IMG/VR virus record: IMGVR_UViG_2778261458_000007
Source of the DNA: a virus
Taxonomy: Duplodnaviria > Heunggongvirae > Uroviricota > Caudoviricetes
Reading direction: 5' to 3' (one strand)
DNA: 39,379 nt
Shown here: piece after piece, positions 1 through 39,379 of the stretch
How the letters are laid out: each line of letters begins with the position of its first letter
Numbering within the stretch: the first letter of the stretch is position 1
Translations under genes and position numbers: made by a program
Notes under the pieces: generated by a model
The model's input: the letters and a program-made list of their open reading frames with translations, nothing else
What the model was told of the DNA's origin: nothing
The model's database searches: none

Positions 1-1251
1 GTGCTTACCGATACAAAATTAAAAAACCTCAAGCCGCAGGACAAACTGTACAAGGTCTCCGATCGTGACGGGCTGTATGTAGCTGTGCTTACGTCAGGCA
101 CGGTCTCGTTTCGCTATGACTACCGTATCAACGGTCGCCGCGAAACACTGGTAATCGGGCAGTATGGGCGTGACGGTATCAGCCTGGCAGAAGCGCGAGA
201 AGAACTGATTGCTGCAAAGAAGCTGCTTAAAGCAGGCCAGTCACCGGCTGCGGCTAAACGTGACGGTATCAAAAAGATTCGTGGTGCCGAGACGTTTGCT
301 GTACATACCGACAGTTATATGAAACACGTCATCCTGGCTGACAGTACCCGCGCAATGAAACAGGCGGTGATCGACCGTGACATACTTCCGGTTCTTGGCA
401 ATAAAATGATGGCTGAAATTACCACATCGATGGTTCGTGATTTGTGTGACCGGATTGTCGAACGCGGTGGCCGGGCAACAGCAGTGCAGGCCAGGGAGAT
501 CATCAGTAGCGTATACCGTCACGCCAATGACCGTGGTCATGGTTTGTTTAATCCTGCGGCTGACATTAAACCTTCGTCTATCGCCATATTTAAACCAAGA
601 GAGCGAACACTGACACCAGAAGAAATTGGCCTGTTCTTCCGCACGCTGGATGCCATTGGTGCTATGGGCACTATGAAAATGGCTTTAAAGCTGGTGCTTA
701 TCACTATGGTTCGTAAAGGCGAATTCACCAACGCAACGTGGGATGAAATAGATTTTAAAAAATGGACATGGACCATTCCTTCAGACCGCATGAAGGGAAG
801 CCGGGCTCACGTTATTTACCTGCCTAAACAGGCTCAGGATATATTGGTCGGATTGCAGATGTGCGCTGGTGGAAGTGAATATCTGGTTCCTGGTCGTTAC
901 AATTTCCGGAAGCCATTATCTAATGCCGCGCTGAACTCTCTGATCGACAGAACGGTGAAAATAATAAATGAAGATGGTGAGCATATTCAGGGCTTCACCG
1001 TACACGATATGCGCCGTACAGCCAGTACATTGTTGCATGAGGCTAGTTATCCTTCAGACTGGATTGAAAAGGCTCTGGCACATGAGCAGAAAGGTGTGCG
1101 CGCCGTATATAACAAAGCGGAATACGCCAGACAGCGCGCCTACATGTTGCAGCAGTGGGCCGATATGATTGATTCCTGGATTGACGGGGAGCATACGGAT
1201 CTGATTCCGTTCTCCCCGTCGAAGTTTGAGAAGTGGATGGCGGGGGAATAA
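1..1251 (+). CDS. int: Tyrosine-type site-specific integrase (P4-like family)
   Basis: 416-aa ORF with GTG start at window edge; catalytic motifs HDMRRT (H-x-x-R) and VRAVYNKAEY (Tyr); N-terminal arm-binding-like region. Confidence 0.85.
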   Translation: MLTDTKLKNLKPQDKLYKVSDRDGLYVAVLTSGTVSFRYDYRINGRRETLVIGQYGRDGISLAEAREELIAAKKLLKAGQSPAAAKRDGIKKIRGAETFAVHTDSYMKHVILADSTRAMKQAVIDRDILPVLGNKMMAEITTSMVRDLCDRIVERGGRATAVQAREIISSVYRHANDRGHGLFNPAADIKPSSIAIFKPRERTLTPEEIGLFFRTLDAIGAMGTMKMALKLVLITMVRKGEFTNATWDEIDFKKWTWTIPSDRMKGSRAHVIYLPKQAQDILVGLQMCAGGSEYLVPGRYNFRKPLSNAALNSLIDRTVKIINEDGEHIQGFTVHDMRRTASTLLHEASYPSDWIEKALAHEQKGVRAVYNKAEYARQRAYMLQQWADMIDSWIDGEHTDLIPFSPSKFEKWMAGE

Positions 1252-1254
1252 CGT

Positions 1255-1449
1255 TTAATTATTCTGCTGATTTTCTTCCATCTCGGCTTCTGCTGCCAGT
1301 GATTCAATTTTATCTGTGAATATTGCTGACAGTGTTGCAAATTCAGCATCAGTGACAGCGGGAATTGGAACAAACCTGATCCCGCTGTGTGCAAGCATGT
1401 TTGCAGTTTCAAGGCATTTCCTTAAATCTGCTGGTGATGCCCTGTTCAT
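1255..1449 (-). CDS. Small hypothetical protein (64 aa)
   Basis: ATG at 1449-1447 overlaps the TGA stop of the upstream methylase (ATGA coupling); last gene of leftward early operon; convergent with int, 3 bp apart. Confidence 0.4.
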   Translation of the reverse strand: MNRASPADLRKCLETANMLAHSGIRFVPIPAVTDAEFATLSAIFTDKIESLAAEAEMEENQQNN

Positions 1450-2096
1450 GCTGCACGCTCCCGCCCCTGGTTGTCTGTTGGTGACAGCGGAGCATTGCTG
1501 AATGCATTTGTTAATCCGGCAATATACAACGCGTATCCAGGGTGTAGTTGCACTGCTGGGTCTTCGCACTGATTACCCCAAACATCGAAGCCATGAGCCG
1601 TTTGGCGGGCGAACAGTTCAATGCGAGAAACATCGCCTAACAATTGCACAAGTTTTTCACGAACGACATCTGGTTTTCTTGAATGCTCAAGCCGCGGTGC
1701 GGTAAATGACTGAACGATCCCTGCATTAATGCGCGGAGGTAGTTTTCCCTTAACTGCAAACAGGCAATCTTCACTATTGGCGCGAGTCATGTGTCCCATA
1801 CCCATAACCAGTTTATCTGGTTGTCGACTACCACATTTTATCCACGTGAAGCCCTTCATGGTCATCAGACGGAACCCCCAGGCTTCAACAACTTTTAGTG
1901 CTTCGAGTGGTTGTGTTGGCACCCACCACATGGCCAACAGACAGTTTTCATCGGCCAAATCCCACACAGGAAGGCGGCAGATATCCATCACACTCATAAC
2001 CGGATATTTAAAACCGGCACCGCGATTACCATCTGCGGCTTTGTCCCGGTATACCCAGGGTGGATCTGCATAGATTAGTGTGTATTTCTTAGTCAT
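1446..2096 (-). CDS. MT-A70 family DNA N6-adenine methyltransferase
   Basis: 216-aa ORF with DPPW catalytic motif (YADPPWVY) near N-terminus, typical of MT-A70/phage adenine methylases. Confidence 0.75.
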   Translation of the reverse strand: MTKKYTLIYADPPWVYRDKAADGNRGAGFKYPVMSVMDICRLPVWDLADENCLLAMWWVPTQPLEALKVVEAWGFRLMTMKGFTWIKCGSRQPDKLVMGMGHMTRANSEDCLFAVKGKLPPRINAGIVQSFTAPRLEHSRKPDVVREKLVQLLGDVSRIELFARQTAHGFDVWGNQCEDPAVQLHPGYALYIAGLTNAFSNAPLSPTDNQGRERAA

Positions 2097-2388
2097 AAAC
2101 CACCCCGCAACATCCTATACCGCTATAGTCTCCACGGCGAAGGCCGTTACCTTTTGTGATACATTGGTACCTGCGAACCGCGATCCTTGCACGCTCAACA
2201 TCACCAGAAGCAACATCCATACACTGAAGCCAAAGGTGAGCGGCAATGCGGAACTGCCCTTTTTTCTCTCTTTCAATCGCGCGTTTTTCGATCTCTATCG
2301 CCGCAGGAGTAACGGCGACAATCTTTGACGGACTGCGCATTGAAACCTTGTTCATGTGATATTTTTCAAGTCGGCTTAACTTTTTCAC
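2089..2388 (-). CDS. Hypothetical protein (99 aa)
   Basis: ORF with GTG start preceded by GAGGG; stop 2 bp before methylase start; no recognisable motif. Confidence 0.45.
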   Translation of the reverse strand: MKKLSRLEKYHMNKVSMRSPSKIVAVTPAAIEIEKRAIEREKKGQFRIAAHLWLQCMDVASGDVERARIAVRRYQCITKGNGLRRGDYSGIGCCGVVYD

Positions 2389-2497
2389 TTAATCCAACCC
2401 TCTCTGAAAATTAATGCCAGCAGATAAAGCCATGCTGAAACAGAGGCCAGGAATAAGTACCATCCTGACCATTTGCTCCAGTGCCTTAGCAGCACAC

Positions 2498-2746
2498 TCA
2501 TGCAGCGTTGCTCACAGGACGATATACACGTTGCTGAACAGGAGGCTTTTTACCCTGGAACTCTGCCGGGCTTGCTGCCTGACGTTCATCAAGCCAACGC
2601 TCAACTTCATCACGGTTCCATGCGCAGCGTTTGTCAGTGATATACCAGCGTTTAGGAAATTCCCCTGCGCGCTCCATGCGGTCGATAGTGCTCCATGACA
2701 GTGGCACCACCGCCAGGAGTTCCTTCTTACCTAATGCACCTTTCAT
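2498..2746 (-). CDS. AlpA-family helix-turn-helix regulator / excisionase-like protein
   Basis: 82-aa ORF; segment LAVVPLSWSTIDRMERAGEFPKR resembles AlpA/Xis-type HTH; RBS GAGAGGT upstream. Confidence 0.6.
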   Translation of the reverse strand: MKGALGKKELLAVVPLSWSTIDRMERAGEFPKRWYITDKRCAWNRDEVERWLDERQAASPAEFQGKKPPVQQRVYRPVSNAA

Positions 2747-2795
2747 AAATACCTCTCTTGGTTGCAGTGCGGCGCGCGTGGCGCCGCGGTGGTGG

Positions 2796-3737
2796 TTACA
2801 TAGATGTTTCGTTTAATTCTTCCCGACGAACGCTGTAAACGTCGGTGGCTTTTGCCAGCAGTTCGTCATCATCTGAAAGTTTTTGTGCAATGTATTTGTA
2901 AGCCTTATCCAGTTCGGAGACAGTGCTGTAATTCATCGCTGCGCTGGTAAAGGCCATCAGCATTTCTTCTGGATCACGGCTATCCGATTTACGCGTTTGC
3001 TCATCAGGCTTTTTCGCTGGTTTAGCGTTGATCAGACTGTTCATTCCCGCAGCAGTGGTCGTTTGCGGAGTAATGTCTCGCTCAACGCGCGGTGCCGTTT
3101 CCTGTAATTCGTCTGGGGTGTAGACGCCCATGATTACGTCAGGACAGTGCAGGCGAGACCAGCGTTTTGTCGCAAGGTATGCGAGTTGTTGTTTCGGATC
3201 ACTGGCCCAAAGTGTGGAGTTTCTTACCTGTGCTTGAGACAGCATTAACTCAAGCACTCGAGGTTGATCCTCGCCCTTCATGGTTGCCCATACGCGAACA
3301 CCGCAGCCTTCTTCGTCTTTTAGAGTCCAGCCTGGTGCGATATATGGATTGCCGTTTTTGGATGTTTTCTCAACAAACTTACCGATCACGCGTTCCCACG
3401 GCCCGAACCACTCGTAGTTGATGCGATCTTTTGTTGGCGACATCGTTGAGATAACTGCGTTTACTAATTGGGCTTCATAACCTAGCGTGCCGTTCACAAC
3501 ATGGGTTTTCTGAGCCACGGCAAACGGGTTCATTCCCCACTGCGCAGCCTGCATTGCCACGGCCATGCAATCAGCTGGTTTCCCGGCGAGGTGCGCCGGT
3601 ACCGTTACGCGGCTTTGCGCCATTACCTCGGCGAATTTCATCAGTTGGTTCAAGCCGTCTGGGCTGAAAATAGTTGCAGCAGTTCCAGCGATTGCTGTGT
3701 CTACTGGTGCGTTGATGTTTGCGATGTCGTTGCTCAT
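2796..3737 (-). CDS. recT: RecT-family single-strand annealing protein
   Basis: Sequence resembles RecT family; ATG at 3737 overlaps stop of upstream exonuclease gene (ATGA); the longer ORF start at 3764 is less likely. Confidence 0.8.
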   Translation of the reverse strand: MSNDIANINAPVDTAIAGTAATIFSPDGLNQLMKFAEVMAQSRVTVPAHLAGKPADCMAVAMQAAQWGMNPFAVAQKTHVVNGTLGYEAQLVNAVISTMSPTKDRINYEWFGPWERVIGKFVEKTSKNGNPYIAPGWTLKDEEGCGVRVWATMKGEDQPRVLELMLSQAQVRNSTLWASDPKQQLAYLATKRWSRLHCPDVIMGVYTPDELQETAPRVERDITPQTTTAAGMNSLINAKPAKKPDEQTRKSDSRDPEEMLMAFTSAAMNYSTVSELDKAYKYIAQKLSDDDELLAKATDVYSVRREELNETSM

Positions 3738-4555
3738 ATGTACATATCCTGTTTGCGTGCCCACTCAGGGCGTTTAATGATTTCCACACCGCCCCATTCA
3801 TCATTGATGCGGCATTCGTGATAGGTATTCAGATCCCGGCGGAACAGAGCGTGCCCGGCATCGACATCCTGCGCATCCAGCTCGAACACGCGTACCGGAT
3901 ACCGACCACAATCAATGCTTTCGCTCACGGCAAGAAAGAAAAAACCATGCGGCTGACCAGTAACCCTCATTGCGCCTTCGCGGTACATTGCGTCCTGCAC
4001 GTGGTAGCGGAATTCCTCGATGTGGCGTGCAAAACGGTCCATATCTGCAACCTTTTTCACGTCGACGATCACGTTGTGCTCGTTCAGCCATTTGTCTGGA
4101 CGAATTCGGCACAACTCACCCGTCTCTTCATCGTTCCAGTACATTGATGCTTCGCAGTAACCAGGTGCTTCCAACATCCAGCGTGCCGCCGGGTGAGCCA
4201 TTGCGCTATCACGCATCAGCTCCAGTTTCCGCCACTGCTCGGCATCAAGTACCGTAATCCCCATATCCGCCACATCACGAAGAAATGCCTCTTCGTCAGC
4301 TTTACCTTGTTTTGTCCGACGATCGAATTTCGGTGAAACGATGAAGCGTTTGTCAAACTCTCCAGGTTCCAGAAGCAGACAGTGCAGAGCAGTACCCATG
4401 TCCAGTGCAGACTTCTTCTCTTCGTCTTCCGGAGCAGCCTTCACCCATTTCAGAAGGGCAGGGTTCTTAGCCACCATATCTAGCTGCGACTTACTCACGC
4501 CGTCACCGGCGTGGTAGTCCTCGTTGCTGATATCGAAATAAACTCCCGGATTCAT
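3734..4555 (-). CDS. RecE-like PD-(D/E)XK exonuclease
   Basis: 273-aa ORF immediately upstream of and coupled to recT; acidic/Lys pattern (DVKKV, E..D) consistent with PD-(D/E)XK nuclease partner of RecT. Confidence 0.65.
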   Translation of the reverse strand: MNPGVYFDISNEDYHAGDGVSKSQLDMVAKNPALLKWVKAAPEDEEKKSALDMGTALHCLLLEPGEFDKRFIVSPKFDRRTKQGKADEEAFLRDVADMGITVLDAEQWRKLELMRDSAMAHPAARWMLEAPGYCEASMYWNDEETGELCRIRPDKWLNEHNVIVDVKKVADMDRFARHIEEFRYHVQDAMYREGAMRVTGQPHGFFFLAVSESIDCGRYPVRVFELDAQDVDAGHALFRRDLNTYHECRINDEWGGVEIIKRPEWARKQDMYI

Positions 4556-4851
4556 GCCGCGTCCCTCTGCCCATCAAGCTGATCAGCCAGATCCCAGCGG
4601 GCGATAATTGCCATTGCCTCGCGCCGGTAGGCATCCATTAGTTCTTCGAACTCAGGGCTGTCTTTAGCGGCCTCCAGTACTTCCTGGCGAACGCCTTTAA
4701 CTGTTACAACGTCGAAAGTTGATGCCAGTTGATGAAGCCGGATACTCTCAATCAGTTCAACTTGTCGGTCATATAGCTGTTCTGACAGACGGTAGTCCTT
4801 GTCGAATGCCAGCATGATTTTTTGAAGATTTTTCTGCTGATTAACGTTCAT
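4552..4851 (-). CDS. Hypothetical early protein (100 aa)
   Basis: ORF starting at ATG 4851 (MNVNQQ), 2 bp after stop of preceding small gene; overlaps exonuclease start. Confidence 0.45.
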   Translation of the reverse strand: MNVNQQKNLQKIMLAFDKDYRLSEQLYDRQVELIESIRLHQLASTFDVVTVKGVRQEVLEAAKDSPEFEELMDAYRREAMAIIARWDLADQLDGQRDAA

Positions 4852-4853
4852 TA

Positions 4854-5006
4854 TCAGCCCTCCCATATCTCGTTATCGTTGGCCACATCGCGAGCTTCTT
4901 TGCTGACGAAAGCCCACTTAATGCCTTCCTGTAAGGTGCGGAACTTCCAGCTCATGAATCCGCATGCAGTAACGCAGTACCAACCGTTGATGATTTTCCA
5001 CTGCAT
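4854..5006 (-). CDS. Small hypothetical protein (50 aa), first gene of leftward early operon
   Basis: Not in ORF track (below 60 aa); ATG at 5006 with GAGGT 9 nt upstream; translation MQWKIINGWYCVTACGF...; directly downstream of leftward promoter. Confidence 0.35.
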   Translation of the reverse strand: MQWKIINGWYCVTACGFMSWKFRTLQEGIKWAFVSKEARDVANDNEIWEG

Positions 5007-5024
5007 AACTTGTTACCTCGGTCT

Positions 5025-5041
5025 GTTACCGTTGAGGTAAT
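5025..5041. promoter_or_regulatory. Operator site 1 (OL-proximal): GTTACCGTTGAGGTAAT
   Basis: 17-bp palindrome NTTACC-N5-GGTAAN overlapping -10 and +1 of leftward early promoter. Confidence 0.6.
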
Positions 5042-5068
5042 AATTATGCGTATATGGTTTGATGTCAA
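5040..5068 (-). promoter_or_regulatory. Leftward early promoter (PL-like)
   Basis: On minus strand -35 TTGACA (5068-5063), 17-bp spacer, -10 AATTAT (5045-5040); flanked by operator sites 1 and 2. Confidence 0.5.
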
Positions 5069-5086
5069 TAGATATGAGTTAAAAAA

Positions 5087-5103
5087 ATTACCCGTTAGGT
5101 AAT
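5087..5103. promoter_or_regulatory. Operator site 2 (OL-distal): ATTACCCGTTAGGTAAT
   Basis: Perfect half-sites ATTACC/GGTAAT, between repressor terminator and leftward promoter -35. Confidence 0.6.
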
Positions 5104-5114
5104 CGAATAGGCAA

Positions 5115-5137
5115 TAAAAAAGCCGCCATAAGGCGGC
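5115..5137 (-). terminator. Intrinsic terminator after repressor gene
   Basis: Hairpin GCCGCC-ATAA-GGCGGC followed on minus strand by a T-run (plus-strand A-run 5115-5121). Confidence 0.6.
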
Positions 5138-5159
5138 TTACTTACTGAAAAATATGGTT

Positions 5160-5744
5160 TTATTGTTTGTTTTTTTCGTTCTGGTTGATGACAAATTCAA
5201 TGTAACTTTCGATCTTTGCTTTCTCGGTTTCGGGTAACAATGCGTAGCGCGAGCGATCATAGTTGATGGTCGCAGGGTCGTGCGGGTGAATCAGTAATTC
5301 ATAGCCGTGACGCCCGAATGCGGATGCAACATTCTCCAGGGTGGAAATGGAAACGCTGACCTCATTGTTTAACAGGCGGCTGATTGTCACCTGGGCTACG
5401 CCGGATGCGCGGTGAAGTTTTCCCTGTGTTGAAAGGTCGCGGCTTTCGCTCATCCAGCGTTCCAGGTTGTGAGCCGCCAGCTGGCCAATGTCGCTTGGGC
5501 CGACAGGCTGAAAACCTTCCTGAGAAAGCGAGCGATCGATATCAAGCCAGTTACGGGGTTTATTGGCGGCAGCTTCAATTTTTCGTGCAACCTGGTCGCC
5601 GATAACCTTCTTGCCAAGAGCCCAGCGGTTTACCAGATTTGCCTGAGTTCCAAGTTTTTCAGCCATCCGCGTCTGAACACCATTGAATTCACGGTCGATC
5701 AAGTCGTTGAGATTTTGCCTGCGGACGTCCTGGATACTTTTCAT
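5160..5744 (-). CDS. CI-like prophage repressor (tandem HTH, no recognisable S24 peptidase domain)
   Basis: 194-aa ORF divergent from cro-like gene across an operator cluster; two HTH-like segments (QTRMAEKLGTQANLVNRW and GVAQVTISRLLNNE); no Ala-Gly/Ser-Lys cleavage motifs seen. Confidence 0.7.
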   Translation of the reverse strand: MKSIQDVRRQNLNDLIDREFNGVQTRMAEKLGTQANLVNRWALGKKVIGDQVARKIEAAANKPRNWLDIDRSLSQEGFQPVGPSDIGQLAAHNLERWMSESRDLSTQGKLHRASGVAQVTISRLLNNEVSVSISTLENVASAFGRHGYELLIHPHDPATINYDRSRYALLPETEKAKIESYIEFVINQNEKNKQ

Positions 5745-5798
5745 TTTCTGGAAAATCGCCTCATATCTGAATCAGAAGATGATTCAATTTAAAGCAAT

Positions 5799-5815
5799 AT
5801 TACCCAACAGGTAAA
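5799..5815. promoter_or_regulatory. Operator site 3 (OR cluster): ATTACCCAACAGGTAAA
   Basis: In divergent repressor/cro intergenic region. Confidence 0.6.
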
Positions 5816-5832
5816 TGCACCTCATGGGTAAC
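5816..5832. promoter_or_regulatory. Operator site 4 (OR cluster, degenerate): TGCACCTCATGGGTAAC
   Basis: Abuts site 3; right half conserved, left half degenerate; spacer TCATG identical to site 8. Confidence 0.4.
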
Positions 5833-5844
5833 TATCCTTGATTT

Positions 5845-5873
5845 TTGTTACCTTATAGGTGAATATTTATTAT
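5845..5873 (+). promoter_or_regulatory. Rightward early promoter (PR-like)
   Basis: -35 TTGTTA (5845-5850), 17-bp spacer containing operator site 5, -10 TATTAT (5868-5873); cro-like ATG at 5899. Confidence 0.5.
5847..5863. promoter_or_regulatory. Operator site 5 (OR cluster): GTTACCTTATAGGTGAA
   Basis: Lies in the spacer between -35 TTGTTA and -10 TATTAT of the rightward cro promoter. Confidence 0.55.
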
Positions 5874-5898
5874 CTGAAATAAATATCAGGCAATAGCT

Positions 5899-6129
5899 AT
5901 GAGCGATAACGGACATTTCGATTTCAAAAAGCACTGGCTTGCACTTACTCCGGATGAGCGTGAAGCCTTCGCACAGGAAGCCGGAACGACGAGTCACTAT
6001 ATCCAGACTCACTTAACAGGTAAGCGCAAAATGCCAGGTAAGGTATTGATGGATGGGCTTTTTAAAGCCTGTAAATCAAGACAATGGCTGCGCTCAAAAG
6101 CAGAACTGGCATACTTCTTCTACTCATGA
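5899..6129 (+). CDS. Cro-like DNA-binding protein
   Basis: 76-aa ORF divergent from repressor; first gene of rightward early operon; followed by intrinsic terminator. Confidence 0.55.
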   Translation: MSDNGHFDFKKHWLALTPDEREAFAQEAGTTSHYIQTHLTGKRKMPGKVLMDGLFKACKSRQWLRSKAELAYFFYS

Positions 6130-6151
6130 TATCCAGCCACAACCCTCTGTA

Positions 6152-6173
6152 GACCGCCATCCGGCGGTCTTTT
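6152..6173 (+). terminator. Intrinsic terminator after cro-like gene
   Basis: Hairpin GACCGCC-ATCC-GGCGGTC followed by TTTT. Confidence 0.65.
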
Positions 6174-6183
6174 CATATCTATT

Positions 6184-6200
6184 CGTACCTCAAAGGTAAT
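6184..6200. promoter_or_regulatory. Operator site 6: CGTACCTCAAAGGTAAT
   Basis: Immediately after cro terminator, upstream of gene at 6280. Confidence 0.5.
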
Positions 6201-6279
6201 AAAAAACCAAATATGGTTGATCTTTTTTTTGTGTCAGCACAAAATAACCGTAATCCCAATACTAATAACAGGGCTTACC

Positions 6280-6480
6280 ATGGAAATCATTACACGTATT
6301 GATGCCGCAAAGCGCGGACTTAAACGCTACTACACCGGAAAACCATGTAAGCACGGACATGACAGTGAACGCTGGGTTTACAACGGACACTGTGTTGAGT
6401 GCACCATGGAGTCAAACCGTCGCATCAGGGCAGAGATTAAGCAGATCATGATTAATTCCTCCCCACAACACTCAAGCTGA
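6280..6480 (+). CDS. Small Cys/His-rich protein (cII-equivalent position)
   Basis: Start at ATG 6280 (MEIITRIDAAKRG); C-x-H-G-H ... C-V-E-C pattern suggests zinc binding; the ORF-track start at 6217 is a TTG. Confidence 0.45.
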   Translation: MEIITRIDAAKRGLKRYYTGKPCKHGHDSERWVYNGHCVECTMESNRRIRAEIKQIMINSSPQHSS

Positions 6481-6495
6481 TAGCGGAGATTAATC

Positions 6496-7311
6496 ATGAG
6501 CAGACATGCAACAGATTGGGCCTGGGAGACAGATCCAGGTAGCTCATCATTAAAGCTCATACTGCTCTCGATGGCTGACAGAGCCGATGAATATAACCTC
6601 TGCTACCCAAGCATAGAACGCCTCGTTAAAGACACTTGCCTGAATAAAAAAACCGTGCAGGCCGGGCTTATATCGCTCATGAAAATGGGGCTTATTTCAG
6701 ATACCGGAGAGAGAAAGGGAGCGACGAAAAGAGTGCGGGTTTTCTCTCTTAATATAACAAAAAACGGGAACATTAAAGGTAACCGGGAAGGGTGTAATGA
6801 ACCCGAAAACGGTAATGTTACCGAAAACGGGAATATACCCAAAAACGGGATGTTGAATGATCCCAAAAACGGGATGTTGAATGATCCCAAAAACGGGATC
6901 CAGAACCAGTCATATAACCAGTCATTTAACCAAGAGAGGGAGAGCAGGACAAAAAACGGGGATTCTGTGCATCATGACCCCGGCGCAAACAACGCCGTGA
7001 TGAATAACTTTGTTCCTCCTGGTGGGCCAGGGCAATTAGGAAAATTTGTCATGCATGAACAATGGCAGCCATCAGATGACTTTCTTCGGAAAAGCTCATT
7101 GCAGGGGATCTACCTGGACAGTCTGCCAACGGCACAGGAACTTGCAGAGTTCAGAATTTACTGGATGGCTGAGGGTAAGGCATACCATCAGGCACAGTGG
7201 GAGCAGAAGCTGGCAAGGCGGCTGCAGATTAGCAGACAGAAGCAATCAACATTACCTGATAACAACGTTCCGCACTGGAACAGCCCTGAAGCATGGGAGG
7301 ATTTCTTGTGA
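6496..7311 (+). CDS. Replication initiation protein (lambda O-like, iterons embedded)
   Basis: 271-aa ORF with RBS GGAG; N-terminal HTH-like domain; internal AAAACGGGA iteron array coding KNG repeats; followed by coupled P-like gene. Confidence 0.7.
   Translation: MSRHATDWAWETDPGSSSLKLILLSMADRADEYNLCYPSIERLVKDTCLNKKTVQAGLISLMKMGLISDTGERKGATKRVRVFSLNITKNGNIKGNREGCNEPENGNVTENGNIPKNGMLNDPKNGMLNDPKNGIQNQSYNQSFNQERESRTKNGDSVHHDPGANNAVMNNFVPPGGPGQLGKFVMHEQWQPSDDFLRKSSLQGIYLDSLPTAQELAEFRIYWMAEGKAYHQAQWEQKLARRLQISRQKQSTLPDNNVPHWNSPEAWEDFL
6759..6961. repeat. Iteron array (AAAACGG[G/T]A, about 7 copies) within O-like gene, putative replication origin
   Basis: Cores at 6761, 6806, 6824, 6842, 6866, 6890, 6953; three copies are exact 24-bp tandem units CCCAAAAACGGGATGTTGAATGAT (6838-6861, 6862-6885, partial 6886-6903). 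Confidence 0.6.
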
Positions 7312-8093
7312 ACAACGTTTTTACCGCGATACAAAACCGTGACGGAGAAGCCCTTTCTCGCATGTCAGGTTATGAGCATCAGTACACCAACAATGACAAC
7401 GTGGTGAACATGTCAGCAGAGAGGCTTGTTGATGCCCTTTTCAAACAGCTGAAACAACTGTTTCCGGCGGCAGTGGTAACCAACCTGAAGACGCCAGAGC
7501 AGGAAGTTGCTGCAAAACAGCAGTGGATTGCTGCGTTTGCCGAAGGGGGGATCCGAACCCGTGAGCAGGTTTCTGCTGGTATGCGCCACGCCCGCGCCAG
7601 TGAATCTCCGTTCTGGCCGTCGCCTGGGCAATTCATCAAGTGGTGTAAAGACAGCAAGATGGTTCTTGGCGTCACCATTGACGATGTGATGGCGGAGTTT
7701 CACCGGTACAGCAAGGAAAAAAGTTTATATCCTGGTGGTCCCGAAAGATTCCCGTGGCGGCATCCGGTTATGTACTGGGTCGTATGCGATACCCGCCGTG
7801 CAATGTATCAGCGCCAGCTTAGCGAGATTGAGGTTGAGAAACACGCGCGCAGGCTGCTCGATGATTGGGCGAAAAAGGTGGCTTCCGGACAGCAGATACC
7901 CGATCCTGTGATCAGCATACAGGCAAAGCCAGAACCCATGAGTACGCCTCCGGACACAGGGAGAGACGTTTACCACCCGCCAGGGCGAAGTTTCGGGTGC
8001 ATGCCTAACGCCGCCACCCTTGGGGGAATAACACCGGCGCAGTGGCTGATGGAGGAATACAGGCGGGGAAAGGCGGCAGGATTTATCAAGTAA
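7308..8093 (+). CDS. Lambda P-like replication protein (helicase loader)
   Basis: Segment QQWIAAFAEGGIRTREQVSAGMRHARASESPFWPSPGQFIKWCK closely parallels lambda P; GTG start at 7308 with GGGAGGA upstream, overlapping O stop. Confidence 0.8.
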   Translation: MNNVFTAIQNRDGEALSRMSGYEHQYTNNDNVVNMSAERLVDALFKQLKQLFPAAVVTNLKTPEQEVAAKQQWIAAFAEGGIRTREQVSAGMRHARASESPFWPSPGQFIKWCKDSKMVLGVTIDDVMAEFHRYSKEKSLYPGGPERFPWRHPVMYWVVCDTRRAMYQRQLSEIEVEKHARRLLDDWAKKVASGQQIPDPVISIQAKPEPMSTPPDTGRDVYHPPGRSFGCMPNAATLGGITPAQWLMEEYRRGKAAGFIK

Positions 8094-8098
8094 TACCA

Positions 8099-8118
8099 GC
8101 GCGATAGCGCATTTTTTT
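8099..8118 (+). terminator. Weak intrinsic terminator after P-like gene
   Basis: Short GC hairpin GCGC-GATA-GCGC followed by seven T. Confidence 0.4.
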
Positions 8119-8129
8119 ACGTCTAAATG

Positions 8130-8146
8130 GTTACCTGTTAGGTAAT
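8130..8146. promoter_or_regulatory. Operator site 7: GTTACCTGTTAGGTAAT
   Basis: After P-gene terminator, upstream of -35 TTGATT. Confidence 0.55.
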
Positions 8147-8191
8147 AAAATATTCTAAAATCTATTGATTTCGTGTCTTATGTGGTTTTTA

Positions 8192-8208
8192 ATTACCTCA
8201 TGGGTAAA
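8192..8208. promoter_or_regulatory. Operator site 8: ATTACCTCATGGGTAAA
   Basis: Overlaps -10 TTTAAT and ends 2 bp before start codon at 8211. Confidence 0.55.
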
Positions 8209-8210
8209 TC

Positions 8211-8555
8211 ATGAGAAAACAGATACAGGCTCTTGGTCGACTCAAAACAGGCCAGATGAACAAAACAGAATCTGCGTATTGCCAGCACCTTGAGCAGCGT
8301 AAACGTGCAGGGGAAATCGCCTGGTATCGATTCGAGGGTATCAAGCTGCGGTTAGCTGACAACACGTTCTATACGCCAGATTTCGCTGTGATGCTCGCCA
8401 CCGGAGAGATGGAACTGCACGAAGTGAAAGGTTTCTGGACCGACGACGCCAGGGTGAAAACCAAAGTCGCCGCAGATCAGTATCCGTTCCGAATCATCGG
8501 GGTAACGGTTAAGCCAAAGAAAGCAGGTGGTGGCTGGAACATCGAAGAGTTCTGA
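8211..8555 (+). CDS. DUF1064-like protein (putative nuclease)
   Basis: 114-aa ORF; motif pattern resembles DUF1064 phage proteins; start sits immediately after operator site 8. Confidence 0.55.
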   Translation: MRKQIQALGRLKTGQMNKTESAYCQHLEQRKRAGEIAWYRFEGIKLRLADNTFYTPDFAVMLATGEMELHEVKGFWTDDARVKTKVAADQYPFRIIGVTVKPKKAGGGWNIEEF

Positions 8556-8616
8556 ATCGACGATCTTTTTAGTTATCAATGTAATCAATAAGTTATGTGG
8601 ATAAGCGAGGGTAAAG

Positions 8617-9066
8617 ATGGAAAGTAATATCAAAGGGTTAGTTTCCGCCGGGCATGAGATGGTTTCGGAACTGAAAGCAGAATGTGGTGCCGTTGATATG
8701 CGCAGTGTGGCAAAGCTGATCAGCGATTTGGCAACGCAACTGGAAGTGCAACTGGTGCGTGCTAATGCGCTGGCGGCGGAGAATGTGGGGCTAAAGGCGA
8801 TATGTGATGACCGTCGCAGGTTCATCATGAATGGGGTGCAGATGGGTTATATCAAGGTGCCAGCAGCGGAAACAGATCCAGACCTTGAGACAATTCGCAT
8901 TGCTATATCACCACAAAAGCCCATTCCAGCCACTGATGCTTTCCTGTCTGAAGTGCGGGCGCAGGGGGTAGAGATGATGCGCGAACATCCATCAATCAAA
9001 CTTTGCTCTTTGACGCACATATGTGACGAGTTAGCCGCTCAGCTTCGCAAAGGAGGCCACCAGTGA
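8617..9066 (+). CDS. Hypothetical protein (149 aa)
   Basis: ORF with RBS GAGGG 5 nt upstream. Confidence 0.45.
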   Translation: MESNIKGLVSAGHEMVSELKAECGAVDMRSVAKLISDLATQLEVQLVRANALAAENVGLKAICDDRRRFIMNGVQMGYIKVPAAETDPDLETIRIAISPQKPIPATDAFLSEVRAQGVEMMREHPSIKLCSLTHICDELAAQLRKGGHQ

Positions 9067-9362
9067 CTGTATGTCTTATTGATAAACGTCGACGTGAGCA
9101 ACAAATACCATCTGTTGAAATGCCGAATCACACATGGTTTTGCGTACTTGATATCGATGGTATGGATGCGTTGGTTGACACTCGTCATTACTGCGATACC
9201 GCAACAGCTACTCCGGCGAAAGCAAAGAAAATGGCTGCTCTGATAGAAAACTGGACTCCACCTGATGGTTGGTGCAATGGGAATGATCGAGATTGGCATG
9301 AAAAAATGAAGGGCTATATCTGCGATTTCTTACGTAAATGCAACGGCTTCAGGGTGATGTGA
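9063..9362 (+). CDS. Hypothetical protein (99 aa)
   Basis: GTG start with AGGAGG 6 nt upstream; overlaps previous stop. Confidence 0.45.
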   Translation: MTVCLIDKRRREQQIPSVEMPNHTWFCVLDIDGMDALVDTRHYCDTATATPAKAKKMAALIENWTPPDGWCNGNDRDWHEKMKGYICDFLRKCNGFRVM

Positions 9363-9363
9363 T

Positions 9364-9933
9364 ATGACCACTATGAACAGAGAAGAACAAAAGCAAGTTC
9401 TCATAGATACAGCTAATCACGTAATCAACCGTGATAATACTTCACCATATAGCGAAAATCTTAAAGAACTGGCACGAATTGCGCTGGCATCGCTGGAAGC
9501 AGAGCCTGTAACCCAAACTTACAACTTGCCAGAATTAATCGAAGGCATGGAAGTTTCTATTGATGTAAGCACTTGTGATGCTGATTTAGGTAATCGCTAT
9601 TTCGGCACCGTCACCGAGGCGTTAGAACTTGATACAGCCAAGAATGGTTACATCCTCCTGGTTCAGGACGCAGAGCCAAACTTCGATGTAAATGGCAACT
9701 CTCCGGTAACTCCGGATGGTTGGATAAGCTGTAGTGAGCGAATGCCGGAAGACACCAAAATGTTACTGGCATTTAGTCAAGGTCGAATAGTGGCAGCATA
9801 TTGGAACTGGGTAATGAATCCAATTGATTACAAAAAATACAGAGCTTTCACATATTTATCAGGAAATATCTTGGATGACGTAACCCACTGGATGCCTCTA
9901 CCTGAACCGCCTCAGGAGGTTAACCGTGGCTAA
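9364..9933 (+). CDS. DUF551-like protein
   Basis: 189-aa ORF; C-terminal WISCSERMPED...HWMPLPEPP resembles DUF551 proteins of lambdoid nin/ea regions. Confidence 0.5.
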   Translation: MTTMNREEQKQVLIDTANHVINRDNTSPYSENLKELARIALASLEAEPVTQTYNLPELIEGMEVSIDVSTCDADLGNRYFGTVTEALELDTAKNGYILLVQDAEPNFDVNGNSPVTPDGWISCSERMPEDTKMLLAFSQGRIVAAYWNWVMNPIDYKKYRAFTYLSGNILDDVTHWMPLPEPPQEVNRG

Positions 9934-10207
9934 CCTGCAACTTGCCGTCAAAGGTGAATACTTCGATGCCATGATTCGAGGAGAGAAAACGGAAGAGTAT
10001 CGACTGTGTAATGACTACTGGAATAAGCGAATTATGTTCCGGGAGTATGACCGCCTGATTATCACAAAGGGATATCCGAAGCGCGACGATTCCAGCCGAA
10101 GAATTGATGTTCCGTATGACGGATATGAAATCAAGACAATCACACATCCCCACTTCGGCGATAAACCGGTTAAGGTGTTCGCGATAAAGGTGAATATTGA
10201 TGTCTAA
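9926..10207 (+). CDS. ASCH/PUA-like small protein
   Basis: 93-aa ORF; GTG start with AGGAGG upstream; pattern resembles ASCH/DUF3850 proteins. Confidence 0.45.
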   Translation: MANLQLAVKGEYFDAMIRGEKTEEYRLCNDYWNKRIMFREYDRLIITKGYPKRDDSSRRIDVPYDGYEIKTITHPHFGDKPVKVFAIKVNIDV

Positions 10208-10538
10208 ATCAGCAGCAGAGCGCAAAGCCGCTCAGAGAGCCAGACAAGCTGAATCCGGTGTACGTAAGCTGGAGATTGTGCTTGATGCTCAGGAAATTGA
10301 AATGCTGGAGCGTAACTGTGCCACGCGTCGCCCCGGGCGTGCGCCTTACGAATTTGGTGAGTATATAGCGTTACTGATCCGCCAGGATGATGCACGCGTG
10401 CGCGGGCGTATAAAATCGATCAGCAGAAAACGTTGCGGTAAGTGCGGCGAGAGAGTTCCTGTGAATTCATGCCCGTGTAATGGTGACTCGCAATGCTGGG
10501 TGACCAAAGGCTGGCATGAAACGAAATTAATAGTGTGA
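10200..10538 (+). CDS. Hypothetical protein (Cys-rich C-terminus)
   Basis: ATG 10200 with AAGGTG upstream; C-terminal CGKCGERVPVNSCPCNGDSQC; stop lies inside palindrome GTGACATGTCAC. Confidence 0.45.
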   Translation: MSKSAAERKAAQRARQAESGVRKLEIVLDAQEIEMLERNCATRRPGRAPYEFGEYIALLIRQDDARVRGRIKSISRKRCGKCGERVPVNSCPCNGDSQCWVTKGWHETKLIV

Positions 10539-10546
10539 CATGTCAC
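10535..10546. repeat. Palindrome GTGACATGTCAC (copy 1)
   Basis: Perfect 12-bp palindrome overlapping stop of gene ending 10538. Confidence 0.6.
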
Positions 10547-10555
10547 GAAGGTGTT

Positions 10556-10768
10556 ATGCCAAAAATACGCTACGACCTTGAAGATATGAGAGATAACTCA
10601 GCAAATTTTCCGAAAGAGGTTAAATTTCTCATGCATAAGTATGGTTGCGCCAGGAGGGATATAGTTATCGACAGTCAGCACCCTTGCGGCGAGGATGTAA
10701 TTTTCATTCGCGGTAAATGGGAAGGGTATCTTGACGAGAGTTTTTACGATGAATTTGATGGACTTTGA
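10556..10768 (+). CDS. Hypothetical protein (70 aa)
   Basis: ATG 10556 with GAAGG upstream; followed by strong intrinsic terminator. Confidence 0.4.
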   Translation: MPKIRYDLEDMRDNSANFPKEVKFLMHKYGCARRDIVIDSQHPCGEDVIFIRGKWEGYLDESFYDEFDGL

Positions 10769-10773
10769 ATACT

Positions 10774-10799
10774 GCCGCCAACTATGGCGGCTTTATTTT
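10774..10799 (+). terminator. Intrinsic terminator separating early genes from terminase operon
   Basis: Hairpin GCCGCC-AACTAT-GGCGGC followed by TTTATTTT. Confidence 0.65.
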
Positions 10800-10809
10800 G
10801 CATGGTACT

Positions 10810-10826
10810 ATTACCACAACGGTAAC
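10810..10826. promoter_or_regulatory. Operator site 9 (terminase promoter): ATTACCACAACGGTAAC
   Basis: Between strong terminator and terS start; left half overlaps extended -10 TGGTACTAT. Confidence 0.55.
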
Positions 10827-10845
10827 TATTACCACGGTGGTTATG

Positions 10846-11439
10846 ATGCCTGCTGAACCTAAAACCTATAAACGCAAATCAACGCAATTTAAGCCGCTCA
10901 CAGCAATGCAGGAGGCTTATTGCCAGTCATACATCAAAACGCCTGAAAACCAGACTCAGGCAGCGATTAACGCAGGATTCTCCCCAAATACAGCGGCAGT
11001 TAAAGCCAGTGTCATGATGCGCGATGAACGCATTCAAAAACGGATTGCCGAGTTGATGGAGGAGCGCAACAAACGAATGCGCGTCAGTGCTGATTACGTT
11101 CTCATGCGCCTGGTGGAGATCGACCAGATGGACGTGATCGATATCCTCAACGACGATGGGAGCCTTAAACCAATCCGTGAGTGGCCGAAAATCTGGCGCA
11201 CTACGCTTAGTGGCTTTGATCTGTCATCGACCATCATGAACATGAACGAGGATTCGATAGAGACAATCCTCAAAAAAATTAAATGGCCTGACAAGGTGAA
11301 GAACCTTGAGCTGATTGGTAAGCATGTTGATGTCAACGCGTTCAAAGAACGTCTGGATGTTAATGTGAATGTGACAATTGCTGATCGCATAGCAGCAGCC
11401 AGGAAGCGACTCAAAGAACGTCAGGATGGTAATCAGTGA
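10846..11439 (+). CDS. Terminase small subunit
   Basis: Conserved region LTAMQEAYCQSYIKTPENQTQAAINAGFSPNTAAV typical of Terminase_2-type small subunits; immediately upstream of terL; start chosen at second ATG for RBS spacing. Confidence 0.7.
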   Translation: MPAEPKTYKRKSTQFKPLTAMQEAYCQSYIKTPENQTQAAINAGFSPNTAAVKASVMMRDERIQKRIAELMEERNKRMRVSADYVLMRLVEIDQMDVIDILNDDGSLKPIREWPKIWRTTLSGFDLSSTIMNMNEDSIETILKKIKWPDKVKNLELIGKHVDVNAFKERLDVNVNVTIADRIAAARKRLKERQDGNQ

Positions 11440-12911
11440 CAGATACAGCGTTATCTCCTGAAGAGCAGTTGATCGAGGATATTGCAGGGTTCACTCACGA
11501 TCCGCTTGGCTATGCCCTCTATGCGTTCCCGTGGGGGGAAGAGGGGACTGAACTGGCACATGCCACCGGCCCACGTCAGTGGCAGGCTGATGCGTTCCGA
11601 GAGATACGTGATCACCTGCAGAATCCAGAGACGCGCTATCAGCCGCTTATGCTGGCACGCGCTTCTGGTCACGGTATTGGTAAATCCGCATTCATCTCAA
11701 TGCTGATCAACTGGGGCATGTCCACTTGCGAGGATTGTAAGGTCGTGGTGACCGCCAACACCGACAACCAGCTACGAACGAAGACCTGGCCGGAAATTAT
11801 CAAGTGGTCGAACCTTGCTATCACGAAAGACTGGTTTACCTGTACCGCTACCGCGATGTACAGCAATGATCCTGGGCACGACAAGCGGTGGCGAGCTGAC
11901 GCAATCCCCTGGTCTGAGCACAACACTGAGGCATTCGCCGGACTACACAACGAGCGCAAACGCATCATCGTGGTATTCGATGAAGCGTCGAACATTGCCG
12001 ATCTGGTGTGGGAGGTAGCAGAGGGTGCGCTGACGGACGAAGACACCGAAATCATCTGGGTGGCGTTCGGGAACCCGACGCGTAACACCGGGCGTTTCCG
12101 TGAATGTTTCCGCAAGTACAAACACCGCTGGAAGTGTGCGCAGATTGACAGCCGGACGGTGGAAGGCACTAACAAACAGCAGTTGCAGAAATGGGTTGAT
12201 GACTACGGGGAAGACAGCGACTTCGTTAAAATCCGTGTGCGCGGCATATTCCCTGATGCATCTGAATTGCAGTTTATCCCTACCGGTCTTACTGATGAGG
12301 CAATGAAACGGGTGGTAACCGCTGCGCAGGTTGCACATGCTCCGGTGATAATCGGCGTTGACCCGGCATACTCAGGCGTTGATGACGCGGTGATATACCT
12401 GCGGCAGGGGCTGCACAGTAAGGTGCTATGGACTGGTAACAAGACCACCGACGATCTGATTATGGCGAAGCGTATCGCTGACTTTGAAGACCAGTACCAG
12501 GCTGACGCGGTGTTCATCGACTTCGGTTACGGAACCGGTCTGAAGTCAATCGGTGACGGATGGGGTCGTACATGGCAACTTGTTCCGTTCGGTGGCGCGT
12601 CTACTGACCCGCAGATGCTCAACAAGCGTGGGGAGATGTTCAATTCATGCAAGACATGGCTGAGGCTGGGCGGCATGCTGGATGACCAGGAAACAGCAGA
12701 CGACCTGTCGGCGGCTGAGTACAAAGTTCGTGTGGACGGTAAAATCGTTATCGAACCGAAGGAAGATATCAAAGAGCGTCTTGGGCGTTCGCCGGGTAAA
12801 GGCGATGCGCTACTGCTGACGTTTGCGTTCCCTGTGTCGAAGCGTCTGCGAATTCCTGGGCAGCAGAACCAGCAAGGCAAGGCCATCACAGATTATGACC
12901 CGTATGCTTAA
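11436..12911 (+). CDS. Terminase large subunit
   Basis: 491-aa ORF; Walker A-like GHGIGKS; acidic nuclease-type C-terminal region; coupled to terS. Confidence 0.85.
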   Translation: MTDTALSPEEQLIEDIAGFTHDPLGYALYAFPWGEEGTELAHATGPRQWQADAFREIRDHLQNPETRYQPLMLARASGHGIGKSAFISMLINWGMSTCEDCKVVVTANTDNQLRTKTWPEIIKWSNLAITKDWFTCTATAMYSNDPGHDKRWRADAIPWSEHNTEAFAGLHNERKRIIVVFDEASNIADLVWEVAEGALTDEDTEIIWVAFGNPTRNTGRFRECFRKYKHRWKCAQIDSRTVEGTNKQQLQKWVDDYGEDSDFVKIRVRGIFPDASELQFIPTGLTDEAMKRVVTAAQVAHAPVIIGVDPAYSGVDDAVIYLRQGLHSKVLWTGNKTTDDLIMAKRIADFEDQYQADAVFIDFGYGTGLKSIGDGWGRTWQLVPFGGASTDPQMLNKRGEMFNSCKTWLRLGGMLDDQETADDLSAAEYKVRVDGKIVIEPKEDIKERLGRSPGKGDALLLTFAFPVSKRLRIPGQQNQQGKAITDYDPYA

Positions 12912-12962
12912 TCCGCTGGTGGGGATAATGTCGTTGATATCCTCTGATGAGGATAAAACAAA

Positions 12963-12985
12963 GCCAGCTCATCGGCTGGCTGTTT
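12963..12985. terminator. Bidirectional hairpin/terminator between terL and gp49-like gene
   Basis: Hairpin GCCAGC-TCATCG-GCTGGC with T-rich tracts on both strands. Confidence 0.5.
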
Positions 12986-12997
12986 GTGACATGTCAC
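12986..12997. repeat. Palindrome GTGACATGTCAC (copy 2)
   Basis: Perfect 12-bp palindrome next to bidirectional hairpin, 5 bp from stop of gp49-like gene. Confidence 0.6.
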
Positions 12998-13001
12998 GGT
13001 G

Positions 13002-13379
13002 TTATTGCTCGCTTAGCTTCTGCTTCAGCAAGTAACCTTCGAGCATCCAGATTTTGTTTACAGCATTCTGCCGGGCAATCTTCCGACCAATTTCTGCATC
13101 AAAGTTTTCATGGCTTGCACAGGCGCTTTCTCCGGTTACAGTAAATCCGTTGCGCAGCACCAGAACGCAGAAGGTCAGAAGTGACTCAGCAGGGTGCGCT
13201 TCCTGGTAATAGTCAATTGGGCTTTCATGCGGTTTTAAAAGCTCATTAGCGCCATGAACCCCTTCTGCAGCCGTGAAATAGTGCTCACTAATAATCACGT
13301 CTTCGATGTGCTGCGGGGTGATTCGCGGTGCCGTTTTGCCTTTCTCAGTGATTTCTTTTTCGATTTGCTGGTCGTTCAT
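13002..13379 (-). CDS. Phage gp49/gp66-family protein (unknown function)
   Basis: 125-aa ORF on opposite strand between terminase and head genes; RBS AAGGTGAG; family assignment is from memory and tentative. Confidence 0.5.
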   Translation of the reverse strand: MNDQQIEKEITEKGKTAPRITPQHIEDVIISEHYFTAAEGVHGANELLKPHESPIDYYQEAHPAESLLTFCVLVLRNGFTVTGESACASHENFDAEIGRKIARQNAVNKIWMLEGYLLKQKLSEQ

Positions 13380-13390
13380 AATCTCACCTT

Positions 13391-13414
13391 AAAAAAATGC
13401 CCGGCGAACCGGGC
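13391..13414 (-). terminator. Intrinsic terminator upstream of gp49-like gene
   Basis: Hairpin GCCCGG-CGAA-CCGGGC followed on minus strand by seven T. Confidence 0.55.
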
Positions 13415-13492
13415 GAACTGGAAGCAATGAGTTATGCCTTCCGTGGCTGTACTGGTTTACAGCATGAAGTCATCGCAATGGCGTCCTGCTGT

Positions 13493-13534
13493 AAAAAGGG
13501 CGGTGATAGTCCTTCAAGGGAAACCATCACCGCC
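13493..13534 (-). terminator. Terminator of tRNA-Arg transcript
   Basis: 9-bp stem GGCGGTGAT/ATCACCGCC with structured 18-nt loop, followed on minus strand by CTTTTT; about 44 nt downstream of tRNA 3' end. Confidence 0.55.
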
Positions 13535-13577
13535 AAGCCCCTGGAACTTCTGGCATCACGGTCCTTAGGCGTGATTC

Positions 13578-13654
13578 TGGCGTGGCATGCAGGATTCGAA
13601 CCTGCGACCAACCGCTTAGAAGGCGGTTGCTCTGTCCAACTGAGCTAATGCCAC
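13578..13654 (-). tRNA. tRNA-Arg (anticodon UCU)
   Basis: 77-nt cloverleaf on minus strand: acceptor GTGGCAT/ATGCCAC, D-arm GCTC...GAGC, anticodon stem ACCGC/GCGGT with loop CTTCTAA, T-arm GCAGG-TTCGAAT-CCTGC, encoded CCA; own terminator downstream. Confidence 0.85.
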
Positions 13655-13976
13655 AACGCTGAGAGCACTTAGCCTGTTAAGTGCGCCACACTTTGTCGCA
13701 GCTCCATAAATGCTCTCATCGTTGTACCCTCGTCTCTTCCGAGGCGTCACACCGAATCGCCGGGATGGTGAATCCCCGTGCGCGGAATAAAACCGCTCGA
13801 CTTGCACATTCCAGCTACCTGGTTCGTTTGCCCGAGCAAGGGAGGGTGCCCCTTAAACGTATCCAGACCGCTATCGGCGCATGTGCCATACGCCGTACTG
13901 CTCAAAATAAAAGCTCACTCCACCTGTTCAATTTAACGACAAGCCAGTCAGGTTAATAACCGGAATGAACCCTTTA

Positions 13977-13993
13977 CTTACCTGAAAGGTAAT
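13977..13993. promoter_or_regulatory. Operator site 10 (head operon / tRNA divergent region): CTTACCTGAAAGGTAAT
   Basis: In noncoding region upstream of head genes and of minus-strand tRNA. Confidence 0.55.
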
Positions 13994-14082
13994 AATTCGT
14001 GCGTTAAATGTCAACTACCTACGATAAATAAATCATATGTGGTTAAATTGGTAATAATTTAATTGCGTACGGAGTCATTGAT

Positions 14083-14289
14083 ATGTGCATGGGTAGCTCA
14101 CCATCAGTGCCTGCAACACCAGAAGTTCAGGCAGCACCACAGGAGCAGGATGCCGCCGTTGTTGATGCCCGCGACGAAGAAACACGTCGCCGTCGCGCTG
14201 CTGCTGGTCGTAGTTCTACGCTGCTTACCGGTTCTCAGGGCGACACATCAACCGCTAATACCAGCGGTAAAACGCTGCTTGGTCAGTAA
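14083..14289 (+). CDS. Small hypothetical protein preceding portal (68 aa)
   Basis: ATG with GGAG RBS; shares 12-nt initiation region CGGAGTCATTGA with portal gene. Confidence 0.4.
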   Translation: MCMGSSPSVPATPEVQAAPQEQDAAVVDARDEETRRRRAAAGRSSTLLTGSQGDTSTANTSGKTLLGQ

Positions 14290-14303
14290 CCGGAGTCATT
14301 GAA

Positions 14304-15983
14304 ATGGCGGAAACAACTAAAGAGCGATTGAACAAACAGTTCGCACAACTTGAAAGCGAGCGTCAGTCGTTTGAGCCGCACTGGCGCGAGTTGAGTGATT
14401 ACATCAACCCGCGTGGTTCCCGCTTTCTGACTTCTGAGGTCAACCGTAACGATCGACGCAATACACGCATTATTGATTCGACCGGGACTATGGCGGCGCG
14501 CACTCTCGCCAGCGGCATGATGTCAGGCATCACAAGCCCCGCGCGTCCGTGGTTTCGCCTGGCTACGCCAGATCCTGAAATGATGGATTATGGCCCTGTT
14601 AAGTTGTGGCTTGAGGCGGTGCAGAACCGCATGAACGATATGTTCAATAAGTCGAATCTCTACCAGTCTCTTCCGCAGTTATACGGAAGCCTCGGCACAT
14701 ACAGCACTGGTGCAATGGCGGTGCTGGAGGATGACGAGGACATAATTCGCACAATGCCATTCCCGATAGGTAGTTACTACCTGGCTAACTCACCTCGTGG
14801 CAGTGTGGACACATGTTTTCGTAAGTTCTCTATGACTGTTCGTCAGCTTGTTCAGGAGTTCGGGCTAAATAACGTCAGCGAATCCGTAAAAAGCATGTGG
14901 GAAAGCGGTACCTACGAGAAGTGGATTGAAGTGATGCATTCGGTTTACCCGAACATTGACCGCGATACATCGAAGCTGGATAGCAAGAACAAGCCATTCA
15001 AATCGGTTTATTACGAGGTTGGTGGCGATAACGACAAGTTGTTGCGTGAGTCCGGATTCGATGAGTTTCCAATTATGGCTCCGCGCTGGGAAGTTAACGG
15101 CGAAGATGTTTATGGATCATCATGCCCGGGTATGCTGGCGCTTGGACCTGTTAAGGCATTGCAGCTTCTCCAGAAGCGCAAGTCGCAGTTGATTGATAAA
15201 GCCACCAATCCGCCGATGGTTGCTCCGACTTCCCTCAAGAATCAGCGCGCCTCCCTTCTTCCTGGCGACATCACGTATATCGATCAGATTACTGGTCAGG
15301 ATGGCTTCAGGCCTGCTTATCTGGTTAACCCCAGTACAGCAGATTTGGTGGCAGACATTCAGGACACTCGTCAAATCATTAACAGCGCCTACTTTGTCGA
15401 TCTGTTCATGATGTTGCAGAACATCAATACCCGCTCGATGCCTGTTGAAGCGGTGATCGAAATGAAAGAAGAAAAACTTCTGATGTTGGGGCCGGTTCTG
15501 GAGCGTCTGAACGACGAATGTCTTAATCCTCTCATTGACCGCGCTTTCTCGATGATGGTGCGTAAAAACATGCTGCCGCCACCGCCTGACGCGATGGAAG
15601 GTATGCCCCTGAAGGTCGAATACATTTCCGTCATGGCTCAGGCGCAGAAGTCTATCGGCCTGTCCAGTCTGGCGTCTACGGTCAACTTCATTGGTCAACT
15701 TGCGCAAGCGAAACCAGAAGCTCTCGACAAACTCAACGTTGATCAGGCGATCGATGCATTCGCTGATATGTCCGGAGTGTCTCCAACCGTCATTGTTCCG
15801 CAGGAACAGGTTGAGCAGGCTCGCCAGCAACGGGCACAGCAACAACAGCAGCAACAAATGATGGAGATGGGGATGGCGGCGGCACAGGGTGCCAAGACGC
15901 TAAGCGAAGCTAAAACTTCGGATCCGAGTGTTTTGTCAGCTATGGCGAATGCAGTTAGTGGTCAGGGTGGGCAATCACAATGA
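14304..15983 (+). CDS. Portal (head-to-tail connector, T7 gp8-like)
   Basis: 559-aa ORF directly after terminase module; Gln-rich C-terminus (QARQQRAQQQQQQQMMEMGMAAAQG) parallels T7-type connector C-terminus. Confidence 0.7.
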   Translation: MAETTKERLNKQFAQLESERQSFEPHWRELSDYINPRGSRFLTSEVNRNDRRNTRIIDSTGTMAARTLASGMMSGITSPARPWFRLATPDPEMMDYGPVKLWLEAVQNRMNDMFNKSNLYQSLPQLYGSLGTYSTGAMAVLEDDEDIIRTMPFPIGSYYLANSPRGSVDTCFRKFSMTVRQLVQEFGLNNVSESVKSMWESGTYEKWIEVMHSVYPNIDRDTSKLDSKNKPFKSVYYEVGGDNDKLLRESGFDEFPIMAPRWEVNGEDVYGSSCPGMLALGPVKALQLLQKRKSQLIDKATNPPMVAPTSLKNQRASLLPGDITYIDQITGQDGFRPAYLVNPSTADLVADIQDTRQIINSAYFVDLFMMLQNINTRSMPVEAVIEMKEEKLLMLGPVLERLNDECLNPLIDRAFSMMVRKNMLPPPPDAMEGMPLKVEYISVMAQAQKSIGLSSLASTVNFIGQLAQAKPEALDKLNVDQAIDAFADMSGVSPTVIVPQEQVEQARQQRAQQQQQQQMMEMGMAAAQGAKTLSEAKTSDPSVLSAMANAVSGQGGQSQ

Positions 15984-16276
15984 CAGATTACGAAGACGAT
16001 CAACTGAAAGAAGAAAACGCCCGTAAGCAACGTGACATGGCACAGCGTGAAATTGATGACATTCGCTTTGTCATGAGCAGTGAACAGGGGCGTCGCGTTG
16101 TCTGGTCTGTGCTGGAGAAAGGCCGGGTGTTTTCCGCTATCTCTCCGATGGATGCTATGGCAATGGCATTTAATGAGGGGCAACGCAATCTGGCGCTGGA
16201 ACTGTTTCAGCGCGTTATGGCGCATTGCCCTGAACAGTATTTGAAGATGGCCAAAGAGGCCAGTGAACAGGAGTGA
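15980..16276 (+). CDS. Hypothetical head-assembly protein (98 aa)
   Basis: Coupled between portal and scaffold genes. Confidence 0.45.
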   Translation: MTDYEDDQLKEENARKQRDMAQREIDDIRFVMSSEQGRRVVWSVLEKGRVFSAISPMDAMAMAFNEGQRNLALELFQRVMAHCPEQYLKMAKEASEQE

Positions 16277-16278
16277 TC

Positions 16279-16974
16279 ATGAATTTATTTGAGCGTTTGC
16301 TGTATCGCCGTCTTTGCAATGAGCAACCAGTCGATGGTGGAGCAGCTCCGGCTGCGTCAGAACCGTCAGCGCCTGCAGGTGATAACCCTGCTCCAGTTGG
16401 TGATCCATCACAACCGGAAGGTGATAAGCCACAACCTGTTGCTGATGGCGATAAACCTGCTGATGACAAAAAGCCTGAAAACGATAAGCAGGATGAAAAA
16501 AAGGACGGCGATAAACCAGAGGGTGCGCCTGAGAAGTACGAGTTTCAGGCTGCCGAAGGCGTAGAGCTGGATACAGAAGCGTTGAAGGAATTCGAGCCGG
16601 TGGCGCGAGAACTTAACCTGACCAACGAGCAAGCGCAAAAGCTGGTTGATGCTTATCCGAAGATTCTGGCAGGTGTTCAGCAGCGCCAGGCAGAAGCCTG
16701 GCAGAAAACAACCGAGCAGTGGGCTGCGGATGTAAAAGCTGACAAAGAAATCGGTGGCGACAAGTTGATTTCTAACCTTAGCGCCGCACAGCGTGCGCTT
16801 GACCAGTTCGGGACACCTGAACTCAAAGAATATCTGAACACCACCGGGCTGGGTAATCACCCTGATCTGGTCAAAACGTTCGTGAAAATCGGAAAGGCGA
16901 TGTCTGAAGATGGCATGGTCACCGGTGGTAATGAAGGCCAGCGTAGTGCGGCCGAAGTGCTCTATGGCAAATAA
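16279..16974 (+). CDS. Putative scaffolding protein
   Basis: Acidic, Pro/Asp/Lys-rich low-complexity N-terminal half then helical region; located between portal and capsid; AGGAG RBS. Confidence 0.5.
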   Translation: MNLFERLLYRRLCNEQPVDGGAAPAASEPSAPAGDNPAPVGDPSQPEGDKPQPVADGDKPADDKKPENDKQDEKKDGDKPEGAPEKYEFQAAEGVELDTEALKEFEPVARELNLTNEQAQKLVDAYPKILAGVQQRQAEAWQKTTEQWAADVKADKEIGGDKLISNLSAAQRALDQFGTPELKEYLNTTGLGNHPDLVKTFVKIGKAMSEDGMVTGGNEGQRSAAEVLYGK

Positions 16975-16988
16975 GAGAGGAAATGACA

Positions 16989-17975
16989 ATGGCTGTTAAA
17001 GGCTTAACTGCGCTAACGCTGGCTGACTGGGGTAAGCGCGTCGATTCAAACGGGAAAGTCGATAAGATTATCGAGCTTCTCGGTCAAACTAACCCGATCC
17101 TTCAGGATATGCCTTTTGTCGAAGGGAACCTTCCTACCGGACACCGAACCACCATTCGTTCTGGTTTACCTTCAGCTACCTGGCGTTTGCTGAACTATGG
17201 CGTACAGCCAAGCAAATCAACCACAGTGCAGGTAACCGATTCCGTTGGCATGCTGGAAACCTATGCGGAAGTCGATAAGTCACTGGCTGATCTGAACGGC
17301 AATACCGCCGAATTCCGCCTGTCTGAAGACCGCGCATTTATTGAAGCGATGAATCAGCAGATGGCGCAGACGCTGTTTTATGGTGATTCCAGCGTTAACC
17401 CTCAGCAGTTTATGGGACTGTCCTCCCGCTATTCCAGCCTGTCTGCGGGTAATGCTCAGAACATCATTGATGCTGGTGGCACGGGTACAGATAACACCTC
17501 AATCTGGTTAGTGGTGTGGGGCGAAAACACCGTGCATGGCATCTTCCCGAAAGGGCAGAAGGCTGGCATCCAGATGGAAGATAAAGGCCAGGTGACACTG
17601 GAAGATGCTAATGGCGGCAAGTACGAAGGCTATCGCACCCATTACAAATGGGATAACGGACTTGCTCTGCGTGACTGGCGTTATGTTGTTCGCATTGCAA
17701 ACATCGATGTCAGCAATCTTTCAGAACCTTCCTCTGCCGCAAATATTGCGAAGTTGATGGTTAAAGCACTGCATCGCATTCCAAACCGTGGCATGGGCCG
17801 CCCGGTGTTCTACATGAACCGCACTGTAGGCCAGGCTCTTGATCTGCAGTCTCTGGAGAAAACATCTCTGGCGATTAGCGTAAAAGAGACTGAAGGCGAG
17901 TGGTGGACGTCATTCCGTGGTGTACCAATCCGTGAAACTGATGCGCTTCTGGAAACAGAAGCCCGCGTGGTGTAA
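16989..17975 (+). CDS. Major capsid protein
   Basis: About 330-aa ORF after scaffold with strong RBS GAGAGG; followed by hairpin and terminator as usual after capsid genes. Confidence 0.7.
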   Translation: MAVKGLTALTLADWGKRVDSNGKVDKIIELLGQTNPILQDMPFVEGNLPTGHRTTIRSGLPSATWRLLNYGVQPSKSTTVQVTDSVGMLETYAEVDKSLADLNGNTAEFRLSEDRAFIEAMNQQMAQTLFYGDSSVNPQQFMGLSSRYSSLSAGNAQNIIDAGGTGTDNTSIWLVVWGENTVHGIFPKGQKAGIQMEDKGQVTLEDANGGKYEGYRTHYKWDNGLALRDWRYVVRIANIDVSNLSEPSSAANIAKLMVKALHRIPNRGMGRPVFYMNRTVGQALDLQSLEKTSLAISVKETEGEWWTSFRGVPIRETDALLETEARVV

Positions 17976-18026
17976 CGCCTGTTATTAACCTGTGGGTCGT
18001 AACAGACCCACTAATGGAGAAAGAAG

Positions 18027-18464
18027 ATGATCACCGACAAACTGTTGATGTTCTCCGAAGCACAGGCGGTAACTGATACCGCGGCTTCTACTGACGTAAT
18101 CGATCTCGGTCCAATTGATGGGATCCGTCGCGATATCGGCGTGGGTTATCCGCTTGAGTTTTGGGCGCTGGTTAACGAAGCCGCCACGGCAAGTGGTGAG
18201 GCAACTGTAAACATCCAGTTGCAGACGAGTGAGAATAACAGCTCATGGTCCACTATTTATGATAGTGGCGCACTGGCAAAGGCCACCCTGACAGCAGGTA
18301 AGCGAGTTGTTTCTGCAAAGGTGCCAGCCGGTGTTCAGCGATATCTGCGTGTTAACTACTCCGTCGCAACTGGCCCACTAACGGCTGGCAAATTCACTGC
18401 TGGTATCAATCTTGATGTTGATGCCAATACGCCGTATCCGATCCGCTCAAAAGTAACTGGTTAA
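18027..18464 (+). CDS. Putative capsid decoration or virion protein
   Basis: 145-aa ORF directly after capsid gene; RBS GGAGAAAG. Confidence 0.45.
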   Translation: MITDKLLMFSEAQAVTDTAASTDVIDLGPIDGIRRDIGVGYPLEFWALVNEAATASGEATVNIQLQTSENNSSWSTIYDSGALAKATLTAGKRVVSAKVPAGVQRYLRVNYSVATGPLTAGKFTAGINLDVDANTPYPIRSKVTG

Positions 18465-18474
18465 GGTGATATTG

Positions 18475-18810
18475 ATGTCAGGTGAGAAACCAAGATACCG
18501 CGTTCTGCGCCTCTCTCATATCCATAACACTCTGTGGCCGGAGGGGGCAGAAATCGAATACGAAGGTGAGCCTGGTAGCGCACTGGAACCTGTTAACGAT
18601 GCAGCCAGACAGGCAAAAGCAAAAGTTGCAGGAAAGGTGTCAATGGCAGCAACCAGCACCAAAATCATCAACGATGTGTCAGATGATGGTGAACTGGATA
18701 AGCTCCGTGAAGAGTACGAATTGCTCTTTAACGAGAGGCCACACCATAACGCCAAAGCAGAAACGCTCCGCGAGAAGATCGCAGATAAGCGTAAAGAACT
18801 GGGCGTGTAA
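18475..18810 (+). CDS. Hypothetical protein
   Basis: ATG 18475 with AAGGTGA upstream; followed by intrinsic terminator. Confidence 0.4.
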   Translation: MSGEKPRYRVLRLSHIHNTLWPEGAEIEYEGEPGSALEPVNDAARQAKAKVAGKVSMAATSTKIINDVSDDGELDKLREEYELLFNERPHHNAKAETLREKIADKRKELGV

Positions 18811-18826
18811 GCCTCGCGAATCAGAC

Positions 18827-18850
18827 AAGGGGCTTCGGCCCCTTTATTGC
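18827..18850 (+). terminator. Intrinsic terminator within structural region
   Basis: Hairpin AAGGGGC-TTCG-GCCCCTT followed by TATT. Confidence 0.6.
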
Positions 18851-18860
18851 AGGAGTGTAT

Positions 18861-19184
18861 ATGGAACTCGTAAACCTCAAAACCGGCACTGACAGCTACC
18901 AGGATGAGAGCGGAGAAACCAGAACTCGCGATGAATACCCGTGGGGGCTGTGCATCACGCTGAATAACGACACATTGAATAAGCTGAAGGCGCAACCTCA
19001 GGGCGTCGGAACAGAAGTGATGATAACTGCGAAGGCTGTTATTCGAGGCCTGTCTGCCAGAGAAACTGACGATGGTGTTAATCGCAGCGCCGATCTGCAG
19101 ATCACTGATATGGCAATCGCTCCTGTTTCCGGTGATGTAGAAAAATCAGCGGCTGAAACCCTCTACGGTAACGGGGGTGAGTGA
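18861..19184 (+). CDS. Hypothetical virion-associated protein
   Basis: ATG 18861 with AGGAG upstream. Confidence 0.4.
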   Translation: MELVNLKTGTDSYQDESGETRTRDEYPWGLCITLNNDTLNKLKAQPQGVGTEVMITAKAVIRGLSARETDDGVNRSADLQITDMAIAPVSGDVEKSAAETLYGNGGE

Positions 19185-19789
19185 TGGCCTCTGTAGTAGA
19201 GATCTGTAATCGTGCGCTGTCCAATATTGGCAACAGCCGCAGCATTAACAGCCTGACGGAAGCCAGCAAGGAAGCGGGGGAATGTTCGCTGCATTTTGAG
19301 GCCTGTCGTGATGCTGTGCTTTCTGATTTTGACTGGAACTTTGCTACAAAACGCGTGGCGCTTGCAGATACGAGCAATCCACCGCCTGACTGGGAATATG
19401 CGTACCAGTACCCTTCCGATTGTCTGCGCATTACTGAAATTATGCTTCCTGGTGTACGCAATCCAACAGCAGCAATGCGTGTTCAGTACGAAGTTGGTGC
19501 AGACACCAACGGAACAGGAAAATTGATCTACACAGACCAGCCGCAGGCATGGCTTAAGTATGTCTCTCGCGTTACAGATGTGAACATGTTTGATGCCATT
19601 TTTATGGAGGCGCTGGCCTGGCGTCTTGCGGCAGCTATTAACATGGCGCTGACTGGGAATGCAGACCTCGGTACGTTTGCCCTCAATATGTACAATCGCG
19701 TGATTCTTAGTGCTGGCTCGCATAGCCAGAATGAATCACAGGAACCACAGCCACCGGTTGATGAGTTTACCATTGCGAGGTTGTCCTGA
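19184..19789 (+). CDS. Tail tubular protein A-like (adaptor)
   Basis: N-terminal pattern and size resemble T7 gp11-type proteins; directly precedes large nozzle-like gene. Confidence 0.5.
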   Translation: MASVVEICNRALSNIGNSRSINSLTEASKEAGECSLHFEACRDAVLSDFDWNFATKRVALADTSNPPPDWEYAYQYPSDCLRITEIMLPGVRNPTAAMRVQYEVGADTNGTGKLIYTDQPQAWLKYVSRVTDVNMFDAIFMEALAWRLAAAINMALTGNADLGTFALNMYNRVILSAGSHSQNESQEPQPPVDEFTIARLS

Positions 19790-22260
19790 TGGCTATCAGT
19801 TGGATCCAGCCCAGCTTTGCCGGTGGTGAGATTGGACCGTCGTTGTACGGTCGTATCGACATGGCGAAGTACCAGGTGGCATTGCGCAAGTGCGATAACT
19901 TTATCGTGCGGCAGTATGGCGGCGTTGAGAATCGACCTGGTACGCGTTTTGTCGGTGCCGCCAAATACCCAAATCGGAAATGCCGCCTGATCCCGTTCCA
20001 GTTCTCGACGGTTCAGACCTATGCTCTGGAGTTCGGGCACCAGTACATGCGCGTTATCAAAGATGGTGCGTTGGTGCTGAACAGCAGCAATGTTATTTAT
20101 GAAATTGCCACGCCATATACTGAAGCCGATCTGTTCCGAATTAAATTTACGCAAAGCGCCGACGTGCTTACGCTGGTTCACCCGGCATACCCGCCGAAAG
20201 AGTTGCGCCGCTATGCGCATGACAACTGGCAACTGGTTGATGTGGTAACGAAGAACGGGCCATTTGAAGATATCAATATTGACGAGTCAGTGACGGTTTA
20301 TGCCAGCGCCAGCACCGGGACAATTACGTTAACGGCAAGCGCCTCTATTTTTGGCGCGGAGCAGGTAGGCAAATTGTTCTATCTGGAACAGCCTGCAGTG
20401 GATTCAGTGCCGGTATGGGAAACCAGTAAGAGTACGTCGATTGGCGATATTCGCCGTGCAGACAGTAACTACTATCGCGCCGTTACAGCAGGCAAAACAG
20501 GCACTTTGCGCCCTTCGCATACAGAAGGCACATCATGGGATGGCTGGGGCGGATCCGGTGATGATGATACTGGCATTGAGTGGGAGTATCTGCACAGTGG
20601 TTTTGGCATTGCCCGTATCACTGCTGTAAACGGCACTACTGCAACTGCCGAGGTGATTTCCTATATCCCTTCGCAGGTCGTTGGCGAGGATAATGCCAGC
20701 TATAAATGGGCTAAATATGCCTGGAACAGTGTTAATGGTTATCCTGGCACTGTTGTTTATTATCAACAACGTCTTTACTTCGCCGCATCGACTGCGTTCC
20801 CTCAGACTATCTGGGCCAGCCGTACCGGGGATTATAAGGATTTTGGCAAAAGCAATCCTACGCAGGATGACGACAGAATTATCTACACCTATGCCGGGCG
20901 TCAGGTTAATGAGATCCGCCACCTGATTGATGTCGGTTCGCTGGTGGCACTGACTTCCGGAGGTGAGTACGTCATCACCGGCGACCAGAACAAAGTGTTA
21001 ACCCCATCATCATTTGCATTCAGCTCTCAGGGATCAAATGGCTCAAGCAACGTCCCACCAATTGCTGTGGCGAATATTGCTCTGTTTGTCCAGGAGAAAG
21101 GCAGCGTTGTCCGTGATCTGGCCTACTCATTCGATGTTGACGGCTATCAGGGGAACGACCTGACCATCCTTGCCAATCATCTTTTTCAGAAGCACAGCAT
21201 TGTTGACTGGTGCTTCTCGATAGTCCCTTACTCCAGCGCCTTCTGCATCCGTGATGACGGTAAATTACTGGTGATGACCTATTTGCGTGATCAACAGGTT
21301 TTTGCATGGGCACCACAGTCCAGTACCGGAAAATATGAAAGCACATGCAGTATCAGCGAAGGCAATGAAGATGCGGTGTATTTCGTCGTTAACCGAACCG
21401 TTAACGGGCAAACAGTGAGATACATCGAGAGACTGTCTAGCCGTTTATTTACCAGCGATGAAGATGCTTTCTTTGTTGATTCTGGCCTTAGCTATGATGG
21501 AAGAAATACGTCTGACAGAACGATGACCATCACTGGTGGTTCTGGCGAATGGGATTATCGCGCGGAATATACAATCAGTGTTTCTGGTGGTGCGTACTTC
21601 ACCAGTAGTGATGTCGGCGCGCAACTACAGTTCCCTTATGTCGGAACTGATCCTGATACTGGCGATGAAGTGTCAAAAGAATTACGTTGCGACATTATTT
21701 CTGTAACCAGCAATACCGCTGTAGTGGTTCGTGCTAACAGGAACGTCCCGCCATCCCTCAGGAATGTGGCCACCACGAACTGGCAGATGGCGCGCCGGAC
21801 ATTTGGAGGCCTGTCTCATCTTGAAGGCCAGACCGTAAACATTCTCTCTGATGCGAACGTGGAGCCACAGAAAGTGGTTTCCGGAGGTGCCGTCACGCTG
21901 GAATCTCCGGGGGCTGTAGTGCACATCGGCCTGCCAATAACTGCTGAATTCGAAACACTGGATATCAACATTAACGGACAGGAAACGCTGCTGGACAAAA
22001 AACAGGTGATCCCGTCCGTTACTCTGGTTGTGAATGCCAGCCGCGGCATCTGGGCGACTACGCCCGGCGGTAAATGGTACGAATATCCACAGCGTGAATT
22101 CGAGTTCTACGATGATCCTGTTGATGACGCTACCGGAAAAGTAGAAGTGAAACTGGACAGTAACTGGGGCAAAAACGGACGTGTAAGAATCCGTCAGCTT
22201 GACCCGTTGCCGCTGTCTGTTCTTGCCGTTATTCCTCGCCTTACTGTTGGGGGATTCTGA
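19789..22260 (+). CDS. Tail tubular protein B-like (nozzle)
   Basis: 823-aa ORF following gp11-like gene in T7-like order. Confidence 0.5.
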   Translation: MAISWIQPSFAGGEIGPSLYGRIDMAKYQVALRKCDNFIVRQYGGVENRPGTRFVGAAKYPNRKCRLIPFQFSTVQTYALEFGHQYMRVIKDGALVLNSSNVIYEIATPYTEADLFRIKFTQSADVLTLVHPAYPPKELRRYAHDNWQLVDVVTKNGPFEDINIDESVTVYASASTGTITLTASASIFGAEQVGKLFYLEQPAVDSVPVWETSKSTSIGDIRRADSNYYRAVTAGKTGTLRPSHTEGTSWDGWGGSGDDDTGIEWEYLHSGFGIARITAVNGTTATAEVISYIPSQVVGEDNASYKWAKYAWNSVNGYPGTVVYYQQRLYFAASTAFPQTIWASRTGDYKDFGKSNPTQDDDRIIYTYAGRQVNEIRHLIDVGSLVALTSGGEYVITGDQNKVLTPSSFAFSSQGSNGSSNVPPIAVANIALFVQEKGSVVRDLAYSFDVDGYQGNDLTILANHLFQKHSIVDWCFSIVPYSSAFCIRDDGKLLVMTYLRDQQVFAWAPQSSTGKYESTCSISEGNEDAVYFVVNRTVNGQTVRYIERLSSRLFTSDEDAFFVDSGLSYDGRNTSDRTMTITGGSGEWDYRAEYTISVSGGAYFTSSDVGAQLQFPYVGTDPDTGDEVSKELRCDIISVTSNTAVVVRANRNVPPSLRNVATTNWQMARRTFGGLSHLEGQTVNILSDANVEPQKVVSGGAVTLESPGAVVHIGLPITAEFETLDININGQETLLDKKQVIPSVTLVVNASRGIWATTPGGKWYEYPQREFEFYDDPVDDATGKVEVKLDSNWGKNGRVRIRQLDPLPLSVLAVIPRLTVGGF

Positions 22261-22724
22261 TGATAGACGTTCAAATTATTCCCGCTACCGAAGAGCATCT
22301 TCAGATGATTTTGCCGGATGTTCGTCAAGCTGATATTGACGAACTGTATGCGGTATCACTGATGACTACCGAAGATGCGCTGCGTGTTGGTCTTCGCACT
22401 GCGACTATGGCCTGGTCAGGGTTCGCGAACGGAGAACTGGTAACCATGTTTGGTGTATCTCCGGCGTCAATGATCGGTGGCAATGGTACGCCCTGGCTGG
22501 TAGGAACCAGCCGTATTGAAAAATATCAGAAGACATTTCTTCGCCACTGCCGCCCTGTATTGCAGCAGATGCTGGCAGTTTATCCGCGCCTGGAAAACTA
22601 CGTCGACGAGCGAAACCATGTTGCCAAAGCATGGCTGCACTGGCTTGGATTCAGGCTTGAAGAAGCCGCGCCTTATGGTGCTCTTGGTCTTAATTTCCAC
22701 AGATTTCACATGGAGAGAAAATAA
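22260..22724 (+). CDS. Hypothetical internal virion protein
   Basis: 154-aa ORF coupled to nozzle gene stop. Confidence 0.4.
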   Translation: MIDVQIIPATEEHLQMILPDVRQADIDELYAVSLMTTEDALRVGLRTATMAWSGFANGELVTMFGVSPASMIGGNGTPWLVGTSRIEKYQKTFLRHCRPVLQQMLAVYPRLENYVDERNHVAKAWLHWLGFRLEEAAPYGALGLNFHRFHMERK

Positions 22725-23263
22725 TGTGTAACCCAGCCATCGCTTTGGTTGCCGTCACAGTGGCATCCACAGCCGCGTCAATGTACAGCCAGAGCAAGCA
22801 GGCAAAATACCAGTCAGCCATAGCTGATCGGAATGCTGAAATTGCTGAAGCTCAGGCACAGGATTCAATCAATCGTGGGAATATTGAAGCGGATCAGCGT
22901 CGTCGTGAAATGCGTCAACGCTCAGGTACTGCGGCGGCCACTATGGGTGCTACCGGTGCGGAATTAAGTAGCGGAACAGCTCTTGACGTTTTTGCGGATA
23001 ATGCTCAGTTCGGCACTCTTGATGCGTTAACGACAGTGAATAATGCTCAGCGTGAGGCATATGGGTATCAGGTTCAGGGAATGAATGCTCAGGCACAGGG
23101 GGCTGCTGCTCAGTCGGCTGCTAAATCATCGATGACCAGCACTTTGTTAACGGCACCACTAAAAGCATACGGTGCATACCAGATGGGCGGCGGAACGTGG
23201 AGCCCGTTCTCTCAGAAGGCTGCGCCGATTTCTGCTGCTGTTGGCACTCCAACCGGTCGATAA
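22724..23263 (+). CDS. Internal virion protein with N-terminal hydrophobic segment
   Basis: 179-aa ORF, Ala/Gln-rich, N-terminal hydrophobic stretch; position equivalent to T7 gp14. Confidence 0.4.
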   Translation: MCNPAIALVAVTVASTAASMYSQSKQAKYQSAIADRNAEIAEAQAQDSINRGNIEADQRRREMRQRSGTAAATMGATGAELSSGTALDVFADNAQFGTLDALTTVNNAQREAYGYQVQGMNAQAQGAAAQSAAKSSMTSTLLTAPLKAYGAYQMGGGTWSPFSQKAAPISAAVGTPTGR

Positions 23264-23275
23264 GGGGATAATAAG

Positions 23276-25789
23276 ATGCCAGTTGTACCAACAACATCGG
23301 GCCGTCAGGTTCAGAGCAGAGGGATTTCGACGCAGGGATTCTCATCGTTTCAGACTCCAAATGTCGGTGATGTACTTGGCGATGTTGCAGAGCAATATGC
23401 AGGTATTATTGCGCAGGCAAAACAGCGTGCGAATGTTGCTATGGCTCAGGATGCTTCTCTTAGCTTAAGCCAGATAAGCAGCGATCTGCTGAATAACCCT
23501 GAAACAGGTTTGCTTAACCTGAAAGGGAAAAATGCTATTGGAAAAGGTCAGGAGTATACGCAGCAGTTTGATGCTCAGGTCGAACAACTGGCTATGTCGC
23601 TGCCTGATGAACAGGCTCGTAATGCTTTCATGCAGCAGGCGCAGCAGCAGCGCATTCAGTTCACTACGCAGGCCGGGCGGCACGAGATAGGGCAAATTAA
23701 TGCCTACGAAGAAGGTCAGTTTCAGGCGACGCTGCTGAACAATGGTAAAAATGCCGCAGCATTGTATGGCGACAACACCGCATACGTATTGGCTAATAAG
23801 CAAACTTTCCAGCAAATTGAGGAGTACGGTGTTGCACATGGCTGGAGCGACGAGCAAATACAGGCCAAGAAAATCGAGTTTAAAGAGAAGGTTGCTGATG
23901 CCGCATTGTCCCAGTGGTCGGCAAACAATGCGACCGCATTCATCCAAAGTAATGGCGAGTTAAGTGATACTGCTGCTGGAGCTCGCCGTGCTGTAGCAGA
24001 TAGTGACTCTTCCGAGCATGCCCGTGGCATACGCAACAATAACCCAGGAAATCTCGAATACAGCAAAACTAATCCGTGGGTAGGCCAGACCGGTGATGAT
24101 GGTCGATTTGCTAAATTCGAAACACCTGAACACGGGATTCGTGCATTAGGGCGGAACCTGATGTCGTATCAGAGGCAGGGTATTGATACCGTCAGTGAGA
24201 TAATTAATCGCTGGGCACCGCCTACTGATAAAAATGACACTATGTCGTATATCAAAGCAGTGTGCGAACAACTTGGCGTTTCTGCTGATGAGCCTCTCGA
24301 TGCATCAAATCCTGATACCCTGAAGGCGCTTTGTGCAGCCATTATCCATCATGAGAACGGTAGCCAGCCATACAGTGATCAGCAGTTAACTGCTGGTGTC
24401 AGTGCAGCACTTGGTTTATCAACAATTCCAACCAACACCAAACGCTATACCGGTAATGCAGCATTCGATGCGGCATCTCCTGAGGCTCAGGCAAGTTTTA
24501 TGCGACAGGCGGATCAACTGCGTCGGCAGCAGCAGGCTGAATATAAAACGATGCTCGACAGCCGGGTTCGCGATGCGACGGCTGCGTATATGCGTGGCGT
24601 TGAATTTCCTAACCCACCAGGTGAGGATGATTTTATTGCAGCTTATGGCGTCAGAGAAGGAAACCTGCGATATACCGAGTTCAGAAATACGCAGATCGCC
24701 GGACAGTATATAGGCTCTTTCCGCAACATGCCGACAAGCAGCATTACAGCATATGTTGAGCAATTGCGCCCAGATACTGGTGAGACAGGGGAGGGTTATG
24801 CGGCACGAGTCGCTCTTTATGACAACGTTGTGTCGGCTGCAAATCAGGTGATAAAGCAGCGGCAGTCGGATCCTGTGCAGTTCTCTCTTGCCTCCGGACA
24901 GGCAAAGCCTATCGACATGAGCAATAAGGATAACTTTGGACAGAGCGTTGCCTTGCGTGCCGCTCAGGTCAGTGACCTTGCTAAGTCATATGGCACTCCA
25001 CTGACGTTCTTTTCCAAAGACGAGGCCAATCAGATCGGTGTTTTCTTTCGTGATGCGCCCGTTTCCCAACAGGCAGCATATCTCGATACCATCAGGCAGA
25101 GCACTGGTGGTGGGAAGGTGTATATGTCAGCACTACAGCAGATTAGTGCCAACGCGCCATCTGCTGCCGTTGCCGGGATACTGATGGATAAGCCTGGTGG
25201 TATTTTGGCAGAAAAAAACTGGTTTAATCCGGATGTTTCCGTGTCTCCTGAAACCGCTGCGCAGACAATTCTTGCTGGCGCGGCGGCTCGTAAAGGTACT
25301 GATGATGCGAAAGGTATTCCGATGCCTAAAGATGCTGATCTTCGCCTTGAGTTTTCTGACATGGTGAAGGATGCATTTGCTGGTGACGCTCAGGGGGCAT
25401 CAATGGCATACGAGATCGCAAAGGACTATTACGCTGGTGTGATGGCGAAAAAAGGCGTGGTATCAGGCGAAATTGACAATGATGTCTGGAAACAGGCTGT
25501 TAACGTAGCTACAGGTGGCGTGCATGACTATAACGGAATGGGGAATGTCCTTTTGCCGTGGGGAATGTCTGCAGAGCAATTCGATAAGCAGGTTAATCAG
25601 GCTTGGAATGAACAAGTTGTCGGCACCGGGATAAAAACACCGCCTGGTCAGTATGGTTTGCAAAGTTACGGCGATAGTCAGTACCTGGTGAAACTTGGTA
25701 CTGGTTATCTGCTGAAAGATGATGGTTCTCCTGTTGTTCTTGATCTGACACAGAAGCGTCAGAGATTCTCCGGAGATATTCCGCAATGA
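23276..25789 (+). CDS. Internal virion / DNA-ejection protein (837 aa)
   Basis: Large ORF in core-protein position with RBS AAGGGG; contains a conserved-looking segment IRNNNPGNLEY...RWAPP. Confidence 0.45.
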   Translation: MPVVPTTSGRQVQSRGISTQGFSSFQTPNVGDVLGDVAEQYAGIIAQAKQRANVAMAQDASLSLSQISSDLLNNPETGLLNLKGKNAIGKGQEYTQQFDAQVEQLAMSLPDEQARNAFMQQAQQQRIQFTTQAGRHEIGQINAYEEGQFQATLLNNGKNAAALYGDNTAYVLANKQTFQQIEEYGVAHGWSDEQIQAKKIEFKEKVADAALSQWSANNATAFIQSNGELSDTAAGARRAVADSDSSEHARGIRNNNPGNLEYSKTNPWVGQTGDDGRFAKFETPEHGIRALGRNLMSYQRQGIDTVSEIINRWAPPTDKNDTMSYIKAVCEQLGVSADEPLDASNPDTLKALCAAIIHHENGSQPYSDQQLTAGVSAALGLSTIPTNTKRYTGNAAFDAASPEAQASFMRQADQLRRQQQAEYKTMLDSRVRDATAAYMRGVEFPNPPGEDDFIAAYGVREGNLRYTEFRNTQIAGQYIGSFRNMPTSSITAYVEQLRPDTGETGEGYAARVALYDNVVSAANQVIKQRQSDPVQFSLASGQAKPIDMSNKDNFGQSVALRAAQVSDLAKSYGTPLTFFSKDEANQIGVFFRDAPVSQQAAYLDTIRQSTGGGKVYMSALQQISANAPSAAVAGILMDKPGGILAEKNWFNPDVSVSPETAAQTILAGAAARKGTDDAKGIPMPKDADLRLEFSDMVKDAFAGDAQGASMAYEIAKDYYAGVMAKKGVVSGEIDNDVWKQAVNVATGGVHDYNGMGNVLLPWGMSAEQFDKQVNQAWNEQVVGTGIKTPPGQYGLQSYGDSQYLVKLGTGYLLKDDGSPVVLDLTQKRQRFSGDIPQ

Positions 25790-27588
25790 GTTACTTTGGC
25801 CTTAATCCAGTAAACCAGAATCAGCAACTTGACGAAGCAGCATCAAATCCAGCGGGCTTTAACAGCGATGTTGGTTTTTTCGACAATGCTGTAGGAGCGG
25901 CATTGTCTGGTTTGTACTCCGGGCTGGTGGCAAAGCCAGATCAGTTGCTATGGGCAGGGATGGATAAAATCGTATCCCCGATTGCTCAGTTTATTAACGA
26001 AAACACCTCGCTCAATGATACTTCAGTTTCATACATTGCCGAGCAGAGAAAACTAGCAGAGCAGCAGGTTAAGCGGCTGACGCCTGATGCCGCGACAACC
26101 GGAACCGCCGGGCAGGTTCTTTATGGGTTGTTCGATATGGGCGGGCAGGCTGTTGTCGGTACAACGCTCGGTGGTCCTGTCGGAGGTGCAGCGGCGGTAA
26201 CTTCGCTACAGGGTTTTTCTGAGTTTGAACGGCTGACAGCACAGGGTGTTGATTTCAGGACGGCGCAGGAAGCGGGATTAGTGCAGGGCATTACTGCTGG
26301 TGCCGGAACACTGATCCCTATGAGCCTCGGGTTACGTGCTGGTGGTGCGCTGGCGGAAGGTGTGGCGGCTCAGCTTGCGCGGACGGGTGAGAGTTCAGTG
26401 CGACGCGCCGCAGCAACAGCAGTACGTGCAACGCCAGATATTGCCTATGCCGCAGGTACAAATATTGCGTTCGGTATGGCACAGCGTGGGCTTACTGCAA
26501 AAACGCTTCGTGATGGTGGCTATAGCGAAATGGCTAACCAGTATGATGTGTTGGATCGACAGGCAATTGCTATTGATGCTGTTCTTGGGGTGGCGTTTGG
26601 TGGTGTCGGCAGATTTATTAACTCTCGCGGCGAGTCTACAAACGCACCAAATTTTTCACCAGTTGATATCGATGCTGCACTGGCGGCGAATGCCGCTCAT
26701 CATGCTGAAATTGATATTGCGCCCGGCGTGCCGATCAACGTGCTTTCGCGCAATTCTCACATTCAGGCTCTGCGAAAAGCTATGTCTGATGTTAGCCAGG
26801 GGAGACCTGTAGACGTTACCAGCATTGTTGAGTCTGCATCTTTCAGTGAAATTCCTGGGCGCAAGAGTCTGCTGTCTCAGGCAGTTAATGAGGCTCTGTC
26901 ATCTGTAGATGATGGAGTAACGGCGCGCGCTATAGAAAATCGGTTGCTTGAAGAACAGGCCGCACAGCTTTTGCCGCGTGGAGATAGACAGGTTTACCAG
27001 TCTGAAATCGCTAATAGCCAACGAATTATTGAAAATCTCACTGAACAGCGTGCACAAATTCTTGCAGAAGAGCCAACCGGTAGCGGTAAAGCTTTGTCTC
27101 GTGCTCGATCAGATAAACAGGCCAGACTTCGCGATATTGATCAACGAATCCGGCAGGCACAAGAACGCCTGGAATTTTCCCGTAACGCGTTGGCACCGCA
27201 CGAGCCTGGCGGTCAGTTTTTTGAAGCTCGAGCAGAACTGGCTCGGAGACTGCAGGCAGAAAGTGAACTTAATGCTCAGGCTGTTTCATTCTATAAAACA
27301 GCAGAGGTCAGAACGCCAGACGAAGTAGCTCCTTTTGAGCCTGATAAAATATTGCAACAGGCAGAACAAAAAATGATGTCAGATCAGGCAGGAGATATTG
27401 ATCTGCGCATAGCTGCAGACTCGCTGCTTGAATCACCTGACATGATAATCACCGTGCTGGATGATGATGGTAATCCACAATCGCGCAGTGCGCGTGAAGT
27501 ACTGGATGAAGCGAACAGGGAAAGTGAGCAGGCAATACAGGATTCCAGCCTGTTTGATGTCGCTGTGGCGTGTTTCTTGAGAGGTTAA
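25786..27588 (+). CDS. Internal virion / DNA-ejection protein (600 aa)
   Basis: Gly/Ala-rich N-terminal half, coiled-coil-like C-terminal half; coupled to neighbours. Confidence 0.45.
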   Translation: MSYFGLNPVNQNQQLDEAASNPAGFNSDVGFFDNAVGAALSGLYSGLVAKPDQLLWAGMDKIVSPIAQFINENTSLNDTSVSYIAEQRKLAEQQVKRLTPDAATTGTAGQVLYGLFDMGGQAVVGTTLGGPVGGAAAVTSLQGFSEFERLTAQGVDFRTAQEAGLVQGITAGAGTLIPMSLGLRAGGALAEGVAAQLARTGESSVRRAAATAVRATPDIAYAAGTNIAFGMAQRGLTAKTLRDGGYSEMANQYDVLDRQAIAIDAVLGVAFGGVGRFINSRGESTNAPNFSPVDIDAALAANAAHHAEIDIAPGVPINVLSRNSHIQALRKAMSDVSQGRPVDVTSIVESASFSEIPGRKSLLSQAVNEALSSVDDGVTARAIENRLLEEQAAQLLPRGDRQVYQSEIANSQRIIENLTEQRAQILAEEPTGSGKALSRARSDKQARLRDIDQRIRQAQERLEFSRNALAPHEPGGQFFEARAELARRLQAESELNAQAVSFYKTAEVRTPDEVAPFEPDKILQQAEQKMMSDQAGDIDLRIAADSLLESPDMIITVLDDDGNPQSRSAREVLDEANRESEQAIQDSSLFDVAVACFLRG

Positions 27589-27593
27589 ATTAA

Positions 27594-30068
27594 ATGAGAC
27601 AGGAATGTATACAAGCGGTTCAGCAGGCGGCGCAGCGCATGTTAACGGCGCGAGAAATACAGAACATTGAAGACCGCATTTATCGAAATATGCGCTCCAT
27701 TGCTCGTGATGACCCGATGTCGTGGCGACAACTTTCCGAATCAGAGCGGCTATATCGAGCAGCACAATTGGCATCTGAAGAATTACAGCGAGAAGCGGCA
27801 TTAAAGAAACGTCGTGTGGCTCTCACTATAGCCGCGCGTCAGAGATTGGATAAATTTATCAATAGCTATCAAGGGGCTGATGGGAAACTTGGCGCTCTTA
27901 ACCGTACTATAGCTTTTAATGCAGACGGTAAATCTAATTTCCTCTCTGTTGAATCCAGAACAAAAGCCACTCGTGATTATGCATTGAGTCAATTGCAGGA
28001 GGCATTCGAAGCAGTTGATCCTCGCTTTTTTGGCCTGTTTGAAGATGAAGCGGGCGTGCGTGACCTGGTATATGAAATGCGAGGGCAAAATACTGGCAAT
28101 GCTAAAGCAAGAAAAGGTGCTAAGGCGTGGAGAGAAGTGACAGAGCTACTGCGCCGCCGGTTTAATGATGCTGGTGGGGACATTGGCTATCTCGAAAACT
28201 GGGGGATCCCTCAACATCATTCTATGGAAAAGGTTGGGGCGGTATCAAAAGATAAATGGGTTAGCGATGTTATAGGTAAGCTGGATCGCAAATATTATAC
28301 CCGAGCCGATGGACAACTGATGAACGATGTCGAGTTGTCTGCATTTCTTGGAGAGGCTTATAACACGATCGCTACTGGTGGGCTGAATAAGCTTACTGAT
28401 ACCGGAATGCGAATTTCCGGCGCACGTGCTAACCGTGGTAATGCATCACGACAGATACATTTCAAAGATGCAGATTCCTATCTGCAATATCAGCAACTTT
28501 ATGGCGATCGCTCTCTATGGGAAATCATGGTCGGTCACCTGGAAGGGATCAGTAAAGATATTGCTTTGGTGGAAACATATGGTCCAAACCCCGATCATGT
28601 TTTCCGTTCCCTTCTTGATCAGGTGAAGGCAGAAACGGCAACAGCTAACCCGAGTAAAACCGGTAGCGTCGAGCGGCTGGCGAACAAAACAGAGAACCTG
28701 TACAACTTTATTTCCGGAAAGACACAGCCTGTTGCGAATCCTCACATCGCGCGCTGGTCTGACAATATCAGAAACTGGCTGGTTGCCAGCAGGCTCGGAT
28801 CCGCGTTGCTGTCATCGTTCTCTGATCTTGGAACCATGTATCTGTCTGCGAAGGTTACCAACCTTCCAATGAACCAGTTATTCCGCAACCAGCTTGAAGC
28901 TATGGACCCAACGAACCGTACTGAGCTTGCGCGGGCGCGCCGCGCTGGTCTGGCGATGGAATCTCTACTTGGCAGCGTTAACCGCTGGGCGATGGATAAT
29001 ATGGGGCCGTCTGTGTCTCGTTGGGCTGCAACGGCGGTAATGCGTGCCAGTGGGCTTACAGCATGGTCAGATGCGCACAAGCGCGCTTATGGCGTAACCA
29101 TGATGGGAAGCCTGGGTGAAGTAGTGTCACGGACACCAGACCTTCGTAGCCTCGATGACTCTGATTTTCGTATCCTGAAAAGCAAAGGGATTACTGACAC
29201 AGACTGGAGCGTATGGAAGCTGGCGCAACAGGAGGACTGGGGGAACGGTAATAATACGATGCTGACACCGGAAAGCATTATGCGTATCCCTGATTCAGCA
29301 GTTAAACATCTTGGTGAGCCTGAACGTGTGAAATTTGAGGCAATGCGTAAACTGCTCGGTGCCGTAACTGAAGAAGTTGATATGGCTGTTATTACACCGG
29401 GCGCACGTGAACAGATGTTCGTAGGGTCTGGTCTTCAGCGTGGAACATGGAAAGGTGAATTAACGAGAAGTGTTTTCCTGTTTAAATCGTTCCCTATCTC
29501 GGTAGTTATGCGTCACTGGCATAGAGCTATGGGGATGCCGTCTGCTGGTGGGCGTGCGGCATATATAGCAACGTTTTTAGCAAGCACAACCATGCTTGGT
29601 GCTCTTTCCATGCAGATTACTGATCTTATTAATGGGAGAAATCCAAAAGAAATGACCGGTGACAACATGGTTAAATTCTGGATAAATGCATTTTTAAAAG
29701 GTGGTGGGGCAGGGTTGTATGGTGATTTTCTTTTCTCTGACCACACCAGGTACGGGAGCGGCGCACTAGCGTCGATGCTTGGCCCGGTAGCTGGTCTGGT
29801 TGATGACGTAGTGAAGATTGCTCAGGGCATACCATTAAATGCTGTGGAAGGGAAGAATGAGCAGACTGGTGGTGATCTGGTTAAGCTTGGGAAAGGTTTG
29901 ATGCCTGGTGCGAATCTCTGGTACTTGAAGGCGGCTCTCGATCACATGATCTTTAACCAGATGCAGGAGTATTTTTCACCAGGTTATTTGCGTAAAATGG
30001 AGCAACGTTCGAAGAAAGAGTTTAACCAGACATACTGGTGGCGACCTCAGGATGTCACTCCGCAATAA
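27594..30068 (+). CDS. Internal virion / DNA-ejection protein (824 aa)
   Basis: Large ORF with hydrophobic segments near C-terminus; T7 gp16-equivalent position. Confidence 0.45.
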   Translation: MRQECIQAVQQAAQRMLTAREIQNIEDRIYRNMRSIARDDPMSWRQLSESERLYRAAQLASEELQREAALKKRRVALTIAARQRLDKFINSYQGADGKLGALNRTIAFNADGKSNFLSVESRTKATRDYALSQLQEAFEAVDPRFFGLFEDEAGVRDLVYEMRGQNTGNAKARKGAKAWREVTELLRRRFNDAGGDIGYLENWGIPQHHSMEKVGAVSKDKWVSDVIGKLDRKYYTRADGQLMNDVELSAFLGEAYNTIATGGLNKLTDTGMRISGARANRGNASRQIHFKDADSYLQYQQLYGDRSLWEIMVGHLEGISKDIALVETYGPNPDHVFRSLLDQVKAETATANPSKTGSVERLANKTENLYNFISGKTQPVANPHIARWSDNIRNWLVASRLGSALLSSFSDLGTMYLSAKVTNLPMNQLFRNQLEAMDPTNRTELARARRAGLAMESLLGSVNRWAMDNMGPSVSRWAATAVMRASGLTAWSDAHKRAYGVTMMGSLGEVVSRTPDLRSLDDSDFRILKSKGITDTDWSVWKLAQQEDWGNGNNTMLTPESIMRIPDSAVKHLGEPERVKFEAMRKLLGAVTEEVDMAVITPGAREQMFVGSGLQRGTWKGELTRSVFLFKSFPISVVMRHWHRAMGMPSAGGRAAYIATFLASTTMLGALSMQITDLINGRNPKEMTGDNMVKFWINAFLKGGGAGLYGDFLFSDHTRYGSGALASMLGPVAGLVDDVVKIAQGIPLNAVEGKNEQTGGDLVKLGKGLMPGANLWYLKAALDHMIFNQMQEYFSPGYLRKMEQRSKKEFNQTYWWRPQDVTPQ

Positions 30069-30077
30069 GGAACAACA

Positions 30078-30491
30078 ATGAAGGAATTATTGCTGTTATC
30101 GGTATTTTTGATATCCGCTTGCTCGACATCCTATGATGTTTATGACGGTGTTGATAAGGCATATTGCGACAAAGTTAAAATGGATTTTTCTCTTGCCAAG
30201 ACGGCGAAGGATAGTTGTATTGATCACTACGTCAAGACTTATACCAAGCCAGCCTCATCGGCATCTGATATTGCTGAAGGTGCTGTGTTTGAGTGTAACA
30301 AGGTGATATCCATCGCAGCGAGTTCTTCATACGATGCTGCTGTATGTGCAATGGCTGAAAGAAACGGCATGTCAGTGCAAAAAATTAATAGCATGATAAG
30401 CAGTAATGACGAAGCCAAAATAAGAACTGATATCAGCTCGGTGAAAAAAGATGCCATGAACAGAGTTGTAAAATATCAGTCATCTTTATAA
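30078..30491 (+). CDS. Lipoprotein (137 aa), last gene of late operon
   Basis: Signal peptide with lipobox LISAC; RBS AAGGAA; GC visibly lower than structural genes; followed by palindrome and terminator. Confidence 0.55.
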   Translation: MKELLLLSVFLISACSTSYDVYDGVDKAYCDKVKMDFSLAKTAKDSCIDHYVKTYTKPASSASDIAEGAVFECNKVISIAASSSYDAAVCAMAERNGMSVQKINSMISSNDEAKIRTDISSVKKDAMNRVVKYQSSL

Positions 30492-30494
30492 GTC

Positions 30495-30506
30495 GTGACA
30501 TGTCAC
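30495..30506. repeat. Palindrome GTGACATGTCAC (copy 3)
   Basis: Perfect 12-bp palindrome between lipoprotein stop and late-operon terminator. Confidence 0.6.
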
Positions 30507-30507
30507 A

Positions 30508-30531
30508 GGCCGCTTTCGCGGCCTTGTTTTT
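30508..30531 (+). terminator. Intrinsic terminator ending the late structural operon
   Basis: Hairpin GGCCGC-TTTC-GCGGCC followed by TTGTTTTT. Confidence 0.65.
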
Positions 30532-30608
30532 AACGAATGCCACCGCCACCCGGGCGGGAATCCGCAGAACGCCCACCGCTGCGGGAGCCGTCAGCAGCAG
30601 TATCGCTG

Positions 30609-31112
30609 TTATACTATTGAGTTTAATGATATCTTGTCCTTAATATCATTAAGTTTGCCATATATCTTTTTTGCATAAAAATCAGCATCCTCAATAAACC
30701 TCGACTTCTCATTATCAGGCATATTTTTGAAGGTATGTGCACATGTATATTGAGAGTAGTATTTGTGAAATTCTTGATACGCATTATTGAGTTCTTGTAA
30801 GTCTTTTTTATACTCAGGAAGGTATATGTTTATTAGCATTTCCATCGTTTGCAACGGATTCGCTCTTGATACGTCAAATTTACTATCAGAGTGGTATCTG
30901 GCATTTTTTACGAAATTGAGAATGGTAATTGTGCTTGAATCTATGACTTTTTTAGTAAGTATACAATTTATAAATAATTGCTCGCATTTATCCCTTAATA
31001 TTTTTTGTCGCTCTAATCTTATGCTGTTTTTGTATCCTTGTCTTGCATTTATATAAGTGGAAACTATAGCAATAACTGCACCTATCAATGCGCCTAAGAT
31101 AGTATTATCCAT
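30609..31112 (-). CDS. Membrane-anchored protein of unknown function
   Basis: Start ATG 31112 with AGGTGG upstream; one N-terminal TM segment (ILGALIGAVIAIVSTYI); AT-rich coding sequence. Confidence 0.5.
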   Translation of the reverse strand: MDNTILGALIGAVIAIVSTYINARQGYKNSIRLERQKILRDKCEQLFINCILTKKVIDSSTITILNFVKNARYHSDSKFDVSRANPLQTMEMLINIYLPEYKKDLQELNNAYQEFHKYYSQYTCAHTFKNMPDNEKSRFIEDADFYAKKIYGKLNDIKDKISLNSIV

Positions 31113-31137
31113 ATAAGCCACCTAAACTGCGTAAAAT

Positions 31138-32001
31138 TTATTTCCTGCCACTTCTGTAGTATATGTTGCGACCATTTTTGGTCACATTAACAACATGACC
31201 CTTTGTTTCTACTTTGTTATTTGTTGCCTTATATACTTCAAAGTCAAACCATGATATATGACTTATTTCGTCTATAGATACCATAATTTCTAGACCTTGA
31301 ACTTTCTTTTTGCTTATCCCTTTTATCGCAGCACTGCGCTTAATTTGGATTTCACCTGGGTAAGCGTTTGTAAATGTAACAGATAAATTTTCTTTGTTTC
31401 TGTACCCTGACATTAAAGGAACAAAAGATATGTGTTGGTGTGGCCCTTGATTTTCCGTTGGCTCACCAGAACCATTTATTATTCCAACGTATACTTTATT
31501 TGATGATAAAGTAATTAACATTGGTTTCTTAGGATCTGATTCGATTGCATCAAGCAATAGCAAATCTAAAGAACCCTGGGAGTACGTTTTTCGCAATACC
31601 CTAGCTTTCATTGCCTCTGATATTTTGTCATAAATATCACGTTTATAAAAACAACCTAAAAGAAGATCTTTTAGCCAAACAAAAGATACATAACACAAAG
31701 AGAAGCAAATTGATGTGACTGACAGAAGAAGTAGCCACATGTAAATTCTATCTGTTTCTGGTTTTGACGTTACATTAAAAGTTTCCACCATATCGTGAAC
31801 TAGGTGAAAATCAGGATATTTATATTTTATAAATGAGGCAATTATTACCGAAGCAACAAGGCAATATGTACCTAATGCAGCTACTTTCATATAAAGAAGC
31901 TGGCCTTCATGTCGGTATAAACGGAAATAATGATACTGGTTAGCGGTTATCATAATATAACCACTAACCAGAATGGGGATAATTAGAAGAGCTAACAACA
32001 C
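31138..32001 (-). CDS. Membrane protein of unknown function (three N-terminal TM segments plus soluble domain)
   Basis: 287-aa ORF; GTG start overlapping stop of upstream 69-aa gene, RBS AAGGA; hydrophobic stretches at roughly residues 1-20, 40-60, 85-105; AT-rich. Confidence 0.5.
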   Translation of the reverse strand: MLLALLIIPILVSGYIMITANQYHYFRLYRHEGQLLYMKVAALGTYCLVASVIIASFIKYKYPDFHLVHDMVETFNVTSKPETDRIYMWLLLLSVTSICFSLCYVSFVWLKDLLLGCFYKRDIYDKISEAMKARVLRKTYSQGSLDLLLLDAIESDPKKPMLITLSSNKVYVGIINGSGEPTENQGPHQHISFVPLMSGYRNKENLSVTFTNAYPGEIQIKRSAAIKGISKKKVQGLEIMVSIDEISHISWFDFEVYKATNNKVETKGHVVNVTKNGRNIYYRSGRK

Positions 32002-32210
32002 TATTTCCTTACAGTGGCAAGATCCTGTTTAACGATTGCAGCAGCGAGACGACGCATCTCCTTAACCTCAGGAAGCTCAGAAATTTGCTGTGATGAGATA
32101 TACACTCCACCACGCTTGTTAACCTGCGCTGACGCCGGAACTTCTGCATTTTTTGCCTGAGGGCTGGGTGCATTATCCCTCGTTTTTGTACGAGCGAACC
32201 AAAATCCCAT
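32001..32210 (-). CDS. Small basic protein (69 aa), first gene of accessory operon
   Basis: Strong RBS AGGAGGAGAT; directly downstream of operator-overlapped promoter. Confidence 0.45.
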   Translation of the reverse strand: MGFWFARTKTRDNAPSPQAKNAEVPASAQVNKRGGVYISSQQISELPEVKEMRRLAAAIVKQDLATVRK

Positions 32211-32235
32211 ATCTCCTCCTCATGTAAACACATGG

Positions 32236-32252
32236 TTTACCTTTAAGGTAAT
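32236..32252. promoter_or_regulatory. Operator site 11 (accessory operon promoter): TTTACCTTTAAGGTAAT
   Basis: Overlaps -10 and +1 of leftward promoter TTGCAG-17-TACTAT. Confidence 0.55.
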
Positions 32253-32279
32253 AGTACGCTATTCACCCCCGGTCTGCAA
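32251..32279 (-). promoter_or_regulatory. Promoter of accessory membrane-protein operon
   Basis: On minus strand -35 TTGCAG (32279-32274), 17-bp spacer, -10 TACTAT (32256-32251) overlapping operator site 11. Confidence 0.45.
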
Positions 32280-32290
32280 TCTGTACAGAA

Positions 32291-32315
32291 TTATTTAAAG
32301 GCACATCCCTGTGCC
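32291..32315 (-). terminator. Hairpin terminator after Bro-N gene
   Basis: Hairpin GGCACA-GGGA-TGTGCC followed on minus strand by TTTAAATAA. Confidence 0.45.
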
Positions 32316-32323
32316 GCCGCCCG

Positions 32324-33034
32324 TCAGAAGAACCCTGCCTTGTCGTTGATGTACTCCGCGTGTGTCTGGATATCACGCAGGCATTTGCTCACACCGACGA
32401 TGTAGCAGAACATGGTGGTCAGCTCCGCCGCTGCGCCCGATACGTCGTGCCCGTCGTCCTGTAACTGGTTCAGCAGATTCATCAGCAGTGAGTTCTCTGT
32501 CAGGCCGAGAACACCAGACGGCGAATGAATCAGGCTGCGGTAGCCGGGCTTCAGTGGGGCGCTGTAGGTTTTGTTCTCTACCTTCATTGCCTGCATCACT
32601 GCTGACGCCGTGGCGTTGGCTACCTGGTCGGCAACCATCTTTATGCGTTCTTCCTGCGGGAGCGAGTTTTTAATGTAGCGTCCGGTGCGGCGGATCTGAG
32701 GAAGAACCTCACCTGTAACCCATTTACGAAAGCGGTAGGGTATAGTGCCTGGTGTCACTGCGTCGCGGCAGCGTAGGATCAGTGTGTAGAGGCCTGACTC
32801 GGAGATGATGTTGATCTCTTTTACTCGGCTGTCAAAAATTGCACGATGTTCATGCCCTATGTTGAACATAGACCTTTCATCATCATCCAGTTTTTCAAGT
32901 GCTTGGGTGACGTTTTGGATACGCAGCGCACTACAAACGTCTTGGGCTACAAACCATGGTTGGCCATCGATAATGATGGAACGGATAGGGTTAACAGATT
33001 CAAATTTGAAGATGGCAGTTTGAGCATTAGCCAT
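32324..33034 (-). CDS. Bro-N domain antirepressor-like protein
   Basis: N-terminal region FVAQDVCSALRIQN...ISESGLYTLILRCRD...FRKWVTGEVLPQIRRTG matches Bro-N-type antirepressors; start ATG 33034 with GGAG upstream. Confidence 0.65.
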   Translation of the reverse strand: MANAQTAIFKFESVNPIRSIIIDGQPWFVAQDVCSALRIQNVTQALEKLDDDERSMFNIGHEHRAIFDSRVKEINIISESGLYTLILRCRDAVTPGTIPYRFRKWVTGEVLPQIRRTGRYIKNSLPQEERIKMVADQVANATASAVMQAMKVENKTYSAPLKPGYRSLIHSPSGVLGLTENSLLMNLLNQLQDDGHDVSGAAAELTTMFCYIVGVSKCLRDIQTHAEYINDKAGFF

Positions 33035-33190
33035 GGTGGTTATCTCCACTTAGTGATTTTAATCACCACCGCAACGCCAATTACTGGTGGTGAACTGGAC
33101 AAGGTTGGCGTACCGGCCTAAGTGGTACCGGCGTCCTTTCGGACCCCTGCCCAGCCCACCATAATTCGGATATAGCTGTGCTTAACGCAT

Positions 33191-33213
33191 AAAAAAACCA
33201 CGTCTGGCGTGGT
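33191..33213 (-). terminator. Intrinsic terminator inside leader upstream of Bro-N gene
   Basis: Hairpin ACCACG-CCAGA-CGTGGT followed on minus strand by T-run. Confidence 0.55.
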
Positions 33214-33302
33214 ATGCGCCACTTAGTAACCCGGGACGCCAATCCCGGCACTGGATTTTGCCAGTGCCTGATTACTATGGCACAAGAGGAGTGCGATGTA
33301 AA

Positions 33303-33319
33303 TTTACCTCAAAGGTAAA
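33303..33319. promoter_or_regulatory. Operator site 12 (antirepressor leader promoter): TTTACCTCAAAGGTAAA
   Basis: Overlaps -10 of leftward promoter TTGCAA-17-TATATT. Confidence 0.55.
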
Positions 33320-33346
33320 TATAAGCACTCCACTTGGTAATTGCAA
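33318..33346 (-). promoter_or_regulatory. Promoter of structured leader/sRNA upstream of Bro-N gene
   Basis: On minus strand -35 TTGCAA (33346-33341), 17-bp spacer, -10 TATATT (33323-33318) overlapping operator site 12. Confidence 0.45.
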
Positions 33347-33349
33347 ACC

Positions 33350-33607
33350 TTATCTGGTTTGTTTTCGTAATTGTTCGGCACAATAGTCGAGATGTGTTTG
33401 CAGCTCCTGCATAGACATCTGTGAGCTGGTGACGTAGTTAATCAGTGCAGTCAGTTCGGCAAGTGGGCCATCGACATTAAATCCATCCTTATCGAGATCC
33501 CGGAGTAATTTCATCAAGTGCGATCCCTCCACCAGTGATCTGACGCCTCCCGGCGTGTGAATCCTTTCGGTAAATCCGTCTTCCAGTGGATAGTGATACT
33601 GCTGCAT
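33350..33607 (-). CDS. Small antirepressor-like protein (homolog of Bro-N protein C-terminal domain), LexA-box associated
   Basis: About 45 percent identity by eye to residues about 150-215 of the Bro-N protein (shared LAELT, QTH..Y); start at second ATG 33607 with GGAG RBS; LexA box 23 bp upstream. Confidence 0.5.
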   Translation of the reverse strand: MQQYHYPLEDGFTERIHTPGGVRSLVEGSHLMKLLRDLDKDGFNVDGPLAELTALINYVTSSQMSMQELQTHLDYCAEQLRKQTR

Positions 33608-33629
33608 CTTAATCTTCTCCATGCAATAA

Positions 33630-33645
33630 CTGTATATTTATACAG
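33630..33645. promoter_or_regulatory. LexA (SOS) box CTGTATATTTATACAG
   Basis: CTGT-N8-ACAG with AT-rich centre; extended match AACTGTATATTTATACAGTA to consensus TACTGTATATATATACAGTA; 23 bp upstream of small antirepressor-like gene. Confidence 0.75.
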
Positions 33646-33683
33646 TAGCAAATAATTTGTTTGCTATCCAGCACGTTTTGCAA

Positions 33684-33700
33684 ATTACCTGAAAGGTAAT
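33684..33700. promoter_or_regulatory. Operator site 13: ATTACCTGAAAGGTAAT (perfect palindrome)
   Basis: In divergent region between LexA-boxed small gene and tailspike gene; preceded by TTGCAA. Confidence 0.6.
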
Positions 33701-33803
33701 ATCTATTCATATTCACAGTCTTTCTATCCATATGTGGTTTTTCAGGTAATAGAATAACCAGATATGCGGCGCAACGGGTGCTGCGACTATCTGGAGATTT
33801 AAC

Positions 33804-36077
33804 ATGACGGTCTCAACCGAAGTTGACCACAACGAATACACCGGTAACGGCGCTACGACATCATTTCCGTATACCTTCCGTATTTTCAAAAAATCCGACC
33901 TGGTTGTTCAGGTGTCTGACCTGAACGGGAACGTAACAGAATTGGTTCTGGATACCGGTTATGCGGTAACTGGGGCGGGCACTTATAGTGGCGGTTCTGT
34001 TGTTCTGCCGTCTCCGCTTGCTGCTGGCTGGCGAATTACGATAGATCGTGTGCTTGATGTAGTGCAGGAGACAGATCTTCGCAATCAGGGAAAATTTTTC
34101 CCCGAAGTGCATGAAGATGCTTTTGACTACCTGACGATGCTGATCCAGCAATGTTTTGGGTGGTTCAGACGTGCATTGATGAAACCATCTTTGCTTGCAA
34201 AATATTACGATGCAAAGCAAAACAGAATTTCTAACCTTGCAGATCCATCACTTGAGCAGGACGCTGTAAATAATCGCTCAATGCGTAATTATGTCGATGC
34301 TGCAATCGCCGGGGTTGTTGGTGGTTTTGGTTGGTTTATTCAGTATGGTTCTGGGGCAGTATACAGAACGTTCCAGGATAAAATGCGTGACATATACAGT
34401 GTCAAGGATTTTGGTGCTATAGGTGACGGTGTGATCAATGATACTGCTGCGATCGCATATGCGTCTGTGAATCAGATGATAGATCTTGGGCGCGGGATTT
34501 ACAAAGTGGACTCCTTGTCACTTGCCCTTGGGGCAATATCGTCTGGAGCTACAATAACCCTTAGCGGACGTCACGAAAATATTATCTCTCCTCTTTTTGC
34601 TGGTGAGTTAATAGGTAATCTTACCATACAGGGGGACTCGCCTGTGACATTAAGTGTCATATCCGCCAGTATTTCATTCTCTAGCACCTTCCAGGTAGAA
34701 TATTATGCAGATGATTTTCGCTCAGCTAAGTACCAGCTTGTAGACGTTCTGTTAAGTGGGGCAGTACAGGTCGGCAATATGCTGCTAATAAGGGCTGACC
34801 AACCAGAGTTGTCAGGCTGTTTCGAAGTGGTTGGTGTTCCTGCTGAAAATACTGCTCGGGTATTGATGCTTGCGCAAGGTTCGCTAGATATAAGTAGTTT
34901 TACCGGAACTGCTAAGGTTCTTACAACAGTTCTTCAGTTTTCCAATATTACCCCGATTGATGTGTCTGGTGGTAATCTGAAACTGGTTAATATCGGCATT
35001 CTTGGTGCTTGTTATCCAGTCAAAAATGGTTCACGTTCAAATGTGTACGATCCTCGTGGAAGCAATGGTGTATCGGGTATTGTTGCGAGAAATGGCGGTA
35101 TTGTGCTCGGCGTAGATTCTGGAATATCAGGAGTTTCAGGGACTCAGCTTGTCGGCGTCGATAGTGGGGAAATTGACTGGACAGGGTGTTTCGTATCTTG
35201 CGGTGGTCGAAATGGAATATCCGCATCATTAGGTAAACTAACCTTCGCAAGTGGCGTAGCCACGCAAAACTTGCTGGACAATGTGATAACGCAGGATCAG
35301 AGTTTCGGTTTTGCAACATCATCAATTTCTGCACATGCAGGCAGGAACGGTTATATCTCTTCAACTAACTCCACCTGCAATTTGTCAGGCAGCAACTCTC
35401 AACAAAACGGATTTATGGATCCTACCAATGGTAATGGTGCCAGTGCTTCCAGTGGAAATCTAACAGTCATTGGATGTCAAATAAAAAACAATGCTAATGC
35501 TGGCATAATAGGGATTGGAAGTTCTGACATTCGTGGGACAGGAATAAATGTCCAATGGAATTCATATGGAGTATTAATGGACACTGCTTCTCATGCATTG
35601 GTTACAGGGATAGTTAATAACAATTCTGTCACCGATTTACTGGCACGTAACCGGGGTAAAATAGAAGCTATTAATGTAACGCACACGACGTCAAAACCAC
35701 AAGTTAACCTTACAGACGGAACTGGAGCATTGGTTCAGAATACATCCGGAATTGATGATTTTCGTACCTCTGGCGGGCTGGAAGTTGCCGGAGGTGGAGT
35801 TATAAAAAAGGTTATCCGAATGCGAGTTACAGGTGTCGATTTTCCAACTGTTCCTGCTGGTAGCCAGCAATCGGTATCGGTATCAGTGCCTGGCGTCATA
35901 TCGTCTTATGAAAACGTAGTAATAGTGCAGAGAGACTCTACTAATAACAGGTCTGGATTGATGTATGAAGCAATTGTATCTTCAGATAATACTGTGCTTA
36001 TAACTTGTAATAACTTCTCTACATCAGAGATAGACCCTCCTGCTGAAAACTTCAATCTGGTTGTTTTTTCTTTCTAA
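33804..36077 (+). CDS. Tailspike protein (N-terminal particle-binding domain plus beta-helix receptor-binding domain)
   Basis: 757-aa ORF; N-terminus MTVSTEVDHNEYTGNGATTSFPYTF typical of podovirus tailspikes; VKDFGAIGDGVINDTAAI motif typical of pectate-lyase-like beta-helix. Confidence 0.8.
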   Translation: MTVSTEVDHNEYTGNGATTSFPYTFRIFKKSDLVVQVSDLNGNVTELVLDTGYAVTGAGTYSGGSVVLPSPLAAGWRITIDRVLDVVQETDLRNQGKFFPEVHEDAFDYLTMLIQQCFGWFRRALMKPSLLAKYYDAKQNRISNLADPSLEQDAVNNRSMRNYVDAAIAGVVGGFGWFIQYGSGAVYRTFQDKMRDIYSVKDFGAIGDGVINDTAAIAYASVNQMIDLGRGIYKVDSLSLALGAISSGATITLSGRHENIISPLFAGELIGNLTIQGDSPVTLSVISASISFSSTFQVEYYADDFRSAKYQLVDVLLSGAVQVGNMLLIRADQPELSGCFEVVGVPAENTARVLMLAQGSLDISSFTGTAKVLTTVLQFSNITPIDVSGGNLKLVNIGILGACYPVKNGSRSNVYDPRGSNGVSGIVARNGGIVLGVDSGISGVSGTQLVGVDSGEIDWTGCFVSCGGRNGISASLGKLTFASGVATQNLLDNVITQDQSFGFATSSISAHAGRNGYISSTNSTCNLSGSNSQQNGFMDPTNGNGASASSGNLTVIGCQIKNNANAGIIGIGSSDIRGTGINVQWNSYGVLMDTASHALVTGIVNNNSVTDLLARNRGKIEAINVTHTTSKPQVNLTDGTGALVQNTSGIDDFRTSGGLEVAGGGVIKKVIRMRVTGVDFPTVPAGSQQSVSVSVPGVISSYENVVIVQRDSTNNRSGLMYEAIVSSDNTVLITCNNFSTSEIDPPAENFNLVVFSF

Positions 36078-36289
36078 TGGTATCGCTGAAATTCGTTTCC
36101 AGTCATGTAAAGTTGAATGCTAAGAAATGTTGGTTTCATGAACAATCATCCGCTGAGTATCTATTATGCGATTTATTAATCGCAATGATACGCAATCACA
36201 ATAAATGGTAACGATTATTCATAAATGGTTTGTTGTGTATAATGACTCTCATCTTTCAGCCGAGGCATCATGCACAACAAACGGTGTTT

Positions 36290-36697
36290 ATGATGAATAC
36301 AACGTTTACGACAGATTCTATAAATCAAGGTTTAAGCCTTAGTGCACTGGCGTCAGTATTGGTTGGTGTTCCGACAGAGGTGGCGCTCGGTGCTTTGTCA
36401 GGAGCGGTAATTTTTGTTACCTCTGCTGTTGAGTATCCCATTCATCGCCGGATTCTCCTATCTATGCTCAGCTTCCTCTGCGGCCTTCTCTTTTACAAAC
36501 CTACAGCATCCATCCTTATCGGTGTAGCCAGCCTGATCCCTACCATCACGCAGGACTCTTTCGAGAAAGGGATCGTCTTCTCTGCTGGCGCATTTGTGTC
36601 ATCAATTGTCGCCGTGCGAATTGGTATATGGCTTTATCACCGTTCCGATAATCCACGAGAGTTAATTCCGGGGAGAAAAGACGATGGCAACGCATGA
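36290..36697 (+). CDS. Holin-like membrane protein
   Basis: Adjacent Met codons (MMNTTF) then three to four hydrophobic segments; first gene of lysis cassette; the ORF-track start at 36230 is TTG and unlikely. Confidence 0.5.
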   Translation: MMNTTFTTDSINQGLSLSALASVLVGVPTEVALGALSGAVIFVTSAVEYPIHRRILLSMLSFLCGLLFYKPTASILIGVASLIPTITQDSFEKGIVFSAGAFVSSIVAVRIGIWLYHRSDNPRELIPGRKDDGNA

Positions 36698-36992
36698 GCT
36701 TTTTTTGCTTATCACCAATGCAGTTATTTGTACTGGCATAGCAATTCGTGTTGTCACATTCCGGCGTAACGGATCTCAACACCGAAGATGGGGAGGTTGG
36801 CTTGCTTATTTTCTGATTGTTGCTGCGGCCAGTATTCCAGTTCGTGCTGTCTATGCAATCTGGCTACGCACGCCAATGGCTGTGGATTTATCTGAGATCA
36901 TTATCAACGCTGTCATGCTTGCTGCGGTTCTTAAAACTCGCGGTAACGTCGTTCAGATTTTCAAAATAACGAGGTCTAAACATGGAGATTAA
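36684..36992 (+). CDS. Second holin-like membrane protein
   Basis: 102-aa ORF with three hydrophobic segments, overlapping neighbours in lysis cassette. Confidence 0.5.
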
Positions 36993-37611
36993 ACAATTCC
37001 AGCGAGCTGCTGGTATTAGCGAGGCGCTGGCCGCTCGCTGGTTCTCGCATATAACTTCTGCGATGAAAGAGTTTGGTATCAGCAAAGCAGAAGATCAGGC
37101 AATGTTTATTGCTCAAGTCGGGCATGAGTCTGTGGGCTTCACCAGGTTGCAGGAGAATTTCAACTACAGTGTCAGCGGACTGGCTAACTTCGTTCGGGCT
37201 GGGCGTCTCACTCAGTGGCAGGCTAATGCACTTGGTCGCCGTGCTGGTGAACCACCATTGCCACTCGAGCGCCAGCGCGCGATCGCAAATCTGGTGTACA
37301 GCAAACGCATGGGGAACAATGCCCCTGGTGATGGCTGGAATTACCGAGGGCGCGGACTTATCCAGATTACCGGTTTGAATAACTATCGTGATTGCGGAAA
37401 CGGTCTGAAGGTTGACCTGCTGGAGAGTCCTGAACTGCTGGCGCAGGACGAATATGCGGCCCGTAGCGCGGCGTGGTTCTTCGTTAGCAAAGGATGCATG
37501 AAGTATACCGGCGATATTGCACGTGTAACTCTGATTATCAATGGTGGCCGGAACGGCATCGACGACCGGCGCGCGCGGTACATCACTGCCAGTAAGGTGC
37601 TGGCGGTATGA
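36982..37611 (+). CDS. Endolysin, glycoside hydrolase family 19-like
   Basis: Motifs FIAQVGHES and GRGLIQITG typical of GH19 phage endolysins; RBS GAGGT. Confidence 0.75.
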
Positions 37612-38090
37612 TCTGGGCATTCGTAAAAGCATACTGGAAACAGTTGCTTATCGTGGCGGTGCCTGCTGTTCTGGTCATATCAGGAGTTGTTGCCTGGAAT
37701 GTACACGGTAGCCGTCAGTACGACGCCGGGTATGCGCAGGCGAAAGAAGACCGCAAAGCCGAAGAAGAAAAAGTTCGTCAGTACTACGAACAGGAGAAAG
37801 CGACCAATGAACGTGAAGCTCAGCAGAGGATCGACCAGGCGCGCAATGATGCTCTTGATGCTGCCGCTCGCGCTGGCCGGTTGCAGCAACAACTCTTTGC
37901 CATCCGTGAGCAGCTCAGGCAGTATAACGCCATTGTCGGCGCTGGGACGTCAGCCGCAGACACCGGAGTTTTGCTTGCCGACGTGCTCAGCAAATCTCTC
38001 GAGAGAAACAGACAACTGGCAGAGTATGCTGACCGGGCAGCCGAAGCCGGAAGAGTCTGCGAAAAACAGTACGACACACTGACCAGATAG
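37608..38090 (+). CDS. i-spanin (Rz-like)
   Basis: N-terminal TM segment then charged coiled-coil region; start overlaps endolysin stop (ATGA). Confidence 0.6.
37807..38082 (+). CDS. o-spanin (Rz1-like lipoprotein) embedded in +1 frame of i-spanin gene
   Basis: ATG 37807 with AGGAGAAAG RBS; signal peptide with lipobox LAGC; Pro/Ser-rich mature part; entirely within Rz-like gene. Confidence 0.55.
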   Translation: MNVKLSRGSTRRAMMLLMLPLALAGCSNNSLPSVSSSGSITPLSALGRQPQTPEFCLPTCSANLSRETDNWQSMLTGQPKPEESAKNSTTH

Positions 38091-38171
38091 CATGGCATTT
38101 TTCATGGTACTGATTTCCGGTGACGGTATATAAAACGGTACAGTGAAAATCACGTTTCGGAAAGTTGTTAT

Positions 38172-38208
38172 CACTCAATTATTTATGCATGCCGTAAATA
38201 ATTGAGTG
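38172..38208. other. 37-bp near-perfect palindrome (14-bp arms CACTCAATTATTTA / TAAATAATTGAGTG)
   Basis: Inverted repeat with 9-nt loop TGCATGCCG between spanin stop and bidirectional terminator, near expected prophage-host junction. Confidence 0.5.
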
Positions 38209-38240
38209 GAATGATTTTGATCCCTGCACTATGAATGAAC

Positions 38241-38270
38241 AAAACCCTCTGTTACTACAGAGGGTTTTTT
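38241..38270. terminator. Bidirectional intrinsic terminator at prophage right end
   Basis: Hairpin CCCTCTGT-TACT-ACAGAGGG flanked by AAAA upstream and TTTTTT downstream. Confidence 0.7.
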
Positions 38271-38308
38271 ATACTCACGAATCATAGGCTTGAAGTTACT
38301 GACATCGC

Positions 38309-38848
38309 TTAGTTAAACCAGCTGTCCGATTTGTTCTCTTCTGCTTTGCCCACGCTTTTCATCAGATCTCGACCGCCCTCAGTCATATTCCTGTTTGCGT
38401 CAGCTTCAGATTGCACCACATCGGTTTGCGCAGCTTTGTGCTTCAGTTCCTGATCGATAGATTCGTTTTCTCGCTTAACGCGGGCTTCTTCTTTCGCCAG
38501 CGCCAGTTTTTGTTTCTGAATCTCTAAGCTGCGTAGCTCATCTTCATAACTTTGATCGCGTTTTTTGTCCGCAGAGGCTTCGGCGTCCAGTTTATCCTGA
38601 CGAGCTTTCTTATTTGCCGCTGCCGTTGCCGCTCTTTTGTTAGCGGCGGCCTGGGCGTTTGCGCGACGTTGCTTCTCTTGCTGGATTTCCCTGTTGCGCT
38701 CCGCGACCCATTCGTCATGCTGCCTTTGCTCTTCATTTTTACCTTGCTGTTCCGCTTCTGCGACAGCAGAGAGTTGATCCTGCAATGATGAGGCGATAGC
38801 CGGATAGCTTAAGGAGGCTAAGATGGCGCAAAGAAAAACTTTCTTCAT
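38309..38848 (-). CDS. Secreted coiled-coil protein (host-like)
   Basis: Signal peptide MKKVFLCAILASLSYPAIA then Gln/Lys/Glu-rich sequence; lies beyond phage lysis cassette and bidirectional terminator. Confidence 0.45.
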   Translation of the reverse strand: MKKVFLCAILASLSYPAIASSLQDQLSAVAEAEQQGKNEEQRQHDEWVAERNREIQQEKQRRANAQAAANKRAATAAANKKARQDKLDAEASADKKRDQSYEDELRSLEIQKQKLALAKEEARVKRENESIDQELKHKAAQTDVVQSEADANRNMTEGGRDLMKSVGKAEENKSDSWFN

Positions 38849-38863
38849 GACTCCTCCTGATCA

Positions 38864-39379
38864 TTAGCTCTTTTCAGGACATTTGGTATTTGGCTGAATA
38901 CGCGTTTCGTTATACGTCGTGGTAATAACAACGGCTAAACCTGTCGTAAACTGGCACTCTTTACCCACCTGGGTGGAGGTATACACTTTGGTGCCTTCCT
39001 TATACGTTAGAGAAACACCTTCCACTAAGGTTTTATCATTCACCATAGAACCCGCTGCCGCGCCAACAGCTCCGCCGCCAACTGCACCTGCCGTCGTTCC
39101 GGAATTGCTGCCAGACCCGACGTTGTGGCCAATAACACCGCCAGCGACTGCACCAATAAGCGCGCCGAAGGCTTGTGCGTTTCGTTTATTTTGGGAGTTG
39201 TCTACGGCAACTTTTGCGGGAAGAATGGAAATAATATTAACGGTTTTAGTTTCTTGTTTGGTATTCAGTTGATCGGTTTGATAAACATCGGCGGCATGAT
39301 CATCAGCATTTGACTGGCATCCTGCCAGAGTGAATGACGCTAACATTGCCACAGGCAGAAGACATTTTTTAAATTTCAT
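38864..39379 (-). CDS. Glycine-zipper outer-membrane lipoprotein (YcfJ-like)
   Basis: Lipobox LAGC; Gly-zipper GALIGAVAGGVIGHNVGSGS...GAVGGGAVGAAAG; start at window edge. Confidence 0.55.
   Translation of the reverse strand: MKFKKCLLPVAMLASFTLAGCQSNADDHAADVYQTDQLNTKQETKTVNIISILPAKVAVDNSQNKRNAQAFGALIGAVAGGVIGHNVGSGSNSGTTAGAVGGGAVGAAAGSMVNDKTLVEGVSLTYKEGTKVYTSTQVGKECQFTTGLAVVITTTYNETRIQPNTKCPEKS

What the first reader, a model, noticed from the sequence alone, without database searches (positions are those of the whole stretch)
30609..32281. Low-GC operon of two uncharacterised membrane proteins plus a small basic protein under an operator-overlapped promoter: candidate novel accessory or defence module
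Three minus-strand genes (69 aa basic; 287 aa with three N-terminal TM helices and a roughly 180-aa soluble domain; 167 aa with one N-terminal TM) form a coupled operon convergent on the structural operon. The two membrane-protein genes are visibly AT-rich (estimated 30-35 percent GC against about 50 percent elsewhere), so they look recently acquired. No catalytic or known-family motif is recognisable in either. The promoter (TTGCAG-17-TACTAT) has operator site 11 on its -10 and +1, so the module appears coupled to the phage immunity circuit. Possible roles are superinfection exclusion, O-antigen or envelope modification, or abortive-infection defence. A 14-bp palindrome CATGTAAACACATG (32221-32234) lies between operator and RBS.
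Basis: partly seen in the sequence, partly recalled or inferred. Interest (0 to 1): 0.75.

Follow-up and report, generated by a model that had tools for sequence, protein, structure and literature searches.

The report
Prophage cargo: membrane Sm-domain gene pair
A foreign, AT-rich gene cassette in an E. coli prophage carries an untested but widespread pair of genes (a tiny protein plus a membrane protein with an Sm-like domain) that keeps turning up in the slots where phages store anti-phage weapons, which makes it a good candidate for a new defence system.

Summary
Three minus-strand genes (69, 287 and 167 aa) form a 1.76-kb insertion (about 30553-32312) in an epsilon15/phiV10-like E. coli prophage. 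phiV10 has nothing at this site. The two membrane-protein genes have 33% GC against 48.7% for the window, the lowest stretch in 39 kb.

The functional core is two genes, not three. A small basic protein always sits directly upstream of a 3-TM protein whose predicted soluble domain has an Sm/LSm/Hfq-like fold. This pairing held in every locus I could inspect, from Enterobacterales to Nitrosomonas, Lautropia and Turneriella. The large protein is not an orphan: its family has about 2,800 cluster representatives, with no Pfam, NCBIfam, PADLOC or PDB match.

The pair recurs in prophage cargo slots. These are this tailspike/antirepressor slot, integrase-adjacent prophage ends, and the P2 gpA-gpQ antiviral hotspot. 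There it is the unnamed, untested systems #57 and #43 of Rousset et al. 2022, and in one Klebsiella phage it lies next to a TIR gene.

It is not SieA, MscS or an AbrB/MazE-type toxin-antitoxin pair. The cassette carries a repressor-type operator right after a weak promoter, so it is probably silent in a stable lysogen. My best reading is a membrane-acting phage-exclusion or abortive-infection module. The function is inferred, not shown.

The parts
30553..32312 (-). Whole inserted cargo cassette relative to phiV10 (promoter, operator, three genes, remnant of an earlier gene)
   Evidence: blastn of the window against phiV10 locus L003. Window 30494-30552 aligns to L003 2726-2784 and window 32313-33898 to L003 2774-4324, with nothing between. 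GC of the insertion is 0.364.
32274..32279 (-). -35-like hexamer TTGCAG
   Evidence: Read directly from the sequence. It matches 3 of 6 consensus positions and was not called by the promoter scan. It is conserved in L001 and L002.
32251..32256 (-). -10-like hexamer TACTAT, 17 nt after the -35 and abutting the operator
   Evidence: It matches 4 of 6 positions, with A-11 and T-7 present. PL (TTGACA-17-AATTAT|TACC...) and Pant (TTGCAA-17-TATATT|TACC...) have the same layout. Caveat: the 'TAT' is also part of the extended operator palindrome.
32238..32250 (.). Repressor-type operator TACCTTTAAGGTA (6-1-6 inverted repeat), covering about -6 to +7 of the putative promoter
   Evidence: The motif has 11 sites against 0.93 expected, and this is the only perfect match. 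The TACC-N5-GGTA core is found three times between the divergent cI-like and cro-like genes, and also at PL, Pant and other promoters. It lies inside the insertion.
32221..32234 (.). Imperfect palindrome CATGTAAACACATG (5-bp arms, 4-nt spacer) between the operator and the RBS
   Evidence: Present as stated. No evidence of significance or function.
32001..32210 (-). Small basic partner protein, 69 aa, pI 10.4, no TM. The conserved core is strand-GRG-strand-helix (VNKRGGVYISS...AAAIV).
   Evidence: phrog_5739. 69 homologues across Enterobacterales. A small ORF sits immediately upstream of the membrane-protein gene in every inspected locus with upstream sequence. It is detected by the small-protein HMM in most loci, and by position plus a shared motif in the ~35%-identity subgroup and in Turneriella. 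No Pfam match. Not AbrB/MazE.
31138..32001 (-). Inner-membrane protein, 287 aa: three TM helices (TM1 and TM2 highly conserved), two linker helices, then an Sm/LSm-like beta-barrel predicted to be cytoplasmic. Signature: KVYVG...P..SGYR(D/N)K(D/E)...FT..Y...F(D).
31936..31971 (-). Conserved RNA hairpin inside codons 11-22 of the 287-aa gene (15-bp stem, -21.8 kcal/mol)
   Evidence: It is retained in the enterobacterial subfamily (21 of 28 distinct sequences have MFE <= -12). Covariation: 84.7% of cells paired against 20-58% for slid controls, 21 double-sided changes against 8.7 +/- 3.8 in shuffles (0/500), and two pairs that switch between UA and CG.
30609..31112 (-). Optional third gene, 167 aa: an N-terminal TM helix continuous with a four-helix bundle predicted to be cytoplasmic
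30553..30608 (-). GC-rich 3' remnant of a previous occupant of the slot (the 'transmembrane anchored protein' gene)
   Evidence: RefSeq annotates it as an incomplete pseudogene in L001. It is shared with TL-2011b-type phages.
30507..30524 (.). Terminator hairpin at the convergence point of the virion operon and the cassette
   Evidence: Terminator scan. It corresponds to the annotated phiV10 terminator.

Best explanation
The region is a horizontally acquired cargo cassette in the variable slot between the virion genes and the immI-like antirepressor region of an epsilon15/phiV10-like E. coli prophage.

Its core is an old, self-contained two-gene module. One gene encodes a small basic cytoplasmic protein. 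The other encodes an inner-membrane protein with three TM helices and a cytoplasmic Sm-like beta-barrel.

I propose that it is a phage-exclusion or abortive-infection type defence module. In this model the membrane protein is the effector and acts at the inner membrane. Like other Sm-fold proteins, it probably assembles into a ring, which would bring 18-21 TM helices together. It would either block genome entry or compromise the membrane once triggered. The small protein would be its obligate regulator or neutraliser. The 167-aa membrane-anchored helical protein would be an accessory subunit found only in this E. coli lineage.

In this phage the cassette's promoter is overlapped at +1 by the prophage repressor's operator. 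The module is therefore probably off in a quiet lysogen. It would switch on when repression is absent or lifted: on fresh infection, on induction, or when a superinfecting phage's antirepressor inactivates the repressor.

Shown:
- the insertion, its composition and the gene pairing
- the size of the family
- its recurrence in cargo slots and antiviral hotspots
- enrichment and placement of the operator motif

Predicted from AF2 models: the Sm-like fold.

Inferred:
- topology and oligomeric state
- effector and regulator roles
- anti-phage function
- repression by CI
For: (1) Cargo status. The cassette is absent from phiV10 and most relatives, and is a clean 1.76-kb insertion. Its GC is 33% against 48.7%. 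The slot holds other cargo in relatives.

(2) Module autonomy. A small ORF lies directly upstream of the membrane-protein gene (gap -4 to +24 nt) in all inspected loci with upstream sequence, across Gamma-, Beta- and Alphaproteobacteria and a Turneriella MAG. The pair also occurs as an isolated two-gene island between housekeeping genes.

(3) Guilt by association.
- It sits next to attP and the integrase in phiES15, and next to an integrase in Klebsiella, Pectobacterium, Atlantibacter and Lampropedia.
- It sits in the P2 gpA-gpQ locus in SEN4/SEN5.
- It sits in the same locus in a Klebsiella P2-like phage, directly beside a TIR/SEFIR gene.
- Rousset et al. 2022 (PMC9122126) show that this locus is a hotspot of anti-phage systems. 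Their Table S5B lists the family as systems #57 (75 occurrences, both proteins) and #43 (93 occurrences). My HMMs confirm this at E=4e-82, 7e-10 and 9e-55.

(4) Position. The slot is positionally analogous to sieA in P22, between the ejection-protein genes and ant/tailspike.

(5) Effector plausibility. TM1 and TM2 are among the most conserved parts of the protein, so they are more than an anchor. In known systems, membrane proteins are usually the suicide or exclusion effectors (Rousset et al.).

(6) A virulent Vequintavirinae phage (Kashira) carries the small protein alone, among early-type genes and with no membrane partner. This is what one would expect of an anti-defence neutraliser.

(7) A conserved hairpin just inside the effector gene is consistent with keeping a potentially harmful protein at a low level.
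Against: - No experiment exists. The family was catalogued but not tested by Rousset et al.. It is absent from PADLOC 2023 and from the DefensePredictor supplements.
- Hotspots also hold non-defence cargo.
- The +1 operator predicts repression in the lysogen, which is the state in which prophage defences normally act.
- The promoter is weak by consensus (7 of 12), so the timing of expression is uncertain.
- Ring formation, pore formation and the regulator role of the small protein are all untested.
- The solo small gene in Kashira is a single case, and its sequence is not especially close to the Serratia copies.
Confidence: 0.45

Rival explanations
1. It is a phage-benefiting lytic-cycle function rather than host defence. 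In this reading the cassette is an early gene set, switched on with the antirepressor region when the repressor is absent. It would remodel the inner membrane for the phage's own purposes, such as lysis timing, host takeover, or T4 Imm/Sp-style exclusion of secondary infections during lytic growth.
For: - The operator lies at +1 of the cassette promoter, with the same architecture as PL and Pant.
- The cassette lies directly downstream of the LexA-, C4- and isrK-controlled ant region on the same strand.
- The Providencia copy also has that phage's own palindrome after its -10.
Against: - The cassette is dispensable for close relatives such as phiV10.
- The same pair sits at integrase-adjacent prophage ends and in the P2 old/tin locus, which are typically expressed in lysogens.
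- It also occurs as isolated chromosomal islands with no phage genes.
- The prophage already has its own holin and endolysin.
Confidence: 0.2
2. It is a toxin-antitoxin or addiction module. The small protein would neutralise a toxic membrane protein, and the pair would persist by stabilising whatever element carries it, with no specific anti-phage role.
For: - The layout is that of a TA operon: a small gene first, 1-nt overlap or tight coupling, and a conserved pair.
- It is mobile and occurs singly in chromosomes.
- A conserved hairpin inside the putative toxin gene could limit its expression.
- The slot in relatives also carries a YafO-family toxin.
Against: - The small protein has no detectable similarity to AbrB/MazE or to any Pfam antitoxin family.
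- There is no evidence of toxicity.
- The two roles are not exclusive, because many TA systems act as abortive-infection defences.
Confidence: 0.15
3. It is an MscS-like or other housekeeping membrane channel or transport accessory that is merely carried by phages. The 3 TM helices plus a cytoplasmic Sm-like beta domain in about 287 aa mirror the layout of MscS.
For: The architecture resembles E. coli MscS, which from my own knowledge has 286 aa, three TM helices, an N-out topology and a middle beta domain with an Sm-like fold. The Sm-like fold of our domain is supported.
Against: - hhalign gives a probability of 0.2% against MscS.
- TM3 is poorly conserved and is not Gly/Ala-rich.
- There is no Pfam MS_channel hit in 94 members.
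- The obligatory small partner and the prophage-cargo distribution do not fit a housekeeping channel.
Confidence: 0.05
4. It is a lysogenic-conversion or envelope-modification function (O-antigen or surface change).
For: Epsilon15-like phages are known serotype converters (my own knowledge, plus the abstract of PMC11854483 on phiV10 listed). The proteins are in the membrane.
Against: - No acyl-, glycosyl- or polymerase-like domain is present.
- The soluble domains are predicted to be cytoplasmic by the positive-inside rule.
- The operator predicts silence in the lysogen.
- The family occurs in bacteria with unrelated surfaces.
Confidence: 0.03

Closest known systems
Unnamed systems #57 and #43 of the E. 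coli P2 gpA-gpQ antiviral hotspot (Rousset et al. 2022, Table S5B)
   Same: Same protein family and same gene pair. System 57 protein 1 matches the family HMM at E=4e-82 and is 36% identical to the 287-aa protein. Its partner matches the small-protein HMM at 7e-10. System 43 matches at 9e-55.
   Different: They are different alleles in a different phage family (P2-like rather than epsilon15-like) and a different slot. They have no third gene and no CI-type operator. That study recorded them only as 'hypothetical, 2 TM' and did not test them.
P22 SieA superinfection-exclusion protein (Leavitt et al. 2024, PMC10883804)
   Same: Both are small prophage-encoded proteins with three TM helices (SieA is shown to be in the inner membrane; ours is predicted). 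Both are encoded in the variable region between the ejection/virion genes and ant/tailspike of a temperate podophage. Both are sporadically distributed among relatives.
   Different: - There is no sequence relationship (hhalign 0.1%) and the SieA motif FxRYPxEAxxFNK is absent.
- SieA is 162-164 aa, has no soluble domain and acts alone.
- SieA is expressed in lysogens from its own promoter.
- Here there is an obligatory small partner, an Sm-like domain and a repressor operator.
Sm/LSm/Hfq small beta-barrel proteins
   Different: There is no sequence-level match in Pfam or PDB profile searches. The domain is fused to a 3-TM membrane domain. The conserved signature (KVYVG...SGYRDKD...Y) is not the Sm1/Sm2 motif. 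Ring formation and RNA binding are untested.
MscS mechanosensitive channel
   Same: The domain order and size are alike: three TM helices followed by a cytoplasmic beta domain with an Sm-like fold, about 286 aa (own knowledge).
   Different: It is not homologous by hhalign (0.2%). It does not appear in the fold searches. Ours has two linker helices between TM3 and the beta domain, lacks the C-terminal alpha/beta domain and has a small partner gene.
Membrane effectors of abortive-infection systems (for example RexB of lambda RexAB, or the TM proteins of the AC1 '2TM+1TM+TIR' system)
   Same: All are prophage-carried membrane proteins paired with a second component and found in the same kind of hotspot. 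A working model in which the membrane protein is the effector is plausible.
   Different: There is no homology. The AC1 TM proteins lack the family motifs, and AC1 protein 2 is unrelated to the 167-aa protein. No signalling enzyme is part of this module.
Type II toxin-antitoxin operons with AbrB/MazE-type antitoxins
   Same: The operon grammar is alike: a small upstream gene, translational coupling, mobility and a strand-turn-strand-helix core in the small protein.
   Different: There is no significant similarity to AbrB or MazE (0.3%) and no Pfam hit. The 'toxin' would be a membrane protein, and no DNA-binding evidence exists.

Membership tests
Rousset 2022 P2-hotspot system #57 family (small protein + 3TM-Sm protein) | Large protein homologous over its full length, with the KxYVG...SGYRDKD...F(D) signature | tested here: met
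   Family HMM against the system 57 protein 1 gives E=3.8e-82. BLASTP to the window protein gives 36% identity over 275 aa, E=2e-55. The window protein has KVYVG, MSGYRNKE and SWFDF.
Rousset 2022 P2-hotspot system #57 family (small protein + 3TM-Sm protein) | Adjacent small partner gene with the V.V.GRG...A..IV core | tested here: met
   System 57 protein 2 matches the small-protein HMM at 7e-10. The window's 69-aa gene overlaps the large gene by 1 nt.
Rousset 2022 P2-hotspot system #57 family (small protein + 3TM-Sm protein) | Anti-phage activity | not testable with these tools
   Not among the constructs tested in that study. I found no other report.
P22 SieA superinfection exclusion proteins (types A-C) | Sequence homology to SieA | tested here: not met
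   hhalign of A1 and of A5 against P22 SieA gives probabilities of 0.1%.
P22 SieA superinfection exclusion proteins (types A-C) | Conserved C-terminal motif FxRYPxEAxxFNK | tested here: not met
   A regex search finds it in none of the three proteins and does find it in P22 SieA. The motif is as given in PMC10883804.
P22 SieA superinfection exclusion proteins (types A-C) | Three to four TM helices; gene located between the ejection-protein gene and the tailspike gene of a temperate podophage | tested here: met
   Three TM segments. The slot lies between the virion gene 27594-30068 and ant/tailspike. This is a positional analogy only.
MscS (Pfam MS_channel) family | Sequence or profile homology to MscS | tested here: not met
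   hhalign probability 0.2%. No MS_channel hit in 94 family members.
MscS (Pfam MS_channel) family | Structural match of the TM3-beta domain unit | tested here: not met
Sm/LSm/Hfq fold | N-terminal helix plus a five-stranded bent beta-barrel | tested here: met
Sm/LSm/Hfq fold | Sm1/Sm2 sequence motifs, hexamer or heptamer ring, RNA binding | not testable with these tools
   No Pfam LSM or Hfq hit. Oligomeric state and ligand binding cannot be assessed here.
Type II TA with an AbrB/MazE (SpoVT_AbrB) antitoxin | Small protein homologous to the AbrB/MazE swapped-hairpin domain | tested here: not met
   hhalign gives 0.3% to AbrB and 0.35% to MazE. No Pfam hit in 34 members.
Known anti-phage defence systems (PADLOC-DB v2.0.0) | Match to any component model | tested here: not met
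   No hit for the window proteins at E<=1. Only two stray weak hits among 94 family members.
Four-helix-bundle (4HB_MCP-type) sensor domains (for the 167-aa protein) | Up-down four-helix bundle continuous with a TM helix | tested here: inconclusive
P1/P7-type immI (context of the cassette) | C4-type antisense RNA in the leader of the antirepressor gene | tested here: met
   Rfam C4 (RF01695) scores 66 bits against a gathering score of 45 at 33083-33166. isrK (RF01394) scores 67.7 bits against 50 at 33191-33267. Both are on the ant strand.

The most novel reading that the evidence does not exclude
The pair is the founding example of a widespread, unrecognised class of anti-phage system. In it, a membrane-embedded ring of Sm-like domains, with 18-21 TM helices, would sense or capture nucleic acid or an injection component at the inner face of the membrane. 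It would then block genome entry or depolarise the cell. A small partner protein would hold it in check, and some virulent phages (such as Kashira) would copy that partner as a decoy. In this prophage the repressor's operator would wire the system so that it fires only when immunity is breached.
Probability: 0.15. Interest if true: 0.85.

Novelty: new variant of a known kind. Interest (0 to 1): 0.62.

Why it matters
The family is large (about 2,800 clusters at 50% identity). It is spread across Proteobacteria and many temperate phages, and no annotation resource names it. It repeatedly occupies the exact loci where phages keep validated anti-phage genes.

If it is a defence system, it would add a membrane effector with an Sm-like domain to the known repertoire. 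No characterised defence system I could find has this architecture. It would also explain two of the more frequent unexplained occupants of the E. coli P2 hotspot (168 occurrences in Rousset's survey).

The repressor operator on a cargo promoter raises a testable idea: a prophage weapon that is armed by loss of immunity rather than being expressed constitutively. The module is only about 1.1 kb and two genes, so direct testing is cheap.

Tried and rejected
- **MscS homology.** Architecturally tempting, but rejected by hhalign (0.2%) and by both fold searches.
- **AbrB/MazE-like antitoxin for the small protein.** A local look-alike (VDELGRVVIPIE against VNKRGGVYISSQ), but hhalign gives 0.3% and there is no Pfam hit.
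- **SieA membership.** Rejected.
- **The validated AC1 '2TM+1TM+TIR' system being this family, or AC1 protein 2 being related to the 167-aa protein.** Rejected after reading the cloned protein sequences and comparing them.
- **The TIR gene beside the pair in the Klebsiella P2-like phage being part of the same system.** Rejected, because the TIR module occurs without the pair in phage 500465-1.
- **An outer helix that occludes the large gene's RBS and start, which would enforce translational coupling.** Present in the window type (P(unpaired) 0.22 against 0.47) but not general across the clade, so I did not use it.
- **Other solo small-protein genes in viral contigs.** None were found beyond Kashira.
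- **Published work on these accessions or PHROG ids.** None found. The family is not in the DefensePredictor supplements.
- **Brenes & Laub 2025.** The paper is not held, so I could not check it.
- **afdb50 fold library.** Unavailable.
- **The search for related loci with the 94-member alignment.** Failed for lack of a conserved stretch, so I used the narrower alignment instead.
- **Weak Pfam and NCBIfam hits.** Carboxypeptidase N-terminal domain, XTBD, YtoQ and a holin phrog_1350 hit at E=0.011. All are below their cut-offs and I dismissed them.
Full report
**1. What is there**

The window is a complete epsilon15/phiV10-like (Uetakevirus-type) E. coli prophage, running from the integrase (1-1251) to the holin and endolysin genes (36230-37611).
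- 69 aa at 32001-32210, pI 10.4, no TM segment.
- 287 aa at 31138-32001, with a GTG start that overlaps the upstream stop by one base.
- 167 aa at 30609-31112, beginning 25 nt after the 287-aa stop behind an AGGTGG RBS.

Hydropathy gives three TM segments in the 287-aa protein followed by about 170 soluble residues, and one N-terminal TM segment in the 167-aa protein. Charge distribution suggests N-out/C-in for both, so the soluble parts would be cytoplasmic. This is an inference from the positive-inside rule.

Exact GC is 0.343 and 0.308 for the two membrane-protein genes against 0.487 for the window. Together they form the lowest 1.4-kb stretch in the 39 kb, about 4.3 sd below the mean. The 69-aa gene is not AT-rich (0.481).

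**2. It is an insertion into a variable slot**

Aligned against phiV10, the window has a clean 1.76-kb insertion (about 30553-32312). It lies between the terminator that closes the virion operon and the 3' end of ant, and phiV10 has nothing there. The insertion includes the promoter-like hexamers and the operator-like site, so these travel with the cassette.

Its distal 56 bp are a GC-rich remnant of a different gene ('transmembrane anchored protein') that fills the slot in TL-2011b-type phages.

The epsilon15-type allele of the pair occurs in 30 of 5,426 complete E. coli genomes. Only 8 of these have the 167-aa gene. Others, such as CE0007a, keep the promoter and the pair without it. Where the 167-aa gene occurs and enough flanking sequence is available, it always lies directly after the pair, even in prophages with different Ant types and virion proteins. 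It has only 13 homologues.

**3. The core is an ancient two-gene module from a large unnamed family**

The word-indexed search found only 32 relatives of the 287-aa protein. The exhaustive profile search found far more: 2,778 cluster representatives at E<=1e-3 and 1,605 at <=1e-10, nearly all full-length and 240-340 aa long.

Across 94 diverse members, G44, Y171, S198, G199, R201 and Y214 are invariant. The N-terminal TM hairpin (LLxIPILVSGY...GQxLY...A..G) is as conserved as the soluble domain. None of the 94 matches Pfam or PADLOC in any meaningful way, and the profile finds no PDB sequence.

Loci fetched from genomes and viral contigs were analysed with local HMMs. A small ORF lies immediately upstream on the same strand (gap -4 to +24 nt) in every locus that has upstream sequence. 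In most loci the small-protein HMM detects it. In the ~35%-identity subgroup and in Turneriella it is identified by position and a shared motif. The loci include Nitrosomonas, Alcanivorax, Saccharospirillum, Sneathiella, Lampropedia, Lautropia and a Turneriella MAG.

The small proteins share a core of about 35 residues (strand, GRG turn, strand, then a helix ending A..IV) behind a variable N-terminus.

**4. Folds**

The layout recalls MscS. That idea fails both the sequence test (hhalign 0.2%) and the fold searches.

*Small protein.* It is not detectably related to AbrB or MazE.

**5. Where the pair lives**

- The same tailspike/antirepressor slot in Providencia and Proteus podophage-like prophages.
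- The extreme end of prophages or integrative elements, next to the integrase, in Klebsiella (very common), Pectobacterium, Atlantibacter, Lampropedia and Cronobacter phage phiES15. In phiES15 it lies between attP and int.
- Isolated two-gene islands between housekeeping genes.
- The gpA-gpQ locus of P2-like phages, which is the most telling case. It occurs there in Salmonella SEN4/SEN5, and in Klebsiella ST15-OXA48phi14.1 beside a separable TIR/SEFIR module.

Rousset et al. 2022 showed that this P2 locus, the home of old and tin, is a hotspot of anti-phage systems. Searching their Table S5B for the family signature shows that systems #57 (75 occurrences, both proteins listed) and #43 (93 occurrences) are members. 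My HMMs confirm this. They were annotated only as hypothetical proteins with '2 TM' and do not appear among the tested constructs.

The validated AC1 system from that hotspot (2TM+1TM+TIR) is unrelated.

**6. Regulation**

The motif TACC-N5-GGTA is strongly over-represented: 11 sites with up to 2 mismatches against 0.93 expected. It occurs three times, about 24 bp apart, between the divergent repressor-like (5160-5744) and cro-like (5899-6129) genes. That is the classic layout of a repressor's operators.

The cassette's copy (32238-32250) is the only perfect one and directly follows TACTAT. The same layout is seen at PL (TTGACA-17-AATTAT|TACC...) and at Pant (TTGCAA-17-TATATT|TACC...). Binding there should repress transcription.

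There are two caveats:
- The cassette promoter matches only 7 of 12 consensus positions and the scan did not call it.
- 'TAT' is also part of the extended operator palindrome, so the -10 assignment is not independent of the operator.

Read-through from Pant is an alternative source of transcripts.

In the Providencia prophage the module lies behind that phage's own recurring palindrome (TAACC-N5-GGTTA). This suggests repeated recruitment under resident-repressor control.

The cassette sits directly downstream of an elaborate anti-immunity region. That region has a LexA box (33630-33645) before a 90-aa Ant-C-terminal-like ORF, and strong Rfam matches to isrK and C4 antisense RNA in the ant leader.

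**7. An RNA element inside the large gene**

A 15-bp hairpin (31936-31971, -21.8 kcal/mol) spans codons 11-22 of the 287-aa gene. It persists across the enterobacterial subfamily down to about 45% protein identity and shows covariation:
- 84.7% of cells are paired, against 20-58% in slid controls.
- There are 21 double-sided changes, against 8.7 +/- 3.8 in shuffles (0/500).
- Two pairs alternate between UA and CG through synonymous changes in the SGY codons.

The relatedness of the sequences inflates such statistics, so I treat the result as good but not conclusive evidence. The function of the hairpin is unknown. An outer helix that occludes the RBS exists only in the window type.

**8. Interpretation**

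The evidence supports a self-contained mobile cargo module. Its distribution closely matches that of prophage-borne anti-phage genes.

I therefore favour a membrane-acting exclusion or abortive-infection system. In this model the 3TM-Sm protein is the effector and the small protein is its regulator (confidence 0.45).

Three further points fit this model but do not prove it:
- The TM hairpin is conserved.
- Sm folds tend to form rings.
- A virulent Vequintavirinae phage (Kashira) carries a solo copy of the small protein among early-type genes. This is a single case.

The operator argues that in this phage the module is expressed on loss or absence of repression rather than constitutively. That keeps a phage-benefiting early function (confidence 0.2) and a plain toxin-antitoxin role (0.15) as live rivals. 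MscS-like housekeeping (0.05) and envelope modification (0.03) are unlikely.

**9. Novelty and score**

The proteins are already in the databases as hypotheticals, and the pair was tabulated, without comment, in a hotspot survey. I found no described function, name or model.

It is best classed as a new variant of a known kind (prophage cargo with a membrane effector), with a real chance of being a new defence family. Interest: 0.62.

Noticed in passing
window 33083-33280 (-): The leader of the antirepressor gene carries strong Rfam matches to C4 antisense RNA (33083-33166, 66 bits) and isrK (33191-33267, 67.7 bits). A sub-threshold match to the a1/b1 target lies at 33228-33280. This epsilon15-like phage therefore has a P1/P7-type immI antisense control of ant.
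   Followed up: partly
window 33630-33645: A perfect LexA box (CTGTATATTTATACAG) lies just upstream of a 90-aa ORF (33350-33622, -; phrog_450, related to the C-terminus of Ant). An operator-like site lies at 33686. This suggests that SOS input feeds into the anti-immunity region. The cI-like repressor shows no obvious S24 peptidase annotation.
   Followed up: partly
window 5027-5101, 5801-5861, 6186, 8132-8206, 13979, 32238, 33305, 33686: One operator motif (TACC-N5-GGTA; extended form TAT-TACC-N5-GGTA-ATA) marks many separate promoters across the prophage. These include the region in front of the structural genes (13979). At PL (5027/5089) and at a rightward promoter (8132/8194) the sites come in pairs 62 bp apart. 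This looks like a distributed, multi-promoter immunity network rather than a lambda-like two-operator scheme.
   Followed up: partly
window 30078-30491 (+): A 137-aa lipoprotein-like ORF (LISAC lipobox, phrog_8691, GC 0.394) follows the last virion gene. It replaces phiV10's 46-aa two-TM gene p21. This is a second, independent cargo swap next to the cassette, and perhaps another exclusion-type protein.
   Followed up: no
window 31936-31971 (-); alignment A6: A conserved RNA hairpin with covariation support lies inside the first 25 codons of the 287-aa gene. It is restricted to the enterobacterial subfamily and its role is unknown (attenuation, RNase III processing or ribosome pausing).
   Followed up: yes
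L011 5001-5192 and L113 2501-2692 (Serratia phage vB_SmaM-Kashira; the identical sequence is also deposited as 'Acinetobacter phage ABPH49', MH533020): A virulent Vequintavirinae phage encodes the small partner protein alone (63 aa, no N-terminal extension) among early-type genes. It may be an anti-defence decoy. The same sequence is deposited under two different host names, which looks like a record mix-up.
   Followed up: partly
L091 3530-6239 (Klebsiella phage ST15-OXA48phi14.1): In this P2-like phage the pair sits directly beside a 69-aa + TIR/SEFIR module in the gpA-portal hotspot. The TIR module occurs without the pair in E. coli phage 500465-1, so two cargo systems are stacked in one hotspot.
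   Followed up: yes
L001 6881-7820 (E. coli GPEC1186 prophage): In a close relative, the stretch between ant and the tail fibre gene carries a YafO-family type II toxin with an upstream partner gene. This shows that the whole ant-tailspike region is a multi-slot cargo zone.
   Followed up: no
window 32300-32315 (-): A hairpin (GGCACA-GGGA-TGTGCC) followed by TTTAAATAATT lies just after the ant stop codon, at the edge of the insertion. It may be a weak terminator separating ant from the cassette, but the terminator scan did not call it.
   Followed up: no

What the first reader, a model, noticed from the sequence alone, without database searches (positions are those of the whole stretch)
32324..33607. 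Stand-alone copy of the Bro-N antirepressor C-terminal domain next to the full-length Bro-N gene
Residues about 150-215 of the Bro-N protein (...YRSLIHSPSGVLGLTENSLLMNLLNQLQDDGHDVSGAAAELTTMFCYIVGVSKCLRDIQTHAEY) align with most of the 85-aa protein (...ERIHTPGGVRSLVEGSHLMKLLRDLDKDGFNVDGPLAELTALINYVTSSQMSMQELQTHLDY). The two genes are tandem on the minus strand and separated by a regulated leader. Such a domain duplication could provide two antirepressors with different triggers (one LexA-controlled) or a dominant-negative regulator of the full-length protein.
Basis: seen in the sequence. Interest (0 to 1): 0.6.

Follow-up and report, generated by a model that had tools for sequence, protein, structure and literature searches.

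The report
Two related antirepressors, separately controlled
This E. coli prophage carries two proteins with the same repressor-disabling domain, one switched on by DNA damage and one held off by a small antisense RNA; both parts are known kinds, but their pairing and shared domain do not seem to have been described.

Summary
The 85-aa protein and residues 151-228 of the Bro-N protein are 40% identical (BLASTP E 1e-19).

The window is an epsilon15/phiV10-like (Uetakevirus) E. coli phage. The small gene is a close homologue (about 87% identical) of Ant, the LexA-controlled antirepressor of Salmonella phage SPC32H, solved in complex with its repressor Rep (PDB 5D50). It keeps a perfect LexA box, and the window also encodes a Rep homologue.

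The Bro-N protein carries a diverged Ant domain at its C-terminus (E 2e-13 to 5D50 Ant; the modelled domain's best fold match is 5D50).

The "regulated leader" is a P1/P7 immI-type RNA switch. It consists of an IsrK-like RNA with a terminator and then a C4 antisense RNA. The two C4 recognition blocks match one target pair upstream and a second pair over the Bro-N ribosome-binding site. These blocks and targets co-vary perfectly across 78 related loci.

The same Ant domain sits behind Bro-N, AntA, Rha, ORF6N or P22_AR_N N-terminal domains. Every fusion whose context I examined lies in a Uetakevirus-like prophage.

Most likely there are two Rep antirepressors with different triggers. This is a new variant of known kinds, of moderate interest.

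The parts
33350..33607 (-). ant: an 85-aa stand-alone antirepressor, orthologue of SPC32H Ant
   Evidence: phmmer against PDB chain 5D50_E ('Anti-repressor protein') gives E 1.8e-46. It is 86.7% identical to the annotated ant of SPC32H. dN/dS against SPC32H ant is about 0.05.
33630..33645 (.). LexA box CTGTATATTTATACAG, overlapping the likely ant promoter (TGGATA 33665-33670, 17-nt spacer, TACTGT 33642-33647; the promoter is inferred)
   Evidence: It is the only CTGT-N8-ACAG site in this region. A box lies at -37 to -40 from the ant start in 76 of 77 related loci and in SPC32H.
33685..33699 (.). Rep-type palindrome TTACCTGAAAGGTAA between ant and the divergent tailspike gene. It probably belongs to the tailspike promoter; any effect on ant is unknown.
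   Evidence: The motif occurs 11 times against 0.04 expected. The same palindrome sits at the same place in SPC32H. The layout resembles the other operator-flanked promoters in the window.
33304..33318 (.). Rep-type palindrome that abuts the -35 hexamer of the leader promoter
   Evidence: The half-sites are conserved and the centre varies across 60 distinct leaders. The promoter-like site TTTACA-17-CATAGT with an upstream TG lies at 33302..33274 on the minus strand.
33191..33267 (-). IsrK-like RNA. It carries the first target pair (b1 UUGGCGU 33236-33242, a1 CUAAGUGG 33219-33226) and an intrinsic terminator (33197-33213).
Evidence: Rfam RF01394 scores 67.7 bits against a gathering score of 50. 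c4-a1b1 RF03163 scores 42.6 against 46.7.
33083..33166 (-). C4 antisense RNA, with recognition blocks a' CCACUUAG (33118-33125) and b' ACGCCAA (33105-33111)
   Evidence: Rfam RF01695 scores 66 bits against a gathering score of 45. The predicted fold puts a' in a hairpin loop and b' in a single-stranded stretch. The blocks co-vary with their targets.
33045..33080 (-). Second target pair: b2 UUGGCGU (33074-33080) and a2 CUAAGUGG (33046-33053). a2 overlaps the GGAG Shine-Dalgarno sequence (33045-33048) of the Bro-N gene.
32324..33034 (-). Bro-N::AntC gene, 236 aa. Bro-N domain is residues 17-112 (32699-32986). A helical linker and a low-confidence segment follow. The Ant-like domain is about residues 153-233 (32336-32578).
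   Evidence: Pfam. 5D50_E at E 2.2e-13. AlphaFold models and a Foldseek top hit to 5D50_G/H. The near-identical C-terminal domain in phage ZX5 ORF4 has antirepressor-like activity when over-expressed (PMC9782041).
5160..5744 (-). rep: the repressor that Ant is expected to disable
   Evidence: 5D50_A 'Repressor' at E 4e-42. It is flanked by paired TTACC-N5-GGTAA palindromes. It is 100% identical in phiV10, ZX5 and other E. coli Uetakeviruses.
32237..32251 (.). Third Rep-type palindrome of the region. It overlaps the -10 hexamer of a promoter-like site (TTGCAG-17-TACTAT) for the downstream 69-aa gene.

Best explanation
The phage has two antirepressors that share one homologous repressor-binding domain and sit under two different controls.

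**1. ant (85 aa)** is the SOS arm.
- LexA sits on its promoter.
- After DNA damage Ant is made and takes the Rep repressor off its TTACC-N5-GGTAA operators. In SPC32H a tetrameric Ant does this by binding the C-terminal domains of two Rep dimers.

**2. The Bro-N::AntC protein** is an immI-type arm.
- Its operon starts at a promoter abutted by a Rep operator.
- Most transcripts stop at the IsrK-like terminator. Read-through transcripts carry the C4 RNA and then the gene.
- C4 pairs through two short blocks (a', b') with the ribosome-binding region (b2, a2) and blocks translation.
- The upstream copy of the targets (b1, a1, in the IsrK-like RNA) competes for C4.
- When C4 is outnumbered, or cannot recognise an incoming phage of another C4 class, the protein is made. 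Its C-terminal Ant-like domain then binds Rep.

**How sure each step is**
- Shown here: the homologies, the RNA elements, the complementarity and its covariation, and the operator and LexA sites.
- Shown by others in close relatives: the Ant-Rep mechanism (SPC32H), and the pro-lytic effect of the Bro-N::AntC protein (phage ZX5, which has the same Rep).
- Inferred: that AntC binds Rep directly, the direction of Rep's effect on the leader promoter, and the biological occasion. The occasion could be superinfection or establishment, as for P1 Ant, or reinforcement of induction.
For: **Homology**
- Pairwise E 1e-19.
- Both proteins hit 5D50 Ant.
- The model of the AntC domain alone best matches 5D50_G/H (probability 1.00, TM 0.57-0.75).

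**Partner**
- A Rep homologue is present in the window.
- In the phage collection the Ant domain is found only in the 32-35 Uetakevirus-like records that match it. The Rep search (37 records) returns essentially the same set of phages.

**Control of ant**
- The LexA box is conserved in 76 of 77 loci.

**Control of the Bro-N gene**
- isrK and C4 score above the Rfam gathering scores.
- The two target pairs were located.
- Across the 78 loci analysed (the window plus 77 of the fetched IMG/VR loci), a'/a1/a2 and b'/b1/b2 fall into 5 complementarity classes. Pairing is complete in 77 loci; in the remaining locus only the b' block could not be scored, because of an alignment offset.
- Further classes occur in Klebsiella and Enterobacter phages.
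- The RNA cassette accompanies the fused gene whether the N-terminal domain is Bro-N, AntA or Rha.

**Function**
- ZX5 ORF4 has an AntC domain 98.8% identical to the window's, and ZX5 Rep is 100% identical. Over-expressing ORF4 cut lysogens about 1000-fold and lowered rep transcription by 75% (PMC9782041).

**Selection**
- dN/dS for AntC is 0.06-0.25.

**Modularity**
- The Ant domain is always C-terminal. It follows Bro-N, AntA, Rha, ORF6N or P22_AR_N domains.
- Of these, Bro-N, AntA, Rha and P22_AR_N fusions were checked for context. All lie next to ant in Uetakevirus-like prophages. ORF6N was not checked.

**Analogues**
- Gifsy-1 isrK-orf45-anrP (PMC4825925).
- P1/P7 c4-icd-ant (my own knowledge).
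Against: - No direct evidence that the Bro-N::AntC protein touches Rep. The two Ant domains are only 40% identical, and I could not map the 5D50 interface residues.
- The ZX5 experiment used over-expression of a GST-tagged protein, so it does not show a direct interaction.
- The Rep operator lies upstream of the -35 hexamer (about -37 to -51). At that position Rep could activate rather than repress.
- Rep C-terminal domains are only 37% identical between the window and SPC32H, although Ant is 87% identical. The Ant-Rep fit is therefore not simply readable from sequence.
- The reference phage phiV10 has a frameshift in this gene, so the gene is dispensable for phage viability.
- The full-length model is only moderate (mean pLDDT 70).
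Confidence: 0.62

Rival explanations
1. The Ant-like domain of the Bro-N protein serves as an oligomerisation module only. It would either tetramerise a Bro-N DNA-binding regulator that acts on its own targets, or form mixed tetramers with the small Ant and so tune or poison it. The second option is the first reader's dominant-negative idea.
For: SPC32H Ant is a tetramer (PMC9638917 discussion). The predicted AntC domain is dominated by one long helix that could pack in a bundle. The Bro-N fold resembles DNA-binding Dachshund/SKI domains. The ZX5 over-expression phenotype does not distinguish direct Rep binding from other routes.
Against: Polar residues are invariant across both subfamilies (H17, S29, D41, E51, T71, H72 and others). 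Natural chimeras exist between the two types (P0143, P0115, and the Klebsiella small Ant). Together these suggest a shared binding function rather than a mere scaffold. The domain occurs only in genomes with a Rep-type repressor. The N-terminal domain is freely exchanged while AntC is kept. That is the opposite of what is expected if the N-terminal domain carried the specific function.
Confidence: 0.15
2. The Bro-N::AntC protein targets a different repressor from the phage's own Rep. It would be a trans-acting antirepressor for cross-induction of other resident prophages, as described for the Gifsy and Fels prophages.
For: Trans-acting antirepressors exist in Salmonella prophages (PMC3121763, listed; PMC7380047). 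The AntC domain has diverged to 40% identity from the resident Ant. TL-2011b carries a third copy, fused to P22_AR_N.
Against: All fusions whose context was examined lie in Uetakevirus-like prophages next to ant. The domain was not found in any other phage type among 50,697 records. AntC divergence tracks Rep divergence across E. coli, Enterobacter and Klebsiella relatives (Rep 100, 78 and 45% identity; AntC 98, 77-79 and 52-54%). ZX5 ORF4 acts on ZX5 itself.
Confidence: 0.13
3. The similarity is chance or low-complexity, or the second copy is a decaying duplicate without function.
For: phiV10 has a frameshifted copy.
Against: E 1e-19 with no gaps. Intact 226-238-aa orthologues occur in many Enterobacteriaceae. 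dN/dS is 0.06-0.25. The regulatory RNAs are conserved and co-vary.
Confidence: 0.02

Closest known systems
Ant-Rep antirepression system of Salmonella phage SPC32H (Kim & Ryu 2013, J Virol; Kim et al. 2016, PNAS; PDB 5D50, 5D4Z)
   Same: The small gene is an orthologue (86.7% identical). It occupies the same slot between the end of the late operon and the tailspike gene. It has the same LexA box position, the same type of Rep, and the same TTACC-N5-GGTAA palindromes.
   Different: SPC32H has only the small Ant. The window adds a second gene whose C-terminus is a 40%-identical Ant domain fused to Bro-N, behind an RNA switch. Rep is only 42% identical to SPC32H Rep.
immI region of phages P1 and P7 (c4 antisense RNA, icd, ant1/ant2)
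   Same: A C4 RNA is processed from the leader of the antirepressor operon. There are two recognition blocks, one target pair upstream and one over a ribosome-binding site. The operon promoter carries an operator for the primary repressor. There are specificity classes that differ while the primary repressor stays the same (window class A against ZX5 class C, with identical Rep). One relative even has the P1/P7-type AntA N-terminal domain.
   Different: There is no conserved icd-like coupled ORF. The a2 target overlaps the Shine-Dalgarno sequence of the antirepressor gene itself. The C-terminal domain is the Uetakevirus Ant domain. The module sits beside a LexA-controlled paralogue. Details of P1/P7 are from my own knowledge.
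Gifsy-1 isrK-orf45-anrP locus (Hershko-Shalev et al. 2016, PMC4825925)
   Same: An IsrK-type RNA with its own terminator, read-through into a C4-like stable RNA (STnc1160) and an antirepressor-like gene, and complementarity between IsrK and the downstream RNA.
   Different: In Gifsy-1, translation passes through orf45 by coupling, and the output is expression of AntQ. Here no conserved upstream ORF exists, and the antirepressor carries the Ant domain.
Modular Bro-N / KilA-N / Rha / AntA / ORF6N phage regulators (Iyer, Koonin & Aravind 2002; my own knowledge)
   Same: An N-terminal Bro-N domain joined to an exchangeable C-terminal domain.
   Different: Here the C-terminal domain is identified with a solved, biochemically characterised repressor-binding protein. 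This assigns the target-specific role to the C-terminal half.
ORF4 'anti-repressor' of phage vB_EcoP_ZX5 (Li et al. 2022, PMC9782041)
   Same: Same gene family, about 80% identical overall and 98.8% in the AntC domain, with an identical Rep. Its pro-lytic effect has been shown experimentally.
   Different: A different allele of the first half of the Bro-N domain, and a different C4 class. That paper did not mention the small Ant, the LexA box, the shared domain or the RNAs.

Membership tests
SPC32H-type Ant (small antirepressor, PDB 5D50 chain E) | Sequence homology over the whole ~86-aa protein | tested here: met
   E 1.8e-46 over residues 7-89 of the ORF against 3-85 of the chain. 86.7% identity to the SPC32H ant gene.
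SPC32H-type Ant (small antirepressor, PDB 5D50 chain E) | LexA box in the promoter (SOS control) | tested here: met
   CTGTATATTTATACAG at 33630-33645. Same position in SPC32H and in 76 of 77 relatives. LexA binding itself was not tested.
SPC32H-type Ant (small antirepressor, PDB 5D50 chain E) | A cognate Rep-type repressor in the same genome | tested here: met
   Window 5160..5744 against 5D50_A, E 4e-42.
SPC32H-type Ant (small antirepressor, PDB 5D50 chain E) | Tetramer that binds Rep and releases it from DNA | not testable with these tools
   Needs biochemistry or a multimer model.
Ant domain within the Bro-N protein (residues ~153-233) | Homology and the same fold as 5D50 Ant | tested here: met
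   E 2.2e-13. Foldseek of the domain model puts 5D50_G/H on top (probability 1.00, TM 0.57-0.75, 38-39% identity). The E-value of the fold match itself is weak (0.02), and the full-length model did not retrieve 5D50.
Ant domain within the Bro-N protein (residues ~153-233) | Binds Rep | not testable with these tools
   Indirect support only: the ZX5 over-expression result and co-occurrence with Rep.
Bro-N domain proteins (PF02498) | Match above the Pfam gathering score | tested here: met
   71.4 bits against 25.6, residues 17-112.
P1/P7 immI-type C4 control | C4 antisense RNA in the leader | tested here: met
   RF01695, 66 bits against 45. Also present in 8 related loci.
P1/P7 immI-type C4 control | Upstream target pair a1/b1 | tested here: met
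   RF03163 scores 42.6, just under its gathering score of 46.7. The overlapping isrK model passes (67.7 against 50). Both blocks are fully complementary to C4 and co-vary with it.
P1/P7 immI-type C4 control | Downstream target pair a2/b2 over a ribosome-binding site | tested here: met
   a2 at 33046-33053 overlaps GGAG at 33045-33048. Across the 78 loci analysed, a'/a2 pairing is complete in all 78 and b'/b2 pairing in 77; the remaining locus could not be scored for b'.
P1/P7 immI-type C4 control | An icd-like upstream ORF translationally coupled to ant | tested here: not met
   The small ORFs over the C4 region differ in frame and end point between the window and ZX5. The system therefore works like immI but is not an exact member.
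P1/P7 immI-type C4 control | C4 RNA made by processing, and repression of translation in vivo | not testable with these tools
   Needs Northern blots and reporter fusions.
Gifsy-1 IsrK locus | IsrK RNA with an intrinsic terminator upstream of an antirepressor-like gene | tested here: met
   RF01394, 67.7 bits against 50. Terminator at 33197-33213.

The most novel reading that the evidence does not exclude
The two arms may form a two-stage latch.

- In the common 319-nt arrangement there is no terminator between ant and the leader. SOS-induced ant transcripts should therefore run on to the IsrK terminator and carry the a1/b1 decoy in their 3' end.
- A burst of ant mRNA would titrate C4 at the same time as Ant removes Rep from the leader promoter. 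Together these would unlock the second, Rep-binding antirepressor and make induction irreversible.

Independently, the C4 classes vary while Rep stays identical. This would give epsilon15/phiV10-like phages a P1/P7-style second layer of immunity: a phage of one class could escape the immunity of a lysogen of another class.

More generally, the C-terminal domain of modular Bro-N/AntA/Rha/ORF6N/P22_AR_N 'antirepressors' would be the captured, repressor-specific warhead, and the N-terminal domain an exchangeable chassis.
Probability: 0.25. Interest if true: 0.65.

Novelty: new variant of a known kind. Interest (0 to 1): 0.5.

Why it matters
**A template for an unsolved question.** Bro-N and AntA 'antirepressors' are annotated in thousands of prophages, but how they recognise their repressor is mostly unknown. 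Here the C-terminal domain of one such protein is homologous to a small antirepressor whose complex with its repressor has been solved. This gives a structural template and a clear, testable statement: the C-terminal domain is the target-specific part.

**Wider reach of a known switch.** The P1/P7-type C4 RNA immunity switch operates in a quite different phage group, the podoviral Uetakeviruses. It comes in several co-varying specificity classes while the repressor stays identical. This predicts hidden heteroimmunity among prophages carried by about 10% of complete E. coli genomes.

**Annotation.** The small Ant is labelled 'hypothetical protein' in the E. coli chromosome records listed here and in most of the related phage records, and the RNAs are not annotated in the phage records examined.

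Tried and rejected
- **Primary papers not held.** The two SPC32H papers could not be read. The Ant-Rep mechanism is therefore cited from PDB entry names, from a later paper's discussion, and from my own memory of the 2016 abstract.
- **Foldseek with the full-length model.** It returned only Bro-N-like and Dachshund/SKI folds and not 5D50. The domain-only model was needed.
- **RNAduplex on the whole C4 against whole target regions.** The result was dominated by non-specific long pairings (the a1b1 region did not differ from shuffles). I replaced it with block-level complementarity and covariation.
- **Word-indexed protein searches with the two short domains.** They returned only close relatives and fragments. 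The exhaustive profile search was needed to see the architectures.
- **Pfam, NCBIfam and PADLOC.** None has a family for the Ant domain.
- **An icd/orf45-like coupled ORF.** I looked for one in the leader and rejected it, because the frames are not conserved.
- **The 33685 palindrome as an operator of the ant promoter.** I considered this. Its layout fits the divergent tailspike promoter better, so I left it undecided.
- **An internal start producing a free AntC** (as with P1 Ant1/Ant2). There is no convincing Shine-Dalgarno sequence before M148 or M151, so I did not pursue it.
- **Stand-alone 95-aa type-2 proteins in Klebsiella.** They lie in small prophage remnants and may be truncated genes.
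Full report
**Setting**

The window is a complete or nearly complete epsilon15/phiV10-like (Uetakevirus) temperate phage of E. coli. The region 31900-33900 matches phages HEMP4, TL-2011b, ZX5, phiV10 and others at 91-98% identity. It also matches 534 of 5426 complete E. coli genomes.

The finding lies between the end of the late operon and the divergent tailspike gene (33804 onward, plus strand).

**The observation**

On the minus strand there are an 85-aa gene (33350..33607) and a 236-aa gene (32324..33034).
- BLASTP of the two products gives 31/78 identities, no gaps, E 1e-19. It aligns residues 151-228 of the larger protein with nearly all of the smaller one.
- The larger protein has a Bro-N domain at residues 17-112.
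- There is no third copy in the window.

**What the small protein is**

It hits PDB chain 5D50_E, 'Anti-repressor protein', at E 1.8e-46. It is 86.7% identical to the annotated ant gene of Salmonella phage SPC32H.

5D50 is the Rep-Ant complex. The window also encodes a Rep homologue (5160..5744, E 4e-42 to 5D50_A).

[quoted passage not shown] From my own memory of the 2013 and 2016 papers, ant is repressed by LexA and Rep is not cleaved.

The window keeps a perfect LexA box, CTGTATATTTATACAG, at 33630-33645. It sits at the same distance from the start codon as in SPC32H and as in 76 of 77 related loci.

The small gene is therefore not an accessory copy. It is the primary, SOS-controlled antirepressor of this phage group. 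It is under strong purifying selection (dN/dS about 0.05 against SPC32H).

**What the Bro-N protein is**

Its C-terminal ~80 residues hit the same PDB chain at E 2.2e-13.
- An AlphaFold model of the whole protein shows a confident Bro-N domain, helical linkers, a low-confidence segment (residues 143-162), and a helical C-terminal domain.
- A model of the C-terminal domain alone has 5D50_G/H as its only meaningful Foldseek matches (probability 1.00, TM 0.57-0.75, 38-39% identity).

I call this domain AntC.

Phage ZX5 has a Rep 100% identical to the window's and an AntC domain 98.8% identical. Over-expression of its orthologue ORF4 lowered the number of lysogens about 1000-fold and reduced rep transcription by 75% (PMC9782041). 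That paper did not mention the small Ant, the LexA box or any RNA.

**The leader**

Rfam places two families above their gathering scores between the two genes:
- isrK (RF01394): 33191..33267, 67.7 bits against 50.
- C4 antisense RNA (RF01695): 33083..33166, 66 bits against 45.

The model for the a1/b1 targets of C4 scores just under its threshold.

C4 has two recognition blocks: CCACUUAG in the loop of its second hairpin, and ACGCCAA in the following single-stranded stretch. Their complements occur twice, in the same order:
- UUGGCGU then CUAAGUGG inside the IsrK-like RNA.
- The same pair again just upstream of the Bro-N start, where CUAAGUGG overlaps the GGAG Shine-Dalgarno sequence.

I fetched 78 related viral contigs and aligned their leaders.
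- The blocks fall into five combinations: three a-types (CCACUUAG, CCUUUGUAG, CCUUUUAG) and three b-types (ACGCCAA, GUGCAAA, AGACCAA).
- Across the 78 loci analysed (the window plus 77 of the fetched loci), both copies of each target change together with C4. Pairing is complete in 77 loci; in the remaining locus only the b' block could not be scored, because of an alignment offset.
- A further a-type (CCGUUUAG, with targets CUAAACGG and CUAAGCGG) occurs in a Klebsiella phage.

This three-way covariation is strong evidence that the pairing is functional.

The arrangement is that of the immI region of P1 and P7 (my own knowledge) and of the Gifsy-1 isrK-orf45-anrP locus. In Gifsy-1, short IsrK acts in trans to switch on translation of an antirepressor-like gene, and a stable C4-like RNA (STnc1160) is processed from the read-through transcript (PMC4825925).

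Unlike both models, no coupled upstream ORF is conserved here. C4 would act directly on the ribosome-binding site of the antirepressor gene.

**Operators**

The palindrome TTACCTNNNAGGTAA, allowing one mismatch, occurs 11 times against 0.04 expected.
- Pairs of sites bracket promoter-like sequences on both sides of rep and before the gene at 8211. Single sites precede the late operon and the tailspike gene.
- SPC32H has the same kind of palindrome at the same places.

I infer these are Rep operators. Three lie in the region of the finding:
- 33685-33699: probably belongs to the tailspike promoter.
- 33304-33318: abuts the -35 hexamer of the leader promoter TTTACA-17-CATAGT. Its half-sites are conserved and its centre varies in 60 distinct leaders.
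- 32237-32251: lies over the -10 hexamer of a promoter for the downstream 69-aa gene.

Whether Rep represses or activates the leader promoter cannot be decided from its position alone.

**Distribution and evolution**

SPC32H and epsilon15 have only the small ant. E. coli, Enterobacter and Klebsiella relatives have ant plus the RNA cassette plus a fused gene.

An exhaustive profile search of 1.84 billion representative proteins found only 62 clusters with the domain.
- Most are 82-95-aa stand-alone proteins.
- The fusions always carry the domain at the extreme C-terminus.
- The N-terminal partner is Bro-N, AntA (the P1/P7 Ant N-terminal family), Phage_pRha or ORF6N. In TL-2011b it is P22_AR_N.

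Every fusion whose context I looked at lies in a Uetakevirus-like prophage next to ant. That covers Bro-N in many loci, AntA, two Rha fusions and the P22_AR_N fusion. The Bro-N, AntA and Rha fusions sit behind isrK and C4.

Among 50,697 phage records, the domain occurs only in the 32-35 Uetakevirus-like records that match it. A search with Rep (37 records) returns essentially the same set of phages.

Within E. coli phages:
- AntC is 97-99% identical, with dN/dS of 0.06-0.07.
- The first half of the Bro-N domain and the C4 class are swapped as a block (dS 0.71 against 0.09-0.15).

Natural chimeras between the two Ant types exist, and the Klebsiella small Ant carries the type-2 motif DGHDVSGAAAEL. 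This suggests gene conversion between the tandem copies.

**Interpretation**

The simplest reading is that AntC is the Rep-specific part and has been grafted onto a generic, RNA-controlled antirepressor module. The phage thereby has two antirepressors for one repressor:
- One answers to LexA.
- The other answers to the balance between C4 and its targets, and perhaps to Rep itself.

Because Rep is identical among E. coli members while the C4 classes differ (window class A; ZX5 and TL-2011b class C), the module could give P1/P7-like heteroimmunity.

In the common arrangement no terminator separates ant from the leader. SOS transcripts may therefore carry the decoy targets. In about a third of loci, however, an 833-nt insertion with terminators lies in between. 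That coupling is therefore not universal, and I rate it as speculative.

**Limits**

- Direct binding of AntC to Rep is not shown.
- The interface residues of 5D50 could not be mapped.
- Rep C-terminal domains are only 37% identical between the window and SPC32H, although Ant is 87% identical.
- phiV10 carries a frameshifted copy.

**Verdict**

Each component belongs to a known kind. The shared domain, the pairing of an SOS arm with an immI-type arm, and the C4 classes in this phage group are, as far as the literature I could search shows, undescribed.

Noticed in passing
window 30609..32210 (minus strand): Downstream of the Bro-N gene lie a 69-aa gene (phrog_5739), a 287-aa gene and a 170-aa gene. 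The latter two look like membrane proteins by eye, with hydrophobic N-termini (no transmembrane prediction was run). They have no Pfam, NCBIfam or PADLOC match and sit in a 31-35% GC island, against about 47% around it. The 69-aa gene's promoter is overlapped by a Rep-type palindrome. Related loci carry different genes in this slot, so this may be exclusion or defence cargo.
   Followed up: partly
L007 1875..2603 (and about a third of the 78 related loci): An insertion of about 833 nt lies between ant and the leader promoter. It carries a 242-aa ORF on the opposite strand with a Cys-rich C-terminus (weak Stc1 match). Terminator-like hairpins flank it and would uncouple ant transcription from the leader.
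   Followed up: partly
window 5026, 5088, 5800, 5848, 6185, 8131, 8193, 13978, 33685: TTACC-N5-GGTAA palindromes bracket promoter-like sites across the genome. They include sites before the late operon and the tailspike gene, which suggests Rep represses late genes directly. A second motif, ATATGTGGTT (one copy lacks the first A), recurs downstream of three of them (8131, 13978, 33685).
   Followed up: partly
L001 (phiV10, DQ126339.2) 2512..3191: The reference phage phiV10 has its Bro-N::AntC gene split by a frameshift into p23 (194 aa) and p22 (29 aa). This is either a real inactivation or a sequencing error.
   Followed up: no
L004 (TL-2011b) 7277..8221: There is a third Ant-domain copy in one genome, fused to a P22_AR_N domain (314 aa). 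No C4 or IsrK match lies next to it.
   Followed up: partly
L089-L091 5001..5288 (Klebsiella chromosomes): A stand-alone 95-aa type-2 Ant-domain gene sits beside an AlpA-like gene and a HicA/HicB pair, in a small island that looks like a prophage remnant (in L090, an acyltransferase and a tailspike-like gene lie nearby). It may be a truncated fusion or a free-standing antirepressor.
   Followed up: no
window 32585..32593 (codons M148 and M151 of the Bro-N gene): Stand-alone type-2 proteins start at MPAILEAMK. In fused proteins this sequence is internal (…FMPAILEAMK…). This raises the possibility of an internal start that gives a free Ant domain, as with P1 Ant1/Ant2. No convincing Shine-Dalgarno sequence is present in the window.
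   Followed up: no
window 13581..13654 (minus strand): A tRNA gene (73.3 bits), at the same relative place as the tRNA-Arg annotated in SPC32H.
   Followed up: no
window 33083..33251 and L002 1779..1892: Short ORFs called over the C4 RNA are annotated in public records as 'ash family protein' or are fused to the N-terminus of the downstream gene (P0162). These are probably translations of the RNA gene rather than real proteins.
   Followed up: partly

What the first reader, a model, noticed from the sequence alone, without database searches (positions are those of the whole stretch)
33035..33349. Operator-controlled promoter driving a highly structured leader (candidate sRNA or attenuator) upstream of the Bro-N antirepressor gene
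The 315-bp gap between the two antirepressor-like genes has no credible ORF. It holds a leftward promoter (TTGCAA-17-TATATT at 33346-33318) whose -10 overlaps operator site 12. Downstream on the minus strand are three stable hairpins (33247-33268, 33231-33248, 33197-33213); the last is followed by a T-run, that is an intrinsic terminator about 120 nt from the predicted start. A 14-bp palindrome GTGATTTTAATCAC (33052-33065) lies 18 bp upstream of the Bro-N start. This resembles small-RNA or attenuation control of antirepressors in P1/P7 (c4 RNA) and P22 (sar RNA).
Basis: partly seen in the sequence, partly recalled or inferred. Interest (0 to 1): 0.6.

Follow-up and report, generated by a model that had tools for sequence, protein, structure and literature searches.

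The report
C4 antisense RNA switch guarding antirepressor
The gap upstream of the phage's antirepressor gene holds an unannotated copy of a known RNA control module (an IsrK-type small RNA followed by a P1-type C4 antisense RNA) that most likely blocks translation of the antirepressor, so it is real and functional but of an already known kind.

Summary
The 315-bp gap (33035-33349) is non-coding, strongly structured on the minus strand (z = -4.5) and conserved in 253 phage records. It is not a new element. Rfam places two curated families there: isrK (33267-33191, 67.7 bits) and C4 antisense RNA (33166-33083, 66 bits).

The layout matches the annotated P1 immI control region part for part:
- a repressor operator with two tandem promoters;
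- a1/b1 target copies, inside IsrK;
- C4 with a'/b';
- a2/b2, with b2 on the Shine-Dalgarno sequence of the Bro-N antirepressor.

Across 11 different b' loop alleles (14 related phages plus P1), b1 and b2 change to match (0 of 200,000 permutations reach the observed pairing).

Most likely mechanism: C4 is made from the antirepressor leader and blocks antirepressor translation, while the IsrK-type RNA carries decoy sites.

Corrections:
- The homology-supported promoter is 33302-33274 (start about 33267, a 77-nt RNA).
- The palindrome is not conserved.
- A P22 sar-type antisense transcript is not supported.

Verdict: a new, unannotated member of a known kind. Interest is modest.

The parts
33628..33647 (-). 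LexA (SOS) box upstream of the small 90-aa antirepressor-like ORF. It is a possible upstream source of transcription into the module.
   Evidence: AACTGTATATTTATACAGTA has 2 mismatches to the 20-mer consensus. It is the only such site in the window, with 0 expected. CTGT-N8-ACAG sits at the same place in L001-L006.
33350..33622 (-). 90-aa ORF, a paralogue of the C-terminal domain of the Bro-N antirepressor. It lies directly upstream on the same strand.
   Evidence: 40% identity over 78 aa to Ant residues 151-228, E = 9e-16. It matches phrog_450. No minus-strand terminator is predicted between it and isrK.
33318..33346 (-). In position it corresponds to P1's P2c4 (former P51a).
   Evidence: It matches 9 of 12 consensus positions. 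A -35/-10 pair at the same place is kept in the phiV10-like, Tyrion and Klebsiella ST11-OXA245phi3.2 (L008) loci even though the spacer sequences differ; Klebsiella ST512-KPC3phi13.3 (L015) has no clear -35 there.
33302..33320 (.). Operator for the prophage repressor: core TTACC-N5-GGTAA at 33304-33318, extended palindrome ATTTACC-N5-GGTAAAT. It overlaps the -10 of the upstream promoter and touches the -35 of the downstream one.
   Evidence: There are 13 sites in the window against 0.59 expected. The half-sites are conserved while the central 5 nt vary in 9 homologous loci. The candidate repressor at 5160-5744(-) has an HTH_3 domain and is flanked by four such sites.
33274..33302 (-). Downstream promoter: -35 TTTACA at 33302-33297, a 17-nt spacer, and an extended -10 TGC-CATAGT at 33279-33274. 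The predicted start is about 33267-33268.
   Evidence: It was found. It aligns position for position with P1's annotated sigma-70 promoter P1c4/P51b (TTGACC-17-TATAGT) and with promoters in all 14 homologues. The Rfam c4-a1b1 model includes this -10 region.
33191..33267 (-). IsrK-type small RNA. Parts: hairpin 1 at 33267-33248; hairpin 2 at 33247-33232 with a1 (UUGGCGU, 33242-33236) in its loop; b1 (CUAAGUGG, 33226-33219) in the linker; intrinsic terminator at 33213-33197 plus U7 at 33197-33191.
   Evidence: Rfam RF01394 scores 67.7 bits (gathering 50), full length. RF03163 c4-a1b1 scores 42.6 bits, just under its 46.7 cut-off. In hairpin 1, 7 of 8 pairs show compensatory changes. The terminator was found.
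33083..33166 (-). C4-type antisense RNA. By homology to P1 c4 the mature form is about 33160-33086 (75 nt). It has a 17-bp closing stem and two hairpins; b' (CCACUUAG, 33125-33118) lies in the loop of hairpin 2 and a' (ACGCCAA, 33111-33105) in the single-stranded junction.
   Evidence: Rfam RF01695 scores 66 bits (gathering 45), full length. The closing stem is 100% paired in 13 sequences, with 4 compensatory pairs.
33074..33080 (-). a2 target site (UUGGCGU), complementary to a'.
   Evidence: Coordinates are. a2 switches to UUGGUCU exactly in the phages whose a' is AGACCAA. P1 has UUGACAG paired with CUGUCAA.
33063..33070 (-). Conserved GGUGGUGA box. It can pair either with the 3' strand of C4 (UCACCACC, 33093-33086), giving a hairpin with a2 in its loop, or with ACCACC just before the ant AUG, which sequesters the start region.
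   Evidence: It is invariant in 13 sequences. The alternative pairings appear in the single-sequence fold and in the alignment fold. Its function is inferred.
33053..33066 (.).
   Evidence: It is present but absent from most homologues. It is probably incidental.
33044..33053 (-). b2 target site (CUAAGUGG, 33053-33046), overlapping the Shine-Dalgarno GGAG (33047-33044) of the Bro-N antirepressor gene.
   Evidence: It forms an 8-bp perfect duplex with b' at -12.6 kcal/mol. The b'/b2 match is cognate-specific across 11 alleles. The distance from b2 to the start codon is 11 nt here and 10 nt in P1.
32324..33034 (-). Bro-N antirepressor gene (236 aa from the ATG at 33034), the regulated target.
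   Evidence: Pfam Bro-N, E = 1e-19. PHROG 130 'anti-repressor Ant', E = 1.6e-55. A homologous ORF4 of phage ZX5 promoted the lytic cycle when overexpressed (PMC9782041).

Best explanation
The gap encodes, on the minus strand, a P1-immI-type antisense RNA module that keeps the Bro-N antirepressor untranslated.

Transcription starts at one or both of two tandem promoters that flank a prophage-repressor operator. It may also be fed by read-through from the LexA-controlled small gene upstream. The first product is an IsrK-type RNA that ends at an intrinsic terminator. Read-through transcripts continue into a C4-type RNA and then the antirepressor leader.

By homology with P1, C4 is cut out as a 75-nt RNA. 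Its exposed a' and b' segments pair with a2 and b2 in the leader. b2 overlaps the Shine-Dalgarno sequence, so ribosome binding is blocked.

The IsrK-type RNA carries exact copies of the two target sites (a1, b1). It can therefore bind C4 and act as a decoy, in cis or in trans, so the ratio of IsrK to C4 sets whether the antirepressor is made.

What is shown:
- membership of the two RNA families;
- the conserved structure;
- the three-way complementarity and its covariation;
- the positions of the promoters, operator and Shine-Dalgarno sequence.

What is inferred:
- processing of C4;
- translational repression;
- the decoy role of IsrK;
- repressor control of the promoters.
For: RNA family matches
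- Rfam isrK scores 67.7 bits and C4 scores 66 bits. Both are full length and above their gathering scores.
- All 14 related loci fetched carry the C4 family above its cut-off on the antirepressor strand directly upstream of an antirepressor gene. Thirteen of them also carry isrK above its cut-off. The fourteenth (SW-37) has only a divergent first hairpin.

Comparison with P1
- The annotated P1 record has the same order: operator Oc4, promoters P2c4 and P1c4, a1, b1, c4, a2, b2, then a start codon.
- The spacings are close: a2-b2 gap 22 nt in P1 and 20 nt here; b2-to-ATG 10 nt and 11 nt.
- P1's own upstream segment hits c4-a1b1 at 51 bits and isrK at 35 bits.

Complementarity in the window
- a' ACGCCAA pairs with UUGGCGU at a1 and a2.
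- b' CCACUUAG pairs with CUAAGUGG at b1 and b2, at -12.6 kcal/mol each.
- Only 3 of 20,000 loop shuffles reach both energies.

Covariation between the RNAs
- There are 11 distinct b' alleles. The cognate b1 is the best partner in 11 of 11 and the cognate b2 in 10 of 11.
- 0 of 200,000 permutations reach the observed energy sums.
- Mean energy is -11 kcal/mol for cognate pairs, against -5.1 (b2) and -3.7 (b1) for non-cognate pairs.
- The a allele switches in concert at all three sites.

Covariation within the RNAs
- 15 pairs have changes on both sides, against 8.3 +/- 1.6 in shuffles.
- 87% of cells are paired, against about 40% when the partner columns are slid.

Experimental support from relatives
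- In Gifsy-1, short IsrK binds the read-through transcript and switches on antirepressor translation. A processed RNA, STnc1160, lies downstream of IsrK (PMC4825925).
- Both RNAs are highly expressed in lysogens (PMC7067206).
- In P1, c4 RNA represses Ant synthesis (PMC8546580; the annotation notes).
Against: No expression, processing or binding data exist for this phage, so every functional step is by homology.

The window lacks two coupling devices used by the studied relatives. There is no icd-like gene (P1), and the orf45-like frame stops after 14 codons. The route from RNA pairing to Ant output may therefore differ.

Predicted folds also sequester the start region in a local hairpin independently of C4. 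C4 binding may therefore not be the only block, or even the main one.

The effect of the repressor on the downstream promoter is unknown. The operator centre lies about 44 bp upstream of the predicted start, a position that can repress or activate.

The c4-a1b1 model scores 42.6 bits, just below its 46.7-bit cut-off.
Confidence: 0.78

Rival explanations
1. P4-type transcriptional immunity. C4 pairs with a1/b1 on the nascent leader and enforces termination at the IsrK terminator, and possibly Rho-dependent termination further on. Control would then be mainly attenuation of transcription into ant rather than a block of translation. This could operate alongside the main explanation.
For: b1 lies directly 5' of the terminator hairpin, and a1 is in the loop just before it. 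The terminator is conserved in every homologue. Hershko-Shalev et al. call IsrK a structural homologue of P4 SeqA and raise termination control by the downstream RNA (PMC4825925). The Rfam clan CL00128 groups C4 with c4-a1b1.
Against: b2 sits on the Shine-Dalgarno sequence in the window, in P1 and in most homologues, which points to translational control. In Gifsy-1, co-expression experiments did not support the termination idea.
Confidence: 0.3
2. Gifsy-1-type activation through an upstream small ORF. IsrK in trans would open the ribosome site of an orf45-like frame that starts at the AUG at the 5' end of C4, and ribosomes translating it would turn on ant by translational coupling.
For: The AUG is at leader nucleotide 107, exactly as in Gifsy-1 orf45. 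phiV10, ZX5 and TL-2011b have a 35-codon frame ending about 25 nt before ant. ZX5 annotates a small 'ash family protein' there.
Against: In the window the frame stops after 14 codons, inside the b' loop. In homologues it runs 3, 8, 15, 28, 33 or 35 codons, or is fused to ant, so it is not conserved as coding. Neither the 37-aa ZX5 peptide nor the 56-aa GTG-started ORF that spans this part of the window (33251-33081, a different frame) hit any Pfam or NCBIfam model.
Confidence: 0.07
3. There is no regulatory RNA. The hairpins are simply the terminator region of the upstream 90-aa gene, and the rest is an ordinary spacer with chance palindromes. Alternatively, the region encodes a small 'Ash-like' protein.
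For: The terminator does follow the upstream ORF. The public annotations list only a terminator (phiV10), nothing, or small or extended ORFs such as 'ash family protein'.
Against: Two covariance-model hits have E-values of about 1e-12. The fold z-score is -4.48. Compensatory changes occur in the stems. The three-way covariation of the a/b sites gave 0 of 200,000 permutations. Conservation ends exactly at the ant ATG although the ant proteins differ. The ORFs are not conserved.
Confidence: 0.03

Closest known systems
Bacteriophage P1/P7 immI control region (Oc4/Op51, P51a/P51b, a1-b1, c4 RNA, a2-b2, icd-ant)
   Same: The order and strand of all parts are the same. A repressor operator sits beside two tandem promoters. 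A two-hairpin a1/b1 carrier is followed by a terminator-like hairpin. The C4 fold is the same: a long closing stem, two hairpins, b' in the second loop and a' in the junction. The sites are 7-nt a and 8-nt b, b2 lies on the Shine-Dalgarno sequence, and the spacings are similar.
   Different: The target here is a Bro-N antirepressor hit directly; there is no icd gene and no Ant1/Ant2 pair. The operator belongs to an unrelated HTH repressor (TTACC-N5-GGTAA) and lies between the two promoters rather than on the -35 of the upstream one. The host phage is an integrating phiV10/epsilon15-like podovirus (Uetakevirus), not a plasmid prophage. The a/b sequences are different alleles.
Gifsy-1 isrK locus of Salmonella (IsrK, STnc1160, orf45, anrP; Hershko-Shalev et al. 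2016, PMC4825925)
   Same: It has the same Rfam isrK family RNA with a leaky terminator, followed by a C4-like processed RNA and an antirepressor gene. IsrK shares complementarity with the downstream RNA.
   Different: The orf45 frame needed for translational coupling in Gifsy-1 is cut to 14 codons here. The Gifsy-1 promoter has no TTACC-N5-GGTAA operator (locus L012). The downstream consequences through AntQ are specific to Gifsy-1.
Satellite phage P4 immunity (CI RNA with seqA, seqB, seqC)
   Same: A processed small RNA made from a leader pairs with complementary copies placed both upstream and downstream of itself. IsrK was described as a structural homologue of SeqA.
   Different: P4 CI causes premature transcription termination and controls replication genes (my own knowledge). 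Here the downstream site covers a ribosome binding site of an antirepressor. Homology to P4 itself was not tested.
P22 sar RNA (immI of P22)
   Same: It is a small RNA that limits antirepressor synthesis.
   Different: sar is a true cis-antisense transcript from the opposite strand (my own knowledge). No opposite-strand promoter is predicted in this gap, and no sar-like family was hit.

Membership tests
Rfam RF01394 isrK | Covariance-model score at or above the gathering score (50 bits), full-length match | tested here: met
   67.7 bits over model positions 1-77, at 33267-33191 on the minus strand.
Rfam RF01394 isrK | Two 5' hairpins, a linker and a Rho-independent terminator, supported by covariation | tested here: met
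   The hairpins and the terminator are predicted. Hairpin 1 has compensatory changes in 7 of 8 pairs. Hairpin 2 is nearly invariant, so it says nothing either way.
Rfam RF01394 isrK | Made as a discrete Hfq-binding small RNA, with partial read-through of its terminator | not testable with these tools
   This needs Northern blots, RNA-seq or Hfq co-immunoprecipitation. It has been shown only for Gifsy-1 (PMC4825925).
Rfam RF01695 C4 antisense RNA | Covariance-model score at or above the gathering score (45 bits), full-length match | tested here: met
   66 bits over model positions 1-87, at 33166-33083 on the minus strand. P1's own c4 scores 68.8 bits.
Rfam RF01695 C4 antisense RNA | Long closing stem enclosing two hairpins, supported by covariation | tested here: met
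   The 17-bp stem is 100% paired in 13 sequences, with 4 compensatory pairs. Hairpin 1 has 3-4 compensatory pairs.
P1/P7 c4 system (immI) | a' and b' in C4 are complementary to a2 and b2 in the co-transcribed target leader, with b2 at the ribosome binding site | tested here: met
   There are 7-nt and 8-nt perfect matches, and b2 overlaps GGAG. The match is cognate-specific across 11 alleles.
P1/P7 c4 system (immI) | Second copies of the targets (a1, b1) lie upstream of c4 | tested here: met
   a1 is at 33242-33236 and b1 at 33226-33219. The c4-a1b1 model scores 42.6 bits, against a cut-off of 46.7.
P1/P7 c4 system (immI) | Prophage-repressor operator next to tandem promoters upstream of a1/b1 | tested here: met
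   The operator at 33302-33320 lies between promoter-like sites at 33346-33318 and 33302-33274. The downstream site aligns with P1's P1c4/P51b. Binding and activity were not tested.
P1/P7 c4 system (immI) | An icd-like ORF lies between b2 and ant, and its translation is needed for ant expression | tested here: not met
   The Bro-N ant ATG follows b2 by 11 nt, and there is no intervening ORF.
P1/P7 c4 system (immI) | C4 is released from the precursor by RNase P as an RNA of about 77 nt | not testable with these tools
   The ends (33160-33086) are predicted only by alignment with the annotated P1 c4. The role of RNase P is from my own knowledge.
Gifsy-1 isrK-orf45-anrP mechanism | A conserved small ORF overlaps the C4-like RNA and is translationally coupled to the antirepressor | tested here: not met
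   The frame from the AUG at 33162 stops after 14 codons. Its length among homologues runs from 3 codons to fusion with ant.
P22 sar-type cis-antisense control | A promoter on the opposite strand gives a transcript complementary to the ant start region | tested here: not met
   No plus-strand promoter-like site is found in 32900-33800. This was a consensus scan only.

The most novel reading that the evidence does not exclude
In phiV10/epsilon15-like phages the IsrK-C4 module may be wired into a two-stage induction latch that has not been described.

Proposed sequence:
1. A LexA box controls a mini-antirepressor, which is a paralogue of the C-terminal domain of Ant.
2. Transcription of that gene runs on, with no terminator, into IsrK-C4-ant.
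3. DNA damage therefore floods the cell with the IsrK decoy.
4. The decoy titrates C4 and releases the large Bro-N antirepressor.
5. Loss of repressor from the operator between the two promoters reinforces the effect.

In addition, the freely recombining a and b 'address codes' are shared across genera. Enterobacter phage Tyrion, E. coli phage EC.W1-9 and Klebsiella phage ST512-KPC3phi13.3 have the same a' and the same 9-nt b' core. These codes would define RNA-level immunity groups that allow cross-repression or cross-induction between unrelated co-resident prophages.
Probability: 0.25. Interest if true: 0.5.

Novelty: new member of a known kind. Interest (0 to 1): 0.3.

Why it matters
It explains how this widespread group of E. 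coli prophages probably keeps a potent antirepressor silent. The 1.5-kb region containing the gap and both flanking genes has a match in 535 of 5,426 complete E. coli genomes (218 with at least 80% of it), and the gap itself has a match in 253 phage records.

It also shows that the P1-type c4 circuit is a portable cassette. The cassette ends exactly at the start codon of whichever antirepressor it guards.

It has a practical side as well. Public annotations of these phages list nothing here, or only a terminator, a sequence-similarity note, or small or extended ORFs called 'Ash family protein' or 'hypothetical protein' that overlap the RNAs. These regions should be re-annotated as non-coding RNA genes.

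The variable loop 'codes' predict which prophages can cross-control each other. That is relevant to prophage induction in polylysogens, including Shiga-toxin phages that carry the same module.

Tried and rejected
- The palindrome as a protein-binding site. It is absent from most homologues, so it was dropped.
- A conserved small protein in the gap. The ORFs are not conserved, and the ORFs tested hit no Pfam or NCBIfam model.
- A sar-like antisense promoter. None is predicted.
- Using the window-derived dot-bracket for the terminator and for C4 hairpin 1 on the MAFFT alignment. Indels shift the register, so paired fractions were poor (55-60%). I relied on hairpin 1 of isrK, the C4 closing stem and the RNAalifold table instead.
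- A first regular expression for a' failed on the ACGCCAA allele and was corrected.
- Literature. The original P1 c4 papers (PMC312442, PMC196329) and the PMC id I recalled for the epsilon15 genome paper (PMC2698709) are not held. P1 processing details therefore rest on the GenBank annotation and my own knowledge. No published description of the TTACC-N5-GGTAA operator was found. The ZX5 paper does not mention small RNAs or LexA.
- The large protein-homology, structure-prediction and metagenome tools were not used, because the question was settled at the RNA level.
Full report
**What is in the sequence**

The 315-bp gap at 33035-33349 lies between two minus-strand genes.
- Downstream is a 236-aa Bro-N antirepressor (ATG at 33034; Pfam Bro-N E = 1e-19; PHROG 'anti-repressor Ant' E = 1.6e-55).
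- Upstream is a 90-aa ORF at 33622-33350. It is 40% identical to the C-terminal third of that antirepressor.

- The promoter-like site TTGCAA-17-TATATT at 33346-33318.
- An operator-like inverted repeat, TTACC-N5-GGTAA, at 33304-33318. It is one of 13 in the window, against 0.59 expected from shuffles.
- Two hairpins at 33267-33248 and 33247-33232.
- A terminator hairpin at 33213-33197 followed by seven U.

The minus-strand RNA from 33268 to 33020 folds far better than shuffled versions: -106.1 against -81.7 +/- 5.5 kcal/mol, z = -4.48.

**What it is**

A search of the whole window against Rfam found two curated RNA families side by side in the gap, both on the minus strand and both full length (repeated).
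- isrK (RF01394) at 33267-33191: 67.7 bits, cut-off 50.
- C4 antisense RNA (RF01695) at 33166-33083: 66 bits, cut-off 45.

The C4 element was not noticed. A third model, c4-a1b1 ('a1, b1 targets of C4 antisense RNA', RF03163), matches 33280-33228 at 42.6 bits, just below its 46.7-bit cut-off.

The window is a phiV10/epsilon15-like phage of the genus Uetakevirus.
- The gap is 99.4% identical to Escherichia phage HEMP4 and 82% identical to phiV10.
- 253 phage records have a match to the gap.
- 535 of 5,426 complete E. coli genomes have a match to the surrounding 1.5 kb.

None of the annotated records I opened lists an RNA gene here. phiV10 has only 'putative rho-independent terminator' and a similarity note. 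RefSeq E. coli records have nothing. ZX5 calls a 37-codon 'ash family protein' on top of C4.

**Comparison with phage P1**

The fully annotated P1 record gives, in order:
1. C1 operator Oc4 (former Op51);
2. promoters P2c4 (former P51a) and P1c4 (former P51b);
3. a1 and b1;
4. the 77-nt c4 RNA;
5. a2 and b2, annotated 'repression of icd ant translation';
6. the icd start codon.

On the P1 sequence Rfam finds C4 at 68.8 bits, c4-a1b1 at 51 bits and isrK at 35 bits over the a1/b1 segment. The isrK family is therefore the a1/b1 carrier with its terminator.

The window has every one of these parts in the same order.

| Part | Sequence | Window coordinates | Location |
|---|---|---|---|
| a1 | UUGGCGU | 33242-33236 | loop of IsrK hairpin 2 |
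| b1 | CUAAGUGG | 33226-33219 | IsrK linker |
| b' | CCACUUAG | 33125-33118 | loop of C4 hairpin 2 |
| a' | ACGCCAA | 33111-33105 | C4 single-stranded junction |
| a2 | UUGGCGU | 33080-33074 | ant leader |
| b2 | CUAAGUGG | 33053-33046 | ant leader, overlapping the Shine-Dalgarno GGAG (33047-33044) |

The geometry is close to that of P1.

| Spacing | Window | P1 |
|---|---|---|
| a1-b1 gap | 9 nt | 7 nt |
| a2-b2 gap | 20 nt | 22 nt |
| b2 to start codon | 11 nt | 10 nt |

By alignment with P1 c4, the mature RNA would be 33160-33086, or 75 nt.

**Comparative test of the RNA-RNA contacts**

I fetched 14 related loci from phages of E. coli, Enterobacter, Klebsiella, Hafnia, Yersinia and Salmonella, including Shiga-toxin phages.
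- All 14 have C4 above its Rfam cut-off, directly upstream of an antirepressor gene.
- 13 of them also have isrK above its cut-off. The fourteenth (SW-37) has a divergent first hairpin.
- The leader from the IsrK 5' end to the ant ATG is 235-247 nt in all of them.
- Sequence conservation stops exactly at the ATG, although the antirepressor proteins differ.

The b' loop differs in almost every phage: there are ten alleles, eleven with P1. In each phage b1 and b2 have changed to match.
- The mean duplex energy is -11.3 kcal/mol (b1) and -11.0 kcal/mol (b2) for cognate pairs.
- It is -3.7 (b1) and -5.1 (b2) for non-cognate pairs.
- The cognate partner is the best partner in 11 of 11 cases for b1 and 10 of 11 for b2.
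- None of 200,000 permutations of the phage labels reaches the observed sums.

The a sites switch together between ACGCCAA/UUGGCGU and AGACCAA/UUGGUCU. P1 has a third allele, CUGUCAA/UUGACAG.

Within the RNAs the stems also co-vary. Seven of 8 pairs in IsrK hairpin 1 have compensatory changes. The 17-bp C4 closing stem is 100% paired, with 4 compensatory pairs. Every measure exceeds the shuffle and slide controls.

**Promoters and operator**

When all loci and P1 are anchored on the first base of IsrK hairpin 1, every one has a -35/-10 pair at the same distance. In P1 this pair is the annotated P1c4/P51b (TTGACC-17-TATAGT). In the window it is TTTACA-17-(TGC)CATAGT at 33302-33274, which one search also found.
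- The predicted start is therefore near 33267, the first base of the Rfam isrK model.
- The terminated product is about 77 nt, not about 120 nt.

It is kept in the phiV10-like, Tyrion and one of the two Klebsiella loci (L008) even though their spacers differ; the other Klebsiella locus (L015) has no clear -35. In position it corresponds to P1's operator-controlled P2c4/P51a.

The operator has the extended palindrome ATTTACC-N5-GGTAAAT at 33320-33302 and lies between the two promoters. It overlaps the -10 of the upstream promoter and touches the -35 of the downstream one. Its half-sites are conserved in nine loci while the central five bases vary, which is the expected signature of a protein site.

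Placement of an operator hard against a -10 recurs elsewhere in the window, for example at 5026 and 8193. The likely repressor is the HTH_3 protein at 5160-5744(-), which is flanked by four operators and has no self-cleavage (peptidase) domain.

Repression of the upstream promoter is the natural reading. The effect on the downstream promoter cannot be decided from sequence, because the operator centre lies about 44 bp upstream of its predicted start.

**How it most likely works**

Shown:
- family membership;
- the conserved fold;
- the co-varying three-way complementarity;
- b2 on the ribosome binding site.

Inferred from P1 (annotation; PMC8546580; PMC8201110; my own knowledge of the Schuster laboratory's work):
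- C4 is cut out of the leader of the mRNA it controls.
- It pairs through a'/b' with a2/b2.
- That pairing prevents ribosome binding, which keeps the antirepressor off.

Inferred from Gifsy-1 (PMC4825925):
- The IsrK terminator is leaky.
- The short IsrK RNA binds the downstream C4-like part and relieves repression, so it acts as an anti-antisense decoy.
- IsrK and the downstream RNA STnc1160 are abundant in lysogens (PMC7067206).

The window differs from both models.
- There is no icd gene.
- The orf45-type frame stops after 14 codons, because this b' allele contains UAG in that frame. Among homologues the frame is 3 to 35 codons or is fused to ant.
- Control here is therefore probably direct, acting on the ant ribosome site.

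A conserved GGUGGUGA box (33070-33063) can pair in two ways.
- With the 3' strand of C4, which puts a2 in a hairpin loop.
- With the ACCACC just before the AUG.

This suggests an additional structural switch that I could not resolve.

**Rivals**

- A P4-like mode could coexist with the main explanation. In it, C4 binding to a1/b1 on the nascent RNA promotes termination at 33191. I give it 0.3.
- The Gifsy-1 orf45 coupling mechanism is unlikely here (0.07).
- 'Just a terminator and chance hairpins', or a small protein, is effectively excluded by the comparative data (0.03).
- The P22 sar analogy fails. No opposite-strand promoter is predicted, and the regulator is on the same strand as its target.

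**Context worth noting**

A near-consensus LexA box lies at 33628-47. It is the only one in the window and precedes the 90-aa paralogue of the Ant C-terminal domain. It is conserved at that place in phiV10, ZX5, phiv142-3, Tyrion, TL-2011b and an E. coli prophage. No minus-strand terminator is predicted between that gene and IsrK.

SOS-induced transcription could therefore run into the RNA module. That possibility is the basis of the more novel, untested reading given in the novel-case field.

**Verdict**

The element is a previously unannotated member of known families: Rfam isrK plus C4, on the P1 immI paradigm. It is a sound annotation and a good comparative illustration of co-evolving RNA 'address codes', but it is not a new kind of system. 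Interest 0.3.

Noticed in passing
window 33628-33647 (and L001 3071-3086, L003 1790-1805, L004 1774-1789, L005 1777-1792, L006 2606-2621): A near-consensus LexA/SOS box (AACTGTATATTTATACAGTA) lies just upstream of the 90-aa ORF. It is the only such site in the window and is conserved in related phages. Together with a repressor that lacks a peptidase domain, it suggests SOS induction through an antirepressor, as in the Gifsy phages and phage 186.
   Followed up: partly
window 33350-33622 (-) versus 32324-33034 (-): The small ORF is a stand-alone paralogue (40% identity) of the C-terminal domain of the Bro-N antirepressor. It matches phrog_450, which has no assigned function. The phage therefore has two antirepressor-like genes in tandem, each with a different control element.
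   Followed up: partly
window 5026, 5088, 5800, 5848, 6185, 8131, 8193, 10811, 10829, 13978, 32237, 33304, 33685: Thirteen copies of TTACC-N5-GGTAA are present, against 0.59 expected. Four of them flank an HTH_3 protein gene at 5160-5744(-) and a divergent 76-aa ORF, which is the likely immunity region. The sites are scattered over the genome, much as the C1 operators are in P1. I found no published description of this operator.
   Followed up: partly
L009 948-1631 (Hafnia phage yong2); L004 1185-1298 (phage ZX5): Pfam Phage_ASH (PF10554) matches residues 68-161 of an annotated 'Ash family protein'. The DNA for those residues spans the isrK and C4 RNA genes. ZX5 likewise annotates a 37-codon 'ash family protein' on top of C4. 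These protein calls, and perhaps part of the Pfam family, may be translations of conserved RNA genes.
   Followed up: partly
window 33162-33155, 33093-33086, 33070-63, 33042-33035: Four mutually complementary boxes (AUGGUGGG, UCACCACC, GGUGGUGA and ACCACC just before the AUG) are conserved in all homologues. They allow two alternative pairings of the leader. In both, the ant start region is base-paired. The function is unexplained.
   Followed up: partly
window versus L003; L005, L007 and L015: The a and b specificity sites assort independently. The window and phiv142-3 share the b code but differ in the a code. Phages of three host genera (Enterobacter phage Tyrion, E. coli phage EC.W1-9, Klebsiella phage ST512-KPC3phi13.3) share the same a' and the same 9-nt b' core, which suggests cassette exchange and possible cross-control.
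   Followed up: no
window 13578-13654 (-): A tRNA-Arg gene (anticodon UCU) is carried in the window (Rfam 73.3 bits; also found by ARAGORN).
   Followed up: no
window 32237-32251: Another operator copy lies just downstream of the antirepressor gene and upstream of the next minus-strand ORF (32210-32001, phrog_5739, function unknown). That gene may be a separately repressor-controlled unit.
   Followed up: no
L006 1217-2305 and L007 1630-2545: In TL-2011b and EC.W1-9, extra DNA of about 0.8-1.1 kb sits between the small LexA-associated ORF and the IsrK module. It replaces the upstream promoter region but keeps the operator and the downstream promoter.
   Followed up: no

What the first reader, a model, noticed from the sequence alone, without database searches (positions are those of the whole stretch)
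33350..33645. Canonical LexA box controlling a small antirepressor-like gene, suggesting antirepressor-mediated SOS induction
A near-consensus SOS box CTGTATATTTATACAG (33630-33645) lies 23 bp upstream of the best start of an 85-aa gene. That gene is homologous to the C-terminal domain of the adjacent Bro-N antirepressor. The CI-like repressor shows no S24 autocleavage domain. Together these fit the induction mode known for coliphage 186 (Tum) and Salmonella Gifsy prophages: LexA cleavage derepresses a small antirepressor that inactivates a non-cleavable repressor. Operator site 13 lies about 40 bp further upstream, so the gene may be under dual LexA and repressor control.
Basis: partly seen in the sequence, partly recalled or inferred. 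Interest (0 to 1): 0.8.

Follow-up and report, generated by a model that had tools for sequence, protein, structure and literature searches.

The report
LexA-controlled phage antirepressor, already known

Summary
A near-consensus LexA box (33630-33645; 18/20 to TACTGTATATATATACAGTA) lies 22 nt upstream of the ATG of an 85-aa gene (33350-33607, minus strand). The window is a phiV10/epsilon15-like podophage (Uetakevirus). The 85-aa protein is about 87% identical to the crystallised antirepressor Ant of Salmonella phage SPC32H (PDB 5D50_E, E=2e-46). The window's repressor (5160-5744, minus) is the SPC32H Rep homologue (5D50_A, E=4e-42). It has helix-turn-helix (HTH) domains only, and no S24 protease homologue exists anywhere in the window. 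The LexA box sits in the same column in nine relatives. SPC32H and its variant SPC32N differ by one base inside this box. The interpretation (LexA cleavage, then Ant, then inactivation of a non-cleavable repressor) is therefore supported by orthology to a published system (Kim & Ryu 2013; structure 2016). It works like 186 Tum and the Gifsy antirepressors but is not their homologue. Tight dual LexA plus Rep control is unproven. Extra finding: the adjacent Bro-N protein carries an Ant-like C-terminal domain and is preceded by isrK-like and C4 antisense RNAs. Their target sites covary across phages, as in the P1 immI region. Novelty: already known. Interest: low.

The parts
33630..33645 (.). LexA (SOS) box CTGTATATTTATACAG; the extended 20-mer is 33628-33647
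   Evidence: unique in the window, 0.02 expected. Conserved column for column in 9 Uetakevirus relatives. Homologous to the SPC32H box that is mutated in SPC32N.
33642..33670 (-). Proposed ant promoter: -35 TGGATA (33670-33665), 17-nt spacer, extended -10 TGcTACTGT (33650-33642), +1 near 33635. The LexA box spans about -10 to +6.
   Evidence: Read. TGGA.A, TG and TA.TGT are invariant in 9 phages. This is inference: the consensus scan did not call it, and there is no transcript mapping.
33350..33607 (-). ant: 85-aa SPC32H-type antirepressor (SD GGAG at 33620-33617)
   Evidence: PDB 5D50_E 'Anti-repressor protein', E=1.8e-46, 83 aligned residues at about 87% identity. 83% identical to epsilon15 gp19. 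PHROG 450.
33685..33699 (.).
   Evidence: The half-sites ATTACC/GGTAAT are invariant in 9 phages. The homologous site is annotated as a predicted repressor-binding site in the epsilon15 RefSeq record.
5160..5744 (-). rep: 194-aa non-cleavable repressor, the presumed target of Ant
   Evidence: PDB 5D50_A 'Repressor', E=4e-42 over residues 1-190. Pfam finds HTH_3/HTH_26 only. No S24 homologue in any six-frame ORF. Flanked by operator pairs at 5026/5088 and 5800/5848.
33304..33318 (.). Operator-like palindrome abutting the -35 of the isrK promoter (TTTACA 33302-33297, 17 nt, TG-CATAGT 33279-33274)
33191..33267 (-). isrK-like small RNA with its terminator; carries the a1 (33242-33236) and b1 (33226-33219) sites
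   Evidence: Rfam RF01394, 67.7 bits against a gathering score of 50. Complementarity shown. Covariation shown.
33083..33166 (-). C4 antisense RNA; b' loop CCACTTAG at 33125-33118, a' ACGCCAA at 33111-33105
   Evidence: Rfam RF01695, 66 bits against a gathering score of 45. Pairs with a2 (33080-33074) and with b2 (33053-33046), which overlaps the Bro-N SD. Three-way covariation across 5 phages.
32324..33034 (-). Bro-N::Ant-like-CTD antirepressor paralogue (236 aa from ATG 33034)
   Evidence: Pfam Bro-N, E=1e-19. C-terminal residues 160-236 match 5D50_E at E=2.3e-13. PHROG 130 and PHROG 450. The ZX5 orthologue lowers lysogeny when overexpressed.
32237..32251 (.). Perfect operator-like palindrome TTACCTTTAAGGTAA downstream of the Bro-N gene

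Best explanation
This is the SOS-induction module of a phiV10/epsilon15-like temperate podophage and is orthologous to the Rep/Ant system of Salmonella phage SPC32H. In the lysogen, host LexA binds the box at 33630-33645. The box overlaps the -10 and start of the ant promoter and keeps ant silent. Meanwhile the two-HTH repressor Rep (5160-5744) holds the lytic promoters at its ATTACC-N5-GGTAAT operators. DNA damage leads to RecA-stimulated LexA self-cleavage, which derepresses ant. The 85-aa Ant then binds Rep and dislodges it from DNA. Rep itself has no autocleavage domain. Shown here: the sequence elements, the orthology, the conservation and the absence of S24. Inferred from the orthologue and not tested here: LexA binding, Ant-Rep binding, and the requirement of ant for induction. 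A second antirepressor paralogue (Bro-N N-terminus fused to an Ant-like C-terminus) lies downstream. It is under P1-immI-like C4 antisense RNA control and probably provides a separate anti-immunity input.
For: Ant matches 5D50_E at E=1.8e-46. Rep matches 5D50_A at E=4e-42. Rep has HTH domains only, and no S24 homologue was found in any frame. The LexA box is unique in the window and 18/20 to consensus. The box, the SD-ATG and the promoter-like hexamers are invariant across 9 phages from Escherichia, Salmonella, Enterobacter and Klebsiella, in a region with 60% mean column identity. Synteny is the same, with ant divergent from the tailspike gene. SPC32H and SPC32N differ by ACAG to AAAG in the homologous box; from my memory of the Kim & Ryu 2013 abstract, this is the mutation that makes Ant constitutive. 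A review states the LexA-to-Ant-to-repressor scheme and cites that paper. Another paper says tetrameric Ant binds two Rep dimers and breaks the Rep tetramer. The close relative ZX5 is inducible by mitomycin C.
Against: No experiment exists on this phage or on any E. coli member for the small gene; the ZX5 study tested only the Bro-N paralogue. Rep is only 42% identical to epsilon15 Rep, while Ant is 83-87% identical to its orthologues, so the Ant-Rep fit is inferred. The promoter is assigned by eye, because the consensus scan did not report it. The primary SPC32H papers could not be read.
Confidence: 0.87

Rival explanations
1. Dual control. Rep bound at the operator 33685-33699 also represses ant, so ant needs both LexA cleavage and Rep relief. 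Rep relief by Ant would then give positive feedback.
For: The operator and its 54-55 bp centre-to-centre spacing to the LexA box are conserved in 9 phages. Perfect operators bracket ant at 33304 and 33685, and Rep is reported to act as a tetramer with two DNA-binding pairs, so a loop is conceivable. The epsilon15 record annotates the homologous site as a predicted repressor site.
Against: The operator lies at about -64 to -50 of the best promoter candidate, which is not an occluding position. The same layout, an operator followed about 30 bp later by ATATGTGGTTTTT, also occurs upstream of the rightward gene at 8211 (operator 8131). This suggests the operator serves the rightward tailspike promoter. 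Tight Rep repression of ant would block SOS induction. A single-base change in the LexA box is the only regulatory difference between SPC32H and SPC32N although both keep the operator; from memory of the abstract, it suffices for constitutive Ant.
Confidence: 0.25
2. The Bro-N::Ant-like protein, not the small Ant, is the main inducer in E. coli members. The small gene would be redundant or would act mainly in trans on other prophages.
For: Overexpressing the ZX5 Bro-N orthologue lowered prophage titre 1000-fold. Its C-terminal domain is homologous to Ant.
Against: The Bro-N cassette is absent from SPC32H, epsilon15, BUCT554, BUCT711 and PAT1, which all keep ant and the LexA box. It has no LexA box of its own. 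It is held off by C4 antisense RNA pairing over its SD, as expected for an anti-immunity function rather than an SOS sensor.
Confidence: 0.08
3. The palindrome is a chance or non-LexA site, and the small gene is unrelated to induction.
For: None beyond the lack of direct experiments on this phage.
Against: 0.02 such sites are expected by chance. The site is invariant across genera. The protein is 87% identical to a crystallised antirepressor.
Confidence: 0.02

Closest known systems
Salmonella phage SPC32H Rep/Ant antirepression system (Kim & Ryu, J Virol 2013; Kim et al., PNAS 2016; PDB 5D4Z, 5D50)
   Same: Orthologous Ant (about 87% identity) and Rep. The LexA box sits at the same position overlapping the ant promoter. 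The genome position is the same, between the injection-protein operon and the divergent tailspike gene. Same phage genus, Uetakevirus.
   Different: Rep is much more diverged (42% identity to epsilon15 Rep). The LexA box is closer to consensus here (CTGTATAAATATACAG versus CTGTATGTTTATACAG). This phage also carries the isrK-C4-Bro-N::Ant-CTD cassette downstream of ant, which SPC32H lacks.
Coliphage 186 Tum and Salmonella Gifsy/Fels-2 LexA-controlled antirepressors (Shearwin et al. 1998; Lemire et al. 2011, PMC3121763)
   Same: The logic is the same: LexA represses a small antirepressor gene, the repressor is non-cleavable, and SOS acts through protein-protein inactivation of the repressor.
   Different: No sequence relationship was detected: Ant has no Pfam family and only the SPC32H chain matches in the PDB. 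The phage type differs (podovirus). From the literature, the mode of action is disassembly of a Rep tetramer by an Ant tetramer.
Phage P1/P7 immI region (c4 antisense RNA - icd - ant), applying to the adjacent Bro-N paralogue only
   Same: A C4 RNA matches Rfam RF01695. Two complementary target sets lie upstream (a1/b1) and downstream (a2/b2) of it, and b2 covers the ribosome-binding site of the antirepressor gene. A repressor operator sits at the operon promoter. Many operators are scattered over the genome.
   Different: There is no icd-like ORF between C4 and the antirepressor gene. The upstream target set forms a separate terminated isrK-like sRNA. The antirepressor has a Bro-N N-terminus and an SPC32H-Ant-like C-terminus.
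Gifsy-1 isrK-orf45-anrP locus (Hershko-Shalev et al. 2016, PMC4825925)
   Same: An isrK sRNA with a leaky terminator lies upstream of an antirepressor-like gene that is transcribed but translationally silent.
   Different: Here the stretch between isrK and the antirepressor gene scores as a C4 RNA. The downstream output in Gifsy-1 (the antiterminator AntQ) has no counterpart that was examined here.
Phage P22 immI (mnt-arc-ant)
   Same: An antirepressor gene sits next to the tailspike gene of a short-tailed temperate phage.
   Different: P22 ant is controlled by Mnt and Arc, not LexA, and P22 c2 repressor is RecA-cleavable; the review says a P22 ant mutant stays SOS-inducible. Arc/Mnt homologues were not searched for specifically.

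Membership tests
SPC32H-type LexA/Ant/Rep antirepression module | Small (~86 aa) Ant protein homologous over its full length to SPC32H Ant | tested here: met
   phmmer against the PDB: 5D50_E, E=1.8e-46, residues 7-89 of the 90-aa ORF aligned to 3-85 of 86. tblastn gives 86.7% identity to the SPC32H ant gene.
SPC32H-type LexA/Ant/Rep antirepression module | Rep homologue with HTH domains plus a C-terminal tetramerisation/Ant-binding region, and no S24 autocleavage domain | tested here: met
   5D50_A, E=4e-42 over residues 1-190 of 194.
SPC32H-type LexA/Ant/Rep antirepression module | LexA box overlapping the ant promoter | tested here: met
   The box at 33630-33645 aligns column for column with the SPC32H box, which carries the SPC32H/SPC32N difference. 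The overlap with the -10 hexamer is read from the sequence and is inference.
SPC32H-type LexA/Ant/Rep antirepression module | LexA binding and SOS-dependent Ant synthesis; physical Ant-Rep complex | not testable with these tools
   Needs EMSA, reporter and pull-down experiments. Only mitomycin C inducibility of the relative ZX5 is reported.
186 Tum / Gifsy antirepressor protein families | Sequence homology to Tum or to the Gifsy antirepressors | tested here: not met
   No Pfam family above threshold for the 85/90-aa protein, no NCBIfam model, and only the SPC32H chain in the PDB. The function is analogous, but this is not family membership. Tum and the Gifsy proteins were not compared pairwise.
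Lambda-type SOS induction by repressor autocleavage | Repressor with a Peptidase_S24 domain (Ser/Lys dyad, Ala-Gly site) | tested here: not met
P1/P7 immI-type C4 antisense control (for the Bro-N paralogue) | C4 RNA whose a'/b' segments pair with two target sets, the downstream set masking the RBS of the controlled gene | tested here: met
   RF01695 at 66 bits. b' CCACTTAG pairs with b1 and b2 (CTAAGTGG), and b2 overlaps the SD. Compensatory changes in b1/b'/b2 and a1/a'/a2 occur across window, phiV10/ZX5, Tyrion and a Klebsiella phage.
P1/P7 immI-type C4 antisense control (for the Bro-N paralogue) | An icd-like ORF translationally coupled to ant | tested here: not met
   C4 ends at 33083 and the Bro-N ATG is at 33034. 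No ORF fits between them.

The most novel reading that the evidence does not exclude
The two antirepressors may form a cascade. No strong intrinsic terminator separates ant from the isrK element, so the SOS-induced ant transcript could run into and include the isrK a1/b1 sequence. That RNA would then act as a decoy for C4 antisense RNA, or as an IsrK-like activator. This would unmask the ribosome-binding site of the Bro-N::Ant-like paralogue and couple LexA cleavage to a second, RNA-gated dose of Rep-binding domain. A related possibility follows from Ant being far more conserved (83-87%) than Rep (42%): Ant could cross-induce epsilon15-like prophages whose Reps have diverged.
Probability: 0.15. 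Interest if true: 0.5.

Novelty: already known. Interest (0 to 1): 0.2.

Why it matters
The finding mainly matters as an annotation fix. This ant-tailspike segment occurs in 534 of 5,426 complete E. coli genomes, and there, as in most phage records, the gene is called 'hypothetical protein'. Pfam and NCBIfam have no model for it, and its PHROG is labelled 'unknown function'. Yet its function and structure are established for the Salmonella orthologue. Recognising it explains how phiV10-like prophages of pathogenic E. coli (O157, ExPEC) sense DNA damage, including antibiotic-triggered SOS, without a cleavable repressor. A second antirepressor with the same Rep-binding-type domain sits beside it under antisense RNA control. 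That pairing is a modest but testable extension.

Tried and rejected
1. The two primary SPC32H papers (J Virol 2013, PNAS 2016) could not be read because they are not held. Statements about them rest on citing papers, on the PDB molecule names, and on my memory of the 2013 abstract, which I mark as memory. The SPC32H/SPC32N sequence comparison was used as an independent check of that memory.

2. The sigma-70 consensus scan did not call an ant promoter. TTGCAA-17-ACAAAT and TTGCTA-17-TATTGC were considered and rejected because their -10 elements are poor and not conserved. TGGATA-17-TGnTACTGT was kept because all of its key bases are invariant.

3. Three other CTGT-N8-ACAG matches exist, at 299, 13447 and 17990. 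They were rejected as LexA sites because none comes within 3 mismatches of the 20-mer consensus. The site at 299 lies inside the long ORF at 1-1251.

4. A hidden S24 repressor elsewhere in the window was sought and not found.

5. Membership in the Tum/Gifsy protein families was rejected for lack of any detected homology.

6. My first guess for the C4 a' segment (GACGCCGGT, with G:U pairs) was replaced by ACGCCAA after the covariation analysis.

Full report
**1. What the window is**

The region 32000-34200 is 97.6% identical to Escherichia phage HEMP4, 95% to vB_EcoP_ZX5 and 91% to phiV10. The first 25 kb are 97.8% identical to phiV10 over 92% of their length. The window is therefore a phiV10/epsilon15-like temperate podophage of the genus Uetakevirus. 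It starts with a long 416-aa ORF at 1-1251, where close relatives are annotated with an integrase, which fits a prophage.

The finding lies between the injection-protein operon (ending at 30491) and the tailspike gene (33804-36077, plus strand). In that interval a block of minus-strand genes is inserted.

**2. Checking the observation**

- **LexA box.** CTGTATATTTATACAG is at 33630-33645. The 20-mer AACTGTATATTTATACAGTA is the only site in the window within three mismatches of the LexA consensus. It has one mismatch over the 18 specified bases, against 0.02 sites expected by chance. Three other minimal CTGT-N8-ACAG matches (299, 13447, 17990) fail that test.
- **The gene.** It is on the minus strand. 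The mechanical ORF is 90 aa from ATG 33622. The 85-aa start at 33607 has GGAG nine nucleotides upstream. GGAG-N9-ATG is invariant in nine relatives, while the upstream ATG is missing in Klebsiella phage BUCT711. The 85/86-aa form is the one annotated in phiV10, ZX5 and SPC32H.
- **Distances.** The stated distances hold: 23 bp from box to start, and 40 bp from box to the operator at 33685-33699.
- **Homology to the Bro-N protein.** The small protein is 40% identical over 78 residues to the C-terminus of the adjacent Bro-N protein, E=9e-16.

**3. What it is**

The small protein matches one solved structure: chain E of PDB 5D50, named 'Anti-repressor protein', 86 aa, at E=1.8e-46. By my count, 72 of 83 aligned residues are identical. 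tblastn gives 86.7% identity to the gene annotated ant in Salmonella phage SPC32H.

The window's immunity repressor is at 5160-5744 on the minus strand (194 aa). It sits between operator pairs and faces a small, unannotated divergent ORF (5899-6129). It matches chain A of the same entry ('Repressor') at E=4e-42 over its whole length. Pfam finds only helix-turn-helix families in it. A --max phmmer search with LexA, UmuD and lambda CI against every six-frame ORF of the window found nothing better than E=0.4. The phage therefore encodes no S24-type self-cleaving repressor.

**4. Conservation**

I aligned the ant-tailspike intergenic region of the window with eight relatives: phiV10, SPC32H, epsilon15, Tyrion, BUCT554, PAT1 and two Klebsiella phages. 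Mean column identity is 60%, but several blocks are invariant or nearly so:

- the LexA box arms, although the Klebsiella phages have ATGT for CTGT;
- a TGGA.A hexamer 17 nt upstream of a TG-n-TA.TGT element;
- the SD and ATG;
- the operator half-sites ATTACC/GGTAAT.

I read these as an extended -10 promoter: -35 at 33670-33665, -10 at 33647-33642, and +1 near 33635. The -10 hexamer ends with the CTGT of the LexA box, so LexA would occlude the -10 to +6 region. This assignment is inference. The consensus scan did not report it.

**5. Link to experiment**

The primary papers (Kim & Ryu, J Virol 2013; Kim et al., PNAS 2016) are not held. The following sources stand in for them:

- A review states that in S. 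enterica prophages LexA self-cleavage leads to synthesis of an antirepressor that inhibits the repressor by protein-protein interaction, citing Kim & Ryu 2013.
- Another paper summarises that SPC32H Rep binds DNA as a tetramer, and that tetrameric Ant binds two Rep dimers and breaks the tetramer.
- From my memory of the 2013 abstract, SPC32H and SPC32N differ by two nucleotides. One lies in the LexA site overlapping the ant promoter and makes Ant constitutive.

I checked that memory against sequence. In the 1,065 bp compared, the two phages differ at exactly two positions. One changes the box from CTGTATGTTTATACAG to CTGTATGTTTATAAAG, and the other lies in the tailspike gene. The window's box aligns with that site.

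The close relative ZX5 is inducible by mitomycin C, from 1e7 to 1e9 PFU/ml.

**6. Mechanism**

LexA represses ant. SOS-triggered LexA cleavage allows Ant synthesis. Ant binds Rep and removes it from its operators, and lytic growth follows.

- *Shown here:* all sequence elements, the orthology, the conservation and the absence of S24.
- *Inferred from the orthologue:* LexA binding, Ant-Rep binding and the requirement of ant for induction.

My confidence is about 0.87. The system works like 186 Tum and the Gifsy antirepressors. It is not a member of those protein families, because no homology was detected.

**7. Dual control**

The palindrome at 33685-33699 belongs to a family of about 13 TTACC-N5-GGTAA sites, where 0.46 are expected by chance. 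These sites cluster around rep (5026/5088 and 5800/5848) and in front of other transcription units. The epsilon15 RefSeq record annotates the homologous sites, including the one between gp19 (the ant homologue) and the tailspike gene, as predicted repressor-binding sites. The site is thus very probably a Rep operator.

Whether it controls ant is unresolved. Three points argue against tight control:

- It lies at about -64 to -50 of the proposed promoter, which is not an occluding position.
- The same layout, an operator followed about 30 bp later by ATATGTGGTTTTT, also occurs upstream of the rightward gene at 8211 (operator 8131). This points to the tailspike promoter instead.
- Tight Rep repression of ant would defeat SOS induction.

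A weak effect that gives positive feedback remains possible (confidence about 0.25).

**8. The neighbouring cassette (outside the finding but relevant)**

An Rfam search at gathering thresholds finds two RNAs between ant and the Bro-N gene:

- an isrK-like sRNA at 33191-33267 on the minus strand (67.7 bits);
- a C4 antisense RNA at 33083-33166 on the minus strand (66 bits).

A promoter-like TTTACA-17-TG-CATAGT (33302-33274) would start transcription at the isrK 5' end. The operator at 33304-33318 abuts its -35.

The C4 loop CCACTTAG (33125-33118) is complementary to CTAAGTGG in two places. One is in isrK (33226-33219). The other is at 33053-33046, overlapping the SD of the Bro-N gene, whose real start is ATG 33034. 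C4 ACGCCAA (33111-33105) is complementary to TTGGCGT at 33242-33236 and at 33080-33074.

These pairings covary across five phages:

| Phage | b1/b2 target | C4 b' loop |
|---|---|---|
| window | CTAAGTGG | CCACTTAG |
| phiV10 and ZX5 | CTAAAAGG | CCTTTTAG |
| Tyrion | CTACAAAGG | CCTTTGTAG |
| Klebsiella ST11-OXA245phi3.2 | CTAAACGG | CCGTTTAG |

For the a sites, TTGGCGT/ACGCCAA in the window becomes TTGGTCT/AGACCAA in Tyrion.

This is the logic of the P1/P7 immI region (c4-icd-ant), but without icd. It also resembles the Gifsy-1 isrK-orf45-anrP locus. The cassette is present in the window, phiV10, ZX5, Tyrion and one Klebsiella phage. It is absent from SPC32H, epsilon15, BUCT554, BUCT711 and PAT1.

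The Bro-N protein's C-terminal residues 160-236 match SPC32H Ant at E=2.3e-13. Overexpression of its ZX5 orthologue lowered the prophage titre 1000-fold. The phage therefore carries two proteins with the same Ant-type domain. One is gated by LexA. The other is gated by a probable Rep operator plus antisense RNA.

**9. Novelty and value**

The finding as stated rediscovers a published, structurally solved system in an E. coli relative, so it is already known. Its practical value is annotation:

- The Ant family is confined to 35 Uetakevirus-like records in the phage collection and is mostly labelled 'hypothetical protein'.
- The ant-tailspike segment (query 33050-33810) occurs in 534 of 5,426 complete E. 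coli genomes, where the gene is annotated 'hypothetical protein'.
- There is no Pfam or NCBIfam model, and PHROG 450 is labelled 'unknown function'.

Two observations are not obviously covered by what I could read:

- Ant is far more conserved (83% to epsilon15) than Rep (42%). This could allow cross-induction.
- The downstream RNA-controlled paralogue might be coupled to SOS through read-through of the ant transcript into isrK. Only a hairpin without a U-tract intervenes. This idea is speculative (probability about 0.15).

Noticed in passing
window 33083-33267 (minus strand): An isrK-like sRNA (33191-33267) and a C4 antisense RNA (33083-33166) lie between ant and the Bro-N gene. Two target sets (a1/b1 in isrK, a2/b2 over the Bro-N SD) covary with the C4 loops across five phages. 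This is a P1-immI-like antisense switch without icd.
   Followed up: yes
window 32324-33034 (minus strand): The Bro-N 'anti-repressor' is a fusion of a Bro-N domain with a C-terminal domain homologous to SPC32H Ant (E=2.3e-13). It is not the usual KilAC/ANT domain. Its likely start is ATG 33034 (SD GGAG at 33047-33044), not the GTG at 33049 listed by the ORF tool.
   Followed up: partly
window 5026, 5088, 5800, 5848, 6185, 8131, 8193, 10811, 10829, 13978, 32237, 33304, 33685: About 13 copies of the palindrome TTACC-N5-GGTAA are scattered over the genome, often in pairs 62 or 48 bp apart. The layout recalls the multi-operator arrangement of P1 C1. The half-sites are the same in epsilon15 and SPC32H although Rep is only 42% identical to epsilon15 Rep, so these phages might share immunity specificity.
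   Followed up: partly
window 6202-6214 (-), 8178-8190 (+), 33730-33742 (+): The motif ATATGTGGTTTTT recurs immediately next to operator sites or half-sites and is conserved between ant and the tailspike gene in nine phages (as AAACC.TATATG on the other strand). It may be part of a promoter or an activator or IHF site. It remains unexplained.
   Followed up: no
window 33350-33607 versus 5160-5744: Ant is 83% (epsilon15) to 87% (SPC32H) identical to its Salmonella orthologues, while Rep is only 42% identical to epsilon15 Rep. An antirepressor more conserved than its target hints at a conserved Rep surface or at cross-induction between related prophages.
   Followed up: partly
window 33050-33810 compared with E. 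coli RefSeq genomes: This segment is present in 534 of 5,426 complete E. coli genomes. The ant gene there is annotated 'hypothetical protein'. Pfam and NCBIfam have no model for it, and PHROG 450 is labelled 'unknown function'. This is an annotation gap for an experimentally characterised family.
   Followed up: partly
window 13578-13654 (minus strand): A tRNA-Arg (anticodon TCT) gene lies inside the phage. A weak CTGT-N8-ACAG match (13447-13462) and an operator (13978) are nearby.
   Followed up: no
window 30609-32210 (minus strand): Three minus-strand ORFs (170, 287 and 69 aa) lie downstream of the Bro-N gene and have no significant Pfam hits. This block differs among relatives (ZX5 and phiV10 carry other genes here) and could be a moron or defence cargo slot.
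   Followed up: no

What the first reader, a model, noticed from the sequence alone, without database searches (positions are those of the whole stretch)
33804..36077. Tailspike with conserved N-terminal particle-binding domain and beta-helix receptor-binding domain, placed between the accessory block and lysis genes
The N-terminal 30 residues look like the conserved virion-attachment module of podovirus tailspikes, while the rest carries a pectate-lyase-like beta-helix signature (DFGAIGDGVINDTAAI). The gene is a separate transcription unit with its own operator-associated promoter, apart from the structural operon, which would ease modular exchange of host range. Its substrate would define the host O-antigen type.
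Basis: partly seen in the sequence, partly recalled or inferred. Interest (0 to 1): 0.4.

Follow-up and report, generated by a model that had tools for sequence, protein, structure and literature searches.

The report
Prophage tailspike with rare receptor-binding module
This gene is the host-recognition spike of an epsilon15-like prophage of E. coli: a standard virion-attachment end joined to a rare, unannotated beta-helix sugar-binding module that may recognise the O7 surface antigen, so it is an ordinary kind of gene with a probably new specificity.

Summary
The ORF 33804-36077 (+, 757 aa) is real and is the tailspike of an epsilon15-like (Uetakevirus) prophage that runs from the integrase to yfgI/yfgH.

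- **Virion anchor.** Residues 1-165 are 71% identical to the anchor of an epsilon15-type tailspike. They also match domains D1-D2 of Carin-1 Dpo31, which were resolved on that phage's tail.
- **Receptor module.** Residues about 200-757 form a separate module. AlphaFold (pLDDT 87) predicts a cap carrying the DFGAIGDG motif, a long-stranded insertion, about 10 beta-helix rungs and a C-terminal beta-sandwich. All top Foldseek hits are beta-helix tailspikes or depolymerases, but TM-scores are low and no Pfam beta-helix model passes threshold.
- **Rarity and exchange.** The module has 10 clusters among 5.8 billion proteins, no match in 50,697 phage records, and occurs in 2 of 5,426 complete E. coli genomes. 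It sits on four phage backbones: Uetakevirus, P22-like, T7-like and siphovirus-like.
- **Possible target.** Both complete genomes that carry it have the O7 O-antigen cluster. This is suggestive only.
- **Transcription.** A strong terminator ends the structural operon, and a repressor-type palindrome lies upstream of the gene. The palindrome's register fits the divergent leftward promoter. No good rightward promoter was found.

Verdict: a new member of a known kind.

The parts
33804..36077 (+). Tailspike gene, 757 aa plus stop codon
   Evidence: ORF listed. Tail/tailspike PHROG families E=2e-143. The exact protein is found on 21 public contigs, always between the 85-aa gene and the holin.
33804..34301 (+). 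Virion-anchor module, aa 1-166. A beta-sandwich (aa 8-84) is followed by the start of a helical neck.
   Evidence: 71% identity to aa 1-161 of a 1070-aa epsilon15-type tailspike. E=2e-31 to Carin-1 Dpo31 aa 1-214. Foldseek hit 8ck1_B with 47% identity and TMt 0.63. AF2 gives strands at aa 9-82 with pLDDT 79-88.
34302..34400 (+). Neck/linker, aa 167-199. It is conserved among E. coli Uetakevirus tailspikes and is probably part of a trimeric coiled coil.
   Evidence: Nucleotide identity of 86-100% to phiv142-3 and HEMP4 up to nt about 540-585 of the gene. AF2 predicts helices with pLDDT below 40 in the monomer model. The Dpo31 D2 coiled coil spans residues 102-256.
34407..34454 (+). N-cap motif DFGAIGDGVINDTAAI, at the start of the receptor-binding module and at the recombination junction
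   Evidence: Coordinates. A profile of the family matches the N-caps of GH55 glucanase, AlgE4/AlgE6 epimerases and a pectin lyase at E=4e-9 to 3e-4. Identity to phiv142-3 decays across this motif.
34401..35732 (+). Predicted right-handed beta-helix body, aa 200-643, with about 10 three-strand rungs
   Evidence: AF2 pLDDT is mostly above 90 and short strands repeat with a period of about 22-23 residues. Foldseek top hits are phi297 gp61, LKA1 gp49, K1 lyase, AP22 gp54 and Sf6 tailspike. Profile match to the Andhra gp15 beta-helix at E=1.7e-15.
34596..34871 (+). Long-stranded beta-sheet insertion within the helix, aa 265-356
   Evidence: AF2 strands of 10-21 residues (aa 265-276, 281-301, 304-317, 338-347) with pLDDT 88-98. 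Calling it an insertion domain is an inference from secondary structure only; the coordinates were not inspected.
35763..36074 (+). C-terminal beta-sandwich domain, aa 654-757, a module shared with other tailspikes
   Evidence: Independent hits to profile positions about 600-710 in other proteins. Most of these carry PF12708 beta-helix domains. Match to Klebsiella phage Kp7 depolymerase 7y5s residues 453-551 at E=7.5e-5.
33685..33699 (.). Repressor-operator-type palindrome TTACCTGAAAGGTAA in the divergent intergenic region
   Evidence: One of 11 sites in the window against 0.04 expected. Its register relative to a leftward -10-like hexamer is the same as at the 33304 and 5026 sites. The region is 98% conserved in sister phages.
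33727..33755 (+). Weak candidate rightward promoter, TCCATA-17-TAGAAT, overlapping an operator half-site at 33740-33750
   Evidence: Matches 8 of 12 consensus positions. It falls below the threshold of the consensus scan. Half-site reported (inverted repeat I7).
33752..33800 (+). Hairpin in the 5' leader that abuts or overlaps the Shine-Dalgarno sequence
   Evidence: Free energy -22.4 kcal/mol, z=-2.6. Conserved in E. coli E1, phiv142-3 and HEMP4.
30507..30532 (+). Intrinsic terminator ending the structural/injection operon
   Evidence: Stem of 7 pairs with 6 G-C pairs, followed by a T-run.
36293..38090 (+). Lysis cassette downstream: two holins, a GH19 endolysin and an Rz-like gene. It is probably co-transcribed with the tailspike.
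   Evidence: Pfam hits. No + strand terminator was found between 36078 and 36292. RefSeq annotation of the E1 prophage agrees.

Best explanation
The gene encodes the tailspike (receptor-binding protein) of an integrated Uetakevirus, an epsilon15-like podovirus.

**Anchor and neck.** The N-terminal beta-sandwich (aa about 8-84) docks the trimer onto the tail. A helical neck (aa about 100-199) forms a flexible trimeric stalk. The homology is shown; the docking role is inferred from epsilon15 and Carin-1.

**Receptor module.** Residues 200-757 are an exchangeable module. It consists of a right-handed beta-helix with an inserted beta-sheet domain and a C-terminal beta-sandwich. This is predicted, not solved. 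The module is inferred to bind, and probably to cleave by endoglycosidase activity, a surface polysaccharide of the host. That would bring the phage to the outer membrane.

**Likely substrate.** The best candidate is the E. coli O7 O-antigen. This is an association only.

**Candidate catalytic core.** The family-invariant polar cluster is N489, D492, Q497 and D498, with R469, R514 and D416. It lies on consecutive helix rungs and is the candidate active site (inference).

**Origin of the gene.** The gene arose by recombination at or near the shared DFGAxGDGxxxDT cap motif. The same module also sits on P22-like, T7-like and siphovirus-like anchors.

**Expression.** Expression is probably late, together with the lysis cassette. 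It could come from a weak, activator-dependent promoter in the 180-nt upstream region, or from antiterminated read-through across the accessory block. This point is unresolved.
For: - **Backbone and context.** DNA matches to phiv142-3, ZX5, HEMP4 and VB_ST_E15. The gene order is the same as in the annotated relatives. The integrase lies at 1-1251 and yfgI/yfgH at the other end.
- **Anchor.** 71% identity over aa 1-165 to an epsilon15-type 1070-aa tailspike. PHROG tail families reach E down to 2e-143. Dpo31 / Carin-1 tail assembly: E=2e-31, and Foldseek 8ck1_B at 47% identity. D1 of Dpo31 contacts the virion in cryo-EM (PMC13317679). Epsilon15 gp20 has a slender phage-binding domain before residue 248 (bioRxiv 10.64898/2026.07.31.742079). 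Uetakevirus anchors are delimited at about 205 aa in PMC10408124.
- **Beta-helix.** AF2 mean pLDDT is 86.7 for the module alone and 80.8 for the full length, with regular three-strand rungs. There are 55-66 Foldseek PDB hits at E<=1e-3, and the top 50 listed are almost all beta-helix tailspikes or glycan-active enzymes. The best BFVD hit is the phage IMM-002 tail fibre at TM 0.58. A family profile hits the Andhra RBP beta-helix at E=1.7e-15 and the beta-helix N-caps.
- **Modularity.** 10 homologue clusters carry PF09008, PF18668, PF03906 or PF12708 N-terminal parts. They lie in P22-like, siphovirus-like and T7-like contigs. The junction is at nt about 540-650 of the gene.
- **O7.** Both complete genomes with the gene carry O7 wzx/wzy. 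O7 wzy occurs in 97 of 5,426 genomes.
Against: - No Pfam beta-helix or pectate-lyase model reaches its gathering score on this protein. Even distant homologues are just below the cut-off, for example PF13229 at 25.1 against 25.9 bits.
- Foldseek TM-scores to solved tailspikes are low (0.2-0.35) and rmsd values are 11-21 A. The global topology therefore differs from the solved examples, or the monomer model is partly wrong.
- The neck is modelled with pLDDT below 40.
- The O7 link rests on two genomes from China with identical alleles, which are probably not independent. One of them has a frameshifted vioA. Another O7 genome, Br_112_kylling, carries a Uetakevirus prophage with a different receptor module. 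The serotype of the window's own host is unknown.
Confidence: 0.8

Rival explanations
1. The module targets a capsule (K antigen) or another exopolysaccharide rather than the O-antigen. The O7 association would then be a by-product of clonal descent.
For: The top structural matches include capsule depolymerases: K1 lyase 7w1c, AP22 gp54 and K64-1 S2-4. PMC10408124 notes that some Uetakevirus RBP subtypes, such as phiv142-3, occur across many serogroups and may target K antigens. Only two complete genomes, probably related, support O7.
Against: Uetakevirus and Lederbergvirus prophage RBPs usually match the O-serogroup of the lysogen (PMC10408124). The characterised members are O-antigen specific: epsilon15 on O:3,10 and phiV10 on O157. 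Both carriers are O7, which has a background frequency of 1.8%.
Confidence: 0.3
2. The protein is a binding-only fibre, or a deacetylase, without glycosidase or lyase activity.
For: No recognised catalytic family (Pfam, CAZy-like) is matched. No catalytic residues were verified. Some tailspikes are esterases, for example the epsilon15 petal domain.
Against: Invariant Asp, Asn, Gln and Arg residues cluster on successive predicted rungs (N489, D492, Q497, D498, R469, R514), as expected for an active site. No SGNH or other esterase fold or domain was detected. Beta-helix tailspikes of this architecture are generally depolymerases.
Confidence: 0.15
3. The tailspike, with the lysis genes, is an autonomous transcription unit driven by its own promoter, and that promoter is directly controlled by the prophage repressor through the operator at 33685-33699.
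For: A strong terminator closes the structural operon at 30507-30532. About 3.1 kb of opposite-strand genes intervene. The operator palindrome and an extra half-site at 33740-33750 lie upstream of the gene. The region is 98% conserved. Other operator copies precede rightward genes at 8131, 8193 and 13978.
Against: No + strand sigma-70-like promoter reaches 9 of 12 matches between 33623 and 33803; the best reaches 8 of 12. The operator's register matches leftward promoters: a -10-like hexamer shares its last TT with the operator at 33304 and 33685, and a similar abutting arrangement is seen at 5026. A PHROG 'transcriptional regulator' at 10197-10538, just upstream of the terminase gene, could be a late activator or antiterminator. 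In P22 the tailspike is reached by antiterminated late transcription (established knowledge).
Confidence: 0.3
4. The gene is a relic in a defective prophage and is no longer used.
For: No direct evidence of induction exists for this prophage. RefSeq labels the gene only as 'hypothetical protein'.
Against: The ORF is intact and full length, like its homologues of 757 aa. All prophage modules from the integrase to Rz are present with long intact ORFs. The identical protein occurs on 21 contigs in several prophage variants, which implies recent mobility and purifying selection.
Confidence: 0.05

Closest known systems
Salmonella phage epsilon15 tailspike gp20 (Uetakevirus; GH90 endorhamnosidase with an SGNH esterase petal)
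   Same: The N-terminal phage-binding module is the same: 71% identity over aa 1-165 to the 1070-aa gp20-type protein of VB_ST_E15. The phage backbone is the same. The overall logic also matches: anchor, flexible neck, trimeric beta-helix, then a beta-sandwich.
   Different: There is no detectable similarity after aa about 165. The protein has no petal/esterase domain and is 757 aa rather than 1070 aa. In epsilon15-type genomes the spike lies downstream of the structural genes with no annotated opposite-strand gene upstream of it. Here a leftward accessory block with an antirepressor intervenes.
E. coli Uetakevirus RBPs (phiV10, phiv142-3, ZX5, PAS61 and the many prophage copies)
   Same: The first about 540-650 nt are 93-98% identical. 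The position between the 85-aa gene and the holins is the same. The anchor is delimited at about 205 aa in PMC10408124.
   Different: The receptor module is different. Most E. coli copies are annotated as GH28-related or endosialidase-like. This module is found in only 2 of 5,426 complete genomes and in none of 50,697 phage records.
Carin-1 (Cobetia marina podovirus) tailspike Dpo31, PDB 28lx / 8ck1
   Same: D1 beta-sandwich plus D2 coiled coil: E=2e-31 over aa 1-209, and Foldseek 47% identity. D1 is seen bound to the tail in cryo-EM.
   Different: The beta-helix D3 is not detectably homologous. Dpo31 has an autocleaved C-terminal chaperone D4. Here the C-terminus is a beta-sandwich with no Peptidase_S74 domain.
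Pseudomonas phage LKA1 gp49 / phi297 gp61 tailspikes (O-specific polysaccharide lyases)
   Same: These are the best Foldseek PDB hits, E about 1e-11. They share the described architecture of beta-helix, insertion domain and C-terminal beta-sandwich-like domain (abstract of PMC5701251).
   Different: Sequence identity is 11-12% and TM-score only 0.19-0.29. There is no evidence for a lyase mechanism. The O7 repeat, as I recall it, has no uronic acid, and beta-elimination would need one (from memory, not checked here).
P22 gp9-type tailspikes (Lederbergvirus)
   Same: The functional class is the same. A P22-like contig carries this very module (82% identity) behind a PF09008 head-binding domain, downstream of arc and ant.
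   Different: The window protein has no PF09008 domain. Its helix is not the GH90 P22 type; Foldseek places P22 only at rank 39 with E=4e-5.
Staphylococcus phage Andhra RBP gp15 (8egr) and Klebsiella phage Kp7 depolymerase (7y5s)
   Same: The family profile matches the Andhra beta-helix rungs at E=1.7e-15 and the Kp7 C-terminal domain at E=7.5e-5. Both are virion RBPs with a beta-helix.
   Different: These are only partial, repeat-level or single-domain similarities. The anchors and the hosts are different.

Membership tests
Uetakevirus (epsilon15-like) tailspike | N-terminal phage-binding module homologous to gp20 aa 1 to about 165 | tested here: met
   71% identity, E=2e-68. PHROG tail families E down to 2e-143.
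Uetakevirus (epsilon15-like) tailspike | Encoded in a Uetakevirus genome, upstream of the holin/endolysin cassette | tested here: met
   Synteny with phiv142-3 and with the E. coli E1 prophage. Megablast hits to Uetakevirus records.
Uetakevirus (epsilon15-like) tailspike | Homotrimer present on the virion, six spikes per tail | not testable with these tools
   Inferred only from epsilon15 and Carin-1 structures.
Right-handed parallel beta-helix polysaccharide depolymerases (pectate-lyase-like fold) | Beta-helix fold of stacked three-strand rungs | tested here: met
   This rests on a prediction only. AF2 pLDDT 86.7 with a rung period of about 22-23 residues. Foldseek probability 1.0 to many beta-helix tailspikes, but TM-scores of 0.2-0.35. 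Profile hit to the Andhra beta-helix at E=1.7e-15.
Right-handed parallel beta-helix polysaccharide depolymerases (pectate-lyase-like fold) | Match to Pfam PF12708 or PF13229 above the gathering score | tested here: not met
   No such hit on the query. 
Right-handed parallel beta-helix polysaccharide depolymerases (pectate-lyase-like fold) | N-cap motif (D/N)FGAxGDGxxDDT | tested here: met
   Motif at aa 202-217. Profile hits to the caps of GH55, AlgE4/AlgE6 and a pectin lyase.
Right-handed parallel beta-helix polysaccharide depolymerases (pectate-lyase-like fold) | Acidic catalytic residues in a substrate groove; depolymerase activity | tested here: inconclusive
   Invariant D416 and D492 and near-invariant D498 and E341 were found. 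Their spatial position could not be inspected. Activity cannot be tested here.
P22-type tailspike (PF09008 head-binding domain plus GH90) | PF09008 head-binding N-terminal domain | tested here: not met
   Absent from the query. Present in homologue P0002, which shares only the receptor module.
T7 gp17-type tail fibre N-terminal domain (PF03906) | PF03906 match above the gathering score | tested here: not met
   15.6 bits against a cut-off of 25.2, covering aa 135-161 only. Any relationship is therefore distant at best.
Epsilon15 gp20 catalytic family (GH90 endorhamnosidase plus SGNH petal) | Sequence similarity to gp20 residues 248-1070 | tested here: not met
   BLASTP finds nothing significant beyond aa 165.
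O7-antigen-specific receptor-binding protein (proposed here) | Carried by prophages of O7 strains | tested here: inconclusive
   Both complete genomes with the gene (2 of 2) have O7 wzx/wzy, against a background of 97 of 5,426. The two are probably related strains. The serotypes of the other 21 contig sources are unknown.

The most novel reading that the evidence does not exclude
The receptor module (aa 200-757) may found a previously undescribed family of tailspike depolymerases, potentially a new glycoside-hydrolase family. It would have its own topology: a cap, a long-stranded beta-sheet insertion, a beta-helix and a shared C-terminal sandwich. It would be specific for the Qui4NAc-containing O7 antigen of E. 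coli, and it has been shuttled between four unrelated phage backbones.
Probability: 0.3. Interest if true: 0.4.

Novelty: new member of a known kind. Interest (0 to 1): 0.25.

Why it matters
Tailspike receptor modules set the host range of a phage. They are also the parts used to retarget tailocins, reporter phages and serotyping reagents.

This module is annotated only as a hypothetical protein. It has no Pfam family and is absent from sequenced phage isolates. A tentative O7 assignment would therefore add a specificity that published RBP-to-serogroup maps such as PMC10408124 do not cover.

Its presence on Uetakevirus, P22-like, T7-like and siphovirus-like anchors is a clean natural example of module exchange. 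The crossover lies at the conserved cap motif. Conceptually, nothing here departs from the established picture of mosaic tailspikes.

Tried and rejected
- **Single-sequence searches on the C-terminal part.** Pfam, PHROGs and PDB searches gave nothing usable.
- **tblastn of the module against 50,697 phage records.** No match.
- **Distant blastn of the module against E. coli complete genomes.** This found only the same two genomes, so an independent test of the serogroup link through diverged copies was not possible.
- **Exact-protein look-up.** It found 21 contigs, one of them 608 kb. The O-antigen locus lies about 510 kb away and only 10-kb flanks can be read, so their serotypes stayed unknown.
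- **PADLOC and Pfam on the low-GC accessory genes.** No hits.
- **Epsilon15 genome paper (Kropinski 2007).** I tried to read it to check my recollection that a 17-bp operator consensus was described there. The paper is not held, so that recollection is not used as evidence.
- **Sigma-70 consensus scan.** It gave no more sites than shuffled sequence (16 against 16.6) and none on the + strand just upstream of the gene.
- **Comparative covariation for the 5' hairpin.** This was uninformative because the relatives are 98% identical.
- **P22-type head-binding identity for the N-terminus.** Considered and rejected: no PF09008 hit.
- **Lyase mechanism suggested by the top structural hits.** Considered and rejected as unsupported: TM-scores are low, and the O7 unit as I recall it lacks uronic acid.
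Full report
**The observation**

- The window holds an ATG-initiated ORF of 757 codons at exactly 33804-36077 on the + strand.
- A GGAG lies 7 nt upstream of the ATG.
- The first ten residues, MTVSTEVDHN, are identical to those of an epsilon15-type tailspike, which fixes the start codon.
- The quoted motif DFGAIGDGVINDTAAI is at aa 202-217, nt 34407-34454.
- The described feature is therefore present at the stated coordinates.

**Genomic setting**

- The window is an almost complete prophage. It runs from an integrase (1-1251) through a repressor/replication region, then terminase, portal, capsid and large injection-type proteins.
- Next comes a leftward accessory block (30609-33622), then the tailspike, two holins, a GH19 endolysin and an Rz-like gene. 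The host genes yfgI and yfgH follow.
- DNA matches are to Uetakevirus phages phiv142-3, ZX5, HEMP4, VB_ST_E15 and others. The annotated relatives have the same gene order.
- ZX5 is reported to integrate at the 3' end of guaA (PMC9782041). This fits the yfgI-side junction seen here.
- In epsilon15-type Salmonella phages the annotated record shows no opposite-strand gene upstream of the spike. In the E. coli members a leftward block with a Bro-N antirepressor intervenes.

**N-terminal module**

- All PHROG hits (E=2e-143 to 1e-13) are annotated as tail, tailspike or tail fibre, or have no annotated function. All are confined to aa 1-241.
- Residues 1-165 are 71% identical to the 1070-aa epsilon15-type tailspike, and nothing beyond that point is similar.
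- The one solved relative found by sequence is Dpo31 of the marine podovirus Carin-1, E=2e-31 over aa 1-209.
- The paper on Dpo31 describes D1 (residues 8-87) as a beta-sandwich that contacts the base of the virion in cryo-EM. D2 (102-256) is a hinged three-helix coiled coil (PMC13317679).
- The full-length AlphaFold model agrees. It shows strands at aa 9-82 (pLDDT 79-88). Helices follow with pLDDT below 40, as expected for a coiled coil modelled as a monomer.
- Foldseek recovers the Carin-1 tail assembly chain 8ck1_B at 47% identity and TMt 0.63.
- Epsilon15 gp20 likewise has a slender, flexibly hinged phage-binding domain before residue 248 (bioRxiv 10.64898/2026.07.31.742079).
- The anchor is thus about 165-200 residues of the epsilon15/Carin-1 type.
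- It is not the P22 head-binding type, since PF09008 is not hit. Its resemblance to T7 gp17 is sub-threshold: PF03906 scores 15.6 bits against a cut-off of 25.2.

**Receptor-binding module**

*Sequence searches*
- Single-sequence searches are silent for aa 200-757. PHROGs give nothing, and PDB gives nothing.

*AlphaFold models*
- AlphaFold with the family alignment gives a confident all-beta model, with mean pLDDT 86.7 and pTM 0.75. A second run on the full-length protein with a deeper alignment reproduces it.
- In full-length numbering the model has four parts:
  - a cap with the DFGAxGDG motif and the first rungs (aa 200-262);
  - a region of unusually long strands, 10-21 residues each (aa 265-356), which I read as an inserted beta-sheet domain;
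  - about ten rungs of three short strands with a period of about 22-23 residues (aa 368-626);
  - after a low-confidence linker, a beta-sandwich (aa about 654-757).

*Foldseek*
- The top hits are almost all beta-helix tailspikes, depolymerases or glycan-active beta-helix enzymes.
- In PDB they include phi297 gp61, LKA1 gp49, Klebsiella K1 lyase, AP22 gp54, Sf6, CBA120 TSP2/TSP3, Det7 and HK620, at E down to 1e-11.
- In BFVD the best hit is the phage IMM-002 tail fibre at TM 0.58.
- TM-scores to solved structures are low (0.2-0.35). The fold class is supported, but the global architecture is not a close copy of any solved spike.

*Profile searches*
- A profile of 24 family members hits the beta-helix of the Andhra receptor-binding protein at E=1.7e-15. 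That helix is described as 19 triangular layers (PMC9710869).
- The same profile hits the N-caps of GH55 glucanase, AlgE4/AlgE6 and a pectin lyase. It also hits the C-terminal domain of Klebsiella phage Kp7 depolymerase 7y5s.
- The C-terminal about 100 residues also occur on their own in other proteins. Most of these carry PF12708 beta-helix domains.
However, the claim of a 'pectate-lyase signature' rests on the cap motif only.

**Rarity and modular exchange**

- The module has only 10 clusters of homologues at 53-99% identity among 5.8 billion proteins.
- An exhaustive profile search of 1.84 billion representatives adds roughly twenty more distant bodies. In total 14 proteins score E<=1e-30.
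- No phage record contains it by tblastn.
- Among 5,426 complete E. coli genomes, 495 carry the anchor but only 2 carry this module. In both it is annotated as 'hypothetical protein'.
- The homologues join the same module to different N-termini: PF09008, PF18668, PF03906 and PF12708.
- Their contigs are recognisable as three other phage types:
  - P22-like, with injection proteins, arc and P22-type ant;
  - siphovirus-like, with a tape-measure protein, DNA polymerase A and an SNF2 helicase;
  - T7-like, with nozzle, gp14 and internal core proteins followed by holin and small terminase.
- Within Uetakeviruses, nucleotide identity to phiv142-3 stays at 86-100% up to nt about 585. It then decays through the shared cap motif to background by nt about 675. 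For HEMP4 the break is at nt about 540.
- This is the modular, motif-assisted exchange already described for these genera. PMC10408124 delimits the Uetakevirus anchor at the first 205 aa of the phiV10 RBP.

**Likely substrate**

- Both complete genomes with the gene, strains E1 and FXCREC043, carry an O-antigen cluster annotated with O7-family wzx and wzy, together with vioA/vioB, rfbBDAC and wbbD.
- O7 wzy is present in 97 of 5,426 genomes, and many of those are laboratory B strains.
- PMC10408124 reports that Uetakevirus prophage RBPs usually match the lysogen's serogroup. On that basis O7 is the best candidate.
- The two strains are probably related: both are from China, with identical alleles. 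One has a frameshifted vioA. Another O7 genome hosts a Uetakevirus with a different module.
- I put the O7 assignment at about 0.45.
- The identical protein is present on 21 further contigs, in prophage variants with different accessory genes. A proper test by in-silico serotyping is therefore feasible, but not with these tools.
- Family-invariant residues D416, R469, N489, D492, Q497 and R514, with near-invariant D498 and E341, are candidate active-site residues. This is inference only.

**Expression**

- The structural operon ends with a strong intrinsic terminator at 30507-30532.
- About 3.1 kb of opposite-strand genes follow, so the tailspike is physically detached from the structural operon.
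- No + strand terminator lies between the tailspike and the holin. Co-transcription with the lysis cassette is therefore likely.
- The palindrome TTACCT-N3-AGGTAA occurs 11 times in the window, against 0.04 expected. Five copies surround the HTH repressor gene, two lie upstream of the gene at 8211 and one at 13978. One further copy lies upstream of each of three leftward accessory transcription units, including 33685-33699.
- At 33304 and 33685 a leftward -10-like hexamer shares its last TT with the operator. At 5026 the leftward -10 abuts the operator in a similar way.
- The operator next to the tailspike thus most simply serves the divergent 85-aa gene.
- The best rightward candidate, TCCATA-17-TAGAAT at 33727-33755, matches 8 of 12 positions and overlaps an operator half-site.
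- A conserved hairpin (-22.4 kcal/mol, z=-2.6) covers the leader up to the Shine-Dalgarno sequence.
- A weak, activator-dependent late promoter and antiterminated read-through are both compatible with the data. The claim that the gene has its own operator-associated promoter is plausible but not shown.

**Verdict**

- The finding is correct in substance and ordinary in kind. It is a mosaic Uetakevirus tailspike with a conserved anchor and an exchangeable beta-helix module.
- What is new is the module itself. It is rare, unannotated, has no Pfam family and is absent from phage isolates. It is shared across four phage backbones and is tentatively linked to serogroup O7.
- Classification: new member of a known kind. 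Interest: 0.25.

Noticed in passing
window 5026, 5088, 5800, 5848, 6185, 8131, 8193, 13978, 32237, 33304, 33685 (15 nt each): The palindrome TTACCT-N3-AGGTAA occurs 11 times against 0.04 expected. Five copies flank the HTH repressor gene (5160-5744, - strand). The others precede transcription units across the genome, including sites inside the late region. This looks like a dispersed operator regulon of the prophage repressor.
   Followed up: partly
window 33752-33800 (+): A conserved hairpin (-22.4 kcal/mol, z=-2.6) lies in the tailspike 5' leader and reaches into the Shine-Dalgarno sequence. It could control translation or transcript stability. The relatives are 98% identical, so no covariation test was possible.
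   Followed up: partly
window 30609-32210 (-): A low-GC (34-39%) block holds three leftward ORFs of 170, 287 and 69 aa. The first two have N-terminal hydrophobic segments. None has a significant Pfam hit (only two sub-threshold matches) and none has a PADLOC hit. Prophages that carry the identical tailspike have a YafO-family toxin cassette at this position instead. The site is therefore a moron or defence hot-spot.
   Followed up: partly
window 33350-33622 (-) versus 32324-33049 (-): The small gene next to the tailspike is 40% identical (E=9e-16) to the C-terminal 78 residues of the Bro-N antirepressor two genes away. It is a free-standing copy of the antirepressor C-terminal domain, with its own operator.
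   Followed up: partly
window about 33611-33613: The window has one extra A (CTTAATCTTC against CTT-ATCTTC in E1, phiv142-3 and HEMP4). This brings an upstream ATG into frame and lengthens the 85-aa ORF to 90 aa.
   Followed up: no
window 36238-36243 (+): A perfect TATAAT with TG-rich upstream bases, but no good -35 element, lies about 50 nt before the annotated holin start. It may be an internal promoter for the lysis cassette.
   Followed up: no
L012 (NZ_CP195866.1) 18635-19746: In the lysogen FXCREC043, the O7-cluster gene vioA (Qui4NAc synthesis) is annotated as frameshifted. If this is real, the lysogen may have lost or altered the presumed receptor.
   Followed up: no
window 10197-10538 (+): A 113-aa protein of a PHROG 'transcriptional regulator' family has no Pfam domain. 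It sits immediately upstream of the small terminase gene, so it is a candidate late-gene activator or antiterminator of Uetakeviruses.
   Followed up: no
L006/L007 8001-10160: A siphovirus-like contig (tape-measure protein, DNA polymerase A, SNF2 helicase, Enc34-type ssDNA-binding protein) carries the same receptor module at 54% identity behind a PF18668 Tail_spike_N domain. This shows transfer between podovirus and siphovirus morphotypes.
   Followed up: partly
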